Numbered from the stretch's first letter, positions 1-64,000 are shown. The stretch is 64,000 nucleotides of DNA from an uncultured Candidatus Obscuribacterales bacterium (GCA_964615655.1 CAZTQO010000018.1:854-64853); one strand, 5' to 3'. Numbers and translations: made by a program. Notes: generated by a model not told the origin, from the sequence alone.

Positions 1-2631
1 GCCGTGGATGAAGTCCAGGAGATCCACACGCTCAAGCAAGCGGTCGGTGCCCGGCTCGACGATCTCTCGCTCGGAGAGAATCATCTCGTGCAGGCGGTAG
101 ACCATGCGGAAGTGCTTGGGGACCTGGAACGGTCCATCATGGTGCTCCCAGACCGAACCCGGCATGCCCCAGATGAAGTCGTTCTTGCGAATCGGAGCCA
201 GCAGTTTGCTCACAAGCGGGAAGCGGTGCGAGAGACGCATCAGGTACATCTTGAAGCGCTGGCCGAGGAAGCCGTACCAGTCGGCGTGCATTCCGAGTTG
301 CAGGGTCGGGTGCTGCAGCAGATCTTCGGTCCACTGAATCGTGTGGATGCGTGCGATCTGCGCCACGTTCACCTTGCGCGCCATCTGGAACAAGTTCTCG
401 TCGTCCCAGTCCGGGTGGAAGTAGGCGTAGTGCTCGGCGATCGCGTTGTGCTCCATCACAAAGAGCCAGTGCAGGAAGCTCAGGAGCGCGTTGAAGTTGT
501 TGTTGAAACCGGTCTGGTCGATGCCGGCTTTTGAAGGATCTTCGGGCAGGCGCAGATCAGATCCGAGCCTCATCTTGCCTTGCTCAAACGAGCGCAGCGG
601 ATTGAGTTCGCTTTCGTCCGAGCCGTAAATTTGCCCCTGAATCCAGGCCACCGTCTTTTCATTGAGTGGCGTCGGGCGGCCGTTCTGGGTCAGGCGCGTG
701 TGGTCGACCGAGCTGCGGTCGATGCGGGCTTGATTTCCGGGCCAGTTCTCTTTTGGGTCGCGTGCCATCAGGTGAGGGCACTGGCTTACAGGGTCGCGCT
801 TGGTGTTGCCACCGAAGTTGTGGAACTGGAACTGAATCCAGCCACCGGCCATGTCGTTCAAGATCATGGCAGGAATCGTGATTTCGCGACCGTTGTCGTC
901 GAGTCGGCGCCAGCGGAGCCTGCCCACTTCACGAGCCGAAGGCGTAATGTTCTCCACGTCCGGTCGAACTTTCTTGGGAGGAATGTTCGAACCGAAACGA
1001 GTATTTGGAGTTCCCATTTGCGGGTTGTCCCTGTCGGACACCCAGCTGCCATCAGCTGTGATACAGTGCTTCGCTGTAGTCGGTTCTTTGCCGTATTCTT
1101 TGTTGTCGTTGGTCGCGTAGTCGTACGGGTCGGTGAGCGCGTTGGAGCGGTTGAAGCGGATTTTGGCAAGCAGGTAAAGCAGGCCGAGATAGGGCGGCCA
1201 CTTGTCCCAGCTGACCTTGCGGTTCCGGTCCCGCGAAAGCATCCGGTTCAGGGTTTCCATCACCCAGTAGAACATGTTCCACCAGACGTACTTGATCGGC
1301 CCGATGCCTTCGCGTCTGGACTTCGGGCGCCAGGCGCCGGTTGCGTCGGTGCCGTTGCCGGTTCCGTTGCTGTTGCTGTCGCTTTTCTTGCTGCCGAATC
1401 CGAATGGGCAGCCAGATGATCCGTCGGTTTTGTCGGTTTTGTCACTGTTCATACGGTTTTGTCCTTGCTTGGAAAAAAAACAGAAGCGCGTCTTCTTGCT
1501 CCGTTTGCCGCGGCGTCCGCTGCGCAGATCCTGGCTCGATTTGTATACGAGCAGGCGTGCGCGGTTGAGACTGCCGAGCGGGCGGAACCCATTTGCCGAG
1601 TTCCAGGGGTTGAACTCGAGGTTTTCGACCTGAGCCTGAGCTTCGAGAGCTTCAGCTGAGTCGAGATTTTGTTGCGGAATCACAATCTCGGCGATCGTGA
1701 GCAGTTCGGTCGGCCAGATCACCGAGCCGTCTTCAACGGGCGTGCTCTTCTCGTTTGCGAAGAACTGAACCTGGAACTTGAAAGTCACCGGTCCCTTCTT
1801 TAGGCGTTCGACCAGATCTTCACGCAAGTAGCTGTCCGAGGGCTGCATTTCGACGTCGCAGCTTTGCCCCGGGGCGATCTGGAAACGAACGGCCTGGTCG
1901 CCGAAAGCATATGCCGAGCGGCTGAAGTAAGTTTCGGTGCAGAGGCTCTTGACCTTGCGCTTGACCTGGCCAATTACGGTCCGGAACATGCGCACGGTTT
2001 CGAAAAGCCCGACTCCGAAGACAAGCCGGGGCAGAAGCAGGAGCTTGGAGCCCGAGCTTGCCTTTGCAAAAGTGATGAACTGCCTGGCATCGCGCGCATG
2101 ATTAGCCGGCCCGTTGGTGGCCAGGAAATCGTGAATCTCACCGGCGGGGGTAGAGACTCGAAGCGCGATACCACGCAGATCTTTGGCAGTGTCCGGCTTG
2201 ATCACACCGCCTGCGTTCGAAAAACGAATCGCAACAGGCATGGATGCGCCGGGCTGCAGGAAGCCGACCTGAAGCGCTTGCGGGATGTCTTCAAGCACGC
2301 GGAATTCGGCGTTGGCGATGCCTGCCTGAATTTTCGCGTGGAAAGCTCGCCCGAAAGAACAAGCCTTGCCTGCTTTCTTGTTGTTTTCCTGAACTTCGTT
2401 GATCTCGTCCATGGCTTGCTGAATGAATTCAGCTTCGGCTGCAGCTGAGCCGCCGAGAAAGCGCTCTTTCCAGCCGAGACCGAGGGGGTTCGTGCTTTGA
2501 GCTTGCTTCTTGCCGAAAAAGGTCTTGAACGGACAGCGAGATTCTGTCTGGTCTGGCGTACGCTTGCGACCCCAGAGTTTGCTTACAAGGACTGCCAGCA
2601 GAGCCAGAAGTCCCATGATTGCTGTACACAT
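1..2631 (-). CDS. Catalase-related hemoprotein fused in frame to an alpha-dioxygenase/cyclooxygenase-like heme peroxidase domain (partial; C-terminus lies beyond window start)
   Basis: Hand translation of the minus strand from ATG 2631-2629 (AGGAAGGAG about 8 nt upstream). N-terminal hydrophobic anchor MCTAIMGLLALLAVLV. Catalase-core motifs: GRAFHAK (2332-2352), RFSNAGG (2206-2226), DLRGIAL (2161-2181), RARLLVYKSS at the proximal-Tyr position (1534-1563). Peroxidase motifs: GGWIQFQFH (820-846), HWLFVMEHN (445-471), YRLH (88-99). The frame stays open to position 1, which explains its absence from the supplied track. The + strand ORFs listed here are shadows. Confidence 0.8.
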   Translation of the reverse strand, partial: MCTAIMGLLALLAVLVSKLWGRKRTPDQTESRCPFKTFFGKKQAQSTNPLGLGWKERFLGGSAAAEAEFIQQAMDEINEVQENNKKAGKACSFGRAFHAKIQAGIANAEFRVLEDIPQALQVGFLQPGASMPVAIRFSNAGGVIKPDTAKDLRGIALRVSTPAGEIHDFLATNGPANHARDARQFITFAKASSGSKLLLLPRLVFGVGLFETVRMFRTVIGQVKRKVKSLCTETYFSRSAYAFGDQAVRFQIAPGQSCDVEMQPSDSYLREDLVERLKKGPVTFKFQVQFFANEKSTPVEDGSVIWPTELLTIAEIVIPQQNLDSAEALEAQAQVENLEFNPWNSANGFRPLGSLNRARLLVYKSSQDLRSGRRGKRSKKTRFCFFSKQGQNRMNSDKTDKTDGSSGCPFGFGSKKSDSNSNGTGNGTDATGAWRPKSRREGIGPIKYVWWNMFYWVMETLNRMLSRDRNRKVSWDKWPPYLGLLYLLAKIRFNRSNALTDPYDYATNDNKEYGKEPTTAKHCITADGSWVSDRDNPQMGTPNTRFGSNIPPKKVRPDVENITPSAREVGRLRWRRLDDNGREITIPAMILNDMAGGWIQFQFHNFGGNTKRDPVSQCPHLMARDPKENWPGNQARIDRSSVDHTRLTQNGRPTPLNEKTVAWIQGQIYGSDESELNPLRSFEQGKMRLGSDLRLPEDPSKAGIDQTGFNNNFNALLSFLHWLFVMEHNAIAEHYAYFHPDWDDENLFQMARKVNVAQIARIHTIQWTEDLLQHPTLQLGMHADWYGFLGQRFKMYLMRLSHRFPLVSKLLAPIRKNDFIWGMPGSVWEHHDGPFQVPKHFRMVYRLHEMILSEREIVEPGTDRLLERVDLLDFIHG

Positions 2632-2665
2632 AAGCAGTTTTCTCCTTCCTGTGTGGTGAGATTTG

Positions 2666-2713
2666 AAAAAAACAGCAAGTCCCGCAAGCTGCTTTGAAGC
2701 GCTTATCGGGACT
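2666..2713 (-). promoter_or_regulatory. Terminator-like hairpin plus T7 tract about 35 nt upstream of the fusion-gene start (candidate attenuator, or late terminator of the upstream gene)
   Basis: Minus strand reads AGTCCCG-(22 nt)-CGGGACT, then TGCTG, then TTTTTTT (A7 at 2666-2672 on the + strand). The RBS and ATG 2631 follow. Confidence 0.3.
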
Positions 2714-3085
2714 GAGGGTGAGATTGATCTTGAGTTACCGCCGCAAGTGAATTGCGATTGCTTGAGTTGAAACTTGTCTTGTTGACTGGTTTTTCTTGCT
2801 TTACTTGCTTTGAGCGGAAATTGATAGGGTTACCTATTGGTAACAGTCTGCCGGGGGCTGAACACAAGCAAAAGTCACGGATGTGAAGCGTATTTTTGCC
2901 TAATCTGGGGATGTGGATTTAGCGCTAGCTACCGGTTGACTTAATTCTGCACTGGCTGGTCTGAAGCGATTTTGAAGTGAAAAGTCAGAGCGCTCTTTTT
3001 CTCTACAAAATCTGCCTGAATTTCCGAAATCTTGACAGCGCCTAACAGTTTAGTCCCCTGCTAGCTTTTGTTAATGCTGACAACC

Positions 3086-3103
3086 GTGAACACATGTGTT
3101 CAC
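3086..3103. promoter_or_regulatory. Perfect 18-bp palindrome GTGAACACATGTGTTCAC, candidate operator
   Basis: Exact inverted repeat (GTGAACACA/TGTGTTCAC) in the 550-bp non-coding gap between the M20 gene stop (3184) and the fusion-gene start (2631). Confidence 0.35.
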
Positions 3104-3183
3104 ATACGCTAGCTGGTGCAAGGTTGCGCAAAGCTAGATTGGTGCTGCTTTCAGTCTTTGAAATGAGACTTTTTGAAATAATT

Positions 3184-4365
3184 TCAGTCTTCCATTAATC
3201 TGAGAGCAGTTTCGGCAAGAATTGCCGGTCCAAGATAGAGACCGCTTTCGTCAATGTCGAAATCTGGACTGTGGTGGCTTCTGCGATAGTCTTTCATTTC
3301 GCCGCCCAGAAACATAAAGGCGCCGGGTGCGACTTCAGCAAGCATTGAAAAATCTTCAGACCAGGTTTTCAGCGGCAGGCTCACCACATTTGCTTCGCCT
3401 ATTAGATCAACTGCTGTTTTTTTTAAAATTTCTGCAATTTTCGGGTCGTTAACAGTTGGCGGGTAACCAAGCTCGTAATCGATTTTGTAATCAGCACCCA
3501 GTGCCCTTGCAAGTGAACATGCTTTTTCAACTTCTTCTCGCAGTTTTACTCTGACAGGCTCAGTGAAACTTCTTATGGTGCCTAAGAGCTCAACGCTGTC
3601 TGAAATTACGTTTCCTCTTGTGCTTGAACTTTGAATGGAGCCGATTGTAATTACTGCCGGTTCAAGTGCTGAAATGCGTCTTGAAACAATCTGCTGTATA
3701 GCGCTTACAACCTGGCAGGCCACGACAACAGAATCTACAGTGCTTTCAGGATAAGCTCCGTGACCGCCCTTGCCCTGTATAGTCACTCTGAATCCGTCGC
3801 AGGCAGCCATAACAGGTCCCGGCATGATTGCAACTTTGCCTGCCTCAAGTGATGAATCCATATGCAAGCCAATCACAGCTGAGACACCTTCCATGACTCC
3901 TTCTTCCACCATGCGAAATGCACCTGACTTACCTTCGCTGTCTGTGTCTTCTTCTGCAGGTTGCATGATCATTTTGAGTTTGCCAGCCAGGCTGTCCATT
4001 TGAGAAAGAAGTTTTGCAGTTGCAAGCCCGCAAGATACATGAGCGTCATGACCGCATGCGTGCATTACACCTTCATTTTTTGATTTATAGGGGCTCTTGT
4101 TGCTTTCCAGAATCGGCAGACCGTCCATGTCTGCTCTTACAGCAACTGTTTTTTTGCCGGCTCCAATTTCTGCTATTACCCCGGTTTTAGCAATTCCCTG
4201 TTTTACTGAAAAACCCAGGCTTTTAAGTTCGGCTGCAGCAAGCTTTGATGTTTCGCTTTCCTGAAAGCTCAGCTCGGGATGCTCGTGTAAATGGCGCCTG
4301 CGCTCGATTATTTCCTTTTCGAGTTCGCGCGCACGTGCAAGCATGTTCTGGTTTGAGGCTGGCAT
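3184..4365 (-). CDS. M20D-family amidohydrolase (N-acyl-L-amino acid amidohydrolase / hippurate hydrolase-like)
   Basis: 393 aa. MHACGHDAH metal-ligand motif, GKGGHGAYP, and length and layout typical of peptidase M20D. Confidence 0.85.
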   Translation of the reverse strand: MPASNQNMLARARELEKEIIERRRHLHEHPELSFQESETSKLAAAELKSLGFSVKQGIAKTGVIAEIGAGKKTVAVRADMDGLPILESNKSPYKSKNEGVMHACGHDAHVSCGLATAKLLSQMDSLAGKLKMIMQPAEEDTDSEGKSGAFRMVEEGVMEGVSAVIGLHMDSSLEAGKVAIMPGPVMAACDGFRVTIQGKGGHGAYPESTVDSVVVACQVVSAIQQIVSRRISALEPAVITIGSIQSSSTRGNVISDSVELLGTIRSFTEPVRVKLREEVEKACSLARALGADYKIDYELGYPPTVNDPKIAEILKKTAVDLIGEANVVSLPLKTWSEDFSMLAEVAPGAFMFLGGEMKDYRRSHHSPDFDIDESGLYLGPAILAETALRLMED

Positions 4366-4414
4366 TTTCTTTCCTGCTTTCTCGGATTTGTTTTTTTCGG
4401 TTCTTCAGTAGTTC

Positions 4415-4606
4415 TTAATCGGCAAAATAACCCTGGCGTTTTCCAGGTCCTGAGCTGCGGCTCGATGAAGCCAGTGCTTCTTCAACCATGCGACCGCCAA
4501 TTTTCAAAAGGGACTGAACAATGCATTCAATCTGGGCTTCTGTGAATTCAGCCTTTGTTTCTTCCATGTAGCGGCGAAAAATACCTTCTGCTTCTGATTT
4601 GAGCAT
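4415..4606 (-). CDS. Hypothetical small protein (63 aa)
   Basis: ORF with GAGGAAAG RBS before ATG 4606. Same strand as the M20 gene and immediately upstream of it. No recognisable domain. Confidence 0.45.
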   Translation of the reverse strand: MLKSEAEGIFRRYMEETKAEFTEAQIECIVQSLLKIGGRMVEEALASSSRSSGPGKRQGYFAD

Positions 4607-4873
4607 GACAAGCTTTCCTCAACTTCGTAGGGAAAAGCATTTTACCGCTGGTCCGAATAATAAGCAAAATAAGGGATAAAGGGTTCTTATCGAATACAGA
4701 GAGAATCAGGCTAGAAATGAGGCTGCGCTAACCGCGCCATTTGTCGGCAGCAGTGCTTGTTGATCCGGAAATCCGGTTTCGCTAGCTTTTGCGGGATGTA
4801 AAGCGCTGGAGGGGAGCTGAATTGTTAGGATCTTGATCTCTGTTTTGCTATCTTAATCTTGTATTTAGATTCT

Positions 4874-4937
4874 CCCCCTTAATCTGAAAACATCACCCCC
4901 TCAAGAAAAAACCCCCAGACCATTAACGTTTGCCCCC
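4874..4937. repeat. Four C5 tracts (CCCCCT/CCCCCA) spaced 16-22 nt apart in an AT-rich divergent promoter region
   Basis: C5 at 4874-4878, 4896-4900, 4912-4916 and 4933-4937. These are G5 runs on the minus strand. Confidence 0.6.
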
Positions 4938-5003
4938 TCTTTAGAGTAATATGTGCTCTGTGGTTGCAGCTTGCCTGAGGATTTTGTCTTGTCCGGGGTG
5001 CTT

Positions 5004-5672
5004 ATGAGTAAGGGATTCAGCCTGAAAGCTCTCTTTCTTGCTTTGCTTCAAAACGCCTTTTCCTGGTTTGTGCAGAAAAAAGCCGATAAGGGTCACCTTG
5101 AAGTTGAGCGCAAGTTTTCGATCAAACGTGAAGAAAGCGAGTCGCTTGCTTTGCGATTGCGTGAACTTGGCTTCAGCCCTTCAGGCAGCGTGACCATGAC
5201 CGACACATTCTTACCTGCCAGGCTTAAAGGCGAAATGATGAGGGTTCGTGATGAAGTCACAGCCGGCCATCCTGTTCGCAGCATCTTTACGCTGAAGAGC
5301 TGGGTGCATATGGACGGCGGTGGCAAGGAAAGGCAGGAAAGCGAAACTGAAGTCAACTCGTTGCTTAGAACGTTGGCAATTATAATCGCACGTTATGTGA
5401 GTGAGAGCGAGCTACTGAGCTTCAGCAAGGAAAGAGCTCTTTTCGAGGGCAGTCTTGACGGGAAGGAGCTTGTGGTCAGTATTGATCGTGTAAGTGGTCT
5501 GGGCAAGTACTCGGGACACTTTCTTGAAATAGAGTGCATTGTGCCGCTTGGAGCTGACCCGCAAGAGGCACGCGAGGTGATTTTTAAGCTTGTGGAGTTG
5601 CTGCTTGGTGCGCCGCGTGAAGATGTAAAACGCTCTTACCTGGAAATGCTGCAGCTTTCAAAACAGGCTTAG
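5004..5672 (+). CDS. CYTH-domain protein (CyaB-type class IV adenylyl cyclase / triphosphate tunnel metalloenzyme family)
   Basis: EVERKF signature at the domain start and a FLEIECI acidic strand near the C-terminus. The ORF is open from GTG 4953; ATG 5004 is the first ATG, so the start is uncertain. Confidence 0.7.
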   Translation: MSKGFSLKALFLALLQNAFSWFVQKKADKGHLEVERKFSIKREESESLALRLRELGFSPSGSVTMTDTFLPARLKGEMMRVRDEVTAGHPVRSIFTLKSWVHMDGGGKERQESETEVNSLLRTLAIIIARYVSESELLSFSKERALFEGSLDGKELVVSIDRVSGLGKYSGHFLEIECIVPLGADPQEAREVIFKLVELLLGAPREDVKRSYLEMLQLSKQA

Positions 5673-5728
5673 TTATAAGCGCTCCGCTTGCTGCCTCCAG
5701 CAGCTCGCTCCGCGCGTTAATCCGCTGC

Positions 5729-5757
5729 GCAATGCAATGCTCCTCGCATCGCATTGC
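5729..5757 (+). other. 12-bp stem hairpin (GCAATGCAATGC / GCATCGCATTGC, 1 mismatch) downstream of the CYTH gene
   Basis: Inverted repeat with a 5-nt loop and no U tract. It marks the start of the high-GC patch. Confidence 0.35.
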
Positions 5758-6002
5758 TACGCCTGGACTAAGTTTCTAAAACAATGCAGTTCAGACGCAT
5801 GGACATCATCTTCCGGGTGTCCGCGCGCCTGCACTGCAGGACTGGTATCGGCTGCGCTTCGCAAGAACTGCAGTCGAATTTCGACTCGCCTTTAGAGGCA
5901 AACTTGGCGGCTTGAAAGAGCAGCCATTTCTTTTTTCACTGCGGGCGCTCCTGTTGACGCCCGTAACAACCAACGCTGCAAATGCAGCAAAAGGAGAATG
6001 TT

Positions 6003-7454
6003 ATGAGCAAGAAGAATTCCACCAAGTTCGTGGTTGTGGACCACAGTGAACTCAGCGCTGCCGAAGTCGCCTTCGCCGAACAGTTCGGTTCCCGCGTCAT
6101 CGGCCAGCCCGCTGCTCTTCGCGTCGCCCAGCTGGCCTACAACATGGCGAGGAATCCGCTGCGCGACCGTAGCCGCCCGATCGGCATCTTCTACCTGGCC
6201 GGTCCGTCCCGTACGGGTAAGTCGCTGACCGGTGTCACGCTTGCCGAGATCTTCCACAACGACCCGGACGCGCTCACCCGCATCCAGGCGTCCGACTACA
6301 CCGAGGACCACCAGCTCCTGGAGCTCAAGGGTGCGCCTCCCAGCTACGTCGGCTTTCGCGATCCGAAAGATCCGAAGAACAAGCTGGCTGACCACGACAT
6401 CGACCCCTATTCGGTGGTGTCGCCTCACAACCTCAAGCGTGTTCGTCTGAACTCGCAGGAGGAAGTGGACATCGTCGTGATAGAGGAGTTCGAGAAGTCC
6501 AGCCCGGACTTTTACAAGTTCTGGATGGGCGTGTTCGACAAGGGTGTCGCGCGTCTGGGCAACGGTCAGATTGCCGACTTCCGCAACACCATCTTCATCC
6601 TGACCTCCAACATCGGCATGGACAGGCTGGAGAAGGAGCAGAAGGAGCCCATGGGTTTCATCACCAGTGCTCGCAAGACCACTGTCGTGGATGTCGAAAC
6701 CGTGGTGACCGAGGAGATGCGCCGGGCCTACAAGCCGGAGTTCCGCAACCGTCTTGACGCGGTTGTAGTCTTCCAGCCCTTCAACTCCGAGACGCTGCTT
6801 GCAATCGTCGACTCCGAAATTTCGCTGGTGCAGAAGCGCATCACCGAGACGATGGAAGCCGGCGAGGACTTCATGATCGAGGTGACTGCCGAGGCCAGGA
6901 AGTTCATGCTTCAGAGTGTCGACAACAACGTGGCCGAGCTCAAGCGGGTGATCAACCGCGACCTGCTCATGCCGCTGGGTCGTTTGCTTTCGACCGACAA
7001 ACTGAACGGTGGCGACATCGTGCGGGTTTCGGTTACAGGCGACGGCACGGCGCTTGAGTTCTCGGTGGCGGCCGGTGCCTATGGCGTGCCTGCTCACGAA
7101 GAGCAGATCGCCAAGATGGGCGTGCGCCATGGTGTCAACCTGGGCCTGCAGCGCGAGATCCGCAAGGCGGCGCTTGTCGACGGCAAGATCCAGGAGTGGA
7201 ACGTGATCGCGAGTGCTCCCGGCAAGAAGCAGAGCTTCAAGCTGGCTGCCGAGCTGCTCAACACCATGGAGAACGTGCTCGAGCTGGAAGTGACCCATGT
7301 GTCCTACCAGCGCGTGGCGCCGTATCTCTTCACGGTGATTCTGCGTGCGAACAAAGAGCAGGTGAATCTGCTTCAGCGTTTGCATGTCGAGGATGATCTC
7401 TCGGTCTACCCGATCGACCCGGAGCAGAAGAAGCTGCCGGCTCCGACCAAGTAA
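6003..7454 (+). CDS. Orphan AAA+ ATPase resembling the D2 module of ClpA/ClpB/ClpV, with an unassigned ~150-aa C-terminal region
   Basis: VIGQPAAL...RPIGIFYLAGPSRTGKS (Walker A). PPSYVGF. VVIEEFEKS in place of the usual DEIEKA Walker B. ILTSNIG (sensor 1). PEFRNRLDAVVVF. AAGGAG RBS 6 nt before ATG 6003 (the track start at 5982 is also possible). About 65% GC. Confidence 0.75.
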   Translation: MSKKNSTKFVVVDHSELSAAEVAFAEQFGSRVIGQPAALRVAQLAYNMARNPLRDRSRPIGIFYLAGPSRTGKSLTGVTLAEIFHNDPDALTRIQASDYTEDHQLLELKGAPPSYVGFRDPKDPKNKLADHDIDPYSVVSPHNLKRVRLNSQEEVDIVVIEEFEKSSPDFYKFWMGVFDKGVARLGNGQIADFRNTIFILTSNIGMDRLEKEQKEPMGFITSARKTTVVDVETVVTEEMRRAYKPEFRNRLDAVVVFQPFNSETLLAIVDSEISLVQKRITETMEAGEDFMIEVTAEARKFMLQSVDNNVAELKRVINRDLLMPLGRLLSTDKLNGGDIVRVSVTGDGTALEFSVAAGAYGVPAHEEQIAKMGVRHGVNLGLQREIRKAALVDGKIQEWNVIASAPGKKQSFKLAAELLNTMENVLELEVTHVSYQRVAPYLFTVILRANKEQVNLLQRLHVEDDLSVYPIDPEQKKLPAPTK

Positions 7455-7545
7455 CTAACTAAGCCTGGTGCTCTCTGAGCACTGGCGGGAAGGTGCCTAG
7501 TCCCCTCACGGGGATCTGGCATCTTCCTTTATTTGCTCGGTCTAG

Positions 7546-8034
7546 TCATACGTATAGTAGGGAGTCGGCGCGGTCCAGCTCCCCTGGGGACGTAATGGCT
7601 GTGAATTTTCGCTCAACTCGAGTTTCAAACTCAGAAGGACCACAATACCGATAGGTATCGGCGGCGGCTGTTAGCCCAAAAACATCGGCGGAACCGGTTA
7701 GAACAAATTGCCCTTTTTTGTTGTCCTGATCAACAATTCGTTTGAGTGCCAGCGTTAGCTCCGGAACCAGCTGTATTTCATCCAACACGATCGGCAGGCT
7801 GCTTGCTTTGTGGCGGTCAGCGATACTTCGCAGCTGGGCATAAGCATCTGCTTGCAAAGCATTCCGGATATTGTCTGAATCCATGGTCAGGTATTCCGCA
7901 TTGGGCAGTTGATGCTGAACCAATGTGCTTTTTCCGGCTTGCCGAGGACCGACTATATTGACAATTCGGCTTGTTTGTAAGGCACTCAGGACCTCAGAGA
8001 TAAGATGCCTTCTAATTAGTTTTGACACAAGCAA
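7546..8034 (-). pseudogene. Truncated AAA_14/DUF4143-family ATPase (N-terminal ~125 aa only)
   Basis: IVGPRQAGKSTL Walker A, VLDEIQ Walker B and VLTGSA match the N-terminal half of ~400-aa AAA_14 ATPases. Similarity is lost after about aa 125 and the ORF stops at 162 aa. The DUF4143 part is missing. Confidence 0.5.
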
Positions 8035-8474
8035 GCCTCCCGGGAAAGTTGATAGTCGAATAATAAGCTAGTAGATCGTTCTGGCTCATGAATCAGCTTG
8101 TATTGTCCCGAGCCCACCTGCCCGAAGCAGTTTAAACGCTTGCAACCCTTGCGCAAATGTAAGCGCCTGGCCTGCTTGTGATAATGATGTTTGCGTTAAT
8201 TACTCCTGTTTTAGTGGGAATCTTACCAGCTGCCCACTGCGCCTGCCGTATCAGTGCCGGCTCCATGCGCGTAGGGTGAAGGCATATCAGTTCAAACCAA
8301 AGTATCAAGAGGATTCAAACAAAAAACCGGAGCTTTCAAGCATAACAAGTAAGAAGCTTTGATCCCAGAGATGTTCACGTCTTCAGGTTGGGTGTACCTT
8401 CCTGAACTCAGGTTTTCTTGCGAACAGTTAACAGCTTAAGCCAGGCCGAATGCCTGAGCGAAAGGAGCATTGCC

Positions 8475-9671
8475 ATGTTCACTCGATTGCTGAAACAAGT
8501 GTTTTTCCCTGAAGGGAAGCTTCCCAACAGCTTTCCCTGGACAGTGCAGACCGCCGGCAAGAAATACTTTGTCGGTCTCCTGCACTTCACCGCCGGTACC
8601 CTCGCGGTTCCGCTGCTGTTCATGGCCCTGGTCGGCGGGTTGCTGGTTTTTCCCAACCTGCGCGATGCACTGGCCAACCCGCAGACTCACTGCTATGTGC
8701 TTGCCTGCGCGGCTCTTGTGGGTGCTATCGCGAGCGCCTGCATCAATCTCTGGCGTCTTCACGGCCGCGACTTCGCTGCTGTCATGAAGGGCCTGGTCAA
8801 CGGCGCTTTCGTCTGCGTTGCGATCGGCGCGATTTTTGCGCTGGCGCTCCCGGCAGCCGTTAAGTTGATCGACCCGGTCTTCCCTCAGCTCTTGAGCTGG
8901 GTGGGTGCGCTGGTCGCCGACTCCAAGGGCTCTCCCAACATCACTTTCCAGATGTGGCTCAGCTTGCTGAGCTTTGTGATGGGCTTCGGGATGCAGCTGC
9001 GCTACATCGCAAAGGAGATGCGCAAAAACGGGCTTTCGCTTACAGAAGCGATGGCTCTTACTCTTAAGCCGCTGAAAGGCAGCTGGTGGGGTGCGACTCT
9101 CTTCAATCTGCTTGCGCCTGTGGCAATCGCCTACGGCTTCGTGCAGATTGTCGGCGAGTCGATTGTGTTTCTGATGGGACCCGCACACCAACCCACAGTC
9201 GAGCTTGCTCAACAGGCAACCGGCGGGAACTTCTTGCTCTTTGCCGTCATGGCTGTGGTTGGGGCTCCGATTTTCGAGGAGCTTGTTTTCCGCGGTTTCC
9301 TCTATCAGATTTTGCGTTCGTCTCTTGCCCGGCCGCTGGAGGCCTTCACCCCGCGTCAGTTGCCAGCCTGTGGTATCTGCCGCTTGTACGGACAGCTGAA
9401 GAACTTTGTGAATGGCTGGACGCACTGTGTTGCGGCCTTCATGCACCGGATCTTCGGCGGCAAGCGTGCAGAAATCAGTGCTATTGTGCTGAGCTCGCTT
9501 GCGTTTTCGCTCCTGCACATGCAATTCAACCCGACGACCCTGGTTCTGCTGTTCATGATGGGATGCGTTCAGGCGGAACTCTACCGCCGGACCGGCAGTC
9601 TCTACTGCGGCATGCTTCTGCATGCGGTGAACAACGGCATCGATGTCCTTAAGCTGGGTCTTGGTGGCTGA
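8475..9671 (+). CDS. CPBP-family intramembrane glutamic endopeptidase (CAAX protease / Abi family)
   Basis: Polytopic membrane protein with APIFEELVFRG (EExxxR), FSLLHM and LLHAVNN motifs. AAAGGAG RBS before ATG 8475 (the track ORF starts at 8418). Confidence 0.8.
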   Translation: MFTRLLKQVFFPEGKLPNSFPWTVQTAGKKYFVGLLHFTAGTLAVPLLFMALVGGLLVFPNLRDALANPQTHCYVLACAALVGAIASACINLWRLHGRDFAAVMKGLVNGAFVCVAIGAIFALALPAAVKLIDPVFPQLLSWVGALVADSKGSPNITFQMWLSLLSFVMGFGMQLRYIAKEMRKNGLSLTEAMALTLKPLKGSWWGATLFNLLAPVAIAYGFVQIVGESIVFLMGPAHQPTVELAQQATGGNFLLFAVMAVVGAPIFEELVFRGFLYQILRSSLARPLEAFTPRQLPACGICRLYGQLKNFVNGWTHCVAAFMHRIFGGKRAEISAIVLSSLAFSLLHMQFNPTTLVLLFMMGCVQAELYRRTGSLYCGMLLHAVNNGIDVLKLGLGG

Positions 9672-9902
9672 GGCGAGAGTCCGAAAAACCGTGGCTAAAC
9701 CATGGTTCAGGAAGCATGACTTGAGGAAACTCATTTCATGCTTTCTGTTTCTGTTGATTAGTATTACATGCATTAGTAGAACTGATTCGCCCTGAGCCTT
9801 GCGCAACAGCTTGCTCGCTTTTTTAGTTGTTAGATCTCTGGCTTCTGGTCGCTATACAGCCTTTTGAGCCGGGTATAAGTATTTTGAGGGGATGAGTGAG
9901 CG

Positions 9903-10733
9903 ATGCCGCCAAGAATCATTGCCGCAAGCAAGAATGGTCTGAAAATTTCGGCAAGTGTTTTGCTTGCCTCGTTTTTGCATCTGGCTGTGCTTTCCGGACT
10001 GGCTTTTGCAGATGATCTCTTAAGTGATCCGGATCGCATGATCCAGCAGCAAGAAAGCAGTAATACAGAAGCAATTCCAAAATGGACCAGGCGAATTGAA
10101 GAAGGACCGGATCAGATTTTTTTTCTTGCAGAAGCGGTGTCGGGCAAGAAGCTCAAGAACGAAACCTTTGATTTGCTGCGTGGTGTTACTGAGGTCGTAA
10201 TTGAGAAACAGGAAATTATTTTCAAGCGCATAGACAAAGAGGAGCTTAAAATTAGCAGTGATACTGAAAGTGGTGGCAAATTCTTCGACGATTGGGAAAA
10301 GAGCAAAACCAATCTTGAAGACAAGTTCGGTAGGCAGGGCAAAGAATTTCTCGAGAATATAAAGAGCGTGCATGTTTCCGGTGATCGAATTCAAGTTGAA
10401 CGCAATGGACCCGAAGAGCTTGTAGTTGAGCTTGGATCTAAAAAGCTCCATCCGGCGTTTGACCTTAGAGGTTTACGTTTCAAGCAAATAAGCATGCTTG
10501 TCGATCACAGCGGCGATTATCCTTGCTTAAAAGATATTCAAGGTGTCAGCGCCATTATTAAGGCGCCCGGACTGAGCTTTCCTGTGGAAGTAAAAGAATT
10601 CTGGAAGAGACGTCTCAAAAAAGACAATGAAATCAAAGTGGCTGTGAAAAATCCTGTTCCTGCAGCTGTGCGTGTTTTTCTTTTCATGCCTGCAATCTTG
10701 CGTTTTCATTTCAGTTTGCCCCGCAAAGAATGA
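9903..10733 (+). CDS. Hypothetical secreted protein
   Basis: 276 aa. N-terminal signal-like segment (ASVLLASFLHLAVLSGLAFA). No recognisable domain. Low GC. Confidence 0.5.
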   Translation: MPPRIIAASKNGLKISASVLLASFLHLAVLSGLAFADDLLSDPDRMIQQQESSNTEAIPKWTRRIEEGPDQIFFLAEAVSGKKLKNETFDLLRGVTEVVIEKQEIIFKRIDKEELKISSDTESGGKFFDDWEKSKTNLEDKFGRQGKEFLENIKSVHVSGDRIQVERNGPEELVVELGSKKLHPAFDLRGLRFKQISMLVDHSGDYPCLKDIQGVSAIIKAPGLSFPVEVKEFWKRRLKKDNEIKVAVKNPVPAAVRVFLFMPAILRFHFSLPRKE

Positions 10734-11108
10734 ATTGAGTGTTGAATATGCCGTGAGCCAGTTTTCTATCTTGCTCTGGAAGGCAGAATTAGCTGCGCTA
10801 GCTTTCAGTCAAGAATATTTCTGCTTTAACTGATGCCGCTTCACCAGGCTGTGTTGCGCTAAATCCAGTGATTGCAGTGCTTCAGAGCTCTTTTGTATTT
10901 GCTGAATCAAATAACTGAGAATTTTTCGGGTTTAGCGGTGGGAAAGCTCACATCCGGGACTATTGCTAAATCCGTGTGTTGTTTTGAAAGAATTCTGGCA
11001 TTAACGGTTTTCTGACAGTTTCTTTTGGAAAGGAAAGGCAGGGAAAGCAAATAGCTTTTGATTTCAATCCTCAAATGCGCCTCAAAAGGGGCGGGAAAGG
11101 GGTATTGC

Positions 11109-12176
11109 ATGTTCACTTACTTGAGTCACTGGTCGCTTTTGCTGCAGCTTGCAATTCTTGCATTGTTCCTGTTTGCAGGCGCAGCTGCGTTTTTTCTTTA
11201 TCGTTTTCTTTCCGGCAAGCAGGCTTTGAAAAGGCAGAAAGAGGCTGAAGCAAAGAATCTGCTCGAACTTGATTCGCTTGAAGCTCATGCGAAAAAAGAA
11301 TTCGAAGCGGGCAGATACCAGCTTGCCGAAGCTGCTTTCAGGCAGGCGGCCACAAAAGCTGCCTTGTTGAAACTGCAATACCGAGAACTTCAGTTCCAGC
11401 ACCATGCCTGTGTTTCGATGTCCAGGCAGGGAAGCGGTCGTTGCTTGCTTGCATTGCAGTCGCTTCAAAAGCTCATAGCTGAGATGAGTACGCGGCTGCC
11501 GCCAAAAGACAGGCTGCTCAGTCTTGCAAAGTCAAACCTGGCAAAAATCGAAAAGGGTGCATTGAACAAAGCCGCCGAGCAAGACTTCGCCGAAGCAAGC
11601 CGTCTCTACGAAGCTGAGAAGCTTACGGAAGCCGGTCGCTTTTATCAGCAGGCTTACAGGGCTGCGACTCACGCAAAAAATCCCGTGCTTGCGGCGCTTA
11701 TCTTGAACGACTCTTCTCGCCTGCACGCAAGGGATGCTGATTTTGCAAAGGCAATTGCGATGCTGGAAAAGGCGCGTAAAATTGCCTTGAGCAACTGTCC
11801 TGCCGGGCACGAACTGCCTGCAACCATCAACTGGAACCTGGATTATTTCCGGGGGCTGGCTGTGGAGGCAGGCGTGAAAGACCTGCTTCAAGAAACCAGG
11901 GCTGCATACAAAAACCACGATTACGAGCTTTGCAGTCGGCTGGCAAGCGATGCAGTCAGCCGCGCTATTGCCGGTCTCAAAATCGACCACTGGTTGAGCG
12001 CTGATGCTCTTCATCACCGGGCCTGCGTCAAAATGGCGCAGGGTTTTTACAGCGAAGCGCGGGCCGATTTTTCTCAGGCACTTGCAATTCTCAGCGAGTG
12101 GCCGGAGAAGGGGGCCCGGCTTTCTGAGCTTGTCGAAAACAACTTAGATCGCTGCCGCCGAGAAATGGGTTTTTAA
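11109..12176 (+). CDS. Membrane-anchored helical-repeat (TPR-like) protein
   Basis: N-terminal TM segment LLLQLAILALFLFAGAAAFFLY, followed by A/L/E/K-rich helical repeats. Start taken at ATG 11109 (the track ORF starts at 11058). Confidence 0.5.
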   Translation: MFTYLSHWSLLLQLAILALFLFAGAAAFFLYRFLSGKQALKRQKEAEAKNLLELDSLEAHAKKEFEAGRYQLAEAAFRQAATKAALLKLQYRELQFQHHACVSMSRQGSGRCLLALQSLQKLIAEMSTRLPPKDRLLSLAKSNLAKIEKGALNKAAEQDFAEASRLYEAEKLTEAGRFYQQAYRAATHAKNPVLAALILNDSSRLHARDADFAKAIAMLEKARKIALSNCPAGHELPATINWNLDYFRGLAVEAGVKDLLQETRAAYKNHDYELCSRLASDAVSRAIAGLKIDHWLSADALHHRACVKMAQGFYSEARADFSQALAILSEWPEKGARLSELVENNLDRCRREMGF

Positions 12177-12224
12177 GTCGCTTCGGAAATCAACAAACAA
12201 AAACAAAAACGGAGATCTCTTGCA

Positions 12225-13319
12225 ATGATGAACAGAACTCTGCTCTTTGGGCTGGCTTGCGTTCTTGCCTGCGCGGTACTTGCCGGCTTTTTGGTCCTTG
12301 TTTTTCTGGGACCGGTGCCTGAACGTGCCGACGAGGAAGCCAGTCTGGCGCCTGCTTACAAGCAGGAAATCGAGCGCTTAGACCGCGAGCTGGGATCCAA
12401 GCCCTATAGTCTGACGCCCGGTGCCGATTCGGATGATTACAAATGGCGGCTTTCTGTATACCGCAAGGACGGCAAAACGCCGCGGGTTTACAAAGAGCTG
12501 CTCAAAGAGCGCTATTACGGCGACGATTCCGGAAGGATCTATCTGGGCTTCCCAATCCGCTACCGGTATTTCAGAGAGGACGGCACACTTGAGACGAGCA
12601 CCCGAATCGAGCCGATGTCTCAATATGGTGCCAGTTGCAAGAGCATCGTCGTGCGCGAGTATTACTCGGACGACGGCAAAACTCTAGTGACAAGCGAATA
12701 CCTGCGCGAAAGCGGGCGCACAGCTGCGATTTTCGAAAAGAAGCAGGGCTACGAGCTCTGGCATCATTACCGCCCGGACGGCAGCCTTGCTCATGCGCAG
12801 AAGACCGACAAAGACTCCTACCTCTACGTGCACTTCCGCAAGGACGGTAACACGACCTGGTGGATTTACCGCTACGAATACGGCAAGCGTGAAAGCGGGA
12901 ATTGCACCGTCTTTTTCGACTGGAATGGCCAGGCAAGGAAGATGAGCTTCAAGCGCCGCAGCCTGATTCCAGGCAATGGTCGCTCGATGAGCGCCGGCGA
13001 TCCGCCTGCACCGGATCATGAAGACACATATGTCGACGAAAACGGTAAAGCACTCTACCGCCAGACATGGAACACGGTGCATATCGAAGGACATGGCTTT
13101 GTTGACGTGCTTGCGAGGCTCGAGATTTTTGCTGCCGATGGCGTCAGCGTCGAACGGGTTCTGGTGTATGAACCCAGGCAATTTGCCGACAAACCCGTTT
13201 TGACAAGCGATGTTTACACGGGCACTCAGGCGTTGGCTCCGGCGATTCCGGACTATATGCGGCACGGCTTCAATGCTGAGCTTTATGATTGGAAGCGTGA
13301 ACACGCAGACGACATTTAG
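12225..13319 (+). CDS. Membrane-anchored protein with repeated [YF]-x-x-D-G motifs (MORN-variant/YwqK-like repeats, tentative)
   Basis: 364 aa. N-terminal TM helix. Repeats such as YRKDGKT, FREDGTL, YSDDGKT, YRPDGSL, FRKDGNT and VDENGKA. Confidence 0.45.
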   Translation: MMNRTLLFGLACVLACAVLAGFLVLVFLGPVPERADEEASLAPAYKQEIERLDRELGSKPYSLTPGADSDDYKWRLSVYRKDGKTPRVYKELLKERYYGDDSGRIYLGFPIRYRYFREDGTLETSTRIEPMSQYGASCKSIVVREYYSDDGKTLVTSEYLRESGRTAAIFEKKQGYELWHHYRPDGSLAHAQKTDKDSYLYVHFRKDGNTTWWIYRYEYGKRESGNCTVFFDWNGQARKMSFKRRSLIPGNGRSMSAGDPPAPDHEDTYVDENGKALYRQTWNTVHIEGHGFVDVLARLEIFAADGVSVERVLVYEPRQFADKPVLTSDVYTGTQALAPAIPDYMRHGFNAELYDWKREHADDI

Positions 13320-13338
13320 CTTGCTGCCGTAATTTGCG

Positions 13339-13384
13339 AAGATGGGTGTTCAGGCAGTCAATGCCCGGCACCCATCTTTTTTTT
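13339..13384 (+). terminator. Rho-independent terminator (potentially bidirectional)
   Basis: AAGATGGGTG-(20 nt)-CACCCATCTT, running into T8. Located 20 nt after the stop at 13319. Confidence 0.75.
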
Positions 13385-13506
13385 GCCCTTCAAAATACTA
13401 TAAGCAGTAGCAGGGAATTCTAAAAAAGCATCGGAGAATGCAGGTCTGCAGTAAAGAGGCTTTGAGAGCTCTTCCTGCAGCTTCTGCGATTCTCCTGCCT
13501 TTGGAG

Positions 13507-13791
13507 CTAGCTCAGTCTGAACACCTGAGCTTCTCCGAAGCGCTCTGGCTTTGAAAGCCAGCGCCGCAGAAAATGCCGGCTTTGCTTTTGCGAAAGCAGC
13601 TCGAAGTCGAGGCTGGTGTAGTCGAAACACTGATCGCAGTAGTGCGACTTGAAGACGCCGAAGCGCTCTTGGTATCGAGCCTCAGCAGCCTGAAGCAGGT
13701 CTGCTTCGGAGCCGAGATTGGGAATCTCGAAGTAGTACTCGGCGTAAGACAGGCAGCCGCTGAGAACCACTTTGCAGAAAACGTTTTCCAT
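13507..13791 (-). CDS. Hypothetical small Cys-containing protein (94 aa)
   Basis: AAGGAG RBS before ATG 13791 (the track ORF begins further upstream at 13854). Directly downstream of the ParB-like gene on the same strand. Contains SGCLSY and HYCDQC. No recognised domain. Confidence 0.5.
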   Translation of the reverse strand: MENVFCKVVLSGCLSYAEYYFEIPNLGSEADLLQAAEARYQERFGVFKSHYCDQCFDYTSLDFELLSQKQSRHFLRRWLSKPERFGEAQVFRLS

Positions 13792-13884
13792 TGCCTGCTC
13801 CTTGTTTTTGGGTTGACAAAACAAACGGCAAGGAAGACAGGGTGTCCAGCGCAATGCCGGACACCCTGCCTCCTGCCTGATGCA

Positions 13885-14214
13885 CTAGCCGCCGACGATC
13901 AGGGCTTCGATGAAGCCGATCCCGGCGAGCTTGGCCGCAATCACGCGGTGGCGACCGTCTTCGATGTTGTAGCCGCCGCCGAAACGGGGGCGGAGCACGA
14001 CGCGAACCATCTTGCTCTCGCTTTCGTAGCAAGCGATCATGCGCTCGACCTGATGGCGATCCTTGCGCATGATGCGCTCCACGGTACGCTCCGGAATGAA
14101 AACTTCGTCAAGCGGCACGCAGTTGATTTCGCGCTTGCCGCTCTTGAAGTTGCTGTCGTTGTCATCGAAGTTGTCGTCGCGGTAGTGCTTGCGACCGTAG
14201 TTCTTGTGGCGCAT
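13885..14214 (-). CDS. Mini ParB/sulfiredoxin-superfamily (ParB N-terminal nuclease/NTPase-like) domain protein, 109 aa
   Basis: C-terminal half carries the ParB-N signature: VVLRPRFGGGYNIEDGRHRVIAAKLAG (DGxHR..A). AAGGGAG RBS. High GC. Confidence 0.65.
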   Translation of the reverse strand: MRHKNYGRKHYRDDNFDDNDSNFKSGKREINCVPLDEVFIPERTVERIMRKDRHQVERMIACYESESKMVRVVLRPRFGGGYNIEDGRHRVIAAKLAGIGFIEALIVGG

Positions 14215-14350
14215 AGAGACTCCCTTTCAGGGAAGCCCCTACTCGGCAGCGCCAGAATGGAAAGATCGGCGATGGCCGATTCGCTACCGGTGGGCTTCCT
14301 ATGAGGGAGCCAGCACCTTGTTCGTGTTGATCATGTTTTTTCTCCTTTGC
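14215..14350 (-). promoter_or_regulatory. Leader of the ParB-like gene: 10-codon uORF (MINTNKVLAPS, 14334-14299) with an AAGGAG RBS, followed by a three-tier hairpin (14231-14299)
   Basis: Outer stem GGAAGCCC/GGGCTTCC starts in the uORF stop codon. Middle stem is GGTAGCG/CGCTGCC (one GU pair). Inner hairpin is ATCGGC-CATC-GCCGAT. The 3-prime arm (CTTCCCT) can alternatively pair with the ParB RBS (AGGGAG). Confidence 0.45.
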
Positions 14351-14358
14351 TTGCCTGA

Positions 14359-14422
14359 CGCAAAATGCGGCAGCAGCTCAAAGAGGGTTCTCAGCCCATC
14401 TTTAAGCCTGCTGCCTTGCCGC
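14359..14422 (-). terminator. Long extended hairpin followed by ATTTTG (terminator of the 3-TM gene or a structured RNA)
   Basis: Minus strand: GCGGCAAGGCAGCAG GCTTAAAGATGGG CTGAGAA CCCTCTTTGAGC CTGCTGCCGC, then ATTTTGCG. About 25 bp of pairing with one bulge. Confidence 0.5.
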
Positions 14423-14486
14423 TTTTAACGACTGATTCGCGCGCTCAGTTCAATGAGCCTGGCTTTTTCTGAAGGAATGGAAGGGA

Positions 14487-14981
14487 TCAGGAAACGTCGC
14501 TCTCGCTCTTTTCCCTGTCGCTCTTCTCGCTGTCGCTCTTGTCGCTGTCGGCTTTCTTGTCGCCGCCGTCGCTGGTTTTCGGACTCAGGGCCCGCCTGAA
14601 TTCAGCTACCAGCTTGATTGGTGTTTGCAGGGCCGCTGTGAGCACCGGTCCGAGGTAAATGAACATGGTCGGAGATGCCCAGATAACGACCAGGGCCTGC
14701 ACGGACATAATAAGTCCTTGCAGAATGCCGATGGAAGCTCCATGCCAGCTGGCGCCTGCAATCGAATGCGCGTCGGCAGCGATTTTTGCGTAGTCGACAT
14801 AGGCGGTGAGCGCGCGATTGGCATCGCTTGTCACATACCAGACGACCACGAAAATTACGATTTTGGCCACGTCCCAGACCGTTTTCAACTCCAGCGGCGG
14901 AAGTGGTGTCGGGGGCGGTGGCGGAGGAGGAGTCGGAATCTTTGGATTCGGCTCATCATCTCGCTGAGAATTTGTTGTCAT
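14487..14981 (-). CDS. Hypothetical 3-TM membrane protein with a poly-Pro N-terminus and a (S/D/K/E) repeat tail
   Basis: 164 aa. PTPPPPPPPTPLPP, three hydrophobic helices, and C-terminal DKKADSDKSDSEKSDREKSESD encoded by a degenerate 9-nt DNA repeat (14490-14570). Confidence 0.55.
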   Translation of the reverse strand: MTTNSQRDDEPNPKIPTPPPPPPPTPLPPLELKTVWDVAKIVIFVVVWYVTSDANRALTAYVDYAKIAADAHSIAGASWHGASIGILQGLIMSVQALVVIWASPTMFIYLGPVLTAALQTPIKLVAEFRRALSPKTSDGGDKKADSDKSDSEKSDREKSESDVS

Positions 14982-15678
14982 AAATTTCCTCTGGATGACT
15001 TGTACGGCAAGAAATTCGCCGGGATTAGAATTTCAGCCTTTTAGCCAGGGCTGTTGAAGCTTCGTTTCCAGGCATAATCAAGACAAACTCTCGTGCAGCA
15101 AGAGATCTTGCGCTTGAACTGGCTTATTGCTTGTGTTTTCTTGGAGAGAGAGAGTTCCTGCACTGGAAAAGAATGATGATCGCCTGACCATAGCGAGTTC
15201 GAGCTTCTAAAAGCAATAGACTCAGGCGGCCAGAGCCTTGGGCCAGCAAGATTTTCTTCGGAAATTTGTTTAGCATGCGCTAATTCTTCATTGAAGAGCA
15301 GGTAATGACTTGCGCATCTCTGCTAGTTGGAAATACTTATCTTTGCAGGCAGGAATTCTTTAGCGCTAGTGGCTGCGAGCCTCTTGATCAAACTCGAAAC
15401 AGCCTGAAAACAAGACTTTCTAAGCTCGATTTCTGAAGCTGCTTTTATCAGGGGTTAAACAGCTGGAACGCATAGCTTATTGAAAGCTAATGGCCTGCAA
15501 ATTGAATTTGGAGCACTAAGTCGCTAGTTTTTCTGGGTTCCAAACTTTCTCAATCAACAAGCTGGTCTTCGTCTCCCGCAAGCAAGATATCAAGCCGATT
15601 TCCCCAAAAACCAAGCAGCGCTATGCCTGCCTGGTGTTTCAGGGTTTGCTGCAGCGAGGACGTGCCTTTGAGGAACAC

Positions 15679-16371
15679 ATGATGCTGAAAAAAATCTTCT
15701 CTGTATTCATGCAGAACTATCGCAAGTTCTTGCCGACTGCGATTCTGCTTCTGCTTCTTACTCTGGCCGGTGCAACCGACATCTTCAGTGTCCAGGTACA
15801 GGAAAGCATGCGCTCCATTTTTCTGGAATATCTCCAGAAGCTGCAGCCGTTTGCAATCAACCTGGTGATTGCCGGCATACTCGCTAATCTGGCCTGGCTT
15901 TTCTACAAGCCGATCTGGTCTGGATTTGAAGTGGTGCTCGCGAGGACGGAGGCTTCCGCGCAGGGCAAGGACCTGTCGCTCAAGCTCTTCAAGTTCTTTT
16001 ACTGGGCAATTGTGGTTTTTCTGGTGCTGAGCCTGACTGCGGCCGATTTTCTCGGTCGTTTTGTCGTGGGTTTCGGCGTTTTCGGTGCTGCACTCACCCT
16101 CTCGATGCAGGGTGCAGCCAACGACTTCATTTGCGGCTTGCTGATTCAGTTTTGCCGCAAAGTGTCGGAAAAGGACGAGGTGATGCTCGTAGGCCTGGAT
16201 GTGAAGGGCAAGATCTCACAGGTTGGAATGTTGTCCACAATCGTGGAAACTTCCGGCGAGCTTATCCACGTTCCAAATCGAGAAGTCTGGTCGCGGGCTG
16301 TGAAAGTTTTCAAGCCTGCCAAATCGTCAATCTTGCTGCCTCCGGGATCTGAGTACCCGAAGCGCGGCTGA
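15679..16371 (+). CDS. Small MscS-family mechanosensitive channel-like protein
   Basis: TM helices followed by NDFICGLLIQF...EKDEVMLVGLDVKGKISQVGMLSTIVET..GELIHVPNREVW, typical of the MscS pore helix plus beta domain. GAGGAA RBS before ATG 15679. Confidence 0.6.
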   Translation: MMLKKIFSVFMQNYRKFLPTAILLLLLTLAGATDIFSVQVQESMRSIFLEYLQKLQPFAINLVIAGILANLAWLFYKPIWSGFEVVLARTEASAQGKDLSLKLFKFFYWAIVVFLVLSLTAADFLGRFVVGFGVFGAALTLSMQGAANDFICGLLIQFCRKVSEKDEVMLVGLDVKGKISQVGMLSTIVETSGELIHVPNREVWSRAVKVFKPAKSSILLPPGSEYPKRG

Positions 16372-16401
16372 ACATCAACTCTTTAAGTCAGGAGACTGAA
16401 A

Positions 16402-17892
16402 ATGACATCTCTCAATGTGCGCTTTCTGAGCGCTGATCCTGCTCGGCATCAGGCTGAGCTTATTTTAATTCCGGTTTTCGAGGCTGAAGTCGCCAGTGGC
16501 TCGCACGCGCTTGCAAGCAAGCTGCTTGCCGACCAGGCTGTACTCGAGGGCTTCAGCGGCAAGCATGCCCAGAGCATGAGCCATTATGCCGGTATCGGCA
16601 GTGCCCGTCGACTCTACTTCGGTCTGGGTGATGCCGGCAAGCTCGACGCCCGCAAGCTGTCGTCGGCTTTGCTTGCAGCTTTTGCTGAAGCGAAGCAGGC
16701 AAAGGCGCAGAGCCTGGGTCTGGTGATTCCGGATCTGGCGGCTTGCAAGCTGAGCGCCTACGACTTCGGGCGTGCAGTCGGTGAGGCTTCCGGCATCGCT
16801 GACTACGTCATGAACCACAAAAAGACGGCGCGTGGCGGTCACAAGCCGGAACTGCGCCTGGGCGAGCTTTCGCTCCTGGGTGAGGCCGCCAGCGACTCTG
16901 AATACGCTCGCGGTGTGGCTGCCGGCCAGGTTGTCGCCCGTGCGGTCAACATGGCTCGTGATCTCGTTACCGAGCCGCCGTCGGACATGACCCCCGCGGA
17001 GCTTGCTCGCCGGGCTCAGGAACTGGCCGACCAGTCCAACGGCGCTGTCGTTTGCCGGCTTTATCAGGAAGACGAGCTGAAGCGCATGGGCGCCGGTGCC
17101 TTCCTGGCTGTGTCGCGCGGTTCCGATGAGAAGCCGGTGCTGATCGAGCTTTCTTATGAGCCGAAGGACGCCGACCCCGAGGTGCTGCTTGCTCTGGTGG
17201 GCAAGTCGGTCACATTCGACTCGGGCGGTTATGACATGAAGCCCTCTGCCGGCATGCGCACGATGAAGTGCGACATGGCGGGCGGCGCTGCCACGCTTGC
17301 TGCCATGCAGGCGATTGCGGCTCTGGCTCTGCCCGTTCGCGTGAAGGTGCTGATGGCCGCCACCGAGAACCTGGTGAACGGCAAGGCTTACAAGCCGGGT
17401 GACGTGCTGACCAGCATGGCCGGGCTCACGATCGAGGTGGACAACACCGACGCCGAAGGTCGCCTGACCATGGCGGATGCGATCGAACATGCCCGCCGCA
17501 AGGGCGCCACTCACATCGTCGACGTGGCCACGCTCACGGGTGCCATTCGAGCGGCGCTCGGTTCGGTCGGCGCTGGTGCTTTCGGCAACACGCCCGAGTT
17601 TACGAAGCAAGTGATCGCAGCCGGTGCAGCCGGTGGCGAGCTCTACTGGGAGCTACCGCTCTGGGACGAGCTGGCCAGTGCCAACGACTCCAAGATCGCC
17701 GACATCAAGAACTCCGGTGGTGACGCCGGTGCCGGTTCGATCACGGCAGCCCACTTCCTGAAGCGCTTCGCCGGCGACACTCCCTGGGTTCACCTGGATA
17801 TCGCCGCGGTTGCCTTCAAGCAAGATCAGGGCACCGGCTGGGGTGTTCGCACTCTGGTCGAGCTGGTGCGCTCTTTTGCCAGCGCCAGCTGA
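16402..17892 (+). CDS. pepA: Leucyl aminopeptidase (peptidase M17)
   Basis: 496 aa. VGKSVTFDSGG, MKCDMAGGA and the NTDAEGRL signature. About 63% GC. Confidence 0.9.
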   Translation: MTSLNVRFLSADPARHQAELILIPVFEAEVASGSHALASKLLADQAVLEGFSGKHAQSMSHYAGIGSARRLYFGLGDAGKLDARKLSSALLAAFAEAKQAKAQSLGLVIPDLAACKLSAYDFGRAVGEASGIADYVMNHKKTARGGHKPELRLGELSLLGEAASDSEYARGVAAGQVVARAVNMARDLVTEPPSDMTPAELARRAQELADQSNGAVVCRLYQEDELKRMGAGAFLAVSRGSDEKPVLIELSYEPKDADPEVLLALVGKSVTFDSGGYDMKPSAGMRTMKCDMAGGAATLAAMQAIAALALPVRVKVLMAATENLVNGKAYKPGDVLTSMAGLTIEVDNTDAEGRLTMADAIEHARRKGATHIVDVATLTGAIRAALGSVGAGAFGNTPEFTKQVIAAGAAGGELYWELPLWDELASANDSKIADIKNSGGDAGAGSITAAHFLKRFAGDTPWVHLDIAAVAFKQDQGTGWGVRTLVELVRSFASAS

Positions 17893-17948
17893 CGCCTGAA
17901 CGGGCGGGTGGAAGCATCTGGATCAGCTGTATTCCACCCGTTTCGGAA

Positions 17949-17984
17949 GGGAGCAAGGCCTTAACCGGCCTTGCTCCCTTTTTT
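17949..17984 (+). terminator. Rho-independent terminator after pepA
   Basis: GGGAGCAAGGCC-TTAACC-GGCCTTGCTCCC followed by TTTTTT. Confidence 0.8.
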
Positions 17985-18119
17985 GTCTTTTTTGCTTGGC
18001 AACTGAAAATGGCTGATTGAAATTGCTCTGCATGGTAGATTTTCAGTGCATGAATGCAGCAGATTCGATTGACTGCTGCTTTAAGCACTGACTTTTATTC
18101 CAGGGAGCAATTTCAATTT

Positions 18120-19208
18120 ATGTCATTATCGAGGATAAAGAAAATTCAGCAGGCGCTTTCCAAAAAGAAACTGGACGGCATGATTCTGCGGGTTTTCGAA
18201 TCCGACAACCAGAATGTCAGATACCTGAGTGGTTTTTCGGGCAGCACCGCTCATTTGCTTTTGAGCAAAAAACAGGCTTTCATAATTGCCGACGCCCGTT
18301 ACTGGCTGAGAGTGCCGGAAGAAGTTAAGGGCATGAAATTGTTCAAGCTCAAACGTGGTGTGAGAGTAGCTGAGGCAGTAAATGAGCTGCTTGCCAGAAT
18401 GGGACTCGGACCCAAGAGCAAGATTGCTTTTGAATCTGCGCATGTTTCGGTTGACCTTGCAGGCAACTGGAAAAAAGAAATCAAGGCTAATCTGACGCCG
18501 ACCGTGCATTTTGTCGAAAGATTCAGGCAGTTCAAAGATCCTGAAGAAATCAAAGAACTGGAAAAAGGCTGCCGTTCGACAAGCAAAGTTTACAACGAAG
18601 TGGTGCCTTTGATCAGGGCAGGCATGAGCGAGAACGAGCTTGCTTTTGAAATCGACATGCGATTACGCAAGCATGGTGCCACGGCAAACAGCTTTAACAC
18701 CATAGTGGCTTCCGGTCCGAATTCGGCTGTGCCTCACCATTCAACGGGCCAGAGGAAGTTAAAAGCCGGCGAGCCTGTGGTCATGGATTTTGGCGGAGTT
18801 TATGGCGGCGGCTATTGCTCGGATATCACAAGAACAGCTTTTGTTCCGGGCAAAAAGCCGGATCCAAAAATGGTCGAGATCTACAATGTGGTGCTTGCCG
18901 CCAATAAGAAAGCTTTCAAAGCTCTCAAACCGGGCATCATGTACAGGGACTTCGACGGGGTCGCAAGAGAGCACATAAGCGAAGCCGGTTTCGGCAAATA
19001 CTTTTCGCATGGTCTTGGACACAGCCTGGGCCTTGTTGCGCACGACCCGTACGACTATGAGCACGACCCCTTCGAAGTCGGCATGGTAGTTACCGATGAG
19101 CCTGGAATCTATATCGAAGGTCTCGGCGGTGTGCGTATCGAAGATGATCTGGTTGTGACGAAAAGTGGTGCTAAACGCCTGACCACCGCGCCTTACTGGC
19201 AGTTTTGA
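18120..19208 (+). CDS. Xaa-Pro aminopeptidase/dipeptidase (peptidase M24B)
   Basis: N-terminal creatinase-like domain plus a pita-bread domain: VVMDFGGVYGGGYCSDITRT, HGLGHSLGL, EPGIYIEGLGGVRIEDD. Start taken at ATG 18120 (track start 18054). Confidence 0.85.
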   Translation: MSLSRIKKIQQALSKKKLDGMILRVFESDNQNVRYLSGFSGSTAHLLLSKKQAFIIADARYWLRVPEEVKGMKLFKLKRGVRVAEAVNELLARMGLGPKSKIAFESAHVSVDLAGNWKKEIKANLTPTVHFVERFRQFKDPEEIKELEKGCRSTSKVYNEVVPLIRAGMSENELAFEIDMRLRKHGATANSFNTIVASGPNSAVPHHSTGQRKLKAGEPVVMDFGGVYGGGYCSDITRTAFVPGKKPDPKMVEIYNVVLAANKKAFKALKPGIMYRDFDGVAREHISEAGFGKYFSHGLGHSLGLVAHDPYDYEHDPFEVGMVVTDEPGIYIEGLGGVRIEDDLVVTKSGAKRLTTAPYWQF

Positions 19209-19209
19209 A

Positions 19210-20223
19210 TCAGGATTGCTTTCTGCAGTTTTCCAGTCGCATGGAAATTTCTTTGATCACCGACTGAATCAGGATCTCCACCGGGCCTACCGTAGTGCCC
19301 AAGATTCCCCTGCGCCGCCTTTCTATGAGCCACTCAAGAAAAAGCAATCTGCTTGCAAGCTCTGCCAGGGGAAGCTTTACTAAAACGTCGTCGAGATTGC
19401 GGCTGTACTCAAGACAGTAAGCTTCGATTAGTTCTCTTGCTGAATCAGCCAGAGCGCCATTCTTGAAATGCTCCATGCTCAGGGTTGCCAGGTCGAGAAT
19501 TGGAGCGCTTATTTTAGTGAACCAGGACCAGTCGATGATATAAAGGTGCTCCCCGTCAAAAAGGAGGTTCTCGGCATAGAGATCTCCATGCACAAGCGAA
19601 AGTGGTTCGTCTTTAAGAACTTCGCTCAGCTGTTCTCCTGCATCAAGCAGGGTTTTTTCTGCTTCCGTGCTTAGTATTTCCCAGGCTTTGAGCTCCTGGC
19701 ATTGAGCCCGGGCCAGACCGACAAAGTCAGCAGGAGCAAGCGTTCTCAGAACTCTGGTTTCGCTGATTTCTGCAATTCGGTAAGTGTAAGCCCGGTGTAG
19801 TTTCGCCAGTTCGGTCCCGACTTTTGCGGGTAGTTCGCTCACGGAATCAAGGCTGTCCAGAAGAGCTTTTTCACCCAGGTCTTCCATGAAGAGTGCAGTG
19901 CTAGACTGGAAAGTGCCGGACAGGTACAGACGTGCTGAATTCGAAACCGAAGGAATTAAGATGTGTTCGTGAAGGTCCTGCTCTATGTCCCAGGGCGGTA
20001 GCACCACCTTGTAAATCAGTGTCCTTGGCAATGCATCTTTGAGCCAGAGCCTCTCAACAAAAGAGAGATCCCTGTGCCGGAGAACCTGCCGTTTTTCGAT
20101 CTCAACAGGCTTGCCGTATATCTCACTTAGCCAGGCATTCAGCTGCTCTTGAGGAGGTGTATGCAATAGATTAAGTGTTTCGTTTTCCACAAGCGATCCA
20201 TAAGAAAGCAGGTCGGGTTTCAA
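19210..20223 (-). CDS. Aminoglycoside-phosphotransferase-fold (APH/choline-kinase family) kinase
   Basis: LVHGDLYAENLLF (catalytic loop) and YIIDWSW (metal-binding Asp). 337 aa. Confidence 0.7.
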   Translation of the reverse strand: MKPDLLSYGSLVENETLNLLHTPPQEQLNAWLSEIYGKPVEIEKRQVLRHRDLSFVERLWLKDALPRTLIYKVVLPPWDIEQDLHEHILIPSVSNSARLYLSGTFQSSTALFMEDLGEKALLDSLDSVSELPAKVGTELAKLHRAYTYRIAEISETRVLRTLAPADFVGLARAQCQELKAWEILSTEAEKTLLDAGEQLSEVLKDEPLSLVHGDLYAENLLFDGEHLYIIDWSWFTKISAPILDLATLSMEHFKNGALADSARELIEAYCLEYSRNLDDVLVKLPLAELASRLLFLEWLIERRRRGILGTTVGPVEILIQSVIKEISMRLENCRKQS

Positions 20224-20291
20224 ACTACCTCGATTCTATCCTCTTTGCTTACTCAATGTTTATCAATTGGTCCAAGCTTTACAGCTAATTA

Positions 20292-20311
20292 TTCTGCAGA
20301 ATTTCTGCAGA
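20292..20311. promoter_or_regulatory. Two copies of palindromic TTCTGCAGA(A) spaced 11 bp apart, candidate operator in the divergent promoter
   Basis: TTCTGCAGAA (20292-20301, perfect 10-bp palindrome) and TCTGCAGA (20304-20311). Located about 20 nt upstream of the GGAGG RBS of the S8-like gene. Confidence 0.35.
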
Positions 20312-20329
20312 CCTGGAGGTATCAAAATC

Positions 20330-21427
20330 ATGCAAAGCGGTAGCTGCGCATTCATCGTGATTGACAGCGGTTTCTCTTTCGAAATTCTCAAGGAGGCAAG
20401 AGTAATTGCCGCCTGGGATCTGACTCGCGGCCGGAAATTCGAGTCGCTTGACTATCTGGACGACTCAGACTTGGCTGAATTTGCAGGTGATCCTATGGGC
20501 CACGGCACAATCGTGCTCTCGCGCTTGCTGGCGCTTGAGCCTGCGGCAAAGTTGATTCTGGTTAAGGCTTTTGATAATCGAAGCGTTTGCCTGACTCAGT
20601 GGGATGCTTCAGGCAAGATTGCAAGACCCGGCTGGTCCGATGCTTATGTCTGGGCACAGCAAAAAGCAGCGGCGCGCGGCATGGTCTCGGTGGCGAACTG
20701 TTCTTTTGGCGGCTACAGGCATGCCATGGATGGCAGCGGCTGGGAGGCTCATCAGCTGGGCTCGGTAATCGGGCCCGGTCATGTGCTGGTTGCAGCAGCC
20801 GGTCCCGGAGACGGCCGGGCTATTCATGCAAGCCTGCGCTTGCTTGCTTCTGAAAGCAAGCAAATTGTCGCTTATCAAGAAAACAATGCTGATTACAATC
20901 TCTGGTTCGGTCTTGGTGACGAGCAAGAATCAGTAGCTTTGGATTCATGGAAGCTTGAAGCCCGCCTGAACGGGCACTTGCAATTTCGGGCTGATTCCAG
21001 TCGAGTGCCGGCTAATATCTGGAACGGTCGCAGGCAGTTGACTTTTCGTATCCGGGGCTCCGGGAAACTTGAAATCACTATTTCGAGGGATTCTTCGGGT
21101 GTTTCTGATTGGAAAGCCGACAGGAAAACCGACAACGCCTTGAGGCTTGATGTCTGGAGCGAAGAAGCCAGGTTTGCCAACTGGATCTCTGCAGAGCTTG
21201 TGGGTGAGCCGGCTTGTTTCAAGAATGTGATTGCAGTCGGACTGATTACGTCCAGCTACAGCCCATTCCAGAACATGGCCGCTTGCAAGCCTGATCTTTT
21301 GCTGAATGGCTCCGATCAGGTAAGTTTCAGGATTCCGGAAATTACCGTAGCATGCGGCAAACTGCTTGAATCTGATCACAGACTTGACTCTGATTCCCTG
21401 ATCAAACTGCTTGGAAAGTTCAGGTAA
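20330..21427 (+). CDS. Subtilisin-like (S8 family) peptidase homologue, no signal peptide
   Basis: FIVIDSG (Asp), GHGTIV (His), NCSFGG, VAAAGPG and VSFRIPEITVACG (divergent Ser motif). GGAGG RBS before ATG 20330. Confidence 0.6.
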   Translation: MQSGSCAFIVIDSGFSFEILKEARVIAAWDLTRGRKFESLDYLDDSDLAEFAGDPMGHGTIVLSRLLALEPAAKLILVKAFDNRSVCLTQWDASGKIARPGWSDAYVWAQQKAAARGMVSVANCSFGGYRHAMDGSGWEAHQLGSVIGPGHVLVAAAGPGDGRAIHASLRLLASESKQIVAYQENNADYNLWFGLGDEQESVALDSWKLEARLNGHLQFRADSSRVPANIWNGRRQLTFRIRGSGKLEITISRDSSGVSDWKADRKTDNALRLDVWSEEARFANWISAELVGEPACFKNVIAVGLITSSYSPFQNMAACKPDLLLNGSDQVSFRIPEITVACGKLLESDHRLDSDSLIKLLGKFR

Positions 21428-21500
21428 GAAAGTTCAGGTAAGAAAGCTCTGGAAAGAGAGCTCTGGAAAGAAAGCTCTGTGAAAGAAAGCTCTGTGAAAG
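21416..21500. repeat. Six-unit 14-15-bp tandem array made of three consecutive doublets; the first doublet duplicates the last codons and stop of the S8-like gene
   Basis: AAGTTCAGGTAAGA x2, (A/G)AGCTCTGGAAAGA x2, AAGCTCTGTGAAAG(A) x2. Confidence 0.9.
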
Positions 21501-21617
21501 CCGGACAAAAACAAAAATGATTGCAAAATCTTTTTTGACGGTAATGAAAAAGAGCAGTCAAGCGGGCAAGATCAATGCAGGACGATGGGTAGGAATTTCG
21601 ACCGACCGGAGGACAAA

Positions 21618-23687
21618 ATGAGCTTCGATCTGGATGCCTTTCTTGCAAAGCAATTTGATTCTGATGAGCTGGAACGTCCTTTTTACGACCCGAAGTCGAT
21701 TCATCCTGCCGATGAGCGTGAGTGGCTCGTATGCAATGGCCTTGGTTCCTATGCTTCAGGGAGTCTTTCCGGGGCCAACACGCGCAGGTATCATGGCTTA
21801 TTTGTCGCAGCGCTGGAGCCGCCCACCAGCCGTACGCTTCTGTTTTCCAGAATAGACGAGCATGTGGACGGGGAGAACATTTCAACAAATCTCTGGACAC
21901 CTGATGTGGTCAATCCCAGGGGCTACGAAAAACTTTGTGCTTTTGTAGTTTACCCCTGCCCTTGCTGGGTTTATGAACTTGCTAACGGTTATCTGATCAA
22001 ACAGGTTTTTATGTTAGCCGGAAAGCAGCATTCATACGTAGCTTACAGCTTCCAGAGCAAGGACGACTCAAGCGATGTACTTGAGCTCGACCTGCACGTG
22101 ATTGCCAACTTCCGCGACTATCACTCGCAAACTAAAGGCAGTCCTGATTGGCGGTTCATACAGGAGCAAAGACCGGGAGCTGTTAGAATCCGGGCTTACG
22201 ACGGCGCCCAAGATCTTGAGCTTGCTTTTTCAAAAGGCGAGTGGCGTAAAGATGAAAACTGGTATGACGGCTATTTCTATCCACGCGAGTGGGAACGCGG
22301 ACTTTCAGACCGCGAAGATGCGTTTCATGCCGGTGTGATTTCTTTGAGGTTAAAAAGCGGCGAATCGATGCTTGTGCTTGCTTCGCTTGAACCGGTAGAA
22401 TTCCTGCCTGATCTCAAACACCTGCTTGCCGAACTGATTAAAGAGCAGAGGCTTTTGCTTGCTGGAGCGGGGAATCCTCGCCATCCTGCGGTTAAACGTC
22501 TGGTTCTTGCATCAAACAACTTTGTTGTCGAGCGCAAATCATCTGAGGCTCATTCGATAATTGCCGGCTATCACTGGTTTAACGACTGGGGACGCGATGC
22601 CATGATCAGTCTGCCCGGGCTGACTCTGGCTACCGGGCGTTTTGAGGCAGCAGCCAGCATCTTGAAAAATTTCCAGAGCTATTTGAGCGAAGGCATGCTG
22701 CCGAATAACTTTCCAGACAGCGGTCAGAGCCCGCAGTACAACACATCTGATGCCACACTCTGGTGGGCGTGGGCGTTGAAAAAATATCTTCAGGCAAGCG
22801 ATGATCTGGAATTCGTCAAAGAGGCGATTCCGCTAATGGAATCAGTGGTGGACTGCCATTTGAGGGGTAGTCGCTACAACATAAAGGTGGACGAATCCGA
22901 CGGGCTTCTGGCTGGTGGCGCCGATGGTGCACAGCTAACCTGGATGGATGCCAAAGTCGATGGTTTTGTTGTAACGCCAAGACGCGGCAAGGCTGTGGAA
23001 ATATCGGCTCTCTGGTATTTTTTCCTGCGCACGCTTGCTGAATTCAAAACAGCTTGCGGGCAGGACCCGTCCAGATATATTGAGCTTGCTGAAAAAGCAA
23101 AAAGCGGCTTTCAAGCATTCTGGAACCAGGGACGCAAGTGTCTTTTCGATGTGATAAACGAAGACGGCAGCAAGGATGACTCGGTGCGTCCGAATCAGCT
23201 CCTGGCTCTCAGCCTCTGTAAAGATCTGCTGAGCGAAAAACAAAACGCCTCGATTCTTGCCGTTGTTGAAGCTGAGCTTCTTACCCCGCTCGGGCTCAGG
23301 TCGCTTTCACCTAAAGATCCAAACTACAAGGGTAAATATGGAAGCGGCAAACGTAACGCCAGCCAGTATGAGCGTGATATCAGCTACCATCAGGGTACGG
23401 TATGGACATGGCTTCTCGGCCCTTGGATTGATGCGCGTATGAACGTTTACGGTGAAAACGAAGACAACGTGCGTTTTATTAATTCTCAGCTGGCGCTGTT
23501 ATTGCATCATCATTTGCTCTTTGAAGCCGGGCTCGGAACAGTTTCAGAAATATTCGACGGAGACTCGCCGCATAAGCCTCACGGTTGTATTGCTCAGGCC
23601 TGGTCCGTAGGCGAGCTTCTTAGAGTATTCAATGAATATCCCGAATTACAGGGTCAGGCCAAAATCCTTAGTGCAGCCGGGGCTTAG
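21618..23687 (+). CDS. Glycogen debranching enzyme (amylo-alpha-1,6-glucosidase, bacterial/archaeal GDE type)
   Basis: N-terminal NGLGSYASGSLSGANTRRYHGLF and C-terminal (alpha/alpha)6 region with DATLWW, QLTWMD and HQGTVWTW. GGAGG RBS before ATG 21618 (track start 21585). Confidence 0.85.
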   Translation: MSFDLDAFLAKQFDSDELERPFYDPKSIHPADEREWLVCNGLGSYASGSLSGANTRRYHGLFVAALEPPTSRTLLFSRIDEHVDGENISTNLWTPDVVNPRGYEKLCAFVVYPCPCWVYELANGYLIKQVFMLAGKQHSYVAYSFQSKDDSSDVLELDLHVIANFRDYHSQTKGSPDWRFIQEQRPGAVRIRAYDGAQDLELAFSKGEWRKDENWYDGYFYPREWERGLSDREDAFHAGVISLRLKSGESMLVLASLEPVEFLPDLKHLLAELIKEQRLLLAGAGNPRHPAVKRLVLASNNFVVERKSSEAHSIIAGYHWFNDWGRDAMISLPGLTLATGRFEAAASILKNFQSYLSEGMLPNNFPDSGQSPQYNTSDATLWWAWALKKYLQASDDLEFVKEAIPLMESVVDCHLRGSRYNIKVDESDGLLAGGADGAQLTWMDAKVDGFVVTPRRGKAVEISALWYFFLRTLAEFKTACGQDPSRYIELAEKAKSGFQAFWNQGRKCLFDVINEDGSKDDSVRPNQLLALSLCKDLLSEKQNASILAVVEAELLTPLGLRSLSPKDPNYKGKYGSGKRNASQYERDISYHQGTVWTWLLGPWIDARMNVYGENEDNVRFINSQLALLLHHHLLFEAGLGTVSEIFDGDSPHKPHGCIAQAWSVGELLRVFNEYPELQGQAKILSAAGA

Positions 23688-23857
23688 CGGCTCAGGGGTT
23701 TTTGCCTGCTCCTGAATTCTTCTGTTTAAGCCTGCATTTGCATGTTTTGCTTTGCTCGTTGTGAGCATTTCCTAGCTTGTATTTGCAGGACTGATTTTTG
23801 ACTTTCAAACAAGAGCCGCGGGAATTCAGCCCGGGCTCTTCAGACCAGATTGGAGGC

Positions 23858-24598
23858 ATGATGAAAAACATGCTTGTTATTTTTGTGGCTTTGCTTGCAG
23901 GTGTTTTGCTTGCAAAGTACGCCGGTTTTACTGTTTTCGCCTCTACTTTGCTTTGCGCTCTTTTGCTTGCTTGCTATCATATGCGATGCAAGTGCAGGGC
24001 AGCTGGCAAAGTGAAAACAAAGGTAGTTGGAGTTACTGGCACGATTGCCTCTGGCAAGTCCCTTGTGGGCAAGTTGCTTGCGGAAGTGAATGTGCCGGTG
24101 CTCGACACGGATCATATCGCGCATTATGTACAGGAGCATGATCAAGAGGTACGCGCCGCTCTCAAAGAGCGCTTTGGAGCCGAGATCTTCAACGGCAATG
24201 GCGAACTTGATCGCAAGAAGCTGGGCAAAATCGTTTTTGACGACCGGGCTGCTCTTGCCGATCTCAATGCGATAGTGCATCCTGCTGTGCTCAGAGAGTG
24301 CAGGCAGCGGATTGCAGCGCTTGCTGAGGCGCCTCTGGTTGCCGTGCTTGTGCCGCTCTTATTCGAGGTCGGTCTTCAAGATCAGTATGACGAAATCTGG
24401 GTAGTCACAGCTTCAGACGAAGTGGTGAAAGAAAGGCTGAAAGCCAGAGACGGCGTTTCGGACGAAGAGGCTCTCAAGCGCATCAAAGCGCAGTTTTCAC
24501 AGGAAGAGAAAATCCGGGGTGCCGATTTTGTGATCGACAACTCCGGTAGCATTGAAAACACGCGTGCCCAGGTAATGGCTATTTTGGACGCCGCCTGA
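23858..24598 (+). CDS. coaE: Dephospho-CoA kinase with an unusual ~60-aa N-terminal double-TM extension
   Basis: VVGVTGTIASGKS P-loop, DTDHIAH, IVHPAV. GGAGG RBS before ATG 23858. N-terminus MMKNMLVIFVALLAGVLLAKYAGFTVFASTLLCALLLAC is hydrophobic. Confidence 0.85.
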   Translation: MMKNMLVIFVALLAGVLLAKYAGFTVFASTLLCALLLACYHMRCKCRAAGKVKTKVVGVTGTIASGKSLVGKLLAEVNVPVLDTDHIAHYVQEHDQEVRAALKERFGAEIFNGNGELDRKKLGKIVFDDRAALADLNAIVHPAVLRECRQRIAALAEAPLVAVLVPLLFEVGLQDQYDEIWVVTASDEVVKERLKARDGVSDEEALKRIKAQFSQEEKIRGADFVIDNSGSIENTRAQVMAILDAA

Positions 24599-24605
24599 GC
24601 TTGCA

Positions 24606-24660
24606 AAACAGGGTGTGGGACGACTACTGATCCTGCACCCTGTTTCTCCTTTTTCCTTTT
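24606..24660 (+). terminator. Rho-independent terminator after coaE
   Basis: AAACAGGGTG-(20 nt)-CACCCTGTTT followed by the T-rich CTCCTTTTTCCTTTTT. Confidence 0.65.
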
Positions 24661-24948
24661 TGGCGGGCTATTAGAGAGTGTAGTAATGTTTGGGCGCCGG
24701 GCACTGGGCACTGGGGGTCTCAAGACACTCGACTCATGGGTTCTGGAACTCGGGACTCGAGTCTCTGTGCACTAAGATTCTGTGCGCATTTGGACCCTCG
24801 GGCCGAACAGTTGGGCCGTTTCTGCACCTTGCCACGCACCATTTCGTATGACTACGCAGGCTACACGAGATATTTACAAGCTAGTCCGGAAAGATATCGC
24901 ACAGGATTGTTAGATTGCTTTCATCCCTAAAAGAAATGGAGTTTAGAT

Positions 24949-25170
24949 ATGACGATGGATGCACCTGACAATAAGCACGTACCACCTGACTTTGTCCTAT
25001 CTTCGCTGATTAATTCACTCAGAGATAACAATGTCTATCCGGAGCAAGAATGGGCAATTATGCGCGATCATTATCGCGGACCCCAACCATACCGCTACGA
25101 TGCGCCTGCACCAAAGGTGAGCGCAAGTGGTGGTGCTGAGATTCGCTTTTCAGACCCCTATAAAAAATAG
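24949..25170 (+). CDS. Hypothetical small protein (73 aa)
   Basis: GGAG RBS 8 nt upstream. No recognisable domain. Confidence 0.4.
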   Translation: MTMDAPDNKHVPPDFVLSSLINSLRDNNVYPEQEWAIMRDHYRGPQPYRYDAPAPKVSASGGAEIRFSDPYKK

Positions 25171-25264
25171 CAAGCGTAAGAGTTCCGAAGATTTGCGGTC
25201 GGGCACCGATACTGGTACCAAAAGAACATGGCATGTGCATTTGCAAACAGCCCTTCAATGCGCT

Positions 25265-25618
25265 TTAGTGGCAGCAGCCGGATTGCGGCTTGCTTCCCGT
25301 GCTTTCTGCTACCACTGCCTGCAGCGGGTCTTCTTCAGGGGCATAGAGGCTGGGAGCTTGTTTGAATACTTGTATGAGTTCTTCGATCACTCTTGCTGAG
25401 TCCTGGCCTTTGATGGCTTCAACTACGCACGTTTCAAGATGTTGTTTCAAAATAACTTCAGATGTCTTGTTAAGAGCAGCCTGTACTGCTTTCAACTGGT
25501 GGAGGACATCAATACAATACTTTTCTTCGTCAACCATACGGTAGACTGCGTTCAAATGCCCGATGGCTTTTGCCAGTCGGCTTTTGAGTTTTTCCTTTGA
25601 GTCTGAGTTAATTGCCAT
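25265..25618 (-). CDS. CsoR/RcnR/FrmR-family (DUF156) metal-sensing repressor, C-H-C (CsoR-like) fingerprint, with a C-terminal extension ending in GCCH
   Basis: RLAKAIGHLNAV..M......YCIDVLHQLKAVQAAL...ILKQHLETC. The Cys, His and Cys are in the spacing used by Cu(I)-sensing CsoR. Confidence 0.75.
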   Translation of the reverse strand: MAINSDSKEKLKSRLAKAIGHLNAVYRMVDEEKYCIDVLHQLKAVQAALNKTSEVILKQHLETCVVEAIKGQDSARVIEELIQVFKQAPSLYAPEEDPLQAVVAESTGSKPQSGCCH

Positions 25619-25685
25619 GGCTTAAGTGTACATCGAATCGACTCAGATGTACTGCAATTTTGAATTGAGTAAAGATCGGTCTCGG

Positions 25686-25880
25686 TCAGCGCAGTTTAGC
25701 ACGCCTGCCCGCAGGCAACGGAAGCTGCTCCTGATTTGGCCCGTAGAGTCCCCAGGCGGTCGGACCCAGATCCTTCGGTCTGACCAGTGTTTCATACTGG
25801 TGAAAGCGCCTGAATAAAATGATTCCTACCCATAAGAAGACAAAAGCGCCGAATGCCGCCAGGTCCAGACTGTGATGCAT
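25686..25880 (-). CDS. Hypothetical small membrane protein (64 aa) upstream of the CsoR-like gene
   Basis: GAGG RBS. One TM helix (AAFGAFVFLWVGIILF). Weak support. Confidence 0.35.
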   Translation of the reverse strand: MHHSLDLAAFGAFVFLWVGIILFRRFHQYETLVRPKDLGPTAWGLYGPNQEQLPLPAGRRAKLR

Positions 25881-26143
25881 ATTTACCTCACCCTACTAAA
25901 GATTCCCAGATAGCCCTTTGGGGGTTGTTCTTCATGCCGTGCCGATGTTTTCATTCTAGGCGTTTGCCGACCCTTGCCTATGTTGGAAATACTAAGTAGT
26001 TTGGCAATTGAGCAAGGTGTTTTTCTTTCTTAAAAAGCTGCTTGCTCTCTCAATCCTGGAGCTTTCTTCAAGCTTTCTTTTAGGCTTCGGTAAATCCTTA
26101 ACAGAGACTGTCTGAACTGATCCTTGCCAGGATATATACAGTT

Positions 26144-26938
26144 ATGAGGGAATATGAAATTGAAAGTCTGCAAACGGACAGCAGCCAGTGCAGTCTGGCG
26201 GATAATTCGGCCGCGAAAATGTCCAGGGAGGTCTATGAAAATTGCTTCCGGCAAAGCACGAGGGTACTGAAAGTTCCGGAGCTTACAAGCAGTGAGGCCG
26301 GCGCTCTTGAAACAAGCCTGCCTGCATCCGATCCCTTTGCAGAGCTTTATATGGAGATGCGCAAGTCAGTTGCCAAAGTCGAAACCACAGATGATTTTTG
26401 TGGCTCCGGTTTCTTTCTTGACAAAGACGGGCTCTTCGTCACAGGCTTTCATGTGGTTGAAGGAAGCCAGGAACTTTTTGTGCGAACTGAAGACGGCGTT
26501 CAACATAAGGCCCGCCTGCTAGCTGCAGATCCCGCAAATGATGTGGCAATGCTTAAAGTAGAGAAGTGTAGTGAAAACGAGCTTTTCGAGCCGCTTGAAC
26601 TGGCGCCTTTTGATGAGAGCCTCAAAGAACAGGAACTGGTTTCGTACGGCTATGGAACCGGGCAGGAACTGCATTTCTCGGCAGGAATTTATGATCGTTC
26701 ATTGCAGCAAAAGGAGATCAAGCTCAGCTCGAATGAGTCCTATTTCGACGAAAATCGCAGGCTCGCTCATATAAGGCAGCGCACCGCACATGGTGACTCG
26801 GGCGGACCGGAGGTTTTGCTCAAGGACGGTACAGTAAGGCTTATGGTAGGAATGACTGATGGGCGAAAAAACACCCTTGCAATTCCGGCGCAAAAGATTA
26901 TTGCACTAAGAGACGCGTACCTGAGCACTAAAAAGTGA
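26144..26938 (+). CDS. Trypsin-like (S1/chymotrypsin fold) serine peptidase
   Basis: CGSGFFLDKDGLFVTGFHVV (His), NDVAMLKV (Asp), HGDSGGP (Ser). Confidence 0.75.
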   Translation: MREYEIESLQTDSSQCSLADNSAAKMSREVYENCFRQSTRVLKVPELTSSEAGALETSLPASDPFAELYMEMRKSVAKVETTDDFCGSGFFLDKDGLFVTGFHVVEGSQELFVRTEDGVQHKARLLAADPANDVAMLKVEKCSENELFEPLELAPFDESLKEQELVSYGYGTGQELHFSAGIYDRSLQQKEIKLSSNESYFDENRRLAHIRQRTAHGDSGGPEVLLKDGTVRLMVGMTDGRKNTLAIPAQKIIALRDAYLSTKK

Positions 26939-26980
26939 TAATGCTCCTGCTGGCTACTCTAAAAAGCAGCTGTTTTCGGA

Positions 26981-29900
26981 TTAGATGCGAGCCTGGAATT
27001 GGACGCCGTTGGCTCTTGCAAGCGCAATGCTGGCAACGCTTGACGCCTGCTTGCCTTCGGGCTTGATTTTGTGTTCAGTGCAAAACTTCTCGATTTCTTC
27101 CGCTTTCGGCATCACAATTGTGGTGCCCCGCTTCAGTACCTCAATCGGACAGCCTCTTGGGTCGGTATCTGTGGAGAGCCCGTTGACTTCGGCAAGCAGT
27201 TTCCACATTTCAACGTTGTTTAGATGCGGGTGTTTTAAAGCAATGCTTTTCAGAGTTTCGCCGAGCCTGACCACGTAGCGAATGCGTCCGTCTGCATGCT
27301 GTTTAGCCTGGAAAGATCCGAGCAGTTTTTCGATATTTGCGCGGCGCGCATTCTTCAGGCTTTCATCCTGATGCAAGTTTGCATCTTGCTGGGGTTGGTC
27401 GGCGGAAGGCCCGTACCAGCGCCTGCCGAAGCGCGCTGCAAGTTCTTCTTCCGGGCTTGCATAAATCACGCCGGCAAAGCCGATATGGCTGTAGTCTTTT
27501 AGCACGCCCGACTGTTTGAAAAGATCAACGTCATCATCTGTTGGGATCCAGATGAGTGTGTTCAGTTGGGGAATCGCAAATGACTTGCCATTATAGGTGG
27601 TGACAGGTATTGCAGAGCGGTTTATATGAAAAATCGCTGCGCCCAAATCTCCGCTGTTCAGGAACTTTGCAGCCAGAGACGATAGCGTGTCGTGCTTTTT
27701 GATCCGGTATTTGAGCCTTGTTTTTTGCTTTGGATCTTGTTTTGCCTTGTCTTTTATTTTTTCCTGTTCTTTCTCTTTTCGTTCTTTGTTTTTCATTTCT
27801 CTGAGTTTGGCCTGCATGAACGCAGTCATTTCTTCAGGATTGAGTTGAGCCTTGTCGTCTTTCTTTATTTTTTCGTCTTCTTCGCGCTTTTTCTCGTCGA
27901 GATTCTTGTTGTTTTCTTGGAAATTGTTCTTGCTCTGGTTGCTATCCGACTTGTTTTCGGAAGCAACGATGCGATCCGCTTGCACAAGATTTTGTTGTTG
28001 AGCTTTAATCACGGTTTGTCCGTGGTCTTCGGCTTCTCTCTGGGTTCTTACCTGTTCCTGAGCTCTCTGCACGTTTCCATTATTAGCCGAGTTGGCGGCG
28101 TCAATCGTTCTGCCGGTCACAGTCTGATTTGAGTTTATAACTGGTTTGTTGCCGTCAAGATTGCGGTTGGCGATTTCCGCGTTCTGTTTCTGTTCTTGTT
28201 GCCTGTTTGCAAGATGATCGCCTTCCCTGATTCTTCCCTGTACTTGCTGTGCTTGCTGTGATATTTCAGCCTGCTGCAACTTGACTGCAAAAGTCTGGCT
28301 CTGTCCCGGAATCTCAGCTTGCCGCTGGTTCAAATTGCGTTGTATTTGTAGAGCCTGCATCATTTCAGCGTTTGAGTTAAACCTCTGGTTTTGTGTCAGT
28401 TCGCGCAGTACATTGTGCGATTGTTCGGAGCCTGGAACACGCTCAAGTCCGTGTTTGCCCATACCTTCAATCACTCTTGTAAGCAGCTGCCTGGCACTGA
28501 GATCTCCGGCAAGCTGAATGCCGTTTTTGGCGATTTGCTGGCCGTCGCGCCCGCTTAAACCAGTTTCCATTTTGCCATTTAGATTTATCGGGCTTGATTG
28601 CTCCAGAGGTCTTGCAGGTCTTGAAAGATCGGAGAGCTGTCCGCTAATCGACCTTGAGATCGGACCAATATCGCCATGCGAACGAAGATTGCCGAAAAAC
28701 TCAGCTTTGAGATTCGATCTTTGAATATCGCTCAACTGTCTTGATATCAGATCGTTGTTTCTGAGATTAACGTTGAAGCTGTCTCTGCCTGCTTGAGGTA
28801 TGCGTCCAATCTCACCTTTCATGGCAGCAAGTGCACCGATTTCATTTAGTTGTGCTCTTCCCATTAGTCTCAGCTGGCTTGCGGCCGGGTCGAATTTGCC
28901 TGCTTCACCCGGACGAAAATCGTGTGCTGCAAAGGCTCTTTCAGCCAGGCTTTGGCGCGGGCCGTTAAGTTCAGGCCGGCCGCCTGATTCAGGTCGAGCA
29001 GCGAATTCAGGCCTACTGCCCGGTCTGAAAGGTTCGGAGTCTGGCCTGTTTCGCCAGTCCTGACGCAGATCCGGGCGCCCGTCGTTTCTCGGACCGTTCC
29101 AATCAGGTCTCGGTCGGTTGTCTCCATCCGGTCTTCCCGCACGCCAGTCAGGCCGTCCGTCCGGTCTCTGACCGTCGTTTCTCGGACCGTTCCAATCGGG
29201 TCTCGGTCGGTTGTCTCCATCGGGTCTTCCCGCACGCCAGTCAGGCCGTCCGTCCGGTCTCTGGCCGTCATTGCGCGGACCTTCGTTTCTTGGAGCGTTG
29301 GAATCTTTCGGCTGGTTGCGATCGCCATCGTAGTTTTTGCGCCAGTCCTGACCGTTCCACTGTGGTCTGTTTCCTTGTGGATTCGGGTTCGGGTTTTCCG
29401 GTCTCTGTATCGGCCCTTCAGGGCGCTTGCCTGCCCATTCCGGTCTGTCTCTGTGCGGATTAAAAGCCGGATTCGGGTTCGGATTTTCCGGTCTGGGGCT
29501 GTCTGTCGCTTTTGTTTCGCTAGGTTTGGAATTGTCGACTTTTTTGCCTTCGCCATTGTCTTTGTTGCCGTCGTGCTGCTGGCCGGGTTTGCCGTCGTGC
29601 TGCTGGCCGGGTTTGCCGTCGTGCTGCTGGCCGGGTTTGCCGTCGTGCTGGCGCCATGGTTTACCCTCGCCGTCATTCTTGCCGTGCCAGGGCTTGCCGT
29701 CACCATCATTTTTGCCATGCCAGGGCTTGCCCTCGCCGTCGCGCCATCTTCCTTGTCGGTCTTCTGCGGGTTTTGATGGGTCTGAACCTGGCTTCTGAGC
29801 ATCGCCTGGTTTCTGGGCGTCTTTGCTTTTGAAGATATCAGCCCAGGCCTTGCCTTCGGTGGGTCCGTTCCAGTTTCCCGGACCGCGGCGGGTAGCTTCA

Positions 29901-30379
29901 GGAGCGGTTTCCTGAGCTCTGTTGTTTTGGTATTCCTGCTTTTGTGCCTGTTCGGGAGATTTTGTTTGTGGCTCCGCTTTTGTTTCGCCTTTCGGAGCGT
30001 TCTTCACTTCTTGCCAGCCGCTTCCGTCTTTGTTTGGCACGTATTTGGTTGTTTCGCCGGTTCGTTTGTCGGTCGACAAGAGCGAATTGCCGTCGTTTTG
30101 CACCCTTCCTGTTGGAATGGTGGCATCTTTGTGATCTTTGCTGGCAGTGTTTCTGTCCTGCCCGTTTGTCGGCGGCTTATACGGTTCCCTGACAATTTCG
30201 CTACGCCTGGCCGGATCCGGTCTTGTATTGTCGTTTGTGTTAGTCTGGTCGTTGTTTCTGAACGGGCTCTTTTCAGTCCCTGACTCCTGAGTCCTGGGCT
30301 TACTGTCTATTTCGTTCAGGTTAAAACGTTGTCCCTGCTCGGGTCTTTCTTTTGGCTGGCTATCCAGATGTTGGGGCAT
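26981..30379 (-). CDS. Giant (1132 aa) low-complexity protein with two C-terminal LysM domains
   Basis: LysM-like YRIKKHDTLSSLAAKF and YVVRLGETLKSIALKH..VEMWKLLAEVNGL. The N-terminal ~800 aa are P/G/D/R/Q/N-rich with peptide repeats (GKPWHGKNDG x2, QHDGKPG x3, and a 31-aa PRNDGQRPDGRPDWRAGRPDGDNRPRPDWNG x2). No signal peptide seen. Confidence 0.75.
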   Translation of the reverse strand: MPQHLDSQPKERPEQGQRFNLNEIDSKPRTQESGTEKSPFRNNDQTNTNDNTRPDPARRSEIVREPYKPPTNGQDRNTASKDHKDATIPTGRVQNDGNSLLSTDKRTGETTKYVPNKDGSGWQEVKNAPKGETKAEPQTKSPEQAQKQEYQNNRAQETAPEATRRGPGNWNGPTEGKAWADIFKSKDAQKPGDAQKPGSDPSKPAEDRQGRWRDGEGKPWHGKNDGDGKPWHGKNDGEGKPWRQHDGKPGQQHDGKPGQQHDGKPGQQHDGNKDNGEGKKVDNSKPSETKATDSPRPENPNPNPAFNPHRDRPEWAGKRPEGPIQRPENPNPNPQGNRPQWNGQDWRKNYDGDRNQPKDSNAPRNEGPRNDGQRPDGRPDWRAGRPDGDNRPRPDWNGPRNDGQRPDGRPDWRAGRPDGDNRPRPDWNGPRNDGRPDLRQDWRNRPDSEPFRPGSRPEFAARPESGGRPELNGPRQSLAERAFAAHDFRPGEAGKFDPAASQLRLMGRAQLNEIGALAAMKGEIGRIPQAGRDSFNVNLRNNDLISRQLSDIQRSNLKAEFFGNLRSHGDIGPISRSISGQLSDLSRPARPLEQSSPINLNGKMETGLSGRDGQQIAKNGIQLAGDLSARQLLTRVIEGMGKHGLERVPGSEQSHNVLRELTQNQRFNSNAEMMQALQIQRNLNQRQAEIPGQSQTFAVKLQQAEISQQAQQVQGRIREGDHLANRQQEQKQNAEIANRNLDGNKPVINSNQTVTGRTIDAANSANNGNVQRAQEQVRTQREAEDHGQTVIKAQQQNLVQADRIVASENKSDSNQSKNNFQENNKNLDEKKREEDEKIKKDDKAQLNPEEMTAFMQAKLREMKNKERKEKEQEKIKDKAKQDPKQKTRLKYRIKKHDTLSSLAAKFLNSGDLGAAIFHINRSAIPVTTYNGKSFAIPQLNTLIWIPTDDDVDLFKQSGVLKDYSHIGFAGVIYASPEEELAARFGRRWYGPSADQPQQDANLHQDESLKNARRANIEKLLGSFQAKQHADGRIRYVVRLGETLKSIALKHPHLNNVEMWKLLAEVNGLSTDTDPRGCPIEVLKRGTTIVMPKAEEIEKFCTEHKIKPEGKQASSVASIALARANGVQFQARI
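29079..29264. repeat. Two near-identical 93-bp tandem copies inside the LysM gene
   Basis: Units 29079-29171 and 29172-29264 differ at only a few positions and encode the 31-aa repeat. Confidence 0.85.
29567..29650. repeat. 24-bp tandem repeat, about 3.5 copies (GCCGTCGTGCTGCTGGCCGGGTTT), inside the LysM gene
   Basis: Perfect copies start at 29567, 29591 and 29615, with a partial copy at 29639. A 33-bp repeat pair follows (about 29655-29740). Confidence 0.85.
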
Positions 30380-30459
30380 GCTCTGAATTTTTTCCTCTCA
30401 GCGCTCAAGAACCTGAAAAAACTAGCTTTTTGGCTGTTAAGAATGGGTGGAATTACACG

Positions 30460-30492
30460 ATTAAATGATGGTAATAGACTCAATCATTTAAT
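30460..30492. other. Perfect 10-bp inverted repeat ATTAAATGAT-(13 nt)-ATCATTTAAT
   Basis: Lies between the stop of the lipoprotein gene (30544) and the start of the LysM gene (30379). Confidence 0.5.
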
Positions 30493-30543
30493 GCATTGCG
30501 GAAATTACGAACAAATGAGGGCAAATAGATTAGTTTTTTTGGC

Positions 30544-31257
30544 TCAGCGATGCCGGTGTTTGCTGCGTTTTGGATGATGATTAGCTTCAGATGAAGCTCT
30601 GGGCTGCTCAAGCTCGCTTTGCTCGCTTTCCGGCTTTGGAAGCGGGTCTGGCTCAAGGCTGAAAAAAGTCGGTCGGTCATAAGTGCTGCCGTCAATCCAG
30701 GAGCTTTGCATTAGCCAGCTTCTCACCTGACCGTTCCTGACTGAGCGAAAATAGACTGGAAAAGCGTCATTGTCATCTGTCCACACTTCCCATTCGCTGT
30801 TTTCGTCCTTAAAAAGCCAGCGGTGATATGGAAAGTTCTTAAACCAGCCTCTTCCAATACAGCTGGCTTTTCGGGCTCCGGCATTTTCTGCGTTCAAGAC
30901 CGCGGGGAACTCGTATGGATCAAGCTTTGTTGTTTCGAGTAAGTCCTTTTCAAAGTCCTTGTTTACAACTTCCTGTTTTTGATAATCAATAATTGTTTTT
31001 TTTGTCTGACTACTACCCTTAAAAAGTACCCTGGCCAGTCCTTCCCCGTTGTAAAAAACGCTTATTTGCTTTGAAGGACTGTCACTGGCTATCAGATCAT
31101 AAGTAACCCCAACCGGATGAGGCCTGGCCTTGTTTACCGACTCTTCTTTTTTGTCATTAAGCTCATGCTGCAAAAGCCATTGAGAAAACGACGAACATGA
31201 ACACAAAAGAGCTGTTGCAAGGAAGGAAAGCAAAATTGCCCGAAATTTCATAAACAA
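30544..31257 (-). CDS. Hypothetical lipoprotein
   Basis: MKFRAILLSFLATALLCSCSS is a signal peptide with a Cys-containing lipobox-like end. No recognised domain. Confidence 0.55.
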   Translation of the reverse strand: MFMKFRAILLSFLATALLCSCSSFSQWLLQHELNDKKEESVNKARPHPVGVTYDLIASDSPSKQISVFYNGEGLARVLFKGSSQTKKTIIDYQKQEVVNKDFEKDLLETTKLDPYEFPAVLNAENAGARKASCIGRGWFKNFPYHRWLFKDENSEWEVWTDDNDAFPVYFRSVRNGQVRSWLMQSSWIDGSTYDRPTFFSLEPDPLPKPESEQSELEQPRASSEANHHPKRSKHRHR

Positions 31258-31478
31258 GCAGAAAGTCCTTTTTGCTCATGATACAAGGCGAGATAAAAAC
31301 TTGCTCATAGCTGCCGAAGTCTGTATCGGGCTTGCAATGTTTCAGCTGTGTAATCCTTTCAAGAGCCTGAGTTGCTGCTAAAATCTTTGCAAGAGATATA
31401 TGTTTAGAGTGGTTGGTGCTGTTTTGCCTGGCTGTGGCTGTGGTCGGTCCATCCGGTTTTTGAAAGGAGAAAAGAGGG

Positions 31479-31733
31479 ATGAAACCCAAACAACGGTCGA
31501 AAGACTACACTGATAACGGTCCGCGCAAACGCAAGCTGGATCCGATCGTTGCCAACAAAATTGATTTCATCGACTACAAAGATGTAAATCTATTGCGCAA
31601 GTTTATTACCGAAAACGGCAAGGTTTTGCCACGTCGAATCACCGGTTGCAATGCCAAGAACCAGAGAGCTATTACGCTTGCAATTAAAAGAGCCAGAGCT
31701 CTTGGAATTCTTCCGTTTACCGGATCCATTTAA
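31479..31733 (+). CDS. rpsR: 30S ribosomal protein S18
   Basis: [48 protein letters not shown]. Not flanked by rpsF/ssb/rplI. Confidence 0.9.
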
Positions 31734-31753
31734 GAAAAGCAACAGCTGCCAAA

Positions 31754-32674
31754 CTATACCGTTCTAACTGAGCCTTCGAGAGGCTCGGCTTCTTTGTGTC
31801 CGACTCTTTCTACCTGAGCAAGGCCTACCCCGATCATTACCAGCATGATTCCGATGATTTGCCAACTGCTGACGGTTTCATGCAGAACAAGAGCTGCTGC
31901 AACAATCAGAAGCGGGCGTTGAAGCATGGTCAGGACTGAGATTCTTGATGCGCCAATCATATTGAGGGCAGATATGAAGGCAAGATTTGCAAGTGCAGCG
32001 GAAACTCCGATCCAGCTTCCGTAGAAGAAAGCGGTCCAGGAGAATTTGAGCAGGAACGGCAAGAGGCAAAGACTTAAAAGTCCCTGAACCGAATAGGATA
32101 GGCTTGCTGCAAATGGCGGGCTCACCCTTTCGCATAGAATTTCCATGCGCACCCTGTATATAGTTGAACTGAATGCTGCGGCGACTGCCATGCCAACTCC
32201 TGCAGCGTTCAGGCTCAGGTCTTTATAGTCCAGGGTCAGGACAATGCCGAAAAAACACATGAAAAAGCCAAGCCAGAATTTTTTTGTAAGCCTGTCCCTG
32301 CCAATCAGACTGTTTGTGAGAGCTACAAAAGCAGGAACACACGTCACAATTGTGATTAACAGGACCACTGACACTGTTTCTAAGGATATAAGTGTCAGGG
32401 TGTTGGTGGCGAAAAGAAAAATCCCCGGGACAAGCAGCTGCTTAATGGTTTGAGCATGACGCTGCCAGCCTTTCATTAAAAAAGGCAGGACAAATAAGGC
32501 GCCAAGGCTGTTTTTCAGAAAAACCAGCTCCAGTGGAAGTGCGCCTGCAGCATAGGCGAATTTGGCTACAATCGGCTCGATTGACGCTGCGATTAAGGCA
32601 AGAGCTATCCAGGCTGGTGCTTGTAGCGACCTGGACCGGCTTAAATCAGTGCTGTTCAGTTTTGATTCGCTCAA
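31754..32674 (-). CDS. EamA/DMT-superfamily transporter
   Basis: 306 aa with about 10 TM helices in two similar halves, typical of EamA-domain permeases. Confidence 0.65.
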   Translation of the reverse strand: MSESKLNSTDLSRSRSLQAPAWIALALIAASIEPIVAKFAYAAGALPLELVFLKNSLGALFVLPFLMKGWQRHAQTIKQLLVPGIFLFATNTLTLISLETVSVVLLITIVTCVPAFVALTNSLIGRDRLTKKFWLGFFMCFFGIVLTLDYKDLSLNAAGVGMAVAAAFSSTIYRVRMEILCERVSPPFAASLSYSVQGLLSLCLLPFLLKFSWTAFFYGSWIGVSAALANLAFISALNMIGASRISVLTMLQRPLLIVAAALVLHETVSSWQIIGIMLVMIGVGLAQVERVGHKEAEPLEGSVRTV

Positions 32675-32813
32675 AATACCGTCAAATTTGCCTCTTTTTT
32701 GGGCAATTGAAAGCTTAAATCAAAGATGCCCTGATAATGTCACAGTTATGTCAGTCGGCCTTAGTAATGTTTAATGCACGGGGATGTGATTGAGTTTCTT
32801 GGGGATTGCATAA

Positions 32814-33053
32814 ATGTCAGCCAAGCCGAGTGTAAGAGAAAAGTTTTCGCTGGAGTTTGTCTCAGCAGATAAAGAAGCAGCCGCTCTCAAGGCTTTGTTC
32901 GAGTCGGCACGTGAGCTTCCTGACCTTGTTCTATTCGATCCTGAAGCTGTTGAAAGCAGAGAGAGCTTTATTCCTGAGCCTGCACAAGAGGAAGAAAGCC
33001 AGCCGGACCCGGTCCAAGAGCTGCGTATGCTCTTCGGTTCGGTCGAAAGATAA
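32814..33053 (+). CDS. Hypothetical small acidic protein (79 aa)
   Basis: ORF only. Weak RBS. No domain. Confidence 0.35.
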   Translation: MSAKPSVREKFSLEFVSADKEAAALKALFESARELPDLVLFDPEAVESRESFIPEPAQEEESQPDPVQELRMLFGSVER

Positions 33054-33054
33054 A

Positions 33055-33528
33055 TCAGCGCATCAGAAAAAAGCGGAAATCAAACGCTTCTTTTCCAGGA
33101 CGGACTATAACAACCCGTCCTTCGTGCTTTTTGGGACGACCGGGACCGTTAAGAGTTTCATGCATTTTGCTTACGATTTCATCCGGCACATTACGGCTGC
33201 GTTGTTTATTGCGTTCAAGGCAGATTGCAAGCGGCACGTCTAAAACCCAGAGTTGTATGTCGCTGTAGCCGCAGGCTTTTGCCTTTTCAATAATCTGTGC
33301 CCTGTGTCGGGGATTTGTGTTGACGTTGTCCACCACAATGTCGCTTTCTTTTGCAGTCAGCTCATCAAAGCGTTTGAAAAAAATCTCGAAAACTTTCTCC
33401 TGATCGCGTTGATCGGCTGCATCACCCCAGAGCTCCTGTCTGATTGAGTCTGCATTCAACGCGGCATAGCCCTTATCCACCAGACGCTGGGCCAGGGTGC
33501 TTTTTCCTGAGCCGGGTATGCCCACCAT
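33055..33528 (-). CDS. P-loop kinase (AAA_33 / polynucleotide-kinase-like ATP-binding protein)
   Basis: MVGIPGSGKSTLAQRL Walker A, DNVNTNP, and R..V.D..V lid-type residues. 157 aa. Confidence 0.6.
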   Translation of the reverse strand: MVGIPGSGKSTLAQRLVDKGYAALNADSIRQELWGDAADQRDQEKVFEIFFKRFDELTAKESDIVVDNVNTNPRHRAQIIEKAKACGYSDIQLWVLDVPLAICLERNKQRSRNVPDEIVSKMHETLNGPGRPKKHEGRVVIVRPGKEAFDFRFFLMR

Positions 33529-33542
33529 TAAAACCAGCTGTT

Positions 33543-33983
33543 TCAGAGTGCATTCCCCTTATGATCAGTGTCGTCCTTTCTTTCCAGTACCCAGGAAAGC
33601 CAGATTATAGCTACTATGAAGCCCAGACCGGCACAAACAGCAGAGTAAACAAGCCGCAAAATGTCCTGTTCTTCGGTTTGCACCGCCATGCGCACATCCA
33701 GCCAGGGGCTACTGTAGAAGATAATTGCAAAAATTCCCACATAAACACCTGTGCTGAAGAGACTTGCCCGGCCTTTTCTGGTCAGATGCTTCCAGGACCA
33801 GATTAGCTGAAAGAAATAACCAAGGGACCAGAGATACAAACAAAGACCGTAATGTTGGAAGCGAGCAATACTTATATGATGCTGAATCGGAAACTTCAAA
33901 AGGCAAAAAGCCAGAAAAAGCATAAAGAGCGTAATTTCTTGATGTTGAACTTGCTTTCTTAGTGCTTCAAGGAATTTATTCAC
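33543..33983 (-). CDS. Hypothetical 4-TM membrane protein
   Basis: 146 aa. GTG start overlaps the creatininase stop (GTGA). Hydrophobic throughout. Confidence 0.5.
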   Translation of the reverse strand: MNKFLEALRKQVQHQEITLFMLFLAFCLLKFPIQHHISIARFQHYGLCLYLWSLGYFFQLIWSWKHLTRKGRASLFSTGVYVGIFAIIFYSSPWLDVRMAVQTEEQDILRLVYSAVCAGLGFIVAIIWLSWVLERKDDTDHKGNAL

Positions 33984-34816
33984 TGTTTAAAACCAGCAGG
34001 TAGGGAGCTTGCTTTCAGTTTTGCAATATCAAGCAAGATCTGCTCGACCAGACATTTTACTACTTTCTGGCCTTTTGCTTGGTTTGCAAGTTTTGCATTA
34101 CCCCAGACTCCGCTTTCAGAATAAGAAAGCACATTTGCCTGTTCACGGTCGCGAGTAAGTCTACCTCTGGCGTTTTTGTCGAAGTCGCAGGCTGCCAGGT
34201 CCATATTTACGCTTTCAGGAGCGATATGAAGCATGATTGAAGTTTCGATTTCATCTGCATGAGATCCGCCTTCCTGTTCTTCGATGCCGGAAAGCTCGCG
34301 TGCCGACAGCGCCTTTTCCAGATTGGTATAAGCAAAGAGAATCGACTCTGCCACAAGTATCTCGGCAGCCTTTTGCAGGGGTTGTATTGTTGAGATGCCG
34401 GTATTTAAGACATAAAAACGCTTTGGGCCGAACTTGCTTATGCTTCTTGAGATGTCGCAGAACATTTGAAGCGTGCATTCTTCCGAAAGTGAAACCGAAC
34501 CGGGATATTCTATAAAAGCCGGGTAATATGAATAATTCACTGTAGGCAATACGATAACATCTGCATTTTTTAGAACTTCGTTTTTCAAGTACTCAACTAA
34601 TATGAAGTCATTGTTCAGCTGTAAATGAAAACCGTGTTCTTTGCAGGCCGACCCGAGCGGAATCACAATCAATGCATTCTCCGTAAGCAGACGCTCTGCT
34701 TCTTTCCAGCTTTTTTGCTCAAGCAATATGCCCTGCATTGAATTTGTTTCTTCCATGATCCTCGCCAGATAAGCTAGCACATTTGTGACTGTGGAACTAT
34801 GCAATTGAGCGGGCAA
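33980..34816 (-). CDS. Creatininase-family amidohydrolase
   Basis: IVIPLGSACKEHGFHLQLNND and GGSHADEIETS match the creatininase/ArfB/MftE family metal-ligand motifs. The true start may be an internal Met (MEETNSMQG). Confidence 0.75.
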   Translation of the reverse strand: MPAQLHSSTVTNVLAYLARIMEETNSMQGILLEQKSWKEAERLLTENALIVIPLGSACKEHGFHLQLNNDFILVEYLKNEVLKNADVIVLPTVNYSYYPAFIEYPGSVSLSEECTLQMFCDISRSISKFGPKRFYVLNTGISTIQPLQKAAEILVAESILFAYTNLEKALSARELSGIEEQEGGSHADEIETSIMLHIAPESVNMDLAACDFDKNARGRLTRDREQANVLSYSESGVWGNAKLANQAKGQKVVKCLVEQILLDIAKLKASSLPAGFKQ

Positions 34817-34989
34817 TCAAACACACTTTAAGAGGGTGTGCTTGCACATCAACCCGAGAGTGTTTTTGGTCCAGAATATACACATAAGCCAACAGGTTAT
34901 CAGGGTTGATCTGGGCTGGTCTAAACAGGGAAAGTGATCTTGAATGGCGCTTGCAGTGCAGCAAAAGATCAATCTAGGAGGACCAGCAC

Positions 34990-35931
34990 ATGGCAGATAA
35001 CGTTACTAATGAAGAAGTGGTGCAGAATTCGGAAGCCGGAAGCGAAAGCAGCGATAATGCGACTCAGGCACTATCGAATTTGCTCAATGAAGTAAACAAC
35101 GAAAGAATGAACCAGGCTGGAAACGCTACAGATAATGCTCAACAGGGTAGCTTATCGAATCTTGCAAATGTGTTGCAGAACTCGGCCGAAGGGCTTGCCA
35201 ATGACAGGCAGCAGAGCCCACGCAATAGTGAAAGTCTCGGAAATGCTCTCAAGGAATTGTTGAATAACAGCCAGGGCAGTGCAACTGATAGAGCTCAAAA
35301 TGGTGCAGAAAAAGCCATTGATAAGAACCAATTACCGTCTGAGGCAATCGGCAAGCTCAGAGATCAGATCAAGGACGGCAGTGGTATCGGCGGCATTCTG
35401 GAAAAGTTTGCCAAAAAAGATGGCGTCAAAGAACTCCCGACCGGTGATTATCTTGTAAGGCAGGACGGCAAAGAAACACTGTTCACACCGAATGGCGACC
35501 GTGTAAGCGTAAATCCGGATGGCACCCTTGATGTGAAGGGTGATGTCAAATCGGTCAAACAGGACAAGAATGGGGAAACAACCATTACCTTTGGTGACGG
35601 CTCCAAAGTAACCGTAGACAAAGAAGGCATTTTGAATGTGAGCCGCGGCAACGAAAGCGTCAGCTTCCCGCGTTTCCGCCAGCAAGAGCGGATAAACCCA
35701 GGTCACTTAAAACCATTGCCGACTGACGGCAGCCGCGGTGGCGGTGGTGGCGGCGGCGGCGGCAAGGGCGGCGGCAAGGAAATTCAAGGTGATAGCCACC
35801 CTGGCGAAAAGGAAAGCACCAAGCCCCATAACACTGAACGTTTGGAAAAGCCGGCAGTATTCGAGAATCTGAAGCCTCTGACAAAGCCGCCGGTAAATGC
35901 GTTGCCCGAGCTTGAAATCAAAAAGCGCTAG
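34990..35931 (+). CDS. Hypothetical protein, paralogue A (disordered N/Q/S-rich N-terminus, conserved ~85-aa beta-rich module, poly-Gly, basic tail)
   Basis: AGGAGG RBS. KELPTGDYLVRQDGKETLFTPNGDRVSVNPDGTLDVKGDV...TITFGDGSKVTVDKEGILNVSRGNESVSF followed by GGGGGGGGKGGGK. Confidence 0.6.
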   Translation: MADNVTNEEVVQNSEAGSESSDNATQALSNLLNEVNNERMNQAGNATDNAQQGSLSNLANVLQNSAEGLANDRQQSPRNSESLGNALKELLNNSQGSATDRAQNGAEKAIDKNQLPSEAIGKLRDQIKDGSGIGGILEKFAKKDGVKELPTGDYLVRQDGKETLFTPNGDRVSVNPDGTLDVKGDVKSVKQDKNGETTITFGDGSKVTVDKEGILNVSRGNESVSFPRFRQQERINPGHLKPLPTDGSRGGGGGGGGGKGGGKEIQGDSHPGEKESTKPHNTERLEKPAVFENLKPLTKPPVNALPELEIKKR

Positions 35932-36198
35932 AAACAGGCGTTAGGCCAAAGAAAGGCGCAATAAACCAGCAAAAGAGGAGTGGATTACGCTCCTCTTTTG
36001 CCTATGTCAGAGCGACAAAGAAGACCGACTGCATAATTAAGTAGCTGCAGCTGTCTAATAGAGCGGGTCAAAAAGGTGCGGGAAACCGTAATAAGAAATC
36101 GATCATTTTTGCATAATGCTCTGCATGGAAGGACGAGTTTTCTGAGGCAAGCGGCAGTTCTGCCGGGCGCTCTTGAGTTGGATTGGAGGTCTTTAGTA

Positions 36199-37026
36199 AT
36201 GGCTGATGACGTAAATAGCAAGAATGTGGAACAGGTCGAGAAGCAGGAGCAGGGTGGAAATACCGGCCCTGAAGATGCTTTTCGCAATGAAGCCTTTAAC
36301 AGTGACAGCTCAGCACTTGCAGCTGCAATGGAAGGAGCAAAGACCGGTGCATCTTCGCTGCCGGGGCTCGAGCTCAAGATTGATAAGAATGGCGAAAGCT
36401 TCGAAATGAAGGAAGAAATCAAATTGCAATCTGGGCAGCTAAAGCACGGTGAAGGCAAGCTCGGCGATAAAGACGGAAAGTGGCAGCAAGGCGGAATGAA
36501 GCACGGTGAAGCTCTGCAAAAGGGCGACAAGCTTGACTTTGGTGACAAAGATTTCGGCAAGAAAATGGCTGAAGCTTTTGAAAAAGAAGGAGTTGAAAAA
36601 CTTCCGACCGGCGATCATATAGTTAGAGAAGACGGCAAAGAATCGCTTTTTACACCAAATGGTGATCGGATTACAATCAATCCTGATGGATCACACGTGA
36701 TCAAAGGTGATGTAGCAAAAGTTGAAACCGGCAAGGACGGCACTACAACAGTAACTTTCGGTGACGGTGCTCAAGTATCATTTGACCAGGATGGATTCCT
36801 CTCAGTGCAGCGCGGCAATCAGGGTGTTGCCTTTGGTCGGCCGGGGAAGCTGAATATTCCCAAAGATCCGTTTGAACCAGGTTTTCCGGGTAAGGGCGGC
36901 GGCGGCATGGGAGGTGGCGGCAAGTGGGAAACCCCTCCCGGCAAGTGGGAGCTTCCTCCGAGCGAAAAATTTAAGCCGCTTCTAAAAGGCGAGCAGCTCG
37001 AACATTTGCTGAAGCAGACGAACTAG
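36199..37026 (+). CDS. Hypothetical protein, paralogue B of 34990-35931
   Basis: GGAGG RBS before ATG 36199 (track start 36076). EKLPTGDHIVREDGKESLFTPNGDRITINPDGSHVIKGDV...TVTFGDGAQVSFDQDGFLSVQRGNQGVAF followed by KGGGGMGGGGK. Confidence 0.6.
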   Translation: MADDVNSKNVEQVEKQEQGGNTGPEDAFRNEAFNSDSSALAAAMEGAKTGASSLPGLELKIDKNGESFEMKEEIKLQSGQLKHGEGKLGDKDGKWQQGGMKHGEALQKGDKLDFGDKDFGKKMAEAFEKEGVEKLPTGDHIVREDGKESLFTPNGDRITINPDGSHVIKGDVAKVETGKDGTTTVTFGDGAQVSFDQDGFLSVQRGNQGVAFGRPGKLNIPKDPFEPGFPGKGGGGMGGGGKWETPPGKWELPPSEKFKPLLKGEQLEHLLKQTN

Positions 37027-37084
37027 GATTTAACTAAGAACAAGAACTCAAGAAAGAGCACCGGCAATTTTGTCGGCGCTCTTG

Positions 37085-38389
37085 CTATATGCGGCCTGCA
37101 AGCTGCGCTGCCTGGTAAACAGGCTTGCCTTTATATATGGTGCAAACCACCCTGGTTTTCAATTCCTTTTGATTCCAGGGAGAATTATGTGAGCGCGAAT
37201 AACCATTCTTGCTGTCATAAATCCATTTGCAATCAGGATCAATAATACAAAGATTGGCTTTTGAGCCGCAATTAAGATTCGGCGCCGGAATTCCGAGTAT
37301 TTTTGCCGGTCCGTTAGTAAATAAATTGAAGAGTTGCATGCGATTAATATGACCGGCCTCTACCAACGTTGTGTATGAAACACTGAAAGCGGTTTCAAGA
37401 CCGGTGATTCCAAAAGGGGCGTCCCTGAAAGGAAGTGATTTCTCAAGCAAGGTATGCGGGGCGTGATCTGTTGCAATTGCCCCAATCGTCCCATCTTTGA
37501 TGCCTTTGATAATCGCCGCCCGATCCTCTTCTGTTCTTAAGGGCGGATTCATTTTCAAGTTAGTATCGTAATTCTCAAGCAAATCAACGCAGAGTGAAAG
37601 ATGATGCGGAGTTACATCGGCAGTTACCGGCAGTCCCTCCGACTGAGCGATTCTGACCTGCTCCACAGTTGGTGCGCATGAGATGTGCGTAAAATGATAA
37701 GGGCTGCGTGTTAGCCTGACTATTTCCAGTTCTCTTGCTACAGCAACAGTTTCGGATGCATAGGTTATTCCCTGTAAGCCCAGCGTGGTTGAAAGCACGC
37801 CTTCATGCATTGAACCGCCTGCTGCCAGGTCCAGATCTTCAGCGTGACTTATGATCACTTTACCGGTGAGTTTCACATACTCGAGTGCTCTTCTGAGTAC
37901 AACCAGATTTTGCACTGGTTTGCCGTCATCCGAAAAAGCAACTGCTCCTAGCTCGGCAAGCTCAACCATATTGGTGAGTTCCTGGCCCTGAAGTCCGCGG
38001 GTAACACTTGCAACCGGTAGAACTTCAATTACGGCGCTTCTTGCAATTTTTTGCAAATAAAGTGAGAAAGTAGTGCCGCTGTCGAGCACCGGGTCTGTAT
38101 TGGCCATAGCAACCACGGTCGTGAAGCCGCCTGCTGCTGCTGCTTTTGTACCGGTATGCAGATCTTCTTTGTCCTTCTGTCCCAGGTCACGCATATGTGT
38201 ATGCATATCTATCAAGCCGGGTGCCACCCACATACCTTTTGCATCGATTAGCTCTTCGTCTGCCTGGGCTGCAAGCTTGTCTGCGCGTTCAATGATCTGG
38301 TCTTCTTCAATGCGCAGGTCTTGCTTAATCTCTTTGTTTTGGAGCGTGTCGATCAGCAGGCCGTTCTTAATCAAAATCTTTCTGGTCAT
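37085..38389 (-). CDS. pyrC: Dihydroorotase
   Basis: 434 aa. GLIDMHTHMRD, ISHAED, TDHAPH. Start overlaps the pyrB stop by 1 nt (TGATG). Confidence 0.9.
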   Translation of the reverse strand: MTRKILIKNGLLIDTLQNKEIKQDLRIEEDQIIERADKLAAQADEELIDAKGMWVAPGLIDMHTHMRDLGQKDKEDLHTGTKAAAAGGFTTVVAMANTDPVLDSGTTFSLYLQKIARSAVIEVLPVASVTRGLQGQELTNMVELAELGAVAFSDDGKPVQNLVVLRRALEYVKLTGKVIISHAEDLDLAAGGSMHEGVLSTTLGLQGITYASETVAVARELEIVRLTRSPYHFTHISCAPTVEQVRIAQSEGLPVTADVTPHHLSLCVDLLENYDTNLKMNPPLRTEEDRAAIIKGIKDGTIGAIATDHAPHTLLEKSLPFRDAPFGITGLETAFSVSYTTLVEAGHINRMQLFNLFTNGPAKILGIPAPNLNCGSKANLCIIDPDCKWIYDSKNGYSRSHNSPWNQKELKTRVVCTIYKGKPVYQAAQLAGRI

Positions 38390-39447
38390 CAGTTTTCTCC
38401 GAGCAGCAGATAAAGAACAGCCATTCTTACAGCGACTCCGTTTGCAACCTGAGTTCGCACCAGCGATTTTTCCAGGTCGTCGGCCAATCCGTGAGCTATC
38501 TCAATGTCTCGATTCATCGGACCGGGATGAAAAACTCTTACCGAAGGGCTTGCAAGCTGCAAGCGCGGCTGGTCGAGCCTGTAAAGACGCTTGTACTCAC
38601 CGATGCTGGGAATCAGGCCCTGCTGCTGCCTTTCAAGTTGCAAACGCAGCACCATCACAAATTCGGCATCTTCAATAGCAGATTCAAGTCTTGTGTGAAT
38701 TTTTACTCCCAGCTTATACAACTCCGGAGGAAGCAGTGTTGGAGGACCTGCCACATGAATGTCGGCCCCCATTTGTTTTAGAAGCCAGATGTTTGAACGG
38801 GCGACCCGGCTATGCGTGATATCGCCGATAATGGCAACTTTCACGCCTTTAAGATGACCGCGAATTTCCCACATCGTGAAGTAATCAAGCAGGGCCTGGG
38901 TTGGATGACCGTTCCAGCCGTCGCCTGCATTCACCACATGTACTTCATGACCGAACTCGTTTGCTATTTGCAGCGCTGAGCCTGAGGCCTGATGGCGCTG
39001 TACCAGACAGTCTACAGCCATGGCTGTAAGGGTTCTGCCGGTGTCGATAATGGTTTCGCCTTTGGCAACCGATGACGAAGCTATATCCACATTGATAACA
39101 GTGGCGCCGAGTCTTTTGGCTGCAAGCTCAAAGCTGCTTCTTGTTCTAGTTGAGTTTTCATAGAATAAATTTGCAACTGTTTTTCTTGCAAGTAACATTT
39201 GCGGGCCATCTTGCGAAGCCACCATATCCTTACAAATGGCAGCTGCTTTCAAAAGCGCTTCAAGCTCAACGGGGCTTAGATCTTTGGTGTCGAGCAAATG
39301 TCGCCGTTTGCGCCAGAGCTCCACGCCCGGCTCGCTCAGCTCAATAAGTTCTTTCCCCTTTTTTGAAAGAGAAAAAATTGAAGAAATGTGATCAGACATG
39401 CAAAATGCCTCAATGCACTCTTTAGCATTATATGTACTTGTCATCAA
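38389..39447 (-). CDS. pyrB: Aspartate carbamoyltransferase catalytic subunit, with a ~45-aa N-terminal extension if the first Met is used
   Basis: NSTRTRSSFELAAKRLG, HPTQALLD, HPGP. No pyrI or pyrR nearby. Confidence 0.9.
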   Translation of the reverse strand: MMTSTYNAKECIEAFCMSDHISSIFSLSKKGKELIELSEPGVELWRKRRHLLDTKDLSPVELEALLKAAAICKDMVASQDGPQMLLARKTVANLFYENSTRTRSSFELAAKRLGATVINVDIASSSVAKGETIIDTGRTLTAMAVDCLVQRHQASGSALQIANEFGHEVHVVNAGDGWNGHPTQALLDYFTMWEIRGHLKGVKVAIIGDITHSRVARSNIWLLKQMGADIHVAGPPTLLPPELYKLGVKIHTRLESAIEDAEFVMVLRLQLERQQQGLIPSIGEYKRLYRLDQPRLQLASPSVRVFHPGPMNRDIEIAHGLADDLEKSLVRTQVANGVAVRMAVLYLLLGEN

Positions 39448-39693
39448 AAGGACCTGGCCGGAATCAGTTCTTCTTGCTGTGCTTTTTCAGCAGAGCCTGC
39501 TCTTGTCCTTTGATATGGGCTGTATATACAAAGTGCCTCTTGCGTATTTCCCGGTTAAATGCGCTTAAACAGAGCAGTTTGGTGGTTGCCAACAAGACAC
39601 TGTTCCCCTAATATGCTTTTAGCGTTGGCGTTTCGTCGCCTTCTATGTACGATACCGGTTGCCCTTCGGCAGTCGCACCTGGAGGTAAAAAAT

Positions 39694-39879
39694 ATGTCCG
39701 ATACCGAAACAGCTGCTGAACAAAGGACGACACGCAGCAATTTTGCAAGTCGTATGCTCACAAAAGAGCTGAACGTTCGCATGAAAACTACTCAAGAGAA
39801 CAAGATCAAGCCGTCGGACGCTGCTCAGTTTGCGACAAACCAGGAAGCCGAGACAAAAGAGTCGGTCAAGGTCAGCTAA
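39694..39879 (+). CDS. Hypothetical small hydrophilic protein (61 aa)
   Basis: GGAGG RBS 8 nt before ATG 39694 (the track ORF starts at 39559). No domain. Confidence 0.4.
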   Translation: MSDTETAAEQRTTRSNFASRMLTKELNVRMKTTQENKIKPSDAAQFATNQEAETKESVKVS

Positions 39880-39942
39880 GCAAGCAGGAATTCTTTCAAA
39901 TATCGCAGTGGCGGGGTCCGTTTGAGGGGCGTCGCCTTCTTA

Positions 39943-39960
39943 TATTGCCGGTATTGCCGG
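39943..39960. repeat. TATTGCCGG x2 tandem duplication
   Basis: Exact 9-bp units at 39943-39951 and 39952-39960, upstream of murF. Confidence 0.8.
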
Positions 39961-40048
39961 AATAATTCTTAGGTATCTTTGAGGGACTAAGGCTACAATG
40001 TCTCAGGCATCAGTCTGAACTTAGATTAGATCGACCCTGGAGAAATAA

Positions 40049-41434
40049 ATGACAGCCTTGTATTCGGGTGAAGAAATACTGGAAGTTTGCAAGGGGAGGC
40101 TGGCTTCCGGAATGATGCCCGAAGATGCCGGAGCCATTATCAGCGATAGCCGAATACTGGCAGAAGGTGACTGGTATATTGCTTTTTCGGGCGAAAAATT
40201 TGACGGGCATGATTTTCTAGGCGACGCATTCAGTGCTGGTGCACTCGGCGCTATTGTCGAAGAACGCCAGAACTACCCGATTGGAAACAAAGAGTTTCCT
40301 TTAATTTCGGTAGACGATACGCTTGCGGCCTATCATATGCTTGGACGCAACTGGAGGCGCAGAATCAGCCCCAGGGTCATAGGAATTACAGGTTCAAGCG
40401 GCAAAACCACTACTAAAGAAATGGCTGCCGCAGTTTTTTCTGAGTTCAGGCGCTGCCATTATTCTTTGAAAAATGAAAACAACGAGTTTGGAGTGCCGAA
40501 AACCCTGCTTTCAATGCCGGACGACACGCAGGTCGCAATCATAGAAATGGCAATGCGCGGGCTCGGTCAGATAGATCAACTTGCAAAATGTTCATGTCCT
40601 GACATAGGGATTATCACAAATGCTGGCACTGCTCATATCGAGCTTTTAGGAAGCAGGGAAAATATTGCAATTGCAAAATGCGAACTGCTCGAGAACCTGC
40701 ACAAAGAAAGGGGCGTGGGCATTCTCGGTAGTGATGATCCGGTTTTGCTTGAGAGAGCGTGCGCAGTTTTTTCAGGCAAGCTACTTGTATTTTCTGAAAA
40801 TGAAATTGAGAATGTTTCTGCAAATGAAGAGTGCACACGGTTTTCATTAAAAGGCAGTGGGCAGCTTTATGAAGTCAGGGCCCACGGTATGCCGCTTTTG
40901 TCAGATGCTTGGTGCGTTATAAAGGCCGCGCTTGAACTTGGCTTGTCAGAAACAGAAATCGCAAGCGGGCTTGCTCAATTCAAAGCTGTCGGCGGCCGCG
41001 GCAACAAAATAAAGACCGCAAGCGGGGTTCTGGTAATAGACGAAACCTATAATGCAAACCCTGAATCAGTAAAAGCAGCAGTTGAGGCTCTCAGTGATGC
41101 CAATGCATATCCTCAAAAGAAGAAATTTCTGGTTCTTGGAGACCTGCTTGAATTAGGAGTACAGGGACCTGCCTTGTTAGAAGAGCTTGGTGCTTATCTT
41201 GAACGCATGCCGCTCAATTTGCTGATTACTGTAGGTAATCTTGCAAGACATATTTACGCCGGTGCACAATCTGCGAAGTTTGAGGTTCTGCACTGCCAGG
41301 ACATGCAGCTTGCAGAAAAAGAGCTCAAAGCGCGAATGGACGGAGATACATGCATTCTTGTAAAAGGCTCAAGAGGCGCACGCCTGGATAAGCTTGTAGA
41401 CATGCTGCTTTCTCAACCGCTTGAAACTCTGTAA
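40049..41434 (+). CDS. murF: UDP-N-acetylmuramoyl-tripeptide--D-alanyl-D-alanine ligase
   Basis: GITGSSGKTTTKEM P-loop, ITNAGTAHIE, and a DETYNANPES-type C-domain. 461 aa. Confidence 0.9.
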   Translation: MTALYSGEEILEVCKGRLASGMMPEDAGAIISDSRILAEGDWYIAFSGEKFDGHDFLGDAFSAGALGAIVEERQNYPIGNKEFPLISVDDTLAAYHMLGRNWRRRISPRVIGITGSSGKTTTKEMAAAVFSEFRRCHYSLKNENNEFGVPKTLLSMPDDTQVAIIEMAMRGLGQIDQLAKCSCPDIGIITNAGTAHIELLGSRENIAIAKCELLENLHKERGVGILGSDDPVLLERACAVFSGKLLVFSENEIENVSANEECTRFSLKGSGQLYEVRAHGMPLLSDAWCVIKAALELGLSETEIASGLAQFKAVGGRGNKIKTASGVLVIDETYNANPESVKAAVEALSDANAYPQKKKFLVLGDLLELGVQGPALLEELGAYLERMPLNLLITVGNLARHIYAGAQSAKFEVLHCQDMQLAEKELKARMDGDTCILVKGSRGARLDKLVDMLLSQPLETL

Positions 41435-41552
41435 GCTCTGAGCTTATTAGCTATGCCCGGTCTGATTTCAACTGTGATCTTGACAGGGAATTCCATGTGC
41501 CTTACCCTGAAGTAAGGATATGGGGAAAGTGTAAGGGAGCGAGATAGAAACG

Positions 41553-41792
41553 ATGAGTATCGCAGTGCTTACAAGCAAAGGTCAGATAACGATTCCTGCT
41601 TCGGTGCGTCATCGACTGGGGCTGGAAGCCGGCGACCGCGTAGAATTTGTAGAGCTTGCCAGCGGTGAATTTGCAATTAAGCCAGCTGTGCAGGATCTGG
41701 CTGGCTTAAAAGGGTTGTTGAAAAAGCCAGAGTCTGATGTTTCAGTTGAGAATATGCGAGAGGCCATTCGGCGGCGTGGTGCTTCCAAGTGA
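41553..41792 (+). CDS. vapB: AbrB/SpoVT-fold antitoxin (VapB-type)
   Basis: SKGQITIPASVRHRLGLEAGDRVEF. Stop overlaps the GTG start of the PIN gene (GTGA). Confidence 0.8.
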   Translation: MSIAVLTSKGQITIPASVRHRLGLEAGDRVEFVELASGEFAIKPAVQDLAGLKGLLKKPESDVSVENMREAIRRRGASK

Positions 41793-42184
41793 TTGGAATT
41801 GATACAAACGTGCTTGTGCGTTATATAGCCCAGGATGATCCCGGACAGTCGGCAATTGCAACCAAGTTTGTTGAAAAGGAATGCACGGTTGAAAACCCGG
41901 GATTTATCGGTCTTGTTACCCTTGTGGAACTGGTCTGGGTCAGTGAAACCTGTTACGGCGCAAGCAAAGCCAATGTTCTGGCTTTGTTGCAGCAACTGCT
42001 CAGCACCAGGCAATTGATTGTGCAGGAGAGCGAAACGGTATGGAGAGCTGTCAAACTGTTTGAGGCGGGCCGTGCGGATTTTGCAGACTGTCTTGTAGAA
42101 AGGATAGCTGCTGCAAACGGTTGCTCGCTTACGGTAACTTTCGACAAGAAAGCTGCTAAAGCGAATATGAAATTGCTGAGCTGA
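41789..42184 (+). CDS. vapC: PIN-domain ribonuclease toxin (VapC-type)
   Basis: IGIDTNVLVRY (first acidic residue) and the later conserved D/E positions (ESE, ADFADC). 131 aa. Confidence 0.8.
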   Translation: MIGIDTNVLVRYIAQDDPGQSAIATKFVEKECTVENPGFIGLVTLVELVWVSETCYGASKANVLALLQQLLSTRQLIVQESETVWRAVKLFEAGRADFADCLVERIAAANGCSLTVTFDKKAAKANMKLLS

Positions 42185-42492
42185 GCTTTCCCAGCTAGGA
42201 CATTGCCAGCTCCATGCGATCGCCCTGATGCAATGCTCTATAAACCATGTTTCTGATTTCATTGGCCTCATTACCGGTGAGCGTTGCAACCGGATCGCAG
42301 ACAATAATCAGCTCAATTTGCGAGTGGGAAATATTCTCTTAGGTGCCTTATTTGTTGGCTCAAATACAATTGGATACTATCGCACACTTAGGCGCGAGTG
42401 AATTCCACAGTCACATATTGCAAGAATAATTCCCAGCACAATACCGATTACCTTCTTCATCTTATTCCTCGTTGCTTTCTAACACTGGTAAT

Positions 42493-43998
42493 TCAGGGTG
42501 TGCTTTCAACTAGCCATTTTGATAAATCGCCCTTGAGTTTTTTCATATCGGATTCGCGAGTGTACATCATGTGGCCGGCATCAAAATAATGGTGCTGTAC
42601 ACGAGCGAGCACCTCAGGCGGTGCGTCGAGCTGTGACAGAGACCAATCCGACGCGCTGAATGGCGTCCCCAGATCATAATAGCCACTGGCGACCAGTACT
42701 TTAAGATGAGGGTTGCGACGCAACGCCCGAGACAGGTCAGGACTGGTGCAGGTGTATGAATTACCTTTGCCCTCGCCGCGATTCCAGTTCCATTGCTTGT
42801 TCACTTCCATAGAAAATACCTCGTATCGTTCCTGAATGTCCACTCCAAGCTGTCCGCCCATATAAGCGTGAGCCGCCATTGTGTATGGAGCAAGTATTGA
42901 TTCTATTCCTGGGTCAAACTCCCAGTCTCTCGTGCGACTTGCCGCCATTGGTCCGGTGACACGCGCATCCAGACGACCGACGATTAAACCACGCTCGCGC
43001 AGCAGCTCGAAGAAAAACGTCTCGTCCCTGATGCGAAGATTCTTCTCTTCGACAAGCGCTGGAGAGAGTCCCGTGAGTTCCGCAACACGCTTGGCGATGC
43101 GACTACGCGCAGTTTTCGACAGTCGTGCTCCAGAGTGAAGCGCATTCAGGTACTCCTCCGCTACAAAGCTCTCGGCAGCATCCCGCGCTGCTGCGGGCGA
43201 ATCGGCAATCTTTCCCTTTAGCATTCCATGATACTGTGCAACCACTGCAAATCCTGGCAGGAATAAAGCATAAGGGAGGTCATTGCGGGGAGCAAACACT
43301 ATGCTTTGCAAATCCATTGCGCAAGACACAAGGATGAGTCCAGACAGCGCGACGCCATGCTCTTGCAACTTGTCGGCGATTGCTGCACCGCGCGTGGTGC
43401 CATAGCTCTCACCAGCCAAGTATACTTCCGATCCCCAACGGCGGTGGCGACCTAGCCATGAACGAATGCATTCGGCGAGAGCCTCCACATCGCCATCAAC
43501 GCCGAGCATCTTTTTGCGCGCGTCCTCGCTGGCAGTCATTGAGTAGCCGGTGTGTGGAGGATCGATAAATACAAGATCAAAATGCTCAAACCATGAATCG
43601 TTATTGTCGGTCACAGCATACGGAGGACGAGGCATTGTGCCATCATCGTTTACCACCACCCGCTTCGGACCAACCGCACCAATATGCAACCAAATTGAAG
43701 CAGAACCAGGTCCACCGTTGAAGACAAAACACACCGGACGCGCCTGGGCATTAGCGTCGTTCAGCAAATAAGAAGTAGTGAAAATTGCAGCTTCTGGTTC
43801 ACCGCGCTTATCATCCAGCCCGACGTTTTTCACTGGAATAAACTCGGCGATGGCAAGATATTTCATAGACTTGCCATTGAGTTTAGTGCTGCCGTCACTC
43901 TTGCAAGCGTCTTTCGAGAGCAGCTTGTCTACCTTCTCGCGAAGGCGCTTCTTGGATTCGTCGTTCTGTTTGTCCGTCTCTGCTTTGGATTCGCTCAT
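42493..43998 (-). CDS. Serine carboxypeptidase (peptidase S10 family)
   Basis: FNGGPGSAS, the GESYGT nucleophile motif and DAGHMM (catalytic His). 501 aa. Confidence 0.8.
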   Translation of the reverse strand: MSESKAETDKQNDESKKRLREKVDKLLSKDACKSDGSTKLNGKSMKYLAIAEFIPVKNVGLDDKRGEPEAAIFTTSYLLNDANAQARPVCFVFNGGPGSASIWLHIGAVGPKRVVVNDDGTMPRPPYAVTDNNDSWFEHFDLVFIDPPHTGYSMTASEDARKKMLGVDGDVEALAECIRSWLGRHRRWGSEVYLAGESYGTTRGAAIADKLQEHGVALSGLILVSCAMDLQSIVFAPRNDLPYALFLPGFAVVAQYHGMLKGKIADSPAAARDAAESFVAEEYLNALHSGARLSKTARSRIAKRVAELTGLSPALVEEKNLRIRDETFFFELLRERGLIVGRLDARVTGPMAASRTRDWEFDPGIESILAPYTMAAHAYMGGQLGVDIQERYEVFSMEVNKQWNWNRGEGKGNSYTCTSPDLSRALRRNPHLKVLVASGYYDLGTPFSASDWSLSQLDAPPEVLARVQHHYFDAGHMMYTRESDMKKLKGDLSKWLVESTP

Positions 43999-44143
43999 GA
44001 GTTCCGCTCTTCAGTCATTTAACTCCGCTATTATAAACGTGATGGCACCTTCTGGTGCGTCTGCTTGGGCGTTAGTTTTACTCTGGTGCGGACAGCCTGG
44101 TATACAATTGCAAGAATATTTCAATAGCTTTTGATGGCGAGGA

Positions 44144-44440
44144 GTGAGTGACAAACGGACGACCTTCAATGAAGTCGCCGAGCTATACGATAAAGTTAGA
44201 CCGCATTATCCAGAGCTGCTCTTTCAAGAGTTGGCGTCTCTGGCTCGCTTGCCGGCATCTGCGCGCATCTTAGAGATAGGTGCTGGTACCGGTATCGCAA
44301 CGGAACCATTGCTGCAAAAGGGGTATCAAGTGATCGCACTTGAACCTGGCGAGGAACTATCCCAATACTGTCAAGTTAATATCCTCAGTTTCGCGCCGAC
44401 AGGTTCAAGTCACAAAAGTGTCACAAATTTGTCCGGATAG
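44144..44440 (+). pseudogene. Truncated class I SAM-dependent methyltransferase (first ~75 aa only)
   Basis: FNEVAELYDKVRPHYP and ILEIGAGTGIAT (motif I), then VIALEPGEEL (post-I). Similarity then ends and a stop follows. GC drops sharply near 44390. Confidence 0.55.
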
Positions 44441-44486
44441 ATAAACGTCAGAAAGAGTAGATTGTTGTCAATGGGCAGGGGGTGCT

Positions 44487-45629
44487 ATGGCAGGATTTGA
44501 AGAAAATCGGACTGAGTGTCCTGATGACTTGAGAATCAATGACAATCAGCAATCAGGAATTTTTGATTCAAGAGAGTTTCTAGCTGAAACTTCTTTGCTG
44601 CCGAGATCTCAAAGCACCGGCGAACAGCATCTGCCGGCTCTGGAAATCAATGAAGCTCAAAACCTTCAAAATGATCGATCGGAAAACAAACAGCTGAATC
44701 CAGGCGTTCAAAGCCCTACAGAAAATATCAGCAATATCGATCTCCCTCAGGAAAAAGACGGTGCGCAACCGGAAATTCAAAACTCTGGCTTTGTGCCGGC
44801 CCCTTCAGCTGCAGAGATCTTGCAAGGCAAGAACAATGTGATACTGATTGGTGATCTGCATGGCGCAGGAGTTGAGGATCCTGAGGGCATGGCCGCTAAG
44901 GATATGGTATCGAATATAATGGAGCAGATCAGGTCGGCAAACGACGGCGATGGTCCAAAGCCGGCACTCATACTTGAGCCAATGCCGGAGAATCTCCAGG
45001 AAAAAATCAATTCATTAGATCCGGACAATCCAGATCCAGTAATAGAAAACCAGATAAGACAGTGCTTGAAAGATTCGATCGGACCAAGCCCCAGCGACCC
45101 CGTTATTGATAGTTATCTGAATATGATCATGGAAGCCAGGAGAGCTGGTGTGGAGATAATCTGCCCGGAACCAGGTCTTCCTCAAAATCCCGAGCAATTT
45201 AACAAACAATTTTACGACCTTGCAAAAAATCCTGACTTGAAGCTGTCACTTCAGGATTATCTAAATAACTCAAATTCAGAGCAAGTACAGGCAGCAAAAG
45301 ACGCGATCAGCAAAGCACTTAAGGCTAATTTTAACAGTGATGAGCAGGTAGGGCAGTTTTTCGATGGTCTGGAACCAATGAGACATCCGCCCATTCAACT
45401 GCCCGCCTCAATGGATCCACCTGATGAATTCAATCAGGCAACAATGAGGGAATGGCGAAACGCAAGGTATGTAGATGCTATAAATCAGCAACTCAGCGAG
45501 GGGCAAAACGTTATAGTTTTTGCCGGCTTTAAGCACTTTGGGCGGCACCCGCAAGGAGAAGGAGAAACGATAGAAGAAATGCTCGAAGGCAGAAATGAAA
45601 TCAATATCTCGAATTTTGGTTTTCAATGA
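44487..45629 (+). CDS. Hypothetical protein (weak resemblance to ChaN/Tiki/erythromycin-esterase-like fold; tentative)
   Basis: 380 aa. Disordered N-terminus. VILIGDLHG ... ALILEP ... VIVFAGFKHFG resemble the GE.H ... E ... G.H pattern of that superfamily. Not verifiable here. Confidence 0.3.
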   Translation: MAGFEENRTECPDDLRINDNQQSGIFDSREFLAETSLLPRSQSTGEQHLPALEINEAQNLQNDRSENKQLNPGVQSPTENISNIDLPQEKDGAQPEIQNSGFVPAPSAAEILQGKNNVILIGDLHGAGVEDPEGMAAKDMVSNIMEQIRSANDGDGPKPALILEPMPENLQEKINSLDPDNPDPVIENQIRQCLKDSIGPSPSDPVIDSYLNMIMEARRAGVEIICPEPGLPQNPEQFNKQFYDLAKNPDLKLSLQDYLNNSNSEQVQAAKDAISKALKANFNSDEQVGQFFDGLEPMRHPPIQLPASMDPPDEFNQATMREWRNARYVDAINQQLSEGQNVIVFAGFKHFGRHPQGEGETIEEMLEGRNEINISNFGFQ

Positions 45630-45938
45630 TAGATTGCCAGGCGCAGGCTAGCTGCTTTGAGTTTCACAATCGCTGGTCAAAACAACTGCTTAGCTGCCGT
45701 AGACATTCAGGCTAGCGATCGAAAATGATGGTAAGATTCTAACACAAATTCTCTGCACATTGATTATGACCCTGACCAGCATTGAATCTATAATCTCAGC
45801 ACTCAACCGCCATAGTCCAATAATTCCTGTCAATGCATTGGAGTTTGCTGATTCAACAAAACGGCAGGAAGGAAATCGCCGCCCGTGCCAAAGACCTGGA
45901 AGACATTGTCAGATCATCGAAGAGTAGTTGTTGTAAAC

Positions 45939-47276
45939 ATGACAGATCCGACCTTTGAAGCAGTAGAAACTGCCATGGACCAGATGATAAATGAGTTTGT
46001 GGCCGAAGAGAAATTCATGGGTTGCGTTCTTGTTTCAAAGGGTGACAATACCCTGCTGAAAAAACCATACGGCTTTGCCAATTTAGAGTGGGAGATTCCC
46101 AACTCAGTCAATACAAAGTTTCAAATTGCTTCTGTCACCAAGCAGTTTACAGCAGCGGCAATTCTTCTCTTGCAAGATCGGGGCAAGCTAAATATTGATG
46201 ATCTTGTTATGAAGCACCTGCCTGACTCACCAGCTTGCTGGGACAAGATCACAATATTCAATTTACTTACGCACACTGCCGGCATATACAACTACAATGA
46301 CGATGACATTGACGATTATTTTAAGCCAATGAGAAAAGCTGCCTGTACTCCGGCAGATGTGATGGAATTATTCGTAAACAAGCCGCTTGAGTTTGAACCC
46401 GGAGAGAAGATTGCCTACTCAAATTCAGGATTTGTTGTTCTGGGCAGAATAATCGAGAAAATAAGCGGTCAGAGTTACGCTAAGTTTCTACAAGAGAATA
46501 TATTTGAACCGCTGGGTATGAAAGATTCAGGTAATGATTCACGTGACGAGATAATCAAGCGCCGTGCCTCCGGCTATGCCGTGATCGATGGCGAACTGGT
46601 TAATACCGATTTGTTCGACATTGCTGTGTGTTTTGCGGGCGGTTCTCTTTACTCTTCTGTGGAAGACCTGCTCAAATGGCAAAAAGGACTGGTGGAAGGC
46701 AAAGTTTTGAGCGATGACTCTTTTAAGAAGATGATAAGTCCGTTTAAGGAAAACTATGCTTTTGGGCTGACAGTGACCGCTGAAAATGGCAGGAAAGTAA
46801 TTAAACACAAGGGGAAAAATCCCGGCTTCAAGAGTGTTTTGTCTTACTATCCGTCTGACCAGCTGACTATTGTTGTTTTGAGCAATAATGAACACGGTGC
46901 AGCGACTTTTGAAATCGGCAGATTGGCAGCAGCCATAGCCCGCGACGAAAGGATTACCTTGCCCTCTCAGAGAAAAGCGATTGAGCTACCTTCGGAGACC
47001 TTAATTAAATACATGGGTGAATACAATTTGGAGCGCGATGATAAGATTCTTGCAATTATTCCGCTTGGTGAAACACTTATGGCATGGACGAAAAATCCGC
47101 AAGAAAAATCATCGCCAGTCCAAGATACGTACTGGCTTGCCGCAGAGAGTGACTGCCTTTTCTTTTCCAGAGATCGGCCAGGCATAGAAATCGAGTTTTT
47201 AAAAAATGAAAAGGATGAAGTGAGCCATCTAGTATTGCATCAGGGCAACAAGACGTTGAAAGCTGAGCGACACTAA
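45939..47276 (+). CDS. Serine hydrolase of the class C beta-lactamase/PBP4-like family
   Basis: FQIASVTKQFTA (SxxK), YSNSGF (YxN), plus a C-terminal extra domain. Start taken at ATG 45939 (track start 45885). Confidence 0.8.
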   Translation: MTDPTFEAVETAMDQMINEFVAEEKFMGCVLVSKGDNTLLKKPYGFANLEWEIPNSVNTKFQIASVTKQFTAAAILLLQDRGKLNIDDLVMKHLPDSPACWDKITIFNLLTHTAGIYNYNDDDIDDYFKPMRKAACTPADVMELFVNKPLEFEPGEKIAYSNSGFVVLGRIIEKISGQSYAKFLQENIFEPLGMKDSGNDSRDEIIKRRASGYAVIDGELVNTDLFDIAVCFAGGSLYSSVEDLLKWQKGLVEGKVLSDDSFKKMISPFKENYAFGLTVTAENGRKVIKHKGKNPGFKSVLSYYPSDQLTIVVLSNNEHGAATFEIGRLAAAIARDERITLPSQRKAIELPSETLIKYMGEYNLERDDKILAIIPLGETLMAWTKNPQEKSSPVQDTYWLAAESDCLFFSRDRPGIEIEFLKNEKDEVSHLVLHQGNKTLKAERH

Positions 47277-47332
47277 TCGCATTTCAAACATTCGTTTCTT
47301 TGCTGGTCTTTTAGTTGTAGAAGCAAAACAGG

Positions 47333-47369
47333 CCGGACAGCAATTTCAGCAACTGGAATCGCTGTCCGG
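47333..47369. terminator. Hairpin between convergent genes (CCGGACAGC-(19 nt)-GCTGTCCGG)
   Basis: Perfect 9-bp stem. No clear U tract on either side. Confidence 0.45.
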
Positions 47370-47389
47370 TCGAGAATAGCTTAACTCCT

Positions 47390-48481
47390 CTACTTTAATC
47401 CAAGAATTACGCACTGAGTTGCAGTGTTGTATGTCATTGTGCCGTCTGCATTCATGGTTGGTTCGTTTGGTGCACCAGGCGGAATCTGTTCCGGCTCTTT
47501 GCCTGGTTCATCCTCCCACCATTCAGGAACACCGTCGCCGTTGCTGTCTCGTTTGTCTAAGACACGCCCGCTTGTGGGATCCTCATATCTGACTACTTCG
47601 CCCTTATCGTTTGTAAAACTTGCTATGCCGGTTTCCGGATTGATGCTTACCTGCACAGGGCCGTCATGTCCCTGAACGCCCTTTGGCAGATCATAAATTA
47701 GATTTCCGTTTGCATCCTGATGGACATTTTGTGGCAAGTTTTCCGGATTTACAGTTCCATCAGCACCGCGCACACCGGGAAGGTCCTCCGGTTCAAACGC
47801 ACCATCCTTATCTTTATCGAGATAGGGTTGGAAGCCCGGTGCATCGCTTGTTATATCAGTAGGAACTCCGCCAGGCCTGTCACTGTAAATCGATGTGTTG
47901 TATTTGTCGTACTCTTTGATTTCGATCCCGTCTTGGGTAATGGAAAGATCACCAATTCTTCCGGCTTGCGGATTATTTGGATCCATTATGTCCATCTGCA
48001 GATTGCCGTTGCCATGAAATCTTGCAGAGCCTGGAATGACGTTGTCATACGTTTGTGTAGTGTTTTCCTTTTCTGCTGCCTTTGGATTATGTCCTGGGTG
48101 TGTTGAGTTGACAACTACACTTCCATCAGTTCTTGTTTCATAAGACACCGAGTTACCATGATTATCATGGCTTTCGCCACTGCTTTTATCCGGCGCTTGA
48201 TTAGATTGAACTTCATACGGCGGAGCATCAGGACCCGGCTGGTTGCTATTATCATTGGACGAATCATCAGAACCAGCATTAACAATTTCCATTGGCGGCA
48301 ATCCGGTTACGCCCTGTGCGAAATTAGCGCGGCTGTCGAATGAATTGAATGCTTGACGAGTTTCCTCAGGATTATTTCTGTAAAGGTCTTGGACTTGCTG
48401 TGAAAAATATTGACTTTCAGTGTTTGTTTGAACTTCATTTTGAGTGAACACGTCCGATGTTTCGGGACTGTCTTGCGCCAT
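47390..48481 (-). CDS. Hypothetical protein with DxDxDG-type (thrombospondin-3/Ca-binding-like) motifs
   Basis: 363 aa. Disordered S/N/D-rich N-terminus. DKDKDGAFEPED and DSNGDGVPEWWED. No signal peptide. Confidence 0.5.
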   Translation of the reverse strand: MAQDSPETSDVFTQNEVQTNTESQYFSQQVQDLYRNNPEETRQAFNSFDSRANFAQGVTGLPPMEIVNAGSDDSSNDNSNQPGPDAPPYEVQSNQAPDKSSGESHDNHGNSVSYETRTDGSVVVNSTHPGHNPKAAEKENTTQTYDNVIPGSARFHGNGNLQMDIMDPNNPQAGRIGDLSITQDGIEIKEYDKYNTSIYSDRPGGVPTDITSDAPGFQPYLDKDKDGAFEPEDLPGVRGADGTVNPENLPQNVHQDANGNLIYDLPKGVQGHDGPVQVSINPETGIASFTNDKGEVVRYEDPTSGRVLDKRDSNGDGVPEWWEDEPGKEPEQIPPGAPNEPTMNADGTMTYNTATQCVILGLK

Positions 48482-48685
48482 GGTTCTATTCCTCTTGGTA
48501 AAAATACTGAGCAGACAAATTCAAACGATCTTCAGCCTTATTAGGAAGAGTTTATCTGGCAGCATCGAACAAAGTCCGTACGGAATTGTGTCAATTATGT
48601 TTATGACCAGGATACTTTTCTTGGCTCAGGCATCCAGCAGCCTGAGAACCGTAGAATGATCGATGGCCAACAAGAAAATGGAGAG

Positions 48686-50122
48686 TTATAAAAGAACATC
48701 TACAATATCCACTTCTTCAATTTGCTCAAGCCTTGCTTCTGTCGAACAAGTGATTTGAGCCCAGATCTCACTTTGAAGCGCGCCTTTAAGAAATTCAGAC
48801 ATTGCAGAGGTCTGAGTTGTAGGCTCCATATTCTCAAGCAAAGCCAGATGCTCCTTCATGATCTGTTTTAGCCGTTCGTCCGGACGGCTCAGTTGCATTT
48901 TTACGGCATAGCGATAACAGCTGTCGGCAAAGCCGTCAAACTTCAGGACTCTAAATAGCCGTGCAAGTTGGGTAACTCGTGCAAATACATCGTTTATGCC
49001 GGTGCTCAGCTGGCCTACTGCGTCTTCAATTTCAACATGCAAGCTGCTTGCTGAAATTCGCTGTTTGCGTTCTTCTGCAATTTCGGCCATGCGGCAGAGT
49101 ATGGGAACTCTCATGAAGGCGCGCTTGTCGAACTCAAGCTCAATTCCAACCAGGGCATGGCGGAAGCTCTTTAATGCCTGATCATAATCGCCACTTTCAA
49201 AAGCTCTCAATCCAGTGTCGAAGGGCTGAAATACACCGAGCCGAATTTTTACAGCTCGCCCTAGAATTTCGCTTGATCCCTGCTCGACTAAATCGGCTTC
49301 AAGAAAGCGTCCTTGTTTCCTGTATACGCTGGCCAGTCTGGTTAGCGCGTCTGTGTGAGCAGCTAAATCATAGTCAGGCAAATTTCTCATGAGCTCGAGT
49401 GCCAGCAAGAATGAGTCTTCCGCATCAGCAAAATTGCGTTGATCTGAATAGCACATGTCAAGAGCCGTGTGCGTACTTATCAGCTGGGGGTGGCTGCGTC
49501 CAAACACCTGCTCTTTTAGCTTCAAAGCACGTGTAAATGCAATAACTGCTCTGTCAATTCTATGCTGGTCGTACATTATATTTGCCAGCTCTTCAAGCAC
49601 CGCAGCCTGCAAATCCAGGCGCTCTTCCATAAAGCGAGCGACATCATAGGCTTGCTTGATACAGGTTTTTGAGCGCTCATATTTGTAGCTGCTGCGGTAA
49701 ACTCTCGAAACCGTACAAAGTGTTTCGACGAATTCGTCAATTGCTTCATCCCCGGCCGATTCGCATCTGATAACTGCAGCACGCAGATGTTTGATTGCTT
49801 CGTCCGGTTTTCGCAGATTGTAAAAGCAGAGCCCCAGTCTTCTTTCAAGAGTAATTTGAAAGAGACATTCTGTTTTCTGACTGTTGAAAATAGCCGCTAG
49901 TTCGTTTAGAGTCCGCAGTTCTTCCTCGTGCTTTTTTTCACGCATGTAAAGGTCGCTCAGCTGTTTCAATGCTTCAATAACAGCACCGGTCGCCCTGGAC
50001 TCTCGTGCAAGCGCCGCTGCCCGTTTGTAAAATTGAACTGCTTCTGCCAGTTCGGATATTTGTGCAATTGAAATCAGTTCGTTGTATTTTTTCTGCTGGA
50101 AGTTCAATTCTGGTTGAAGCAT
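48686..50122 (-). CDS. TPR-repeat protein
   Basis: 478 aa of repeated 34-aa helical hairpins (A..Y...L.......A...). Start overlaps the ABC gene stop by 1 nt (TAATG). Confidence 0.7.
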   Translation of the reverse strand: MLQPELNFQQKKYNELISIAQISELAEAVQFYKRAAALARESRATGAVIEALKQLSDLYMREKKHEEELRTLNELAAIFNSQKTECLFQITLERRLGLCFYNLRKPDEAIKHLRAAVIRCESAGDEAIDEFVETLCTVSRVYRSSYKYERSKTCIKQAYDVARFMEERLDLQAAVLEELANIMYDQHRIDRAVIAFTRALKLKEQVFGRSHPQLISTHTALDMCYSDQRNFADAEDSFLLALELMRNLPDYDLAAHTDALTRLASVYRKQGRFLEADLVEQGSSEILGRAVKIRLGVFQPFDTGLRAFESGDYDQALKSFRHALVGIELEFDKRAFMRVPILCRMAEIAEERKQRISASSLHVEIEDAVGQLSTGINDVFARVTQLARLFRVLKFDGFADSCYRYAVKMQLSRPDERLKQIMKEHLALLENMEPTTQTSAMSEFLKGALQSEIWAQITCSTEARLEQIEEVDIVDVLL

Positions 50123-52239
50123 TATTTATAGCGCTCCGCTTGTAAGTTGTAGAGTTGAGAATAGCTGCCAGCACTGGAAATGAGTTTTTCGTGCGAGCCC
50201 TCTTCAATGATTTTTCCGTGCTCAAGCACGAGGATTTTGTCGGCAATACGCACTGTAGAAAATCGGTGTGTAATAAGCAAAGCCATTGTATCGGTCGTTA
50301 GATCATGAAATTTTGAATAGACGTCAGCTTCAGATTGCACATCGAGCGAGGCTGTCGGCTCGTCTAGAATCAACAACTGGGCTCGGCCCGAGATGTTGGA
50401 GCTATTTGCGCCATTCTTTGCTGAACGCATAAAAGCCCTGGACAGCGCAATTTTTTGCCACTCGCCGCCGGAGAGCTCAACTCCCACGGCGTCATTTTCG
50501 AAGGCTTTCCCAAGTATGGTGTCATATCCTCGTGGCAGCTTTGCGACAACGGGGGCTGCGCCTCCAAGCTCAGCCGCCGCTTTTACTGCTTCTTTATTAT
50601 TCAGTTCTTTGAGATTGCCGATGCCGATATTCTCATGAACATTGAGCTGAAAGCGGCAGTAGTCCTGAAAAACAACAGCCATTTGCAAGCGCCATACAGC
50701 AGGGTCTATTTTAGTTATGTCGATACCATCGATTAAAATCTCGCCCGAGCTGGGCTCGTACAAGCGCGAGAGGAGCTTTACTATCGTTGTTTTGCCGGCT
50801 CCATTTTCTCCAACCAGTGCTACTGTTTGTTGCGGTTCAATTGTAAAAGAAACGCTGTCTAAAATGAGCCTGTCTGAATCCGGGTATTTAAAAGAAACAT
50901 TGCGAAATTCAATGCCTGTTTGAAGCGGCAGCTTAAGCGGAATACTGTTGCCTGTTTTCAGCGCTTTTATGGCAGGCTCGATTTCCATGAATTCGAAGAG
51001 CTCGACTACATAAAGAGCGTGTCTGTATAATTCAGCAAGAAGAAAGGCGAATTCACCGAGTTGATATTCAATCTGGCCAATGGCACCCATATACATAGCA
51101 AGGCTGCCGATTGAAATGCGACCAAGAACCGCCTCGTATACTGTGTAAGCATAACTGCAGATCGTTCCTGTTGCAGAAAGTATTGCAAGCGAGGATTGCC
51201 GAAACAGGTGTTTTCTCTGTATTTTGCTTCTTCCGTCAAGGAACTGTTCGAACACATGCTGGTAACGGTCTTTGAAGTATTGACCCAGTCCGAATAAACG
51301 TACTTCCTTGCCGTCAAGATTGTTGGTGAGTACGCGCATGTAATAGCGCATCTTACGAACTTCCGGAACTTCGCCAAGTAATATCGCCCAGTATTCATAA
51401 ATATGTTTGACATGAATTACGATTTTGGGAGTAGCAAAGAAAACAATTGCAATTAGCAGAATAAAATTCAAACTTGCAAGCATGATGCTTAAGCTTAAGA
51501 ATGTAATTCCAACCTGAATAAGTCGTGCTGTTGTGAGCAGGAGCTCGATGGGCCTGTAATTACCATCGTTTCGCAAGTGCTCAAGCTTGTCGTAAAATTT
51601 TGGATTTTCGAGAACTGCTATGTCTACTGCACTGTTTGCTTTATCCATGATCATCAAATCGATCTTGCCCTTAAGCCGGTCGCTCATGTGCCGGCGGCAA
51701 TAATCAGTGATTGGCTGCGAGACTTGCTGAAAAAACCAGGAAATGGCCAGAACAGCAAAGGCGAGGATAACATCTGCTGGAAGCTGGCTAACAGAAAAAG
51801 AGCCTGAACTTACCCTGTGCAGCTCTGCGATCGCAGGAATGGCATCAACCAGCGTTTTGATTATCCAGAATGACGCAACCCAGGTAAGTCCCGAGAGGAT
51901 CTGCATTACAAGATAAAACGATGCAAGTCCGGGATCGGCAGACCATACCAGTTGCAAAATGCGCGGAAGCTGCTTTGTTGTATTGATGAAGTCATAAAAG
52001 CTTTTGATTTTTTTTGCTTCAAAAGGCTTTTTCTCTTCAACTTTGTCGTTAGTGGAATACACGCACGTGTTTTCGAGCGTTTCTGGGCCTTTTGTTGAAG
52101 CTTGATTCTGATCTTCAGCTGCTTGCATGCTGAGATCCACTCCCGGCTTTGTATTCTGTTGCTTATCTCCGGGAGCCGATGACCGAGATTGCGCTGCCTG
52201 CTGCTCAGTCACCATTGTTTTATGCCCCCTGCCCGACAA
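50122..52239 (-). CDS. ABC exporter, fused permease and ATPase (type I exporter, MsbA/ABCB-like), with a ~100-aa disordered N-terminal extension
   Basis: Six TM helices, then GENGAGKTT (Walker A), LSGGEWQKIALSRA (signature) and LLILDEPTASLD (Walker B). No C39 peptidase domain. Confidence 0.85.
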   Translation of the reverse strand: MSGRGHKTMVTEQQAAQSRSSAPGDKQQNTKPGVDLSMQAAEDQNQASTKGPETLENTCVYSTNDKVEEKKPFEAKKIKSFYDFINTTKQLPRILQLVWSADPGLASFYLVMQILSGLTWVASFWIIKTLVDAIPAIAELHRVSSGSFSVSQLPADVILAFAVLAISWFFQQVSQPITDYCRRHMSDRLKGKIDLMIMDKANSAVDIAVLENPKFYDKLEHLRNDGNYRPIELLLTTARLIQVGITFLSLSIMLASLNFILLIAIVFFATPKIVIHVKHIYEYWAILLGEVPEVRKMRYYMRVLTNNLDGKEVRLFGLGQYFKDRYQHVFEQFLDGRSKIQRKHLFRQSSLAILSATGTICSYAYTVYEAVLGRISIGSLAMYMGAIGQIEYQLGEFAFLLAELYRHALYVVELFEFMEIEPAIKALKTGNSIPLKLPLQTGIEFRNVSFKYPDSDRLILDSVSFTIEPQQTVALVGENGAGKTTIVKLLSRLYEPSSGEILIDGIDITKIDPAVWRLQMAVVFQDYCRFQLNVHENIGIGNLKELNNKEAVKAAAELGGAAPVVAKLPRGYDTILGKAFENDAVGVELSGGEWQKIALSRAFMRSAKNGANSSNISGRAQLLILDEPTASLDVQSEADVYSKFHDLTTDTMALLITHRFSTVRIADKILVLEHGKIIEEGSHEKLISSAGSYSQLYNLQAERYK

Positions 52240-52364
52240 AGAAACATCGACAACAACAGTATAGATTAAGCGTCATTAAGGTATCCGATCAAAGTTGTGA
52301 ATATTTCGTGTAAGAAATGTAGGATGAGGCGGTTTAATCCTTGATTCCCTGAGAGGCTGTAAAA

Positions 52365-53420
52365 ATGGCAACAAGCGTAGTTGGCCAGCTCAAAAAAATT
52401 GCCGAAAGTCAGCTTGTACAGCCAGGCTGCATCAAGCTTGAGGCTGGGAAGGAAACTGATAGGGAATTTCAGGAGCAGCTAAGTTCTTCAATCAGCTATC
52501 TTGCTTCGGCAAAAACTCAGGAAGAGCTCGAGCAGGATCCCTACTGGCCAAAATGGGACGGTCCCTGGTGGCACATGCTTTTGCTTTTTGAAATCGGCCT
52601 TGCAGATAGAATTCCGAAGCAAGCTGTCGATAAGCTGGTTTCAGCCATGAACAGTCATTACCTTGAGTTTTTTCCTTTTTATGAATCTGAAATTCCAGAT
52701 GGAAAAGACGCGGTCAGAAATATTGCCTGCCACTGCCAGCTTGCCCTGGTCAAGCAAGTTCTGTTTGCGGCCGGAGTAGATCTAGATTCAAGGCTCCCCT
52801 GGCTCAGACCCTGGTTTTTGAAGTATCAGTTGGCCGACGGCGGGCTCAACTGTGACGAGTCTGCATATAGCAAGAAAGACGGCAAAAGCTCTATTGTGTC
52901 GACTCTGCCGGCGCTGGAGGCCGTTTTGCATGCAAGCCCGGACTCACATTCAGAAATGGAAATCCAATTTCTTGAAGCAGGAGCAGCTTATTTGATCGAT
53001 CGTAAACTCAAGCGAAGAAAAAGCAATCCGGAGCTTTTGATAAGCGCGGAATTTGAAAAGCTCTGCTTCCCACGCTTTTACCACTATGATGAACTTCGTG
53101 GTTTGAACCTGCTTCTTGACTGGGCGCTGCTTTGCAAAAAAACGCTGCCTGCAGACGCGATTCAAGAAACTGTGATTTCAATACATTCAAGATTCGGCGA
53201 CGGTCTCTTGCATCCTGAAAGAAAGCCCCTTGAAGGGGCTAGTTCTCTCTGGCGCTGCCAAAACAGCGACGGCTGGTATCGGGCTCCGGCGAAATCTTTT
53301 CCATTGCTTGATAAACTCAGCGCTCAAAAAGCCTTTTCGCCATATCTAAGCAGCAAATGGCATGATGCCTGTGAGAAACTGCATTTGCTTTCCGTATCCG
53401 GTCTCTTAAAAGAAGGCTGA
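52365..53420 (+). CDS. Hypothetical protein (possible alpha/alpha-toroid, prenyltransferase/terpene-cyclase-like repeats; tentative)
   Basis: 351 aa. PYWPKWDGPWWHMLLL, YQLADGGLNCDE (Q..DGG-type repeat), QNSDGWY. Confidence 0.4.
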   Translation: MATSVVGQLKKIAESQLVQPGCIKLEAGKETDREFQEQLSSSISYLASAKTQEELEQDPYWPKWDGPWWHMLLLFEIGLADRIPKQAVDKLVSAMNSHYLEFFPFYESEIPDGKDAVRNIACHCQLALVKQVLFAAGVDLDSRLPWLRPWFLKYQLADGGLNCDESAYSKKDGKSSIVSTLPALEAVLHASPDSHSEMEIQFLEAGAAYLIDRKLKRRKSNPELLISAEFEKLCFPRFYHYDELRGLNLLLDWALLCKKTLPADAIQETVISIHSRFGDGLLHPERKPLEGASSLWRCQNSDGWYRAPAKSFPLLDKLSAQKAFSPYLSSKWHDACEKLHLLSVSGLLKEG

Positions 53421-53480
53421 CAATTAATCAAAATTCTACAGTATGATTATGACCTTACGTTTACTCCCTGAGCATACGAC

Positions 53481-54332
53481 ATGACCAGAAAAAACTGCAG
53501 TACTTTTTTATCGCTGATTTCTTACTTGCTGCCAGTGATTTTTCTAACTGTGGCTAACCCTCAGCCAGGCAAAGGAGCAGATGCCGCACCGGGCGTATTG
53601 CAAGGATTTGCAGAACAACATAGTGATCGCATGGCTCCGGTAGAACCACAGTTTCAAGTTGGTGCCGTTTTTAACCAGGAAGCAGTTCCGCAACTGGAAC
53701 CGAATAATGAATGGTACTGGATTCCTTCGTGGTATGCGGGGCAGAAGCATGCCGATACTGCAACTGTTTTGCAGGACTATAATTTTCAAACCGGGCAAAG
53801 CGTCCAATCAAATCGTGTTATAACAAACCGCCAGGATCTTTCAATCGGATTTCAGCCTGATCGCAATGGACAGATCTGGGAGTTTAAGCGGGCGCCGTAC
53901 ACGGCAATTGTCGAGGGTGACGGGTTTTTCACCACGATGATGGTTCGGAATCGTGACCCAATTAAAGTTACTGAAGATTGCGTAATCATCCGCCTTGTTC
54001 AAACTTCGGTGAATGTGGATAAGCGATCGCGTCGAATTCTCAAGACCCTGCAGGAAGAACAAATCAATACTTACACGCCTGGCACAGCAGGCAGCATGAA
54101 TCTTCAAGCATCACTCAAAACATTCGGGGCAGACGGCATGCCTCAGCTTCAGGAACTCAGTTGCCGAGTCGTTAAAAATGCCGGATCTTTTAAGCCCATC
54201 GACATTTACCAGGGCCGAGACATGCGCATGCTCTTTCGTAACTTTCTTCTTACCCATGGCTATGCCAGTTACCTCCCGGATAATCTGAAGCCAGAAAATC
54301 CAGGAACAGAACCGCAGTCGAGCCAGAATTGA
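53481..54332 (+). CDS. Hypothetical secreted protein
   Basis: 283 aa. Signal-like N-terminus (FLSLISYLLPVIFLTVA). No domain recognised. Confidence 0.5.
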   Translation: MTRKNCSTFLSLISYLLPVIFLTVANPQPGKGADAAPGVLQGFAEQHSDRMAPVEPQFQVGAVFNQEAVPQLEPNNEWYWIPSWYAGQKHADTATVLQDYNFQTGQSVQSNRVITNRQDLSIGFQPDRNGQIWEFKRAPYTAIVEGDGFFTTMMVRNRDPIKVTEDCVIIRLVQTSVNVDKRSRRILKTLQEEQINTYTPGTAGSMNLQASLKTFGADGMPQLQELSCRVVKNAGSFKPIDIYQGRDMRMLFRNFLLTHGYASYLPDNLKPENPGTEPQSSQN

Positions 54333-54341
54333 CTATGATGG

Positions 54342-54923
54342 TCATCGCAACTGGTCCAGAATCGAGCGGGTGAGTCCTTTCTTGTAGATATCTGTAAATG
54401 CAAGAACATTTATGAACGAGGTGTTGTCTGCTGCAAACATGGCTTTCATTTCTTCCAGCGTTTTTAAACCTGTCTGGTTGCTACCGATATGTAAGAGTGA
54501 GATCTTTAGCCTGGCTTTGTGCTTTGTCGAAATTGTCTGGAGATTTTCGATTGCATTACGGAATTCAAGACGATTGTTTGGAAGGTCCGGGGGAACTTGT
54601 GCAGTAGCTGGATTGCCGTGACCCCCGCTGACAGGCTTTGGAAATACTGGCGAACTGTCAATATTTTCACGAGCTTGAGCAATACCTCCCATTGCCAAAA
54701 GATGAAGGTCATTGAGTTCGCCTTTCAGTTCTTGCTTCAGCTGCGCAGGTACCTGACTTAGCACACGGCTTTGCTCGGAGTGCAACTGGAAATAGCCAGT
54801 TTTTTTGCTTGGCCCTGACTTAGTGCCGGGCTTAGGCCTTCTGCAAAAAGCAGCAGGTTTAATGCAACAGATAATGAGCCAGTATTTGAAAAAATGCGCA
54901 TTAAGATACTCCCCTGAAAGCAA
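54342..54923 (-). CDS. Hypothetical protein (start uncertain)
   Basis: 193-aa ORF convergent with the previous gene. No domain or convincing RBS identified. Confidence 0.35.
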   Translation of the reverse strand: MLSGEYLNAHFFKYWLIICCIKPAAFCRRPKPGTKSGPSKKTGYFQLHSEQSRVLSQVPAQLKQELKGELNDLHLLAMGGIAQARENIDSSPVFPKPVSGGHGNPATAQVPPDLPNNRLEFRNAIENLQTISTKHKARLKISLLHIGSNQTGLKTLEEMKAMFAADNTSFINVLAFTDIYKKGLTRSILDQLR

Positions 54924-55028
54924 ATGCCCAACAAAGGTTCGAATTTATTTTGAACAAGTACTTGACCCCGAATCCTTAGATGTTACTTGACAAGCCCTCC
55001 GTCCTAAACAGGAAAAACCCTGATTGCT

Positions 55029-56099
55029 ATGATCAAAGATTGTTATAGGAAAGAACCTGGAGCTCTAATATTGCTGACAGAAGGAATGATTTTCCGCAAA
55101 ACAGGTAGCGAGCTGGCTCTGGAGAAAATAGATCTTCAAGAACCAGGCCCTCACGAGCTTTTGATTCAAATAAACGCCTGTGCAGTTTGCCGGACCGACC
55201 TGCATGTGGTGGACGGCGATCTTAAGAATCCAAAGCTGCCACTTGTTCCCGGACATGAGGTGGTGGGCAGAGTTCTCGCTTGCGGGAGCGAAGTGGAGTC
55301 TATTTTCAAAACTGGCGACAGGGTCTGCGTGCCCTGGCTGGCATCTTGCTGCTTTAAATGCCAGTTCTGCAAGTCCGGGCAGGAAAATCTCTGTGAGAGT
55401 CCTGAATTTACCGGTTATACGAAAAACGGCGGTTTTGCAGGCCATATGATTTCGGATTCCCGTTTTACTTTTAAGCTCTCTGATTCTTTTGCAGCATACA
55501 AAGACGAGGAAGTGGCGCCGCTATTGTGTGCAGGTCTTATCGGCTGGCGCTCGTTCAAGTTTGCCTGCCGGGGCAATTATGAGGCCGGCGGAAGACGCCT
55601 GGGTATCTACGGCTTCGGAGCCGCCGGGCATTTAGTTTTGCAGATTGCCAGTTTTTTCAACTGGCAGACTTATGCATTCACCAGAGAAGGCGACAGGCAA
55701 GGGCAGGAGTTTGCCCAGGGCTTAGGTGCTTTCTGGGCTGGTTCATCAAAAGAGATGCCTCCCGAAAAACTTGATGCGGCAATTATATTTGCGCCGGTCG
55801 GCTCACTTGTGCCTGCTGCGCTACAGGCTCTGAAAAAGGGTGGCTTAGTAGTATGCGGCGGCATTCATATGAGCGATATTCCGCAGTTCTCTTATGCCTT
55901 GCTATGGGGCGAACGCAGTATTGTTTCGGTGGCGAATTTGACCAGGCAAGACGCAAACGAGTTTCTGGAGCTTGCTCCCAGAGCAGAAATTAAAGCCAGG
56001 ATTTCCAGATATAAGTTAAAGCAGGCAAACGAAGCACTTTCAGATCTCCGGGATGGAAGAGTTGAGGGGGCGGCGGTGCTCTGCCTGAAAGCGGATTAA
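55029..56099 (+). CDS. Zinc-dependent alcohol dehydrogenase (MDR superfamily)
   Basis: CAVCRTDLHVVDGD, GHEVVGRV, the structural-Zn Cys cluster CCFKCQFCKSGQENLC, and the GFGAAGH Rossmann motif. An internal Met at 55086 is an alternative start. Confidence 0.85.
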   Translation: MIKDCYRKEPGALILLTEGMIFRKTGSELALEKIDLQEPGPHELLIQINACAVCRTDLHVVDGDLKNPKLPLVPGHEVVGRVLACGSEVESIFKTGDRVCVPWLASCCFKCQFCKSGQENLCESPEFTGYTKNGGFAGHMISDSRFTFKLSDSFAAYKDEEVAPLLCAGLIGWRSFKFACRGNYEAGGRRLGIYGFGAAGHLVLQIASFFNWQTYAFTREGDRQGQEFAQGLGAFWAGSSKEMPPEKLDAAIIFAPVGSLVPAALQALKKGGLVVCGGIHMSDIPQFSYALLWGERSIVSVANLTRQDANEFLELAPRAEIKARISRYKLKQANEALSDLRDGRVEGAAVLCLKAD

Positions 56100-56185
56100 T
56101 AAATGCAAGTGATAAGTCTTAAATGCTTATCGGGAGCTAATAAGTCGGCGGTGATACAATGGCAACTTGCGAGGTTTTTTGATCA

Positions 56186-57316
56186 ATGGCAACAAGTATC
56201 GGCCAGCGGGCGGATAAAGGCATTAGTACAGGTTCTGGTTCCGGGCAGGCATTGCTCAACGTACTTGAGCCTCCTTATTTGATTGACATTTTCTTGAAGA
56301 ATCCGCCTTTTGATTTCAGCGCCCATATGAACAGCAGTGTTGACGGCTCGCTCACACCTGTTTTCATGGCTGATTTTGATCTGCTTACCACTCTTGATGA
56401 TGAAGCAAAAGCAGTCAAAAACTTTTTCAAAAAGTATCCGTTCTTAAAGAAACTGCTCACTTTCCCAACTCTTTTTGTGGGCACCACTGCCACTGAGTAT
56501 GCAAACTATCCAGAGCAGGATGACTATAAATCTGTAGTATCTTCGTTGCTGCAAACAATGAGGAAAAGAAAAGCAAGCTTCTTGATCGTAAAGGATATTC
56601 CGCAAAATTCGCCTCTTTTGACTAAGTCTGCAAATGCAAATGCCGAGAACTTAGTTGGCTATTGCCAGGAAAATGGCTTCCTGATTGTAGAAGGTCAGGC
56701 GCTTGCTTATGTGCCGCTTGATTTTTCATCTGTCGATGAGTTCCTGAAACGTTTGTCTAAAACAAGAAGGAAAGAGTTTCGCAAGAAATTGAAAGAAGGC
56801 GCTCATGTAGAAGTAGAAGAGCTCAGTTGCGGATCGAGCGTCTTTTTTGACGAGAGCTTTCTTGCTTTGCTTTACAGCATGTATGAAAATGTGTTTGCTC
56901 AAAGTGAGATTCATTTTGATAAGCTCACCCCCGGATTTTTCAGGGAGCTCCTGCAGAACAGCTCGGGCGGCGGCAAAGTTTTTTGCTATAAAGTACACGG
57001 AGAGCTTATCGGATACAACATTTGTTTTGTGCATGAGAAGCGGCTGGTGGACAAATACGTTGGTTTTGTTTATCCGCAGGCAAGAGATGCAAATCTTTAT
57101 TTCATCAGCTGGTTTTACAACCTCGAATACGCGATCAAGCACGGACTCGAGGCATATATTGCCGGTTGGACCGACCCGGCGGTGAAGGCTGCTCTGGGCG
57201 CTAAGTTCACACTTACAAGACACGCAGTTTTCATCAGTAATCCCATCTTGCGTGCCATACTCCGTCCGTTTAAACGCTTTTTCGAATCTGATTCAAACTG
57301 GATCGAAAATAATTGA
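56186..57316 (+). CDS. GNAT-fold acyltransferase of the FemAB/CelD (BioF2-like) type
   Basis: 376 aa. DFSSVDEFLKRLSKTRRKEFRKKLKEG resembles the conserved linker of Acetyltransf_6-type proteins. Assignment is moderate. Confidence 0.5.
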   Translation: MATSIGQRADKGISTGSGSGQALLNVLEPPYLIDIFLKNPPFDFSAHMNSSVDGSLTPVFMADFDLLTTLDDEAKAVKNFFKKYPFLKKLLTFPTLFVGTTATEYANYPEQDDYKSVVSSLLQTMRKRKASFLIVKDIPQNSPLLTKSANANAENLVGYCQENGFLIVEGQALAYVPLDFSSVDEFLKRLSKTRRKEFRKKLKEGAHVEVEELSCGSSVFFDESFLALLYSMYENVFAQSEIHFDKLTPGFFRELLQNSSGGGKVFCYKVHGELIGYNICFVHEKRLVDKYVGFVYPQARDANLYFISWFYNLEYAIKHGLEAYIAGWTDPAVKAALGAKFTLTRHAVFISNPILRAILRPFKRFFESDSNWIENN

Positions 57317-57323
57317 TTATCTG

Positions 57324-58538
57324 ATGATCGCAAAAGAAATACCGCCGACTGCAGGCATGCCGCTCAAGTTTGCTGATTTTGTTTTTGCTTTATCGGCAAA
57401 GGAGTCGTGCTTTGAAAAAGAGCTTGCAGATTTTCTCGAAATTGAGCAGCTTGATATATACAGCTCCGGTACGCTCTGCCTGGCGATTGCATTTGAAACT
57501 GCAAAACGAGTAAGCAGCAGAGCCAGAGTGATTCTTCCTGCATACACCTGCCCGCTTGTGGCAATAGCAGCGCATAAAGCCGGAATGGAAATTGTTCTTT
57601 GTGACTCCAAAGAAAACAGCTTTTGTATGGATGAAGAAAGACTCGAAGAAATTTGCGACAATTCAGTTGCAGCGATTGTGCCTACCAGCATTGCCGGGCT
57701 GGCTTATGATCAGAGTCGCGTTTATGAGATTGCAAAAGCAAATGGCGCTTTCATTGTTGCAGATGAAGCGCAGTCTCTGGGTGCCAGAGTACAGGGACAT
57801 CTAGCCGGCAGAAATGCTGATTTTGCAGTTTACAGCCTGGCAGTGGGCAAGGGGCTCTCTGTATATGACGGCGGCTTGCTTGCTGTAAAAAATCCGGACT
57901 TGAGGATGCTTTCAAGAAAGGTCGCATCCGAATGGGTGAAAAAGGACCTGGCTCTGTGTTTGACGCGCCAGTTACAAACTTTCGGGCTTTTGCTTGCATA
58001 TAATCCCTTTGCTTTGACTTTCGTTTATGGAGCCGGGCTCAGAAAAAATCTTGCAAAGAAAGACTATATAGAAGCAGTTGGCGACCATTTTGATTTTGAT
58101 ATTCCTGCTTATGAATTTGACAGCTTCAGGAAGCGGGTTGCTGGCGCAGCATTAAAACGCCTGCCCGAATTTTTGCGTGGAAACCGGGCAAGGGGGCTTC
58201 GGAGAGCAGAGCAATTGAAGAACAGAGTTCCAGCACTAGCTGTGCTTGCTGAAGAGAATGGATCCGAAGGAAGCTGGCCTTTTTTAATGCTGCTTTGCAA
58301 AACTGAAAGAGCTAGAGAAAAAATCATGTCTGAGCTCTGGGGCGCCGGACTTGGATTAACCCGGCTATTTATACATGAGCTTGGCGGCTACGATTATTTG
58401 AGTTCGATTGTTCCACGGACAGGCACACCTAATGCTCGGTCATTTGCTGAGCGGAGCTTCTCTATTAGCAATAGCCCATATCTCAGCGATTCTGATTTTG
58501 AAGGATTGGTCGGCCGGATTAGTGTTTTGCTTTCCTAG
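57324..58538 (+). CDS. DegT/DnrJ/EryC1/StrS-family PLP-dependent aminotransferase-like protein
   Basis: VILPAYTCPLVAIA, IVADEAQSLGA, FAVYSLAVGKGLS (Lys in the PLP position). Start taken at ATG 57324, just after the previous stop (track start 57252 overlaps). Confidence 0.7.
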   Translation: MIAKEIPPTAGMPLKFADFVFALSAKESCFEKELADFLEIEQLDIYSSGTLCLAIAFETAKRVSSRARVILPAYTCPLVAIAAHKAGMEIVLCDSKENSFCMDEERLEEICDNSVAAIVPTSIAGLAYDQSRVYEIAKANGAFIVADEAQSLGARVQGHLAGRNADFAVYSLAVGKGLSVYDGGLLAVKNPDLRMLSRKVASEWVKKDLALCLTRQLQTFGLLLAYNPFALTFVYGAGLRKNLAKKDYIEAVGDHFDFDIPAYEFDSFRKRVAGAALKRLPEFLRGNRARGLRRAEQLKNRVPALAVLAEENGSEGSWPFLMLLCKTERAREKIMSELWGAGLGLTRLFIHELGGYDYLSSIVPRTGTPNARSFAERSFSISNSPYLSDSDFEGLVGRISVLLS

Positions 58539-58585
58539 CTTCTTAAAGCAAGAAGAAAAATGACCCCTGTGTATTTTGCTATACT

Positions 58586-58629
58586 TTCAATACTTCAAGC
58601 AATAGTTCAAGCAATAGTTCAAGCAATGA
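58586..58629. repeat. TTCAAGCAATAG 12-bp direct repeat, 3 copies plus a partial copy, 57 nt upstream of the response regulator start
   Basis: Units at 58594-58605, 58606-58617 and 58618-58629 (last unit TTCAAGCAATGA), preceded by TTCAATAC. A TATACT -10-like hexamer lies at 58580-58585. Confidence 0.85.
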
Positions 58630-58686
58630 ACCTGAAAATGTATCTGTAATCACTAAGTTTCTGCAAATGCTCCGGAGATCGTAACA

Positions 58687-59379
58687 ATGAGTTCAGCCCT
58701 TGCTGCCACAATCCTGCTTGCAGAGGATGATGATATTCTGCGGAGCGCCGTGTTTGACGCACTCAGCACCGAGGGCTACAAAGTTTCAATTGCAAGTTCG
58801 GGCACCGATGCAGTTGCATTTTGCGATCTGGGTAGATTTGACCTGCTGATTCTGGATTGGAATATGCCCGGTCGTAGTGGAATTGAAGTGAGCAAGTATT
58901 ACAGGCAAAAAGGTAATGCAGAGCCCATTCTTTTTCTCACTTCACGGAGCGATATTAAGGATAAGGAAATCGCATTTGATGGGGGCGCGGATGATTATCT
59001 CACAAAGCCTTTCGATTTAAGAGAATTGCTCCTGCGTGTAAAAGCTCTTTTGAAGCGGCCGGTAGCGATAATAAAAGATGAACTTAAGATCGGAACCGTA
59101 TCGTTTGAACTGAAGTCCGGTCTACTTAAAGGCAAGGAGCAATCGGTTAAACTTCAGCCTCGTGAAACAGAACTGCTCTTGTTCTTCATTAAACGTCCCG
59201 GACAAATACTGAAAGCTGAAGGTGTAAGAACGGCAGTCTGGGGTGCTGAGTTTGAAGGTTCGGATGTTGCGCTGCGTGCCTGTCTGGCAAAGGTACGCAA
59301 AGCGCTGGCAGTTTTCGAGCTCGAGAAATGTATCGAGACCGTGCACGGCTTTGGATACCAGTTTAATCCCCCTGATTAA
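58687..59379 (+). CDS. OmpR/PhoB-family response regulator
   Basis: REC domain (LLAEDDD, DLLILDWNMPG, LTSR, ADDYLTKPF) plus a winged-helix trans_reg_C (LQPRETELLLFF ... VHGFGYQF). Confidence 0.9.
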   Translation: MSSALAATILLAEDDDILRSAVFDALSTEGYKVSIASSGTDAVAFCDLGRFDLLILDWNMPGRSGIEVSKYYRQKGNAEPILFLTSRSDIKDKEIAFDGGADDYLTKPFDLRELLLRVKALLKRPVAIIKDELKIGTVSFELKSGLLKGKEQSVKLQPRETELLLFFIKRPGQILKAEGVRTAVWGAEFEGSDVALRACLAKVRKALAVFELEKCIETVHGFGYQFNPPD

Positions 59380-59388
59380 GCTCCAAGA

Positions 59389-59456
59389 ATCGCCAACAAA
59401 TCGCCAACAAATCGCTGATAAAAACTAATTATCGGCTGAACTAATTATCGGCTGAA
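59389..59456. repeat. Two adjacent tandem repeat sets: ATCGCCAACAA x2 (plus a degenerate third) and CTAATTATCGGCTGAA x2
   Basis: 11-bp units at 59389, 59400 and 59411. 16-bp units at 59425 and 59441. Located between the regulator stop and the TadG-like gene. Confidence 0.9.
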
Positions 59457-59521
59457 CTATTAATGATGATTAGGATCTGCTGGGCTTCAGGCAAGCTTAA
59501 AGTTCATGTTGGAGGAGTCAA

Positions 59522-61801
59522 ATGACACTAAGAAATGCGCATGGTGGAACTATTGCTTTCATGCTTGTCTTGGCATTTGTCAGCATTATAGTTGGTGTGG
59601 GATTTTTCTTTTTTGTGAAACTTGTTGGCGGACATCGCGAACTGAGTAATGCCGCAGATTCAGGCACACTCAGTATTGCCAAGGATGGTGCTGAGATACC
59701 GACTGTTGCATTCAGCGATGCCGAGACAAGAAGATCGCCGCTTGGTGGACTTATCGATGCTCGGGCAAAGGGGATTAATTTGCAAAGCTATAATCGAGCA
59801 GTAGCTCAGGCTTATTTAGTGGCGTTGAATGCGGAGTCCGATGGTAAGGCCGCGGGCATTGCCAATGCAAAGAAACTCTTTGATACCTTGCAGGGACCGA
59901 ATGGCATTGCAGCGCAGCTTAGTGAAAAACTCAGCCAGCCCGGCTCTTCAACAAGTTCATGGGTGGCTAAAGCTTTTGTGCCGCCTGCTGCTTCCAATTC
60001 ATTGCGCATGTTGGCCTGCGATAAAAGCACCCCGGAGCTCAGTTATACAGTCAATCAAGGGAACTATGCCGTTGCATACGTACATCCCGAATCGGGAGAA
60101 ATAGAAAAAAGCAACAGCAATATTGAACTCGGCAAGAACTTTAAGAAGCAGGTTCCGTTCGTTGATTATGCAGGTGGCCAGCAAGTAAAAATTCCTGATA
60201 ATAGCTTTGCTTTCGATAAAACAAAGAACTACAGATCCTTGCGCGGCTACGATCCGATGAAAATCGGCAAAGTAGGTACATTAATGGCGGTCACAATGTC
60301 CCCGTTCGAGCAAGCACATTTGATCTCCGATCGTTATTTTACCAACGACAAAAAAAGCCCCAGCCCAAGCACTGATTTGCATGTACCTCCTAACTCATTT
60401 GAAACCGTGACCTTAACTGCGGACCAGCGTACATCTTTAAATCTGGGTGTGAAGTCGGCCTCGATGGTGGGCACAGCTTCGATAAATTTGCCGCCTGCTG
60501 ATCCAAATCCAATGCAACTGTCAGCAGCTGCCCCAAAGTATGATCTGTCGATTCCGCGTGGTTATTTGATTATTGATAATGCCGGTGACGGTATTGACTC
60601 CAGCTACACCGGCTTGATTCCCCAGGAGAGTACCCGCTCAACAATCTGGTATGGAACAACCGGTGTAAGTGTGGATTCACCGGGAAAAGGATGCTTTTCG
60701 AATAACGGACGGCTGGAAGAATGGATGAAGTACAACAAGGCCAGGCAAAACGGCACTGCTGCATTTATGCCTGAGCCGCAACTGGACGGCTTATACAACC
60801 AGTCTGGAAAAGCAGCCAGTTTGAGCGAAGCAAGACTGATAACTGCAAGCAGCAATCCATCGCCATGCCGCTGCCATGACCTCAACTCAGATCCTGTTGG
60901 CGCCAATCCGAATTCTGTATGTGTGAAGTATGCAAGATCGCTGCCATTTATGCCAGGTCCATTTGATACTGCCTACTTTCCGAACTACCTGAATCCACCT
61001 GTTTACGGCAAAGTCGGCTTGCCGATGACGGCCGGTGAGCTGGCTAAAATGAAGTTGTGGAATCTATTTCTTTCAAATGCAGGGGCCGGTGGCTTGCTAA
61101 CGGAAGTAAATCACACAACCGGTGCCAGGCTCTATCCACAGACTCCCCTGTTTTTGGGCAATGATCCAATCCTAAACAACCCCGTACCCTATAATTCAGC
61201 GCCGGGACTCAATTGCACGCTTGGTACAAACTACAGCGCCCAGGGGCTTGCGTACAGCAGTCCGATTGTGCCAGGGCAGGTAAGCAAGGACGGCTCGCTT
61301 CTTGATTTGATGCAGCAGGTGGCAAGCCATGATCCGAATCCGCTTCATCACAAGGGACGCCTAGAACTTAAACGCTTTCTCGAAAACCGCATGTGGCAGA
61401 TCAAGCCTGATGCAAGCCAGGCGGAAATAGACGAAATTATTGACGGCAAAGTGCATGGACTTGCAGTTGGCAAGAAATACTACCTTTACCTGGACAAGCA
61501 TCGAAAGTTCAAGCTTGATCTGACACCGCCCTTCTGGATTGATCCACTGACTGGTGAAACACCTGACGGGACGGCGCACGAGTACGGCACAATTCCGTTC
61601 AGCCTGCTTGGGACTCTCGTAAATACTCCCGGCGATTTCAACGTCCACAACATACCGTTCATTGACTCAAGTGGCCCGACAATATTTGATCGATTGCATG
61701 CCAGCTTCACACCTTCTAGCGGCGCCAACAATTTGCTGGGAGTAGTGAAGTTCTCGGAGACCAGCTTTGGTGTACCGGTAATGTTCAGCAACGCGAATTA
61801 A
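59522..61801 (+). CDS. Large (759 aa) membrane-anchored protein with a TadE/TadG-like (Flp pilus-assembly) N-terminus
   Basis: GGTIAFMLVLAFVSIIVGVGFFFFVKL...ELSNAADSGTLS resembles the Tad N-terminal motif (TM helix followed by L.NAADAAALA). The rest is unassigned. Confidence 0.5.
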   Translation: MTLRNAHGGTIAFMLVLAFVSIIVGVGFFFFVKLVGGHRELSNAADSGTLSIAKDGAEIPTVAFSDAETRRSPLGGLIDARAKGINLQSYNRAVAQAYLVALNAESDGKAAGIANAKKLFDTLQGPNGIAAQLSEKLSQPGSSTSSWVAKAFVPPAASNSLRMLACDKSTPELSYTVNQGNYAVAYVHPESGEIEKSNSNIELGKNFKKQVPFVDYAGGQQVKIPDNSFAFDKTKNYRSLRGYDPMKIGKVGTLMAVTMSPFEQAHLISDRYFTNDKKSPSPSTDLHVPPNSFETVTLTADQRTSLNLGVKSASMVGTASINLPPADPNPMQLSAAAPKYDLSIPRGYLIIDNAGDGIDSSYTGLIPQESTRSTIWYGTTGVSVDSPGKGCFSNNGRLEEWMKYNKARQNGTAAFMPEPQLDGLYNQSGKAASLSEARLITASSNPSPCRCHDLNSDPVGANPNSVCVKYARSLPFMPGPFDTAYFPNYLNPPVYGKVGLPMTAGELAKMKLWNLFLSNAGAGGLLTEVNHTTGARLYPQTPLFLGNDPILNNPVPYNSAPGLNCTLGTNYSAQGLAYSSPIVPGQVSKDGSLLDLMQQVASHDPNPLHHKGRLELKRFLENRMWQIKPDASQAEIDEIIDGKVHGLAVGKKYYLYLDKHRKFKLDLTPPFWIDPLTGETPDGTAHEYGTIPFSLLGTLVNTPGDFNVHNIPFIDSSGPTIFDRLHASFTPSSGANNLLGVVKFSETSFGVPVMFSNAN

Positions 61802-61870
61802 AAGATAGTTGGACGGTGTTTTCTTTGGCTGGATAAAGATGAGCTGATACTCGATGGAGAAAATAAAGAA

Positions 61871-62341
61871 ATGAAATTGCAATTCACTGTTAATCACCGT
61901 TTTGTGCCTGCCCTGATCACTGGTCTTGTTGCAATATCGCTTCCTACGGCAACAGCCGGCGAAAAAATTGCCTGGGCTGCTTCTAAGGCTCCGCTGCAGG
62001 CTAGTTTTGAGAAGCTCAAGTACTCACCCGAGCTGGCTTTCATTCCAAGCTACACCGGCAAACAGTTTGTCAACACCGAAGCTATTCGTTACACTGGCTT
62101 GCCTACCGGTCAATGTTATAACGTCAAATACTTGATGAAGGAAGCTCCTTCGATTGTGCACGACTGGTATCTACTTAGCCTGCGCCAGTGCGGCTGGACT
62201 ATCGATGAGACTGATTCCGGTTCCAGCGCGATTACAGCCAGGCGCGCCGATGGATTGACCTGCTATATTTACACGCGCCCGGCCTTGCAGGCTGGATATG
62301 CTTGCGAAATGATCCTGCGCTATGCCATTCGTCCTGTCTAA
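61871..62341 (+). CDS. Hypothetical secreted protein (156 aa)
   Basis: Signal peptide ending in ATAGE. No domain. Confidence 0.5.
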   Translation: MKLQFTVNHRFVPALITGLVAISLPTATAGEKIAWAASKAPLQASFEKLKYSPELAFIPSYTGKQFVNTEAIRYTGLPTGQCYNVKYLMKEAPSIVHDWYLLSLRQCGWTIDETDSGSSAITARRADGLTCYIYTRPALQAGYACEMILRYAIRPV

Positions 62342-62391
62342 GAGAGGGGGCAAAGCCTGTCAGCCCTGCTCGAAGCCCTTGCCGGCTGATT

Positions 62392-64000
62392 CTATACCAT
62401 AGATAGCTGAAGTGAAAACCAGAAGATCGCCCCCTTGCCTTCGATAGACTGGCAGCCGATCTTGCCACCATGCTGCTCCACGATTCTCTTGCTTATTGGT
62501 AAACCGAGTCCTGTTCCATCGCTCTGGTCGTCCCCAGCACCTGACACGAAGTCTTCGAAAATGCGTTCCTGCATTTCTTTGCTAATGCCTTTGCCGGAGT
62601 CTTCGATCAAGAATATAAACTCACCATTCTCATTGGTGTTGCTCGTCAGGAAGACTGTCTGACCCTCGTTGGAGAACTTGATTGCATTCGACAGCAGATT
62701 GATCAAAACCTGTACCAGGCGCTCAGCATCAGCTTTAATCAGTTTGTCTTCGACCCTGTTTAGCACTGCTATTCTTCGCTTTTCTGCAAGCGGTTGTACA
62801 TAAGCAATTGCTCTTGCCGCAAGCGACGATGATTGTAAGTCTTCAATTTTAAGAACAAACTTGCCGGCTTCCATTTTTTCAATGTCGAGGATATCATTGA
62901 TAAGTAAAATCAATCTCTCTGTCCCCTGTTCGGCCTGCTTGACTCTCGATGCGTTCCTTTCGGATAATTCGCCTAGCGCGCCGGATGAGATAATGCCCAG
63001 TGAAACTTGTATTGCTGACAGCGGTGAGCGCAATTCATGGCTTGCTATTGCCAGCAACTTTTGCTTCAGTTCCTGTTCGTGTTTGAGCGAATCGGCTGCG
63101 TCGTGAAAAGCTCTGTCGAGCTGGGCAATTTCATCAGAGCCCGAGACCGGAGGCAGCAATGGTTCTTTCAAGAGAATGCGTTCGGCATTCTCTTGAACAT
63201 GTATGATTCGCTTGCTTATGTTTTGGCTCAGATACACAGCCATGCAAATCGCGCTAATAACATTTGCTGCTATACCTAAGAGCAGCATTTTGTCCAGGTC
63301 TTTGACAATATTCTTGAGTATTTTGGCTCCGCTTGCCTCCAACTCTTCTTCACGAGTAGCCAGATTGTTCACATCTCTGGACAGCTTATTCCAACTTTCC
63401 AGATAGTTTCTTAAGATCATGGCATCGGCTGTTTCTGCGCTTAGTCTTCGTTTTCTGCTTTCGGCAAGGATCCACTTTTGATCATTGTTGATCTCGACAG
63501 CTGTCTTTTTTATGGATTCACTATACGCCATTCTTTCGGGATCGCCTGCGCAGCTCTCCTTGAAGCGGTCAAGCGACTCCTGGATGCGTTTGGACTGGCT
63601 TTTATACAGGTCTGTCACATCGATGTCGATGCCGCATAGTAAGGTAAGCATGGCGGAATCTGCCAGGTCCTGACCCACTCGTTGAGAAACGGAGATTACC
63701 TTCCTTGCCTTTGCTTCGCTGTCGATATGAAAGTTGGCTTCTTGAAGCAACATGGCAAGTGTTCCCAGCAGAACAACTTGCGTCAGGAGCGGAATTCCAA
63801 TAAGTATCATGCCTTTGTATCTGACACGAAAGTGGAAAGGCTTCTTTACTTTTTCAGCGGTCTGAGCAATTGTTTTCCCGGTGGACTGCGGCTCTGGGGC
63901 TTTACCAGGAAGGATAATCTTGAACCTGCTTCCCTCGCCTGGTTTTGAAATTATCTTGATTGTACCTCCGTGAGCCTCGACGATGGCTTTTGAGATGGAT
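62392..64000 (-). CDS. Sensor histidine kinase; the ORF stays open upstream of Met 63810 to the window end and there encodes the tail of another HATPase_c domain (partial)
   Basis: Two TM helices, a HAMP-like linker, HisKA (ASHELRSPLSAI) and HATPase_c (DSGKGI, GTGLGLPISKRIVEQHGGKIG). Hand translation of 63811-63999 in the same frame gives SISKAIVEAHGGTIKIISKPGEGSRFKIILPGKAPEP..KKPFHFRVRYKG-M with no stop. Confidence 0.8.
   Translation of the reverse strand, partial: SISKAIVEAHGGTIKIISKPGEGSRFKIILPGKAPEPQSTGKTIAQTAEKVKKPFHFRVRYKGMILIGIPLLTQVVLLGTLAMLLQEANFHIDSEAKARKVISVSQRVGQDLADSAMLTLLCGIDIDVTDLYKSQSKRIQESLDRFKESCAGDPERMAYSESIKKTAVEINNDQKWILAESRKRRLSAETADAMILRNYLESWNKLSRDVNNLATREEELEASGAKILKNIVKDLDKMLLLGIAANVISAICMAVYLSQNISKRIIHVQENAERILLKEPLLPPVSGSDEIAQLDRAFHDAADSLKHEQELKQKLLAIASHELRSPLSAIQVSLGIISSGALGELSERNASRVKQAEQGTERLILLINDILDIEKMEAGKFVLKIEDLQSSSLAARAIAYVQPLAEKRRIAVLNRVEDKLIKADAERLVQVLINLLSNAIKFSNEGQTVFLTSNTNENGEFIFLIEDSGKGISKEMQERIFEDFVSGAGDDQSDGTGLGLPISKRIVEQHGGKIGCQSIEGKGAIFWFSLQLSMV

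Follow-up and report, generated by a model that had tools for sequence, protein, structure and literature searches.

A candidate two-heme fusion of a mini-catalase and an α-dioxygenase-like domain in an Obscuribacterales-like bacterium

The first 2,631 positions of the analysed stretch of DNA (64,000 nucleotides, here called the window) carry a minus-strand gene in which a catalase-related domain and an α-dioxygenase (α-DOX)-like domain are joined in one reading frame. The reading that we favour, with moderate confidence, is that of a membrane-tethered two-heme protein, whose α-DOX-like domain would make and whose mini-catalase domain would process a fatty-acid hydroperoxide, and which would have arisen by loss of a stop codon. 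The finding should be taken as a sequence-based lead. An earlier sequence-only reading of the window had proposed a fusion within a single ORF, with the catalase part first and behind an N-terminal membrane helix, and the present analysis supports that arrangement. The features to which the text refers are the following:

2642-2650, minus strand: Shine-Dalgarno sequence AGGAAGGAG, placed 10 nt ahead of the ATG at 2631-2629 (seen in the sequence itself)
1-2631, minus strand: ORF of 877 codons, 5'-complete, with its 3' end cut by the window edge (stop-free translation; orthologues of 1320-1470 aa cover 94-100% of it)
2569-2631, minus strand: N-terminal hydrophobic helix, aa 1-21, followed by K18/R22/K23/R24 (aa 1-19 with a Kyte-Doolittle value of 2.19; AF2 helix 2-21)
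2527-2538, minus strand: Cys-Pro motif R-C-P-F, aa 32-35, in a disordered segment ahead of the catalase domain (pLDDT <50 over aa 21-33)
1516-2469, minus strand: mini-catalase (catalase-related) heme domain, aa ~55-372 (PF00199, 3e4w alignment, AF2, Foldseek)
2338-2343, minus strand: distal Phe97-His98 of the mini-catalase domain
2113-2115, minus strand: distal Asn173 of the mini-catalase domain
1555-1557, minus strand: Arg359 of the mini-catalase domain
1543-1545, minus strand: proximal ligand Tyr363 of the mini-catalase domain
1306-1515, minus strand: disordered inter-domain linker, aa 373-442 (pLDDT 30-37; below 50 over aa 378-432)
1473-1480, minus strand: run of eight T (coding strand) in the linker (sequence)
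1450-1466, minus strand: putative relic start of an ancestral stand-alone DOX gene, consisting of AAGGA (1466-1462), 9 nt and ATG (1452-1450, Met394, 'MNSDK') (sequence)
1399-1413, minus strand: second Cys-Pro motif G-C-P-F-G, aa 407-411, in the linker (C408 and P409 at least 90% conserved in 21 sequences)
1-1305, minus strand: α-DOX-like heme domain, aa 443-877, about its N-terminal two-thirds, the remainder lying off the window (PF03098, α-DOX alignment, Foldseek)
820-822, minus strand: distal His604 of the α-DOX-like domain
343-345, minus strand: His763 of the α-DOX-like domain
97-99, minus strand: catalytic Tyr845 of the α-DOX-like domain
88-90, minus strand: proximal ligand His848 of the α-DOX-like domain

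The frame is open from the ATG at 2631-2629 to position 1, in agreement with the single minus-strand ORF described before, and its ribosome-binding site is strong. Judged by the lengths of the orthologues, the window holds the first two-thirds (~63%) of a protein that would count some 1380 aa in full. The window edge thus carries the 5' two-thirds of a real chromosomal gene of an Obscuribacterales-like bacterium, the Obscuribacterales being non-photosynthetic relatives (sisters) of the cyanobacteria. All motifs quoted in the sequence-only reading were located in the translation, namely RAFHAK (aa 95-100), RFSNAGG (aa 136-142), DLRGIAL (aa 151-157), RARLLVYKSS (aa 357-366), ADGSW..NPQMG..FGSN (aa 526-549), GGWIQFQFHNF (aa 596-606), HWLFVMEHNAIA (aa 721-732) and VYRLH (aa 844-848), although the spacer between RFSNAGG and DLRGIAL counts 8 residues and not the 10 that were given. 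The two Pfam models suggested for checking the fusion both scored well over the Pfam cut-off of 25, with E=3.4e-13 and 49.9 bits for catalase (PF00199) and E=1.3e-33 and 116.8 bits for An_peroxidase (PF03098). The heme ligands and the catalytic Tyr, which had been named as a second check, were intact in the alignments, and H98, R359 and Y363 of the first domain and H604, H763, Y845 and H848 of the second were invariant in 21 sequences (the window protein and 20 orthologues).

The first domain can be assigned, on basis of its sequence, to the 'mini-catalase' class of MAP-2744c, which has a Phe/Leu-His pair at the distal site (Phe-His here). MAP-2744c (3e4w) aligned over aa 95-373 with E=3.4e-11 to ~1e-10 and with His, Arg and Tyr in register, and Foldseek matched 3e4y over 301 residues (E=6e-17, target TM 0.77); the AF2 pLDDT was 95-98 in this domain. 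These two structures were the closest to what is a minimal core of ~320 aa, which has none of the additional domains seen in true catalases. Of the best 150 relatives the majority were 320-380 aa long, and the mini-catalase family comprised 1656 representative clusters at E≤1e-10. Within 248 family domains the His, Arg and Tyr were kept in at least 222, and the residue preceding the distal His was Phe in 163, Leu in 38, Gln in 15, Val in 4 and Thr in 0. A true monofunctional catalase was rejected as a candidate, given Phe97 where Val is expected and a length of ~320 aa against a subunit of ~480 aa or more; true catalases matched at E ~1e-8, with a sequence alignment over aa 95-192 only. The hallmark of the catalase relatives that are known to act on fatty-acid hydroperoxides is a Thr directly ahead of the distal His. 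The catalase-related allene oxide synthase/hydroperoxide lyase class was also rejected, considering Phe97-His98 and the lack of Thr at this position in all 248 related domains. The earlier grouping with the hydroperoxide-transforming hemoproteins is therefore to be replaced by one with MAP-2744c and its Phe/Leu-His type of distal site, and a 'hydroperoxide-transforming' role would follow from analogy and not from membership of the Thr-His class.

The full-length orthologues, from Candidatus Obscuribacterales, are 1320-1470 aa long and 47-70% identical. Past the window edge they comprise the remainder of the DOX domain, followed by four membrane helices (two hairpins) and a C-terminal domain. 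Of 12 C-terminal tails, 7 matched caleosin (PF05042) below threshold, with a best E of 1e-4; the tail of P0043 reached 18.6 bits against a gathering cut-off of 27, and hhalign of the C-terminal domain with an AtCLO1 sequence, which itself matches PF05042 at 1e-75, yielded E=0.097. The combination of domains had not been recognised as characterised. A literature search retrieved no published biochemical characterisation of a catalase plus α-DOX-like architecture, but the combination is not unusual, as PF00199 and PF03098 occurred together in 81 of the best 120 database clusters, from Actinobacteria, Proteobacteria, Verrucomicrobia and other phyla. A shorter catalase-α-DOX fusion family (about 940-1000 aa, with a 14-aa linker) is spread over many phyla. 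In 13 Obscuribacterales/Melainabacteria loci a catalase is followed by a DOX, either fused or adjacent: fusions were seen in the window, L001, L002, L008 and L033, and two adjacent ORFs in the same order in L004, L009 and L012. Of the five closest stand-alone mini-catalases, four are accompanied by an An_peroxidase gene, either next to them or at a distance of two genes, and together with the fused and adjacent pairs of the Obscuribacterales this supports a functional coupling. The DOX does not need the partner, since most DOX-clade homologues beyond the Obscuribacterales (Elusimicrobiota, Xanthobacteraceae, Planctomycetota) lack a catalase gene within 10 kb. As a separate observation, an LCAT-type lipase gene lies between the mini-catalase and An_peroxidase genes at one of the stand-alone loci.

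The latter homologues, which function without a catalase partner in many phyla, would fit another role for the mini-catalase, namely that of a controller of the peroxide tone or a protector. It would then remove H2O2 or lipid hydroperoxides from the surroundings of the DOX heme and limit suicide inactivation or gate the activation of the Tyr radical, and the product would be that of the DOX alone, for instance a Cn-1 aldehyde formed by spontaneous decarboxylation. The catalase-type distal His98 and Asn173 are indeed kept (the Asn in 193 of 238 family members), there is no Thr-His pair, and MAP-2744c, the closest solved structure, is reportedly a general organic-hydroperoxide peroxidase. The same protein is said to have negligible catalase activity, however, and Phe or Leu takes the place of the Val of true catalases. 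Moreover, the repeated fusion or tight adjacency to DOX genes (4-nt spacing or ATGA overlap) in unrelated lineages is more typical of consecutive steps in a pathway. We regard such a role as rather unlikely.

The two domains are separated by the K/S/G/N-rich linker of ~70 aa that had been noted before, which runs over ~aa 373-442 and is predicted to be disordered. At its position L004, L009 and L012 have a stop codon and a spacer. The counterpart of the 'MNSDK' at the internal ATG is 'MNSEK' in L001, and the DOX genes start with 'MNDSPKDD' in L004 and 'MTDLPKDD' in L009, where they are separate, and with 'MNDSPKDD' in P0030. The linker appears to consist of a former intergenic spacer and the 5' end of a DOX gene, and because of the relic AAGGA-N9-ATG and the ATGA overlap within it, the fusion may be ascribed to the loss of the stop codon between adjacent catalase and DOX genes. 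The same elements could also mean that the domains are still encoded by separate, translationally coupled genes in this genome, the single ORF being due to a one-base assembly or sequencing error in the T8 run at 1473-1480, or that both forms are made via slippage or internal initiation at Met394. The run lies exactly between the domains and was found in the window alone among the 14 loci examined. A 1-nt indel in it would close the catalase ORF at or just past the internal ATG: with one T fewer at the TGA that ends the +1 frame and overlaps the ATG at 1452-1450 (ATGA), 9 nt behind the AAGGA, and with one T more 4 codons later. Split versions also exist, in the three loci just mentioned. Against this stands the closest relative, L001 (68% aa identity), with a homologous in-frame linker '..FFSQKGTTMNSEK..' and residues (FFS-QKG) that match those flanking the run (FFS-KQG) in the fused frame. 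In addition, L002 and L033 are fused in frame, neither these two nor L001 has a homopolymer run, and about 20 independent assemblies contain fused proteins of 1320-1470 aa. A split gene is thus very unlikely, and we hold to a fusion by stop loss.

The second domain of the fusion protein is an α-DOX-like member of the peroxidase-cyclooxygenase superfamily. It had been called α-DOX/COX-like, and both sequence and structure single out α-DOX, rather than COX, as the closest solved relative. By sequence, Arabidopsis and rice α-DOX matched at E=1e-32 with His/Tyr/His aligned, as compared to ~0.01 for COX; by structure, the DOX domain matched 4hhs (E=5e-17), and the top Foldseek matches of the AF2 model were α-DOX and MAP-2744c. 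The full DOX domain of the orthologue P0004 aligned with residues 51-635 of Arabidopsis α-DOX (E=1e-57), and the full model of the DOX-clade protein P0043 matched α-DOX at E=1e-29 (TM 0.77-0.80), peroxidases at 1e-18 and COX at 1e-14. The Tyr-x-x-His spacing in VYRLH, to which attention had been drawn, corresponds to the catalytic Tyr and proximal His of α-DOX, with which Tyr845 and His848 align; these two (Y-R-L-H) are invariant in 103 sequences, and His604, which also aligns with its α-DOX counterpart, is invariant or at least 90% conserved in them. The orthologues carry, at a position beyond the window edge, an Arg-Arg pair that is at least 90% conserved in the 103 sequences, and NAPRRVKSNRHLT of P0004 aligns with MATRRLEADRFFT of Arabidopsis and MASRRLEADRFFT of rice. 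In rice α-DOX this pair binds the fatty-acid carboxylate beside the catalytic Tyr. The products of α-DOX enzymes are 2(R)-hydroperoxy fatty acids. The identity to plant α-DOX is only ~25-28%, and the position of oxygenation is therefore uncertain. A fusion of the coral/cyanobacterial AOS-LOX type was rejected, as the partner is an An_peroxidase and the Pfam search gave no match to a lipoxygenase. It is highly improbable that the domain is a conventional heme peroxidase, and the protein a two-headed membrane enzyme for peroxide detoxification unrelated to oxylipin synthesis: the Pfam name, the NCBI names of the orthologues ('peroxidase family protein' or 'catalase') and the next-best structural matches (cyanobacterial and Dictyostelium peroxidases) would agree with it, but α-DOX is by far the best match, Tyr845 stands three residues ahead of the proximal His in the invariant Y-R-L-H, the Arg-Arg pair is conserved, and the distal His is preceded by Phe instead of the Asp that has a functional role in mammalian peroxidases.

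The hydrophobic N-terminal anchor reported before was recovered, with residues 1-19 strongly hydrophobic, and is present in P0008 and P0019 as well. Given the positive-inside rule, it would be a membrane tether of the signal-anchor type, and the enzyme domains should be cytoplasmic. The R-C-P-F motif behind it resembles a heme-regulatory motif, and a Cys-Pro dipeptide was found at ~aa 26-38 in 13 of the 21 long-type orthologues. Motifs like [GR]-C-P-[FVM]-[GH] occur in the linker of 20 of the 21 long-type orthologues and in 0 short-type fusions.

The locus had also been described as much more GC-rich than its neighbours, which was taken to suggest acquisition. Its GC content is indeed higher (0.579 for the ORF with a GC3 of 0.727, against a window mean of 0.495 with sd 0.043 in 1-kb windows), but the difference is moderate. 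Within the first 18 kb, three further genes (5982-7454, 8418-9671 and 16402-17892) are equally or more GC-rich. The excess is common to every Obscuribacterales orthologue locus, and the upstream genes show synteny with those of two other Obscuribacterales genomes; any acquisition must therefore be ancient, and not recent in this genome. The neighbours in the window, encoding an M20 peptidase, a CYTH protein and an AAA ATPase, give no pointer to lipids.

Seen together, the protein probably makes and then processes fatty-acid hydroperoxides. A peroxide would oxidise the DOX heme and generate a Tyr845 radical, which would take a hydrogen from a free fatty acid, most likely at C-2 because of the α-DOX-like Arg-Arg pair, and addition of O2 would yield the fatty-acid hydroperoxide. 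The tethered mini-catalase heme could use the latter as oxidising substrate, by which it would be reduced (to a 2-hydroxy acid), or rearranged or cleaved. In this way a labile intermediate would be processed on the cytoplasmic side of the membrane and would not be released. With a pTM of 0.54, the AF2 model leaves the position of the two domains relative to each other uncertain. A bolder version, which we consider distinctly unlikely, holds that the Obscuribacterales possess a three-module membrane-embedded machine (mini-catalase, α-DOX-like domain, and hairpin anchor with caleosin-like tail) that performs undescribed catalase-heme chemistry on a 2-hydroperoxy or other DOX-made acid, with the Cys-Pro motifs as heme-sensing or heme-loading switches and with fused and unfused states that interconvert in evolution, possibly within a population via the T8 run. 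If true, the system would serve as a natural experiment in how substrate is channelled from one heme to the other.

Natural fusions reveal enzymes that work together. To our knowledge, catalase-fold proteins that carry out a reaction different from the removal of H2O2 are mostly known as lipoxygenase partners, the Nostoc case being a separate neighbour of a COX-like dioxygenase. The repeated fusion or adjacency of the mini-catalase family to α-DOX-like genes provides a testable substrate hypothesis, the hydroperoxide of the DOX partner, and points to an unexplored bacterial route of fatty-acid oxidation, including in the non-photosynthetic sisters of the cyanobacteria. Fused and split orthologues are ready constructs for channelling tests. 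The α-DOX enzymes are already used for the production of fatty aldehydes (PMC9305512, PMC8720084). Partner domains that redirect the hydroperoxide could have practical use.

The order of domains recalls the coral cAOS-LOX (1u5u/3dy5) and the Anabaena/Acaryochloris catalase-LOX proteins, where an N-terminal catalase-fold hemoprotein is likewise followed by a C-terminal fatty-acid dioxygenase, and cAOS was among the structural matches of the catalase domain in Foldseek. In the AOS-LOX fusions, however, the partner is a non-heme-iron lipoxygenase instead of a heme DOX, and the distal site has Thr-His where the window protein has Phe-His. The cyanobacterial catalase-LOX examples are cited in PMC11719350, in which 'catalase-heme dioxygenase fusion protein' appears to refer loosely to a pair from Nostoc punctiforme. 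This pair consists of a linoleate 10S-DOX and a catalase-related 10S-hydroperoxide lyase, encoded by separate genes (Brash et al. 2014, as summarised in PMC13049297). As described there, it is a precedent for the logic of coupling a COX-superfamily heme dioxygenase to a catalase-related hemoprotein for which the hydroperoxide made is the substrate, but, compared by description only, it differs in the separate genes and in a DOX that is COX-like and not α-DOX-like. The fungal DOX-CYP fusions (linoleate diol synthases and 8R/9R/9S-DOX-AOS) are di-heme proteins as well, in which the hydroperoxide of a COX-superfamily DOX is transformed by a fused second heme domain (PMC13049297); there the second heme belongs to a C-terminal cytochrome P450, here to an N-terminal catalase fold.

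With regard to the separate domains, the 33-kDa MAP-2744c of Mycobacterium avium ssp. paratuberculosis (3e4w/3e4y) is built on the same minimal catalase core and agrees in its distal (R-A-x-H-A-K) and proximal (R-x-x-x-Y) motifs, with Leu instead of Phe as the hydrophobic residue ahead of the distal His. It is a stand-alone soluble protein whose aligned segment has no equivalent of Asn173, whereas the domain in the window is membrane-tethered and fused to a DOX. Plant and cyanobacterial α-DOX (Arabidopsis α-DOX1, 4hhr/4hhs; rice, 4kvj), for which a tyrosyl-radical mechanism has been described (PMC13049297), have the distal His, the equivalent of His763, and the Tyr and proximal His (Y-R-x-H), as well as the Arg-Arg pair of the orthologues. 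The solved α-DOX chains (621-652 aa) lack the ~350-400 extra C-terminal residues and the four membrane helices of the orthologues, and the N-terminal mini-catalase domain and membrane helix are features of the window protein. In one survey of α-DOX, N-terminal extensions (alignment positions 0-368) were cut off and received no description (PMC8720084). A further comparison is with the short-type fusions (for example P0104 of Mycobacterium sp. and P0091 of Salipiger mangrovisoli), for which the literature search found no characterisation. They differ in being soluble (no hydrophobic segments), in their 14-aa linker, in having neither a Cys-Pro motif nor a C-terminal extension, and in a DOX domain that resembles plant α-DOX far more closely (E=1e-105), with an overall identity to the window protein of only ~30-36%. 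They share both domains and the domain order with the window protein, and their catalase domain is 40-52% identical to that of the window protein.

The minus-strand frame earlier read as a single fusion ORF proved open and free of stops in translation, from the ATG at 2631-2629 to base 1 (877 residues); it is missing from the ORF listing because it runs past the window edge. The ATG is a credible start, considering the AGGAAGGAG that can be read 10 nt 5' of it and the N-termini of orthologues, which line up with it in an alignment with 20 orthologues. All motifs named in the sequence-only reading were recovered from the translation, although the spacer between RFSNAGG and DLRGIAL counts 8 residues and not 10. 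The two domains proposed, a catalase and a dioxygenase (DOX) of the heme peroxidase type, both exceeded the curated Pfam cut-offs, and an NCBIfam search with the ORF matched no model. The Pfam domains are:

aa 95-192, Catalase (PF00199), E=3.4e-13
aa 526-796, An_peroxidase (PF03098), E=1.3e-33

The heme-ligand residues also held up, as His98, Arg359, Tyr363, His604, His763, Tyr845 and His848 are invariant in the alignment with 20 orthologues and Asn173 is near-invariant. The AlphaFold2 model, built from a 103-sequence alignment, contains an N-terminal helix (aa 2-21), a catalase domain (aa 55-370, pLDDT 95-98), a disordered linker (378-432, pLDDT 30-37) and a DOX part, incomplete at the window edge, of moderate model confidence. 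Given the pTM of 0.54, the placement of the catalase domain relative to the DOX part is undefined. A Sec signal peptide was considered for the N-terminus and judged unlikely, as a charged n-region is lacking and the positive cluster comes after the hydrophobic stretch. We have very little doubt about the architecture as described.

The best relatives in the protein search formed 21 protein clusters (1320-1470 aa, 47-70% identity, 94-100% coverage), whose named members are Candidatus Obscuribacterales, and a scan of GTDB species genomes yielded 35 loci, the best of which is 70% identical. The window covers about 63% of the fusion gene, with roughly 1.5 kb missing at the 3' end, and the C-terminal part of the protein is described from orthologues only. 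There, the DOX domain leads into two hairpins of hydrophobic sequence, after which comes a C-terminal domain of 120-250 aa. The model of P0043, a protein of the DOX-only clade, is one confident unit (pLDDT 84, pTM 0.88) in which four helices of 35-40 residues are joined by a tail that is also folded. This region (long hydrophobic helices, four in number and forming two hairpins, plus the tail) spans aa ~1046-1388 in the long-type orthologue P0004 and aa 618-1001 in P0043. Seven of the 12 orthologue tails compared with the Pfam Caleosin model were similar but sub-threshold (best E=1e-4), and a profile search of PDB sequences with the tail returned chance-level EF-hand and globin matches only. 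Plant caleosins are hydroperoxide-dependent peroxygenases; at the place of the caleosin heme His (LQQH), P0043 has an Arg (LQKR), as judged by eye.

With respect to the identity of the DOX domain, the claimed likeness to plant α-dioxygenase (α-DOX) was borne out by a PDB sequence search, in which aa 466-866 matched the Arabidopsis and rice enzymes with E=1e-32, but the claimed likeness to COX reached only E ~0.01 by sequence. The same search aligned the distal His (GGWIQFQFHNF in the fusion, ASWIQFMIHDW in α-DOX) and His763 (ARIHTIQWT and AKIHTIDWT), and the catalytic Tyr and proximal His likewise align in a Tyr-x-x-His arrangement (VYRLH and VYRMH). The joint top Foldseek matches in the PDB were α-DOX (4hhs, E=5e-17) and MAP-2744c, a catalase-related protein of Mycobacterium avium ssp. 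paratuberculosis (3e4y, E=6e-17, TM 0.77), followed by chanoclavine synthase, coral allene oxide synthase and true catalases. In the orthologues the DOX domain extends to around residue 1046 and aligns to α-DOX residues 51-635 with E=1e-57, including an Arg-Arg pair that aligns with the RR of α-DOX sequences, which in rice α-DOX binds the fatty-acid carboxylate. The modelled DOX part of P0043 was likewise closer to α-DOX (E=1e-29) than to peroxidases (1e-18) or COX (1e-14), and the DOX domain of P0104 from Mycobacterium sp., the one shorter fusion tested, is very near plant α-DOX (E=1e-105).

The catalase domain (aa 95-373) had as its best match in the PDB sequence search the 33-kDa MAP-2744c (3e4w, E=3e-11), where RALHAK and RFRTLVYSAS stand for the RAFHAK and RARLLVYKSS of the fusion. 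Val before the distal His is typical of true catalases. Thr at this position, as described by the Brash laboratory, is the hallmark of those relatives of catalase whose substrates are fatty-acid hydroperoxides. Among 248 domains of the mini-catalase family the residue was Phe in 163, Leu in 38, Gln in 15, Val in 4 and Thr in none, and the distal Asn was retained in 193. By these residues the family appears to fit neither class. Its sole solved member, MAP-2744c, has Leu-His and is reportedly a peroxidase that prefers organic hydroperoxides. Since the family is never Thr-His, the proposal that the domain is a catalase of the allene-oxide-synthase/lyase type has lost ground; the use by the mini-catalase of a hydroperoxide made by its DOX partner would not be weakened by the missing Thr-His.

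To see how catalase and DOX parts are distributed, each of the two parts in the window was compared on its own, by tblastn, with the 35 loci. The catalase part accompanied the DOX clade in 13 loci, all of Obscuribacterales/Melainabacteria, and no catalase gene was found within 10 kb in the DOX-clade loci of Elusimicrobiota, Xanthobacteraceae, Rokubacteria, Planctomycetota and one Melainabacteria. The frame is continuous across the junction in the window and in L001, L002, L008 and L033. In L004, L009 and L012 it is split: the catalase ORF ends in '...LRKGR*' and is followed by a spacer and a DOX ORF of its own, which begins 'MNDSPKDD...' or 'MTDLPKDD...'. In locus L027 the catalase-like gene is separate but lies close to the DOX gene. 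In L018 (OW818684.1), a 7.8-Mb metagenome chromosome, a separate catalase-like gene lies ~8 kb upstream and the last ~75 residues of a catalase domain remain directly before the DOX gene (catalase-related coordinates 1705-2712 and 10004-10234); this locus may be a decayed fusion. Two elements stand out in the linker of the window:

1450-1466, minus strand, AAGGA-N9-ATG, the ATG being Met394 ('MNSDK')
1473-1480, minus strand, T8 homopolymer, found in the window alone among 14 loci examined

The L001 counterpart of 'MNSDK' is 'MNSEK', and a TGA of the +1 frame overlaps the ATG of Met394 as an ATGA stop/start overlap. The linker thus looks like the footprint of two once-coupled genes that were joined through stop loss. 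The same elements bear on whether the fusion is real in this genome. A one-base error in the T8 would split the ORF into a two-gene operon, the state seen in the split loci, and slippage at the T8 or internal initiation could give both fused and split forms; the frame is, on the other hand, continuous in the four other loci mentioned, and we regard it as improbable that the fusion is not real.

The surroundings of the gene were considered next to its base composition, from which acquisition had been suggested. The genes upstream in the window are:

3184-4365, M20 peptidase
4953-5672, CYTH protein
5982-7454, AAA_2 ATPase

These three are syntenic with L001 and L002, both from Obscuribacterales MAGs, at 69-80% amino-acid identity, so that the window derives from a related member of this order; in the orthologous loci the genes on the downstream side are neither conserved nor lipid-related (glutaminase-ankyrin, DUF4440, glucoamylase, TctA). 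The ORF is GC-rich, as had been claimed (0.579, GC3 0.727, against 0.495 for the window), but the excess does not point to recent gain. Every Obscuribacterales orthologue examined has it (gene 0.60-0.63, flanks 0.50-0.60), and in the Elusimicrobiota and Xanthobacteraceae loci gene and flanks are alike at 0.61-0.69. With synteny conserved as well, the excess common to orthologues fits either a transfer that took place long ago, from a lineage of high GC and with incomplete amelioration since, or a gene-specific codon bias; recent horizontal acquisition was rejected on the same grounds. The composition of the first 18 kb is mosaic, gene by gene, and equally GC-rich genes there include 5982-7454, 8418-9671 and 16402-17892 (GC 0.58-0.63, GC3 0.71-0.81). 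An Rfam search of 1-5000 returned nothing, and scanning 2500-3300 for promoters and terminators yielded no terminator and only two weak promoter-like sites, at chance level. The 552-bp intergenic region holds a perfect 18-bp palindrome (GTGAACACA/TGTGTTCAC, 3086-3103), ~80 nt past the stop of the M20 peptidase and ~455 nt upstream of the fusion-gene ATG. A second inverted repeat, an imperfect one, lies at 2968-3012; an operator or a hairpin is a possible role for these repeats.

The pairing itself is common. Both PF00199 and PF03098 were present in 81 of the 120 best clusters of the protein search, the majority being of a shorter, soluble type (940-1000 aa, linker of 14 aa) from Mycobacterium, Salipiger, Beggiatoa, Verrucomicrobia, Thermomicrobiales, Thermoleophilaceae, Streptosporangiaceae and others. 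When the catalase domain was the sole query, exhaustive searching recovered 2874 representative clusters with E≤1e-3, of which 1656 had E≤1e-10. Of the best 150, 20 are at least 880 aa long, with the domain N-terminal in 18, as expected for fusions, and the remainder are mainly stand-alone proteins of 320-380 aa. Of five such stand-alone mini-catalases inspected, four are encoded next to an An_peroxidase gene or two genes away from one, in either order; at one such locus a 1195-aa DOX gene begins 4 nt past the catalase stop. Considering the fusions across phyla and the adjacency in stand-alone loci, the pair is a widespread conserved module, of which the fusion is one state. At L036, another of the four loci and on a metagenome contig, an An_peroxidase gene of α-DOX size and the stand-alone mini-catalase gene flank a gene (3211-4899) for a protein with FHA domains and an LCAT-type lipase/acyltransferase domain, which might release fatty acids for the pair. 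On three unrelated metagenome contigs a conserved protein of ~450 aa, with copies 51-58% identical, adjoins stand-alone mini-catalase genes:

L036, 6122-7510, minus strand
L039, 1951-3297, plus strand, its start overlapping the catalase stop
L041, 3880-5232, plus strand, and 3-662

This protein has no Pfam match and no copy in the window; the module may include it as a third partner.

The disordered segments of the fusion protein carry two Cys-Pro motifs, which presumably resemble heme-regulatory motifs:

2527-2538, minus strand, R-C-P-F (aa 32-35), preceding the catalase domain
1399-1413, minus strand, G-C-P-F-G (aa 407-411), in the linker preceding the DOX domain

The linker motif occurs in 20 of the 21 long-type orthologues and the one near aa 30 in 13, and none was found in the short-type fusions examined.

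One chain thus combines two intact heme sites of differing type, a membrane tether and α-DOX-like catalytic residues, and the gene pairing is conserved. The positive clusters after the N-terminal helix and after each C-terminal hairpin would keep every soluble module on the cytoplasmic side. Activation by peroxide would generate a radical on Tyr845, and the DOX domain would oxygenate a free fatty acid, most likely at C-2 in view of the Arg-Arg pair and of α-DOX as nearest relative; the mini-catalase heme would then reduce or rearrange the hydroperoxide made. We lean, with moderate conviction, towards such a coupled pathway.

The tyrosyl-radical mechanism of α-DOX, COX and fungal DOXs is summarised in PMC13049297. 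Known systems in which a hydroperoxide maker is joined to a second-heme consumer are the fungal DOX-P450 fusions (PMC13049297) and the coral and cyanobacterial catalase-lipoxygenase fusions, the cyanobacterial ones cited in PMC11719350. The Nostoc 10S-DOX and its catalase-related lyase are an unfused pair of separate genes (PMC13049297), for which PMC11719350 seemingly uses the wording 'fusion protein'. A survey of α-DOX (PMC8720084) trimmed N-terminal extensions (alignment positions 0-368) without description. In line with the remark that the architecture was not recognised as characterised, our literature search turned up no publication, descriptive or experimental, on a catalase-α-DOX fusion. 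A catalase-fold domain and a heme DOX in one chain is the missing combination, plainly visible in databases; it is in principle unsurprising and occurs beyond the window, and it offers a good, testable lead for enzymology. In Obscuribacterales this combination comes with further features: the protein is embedded in the membrane, its long disordered linker carries conserved Cys-Pro motifs, and a C-terminal domain is added.
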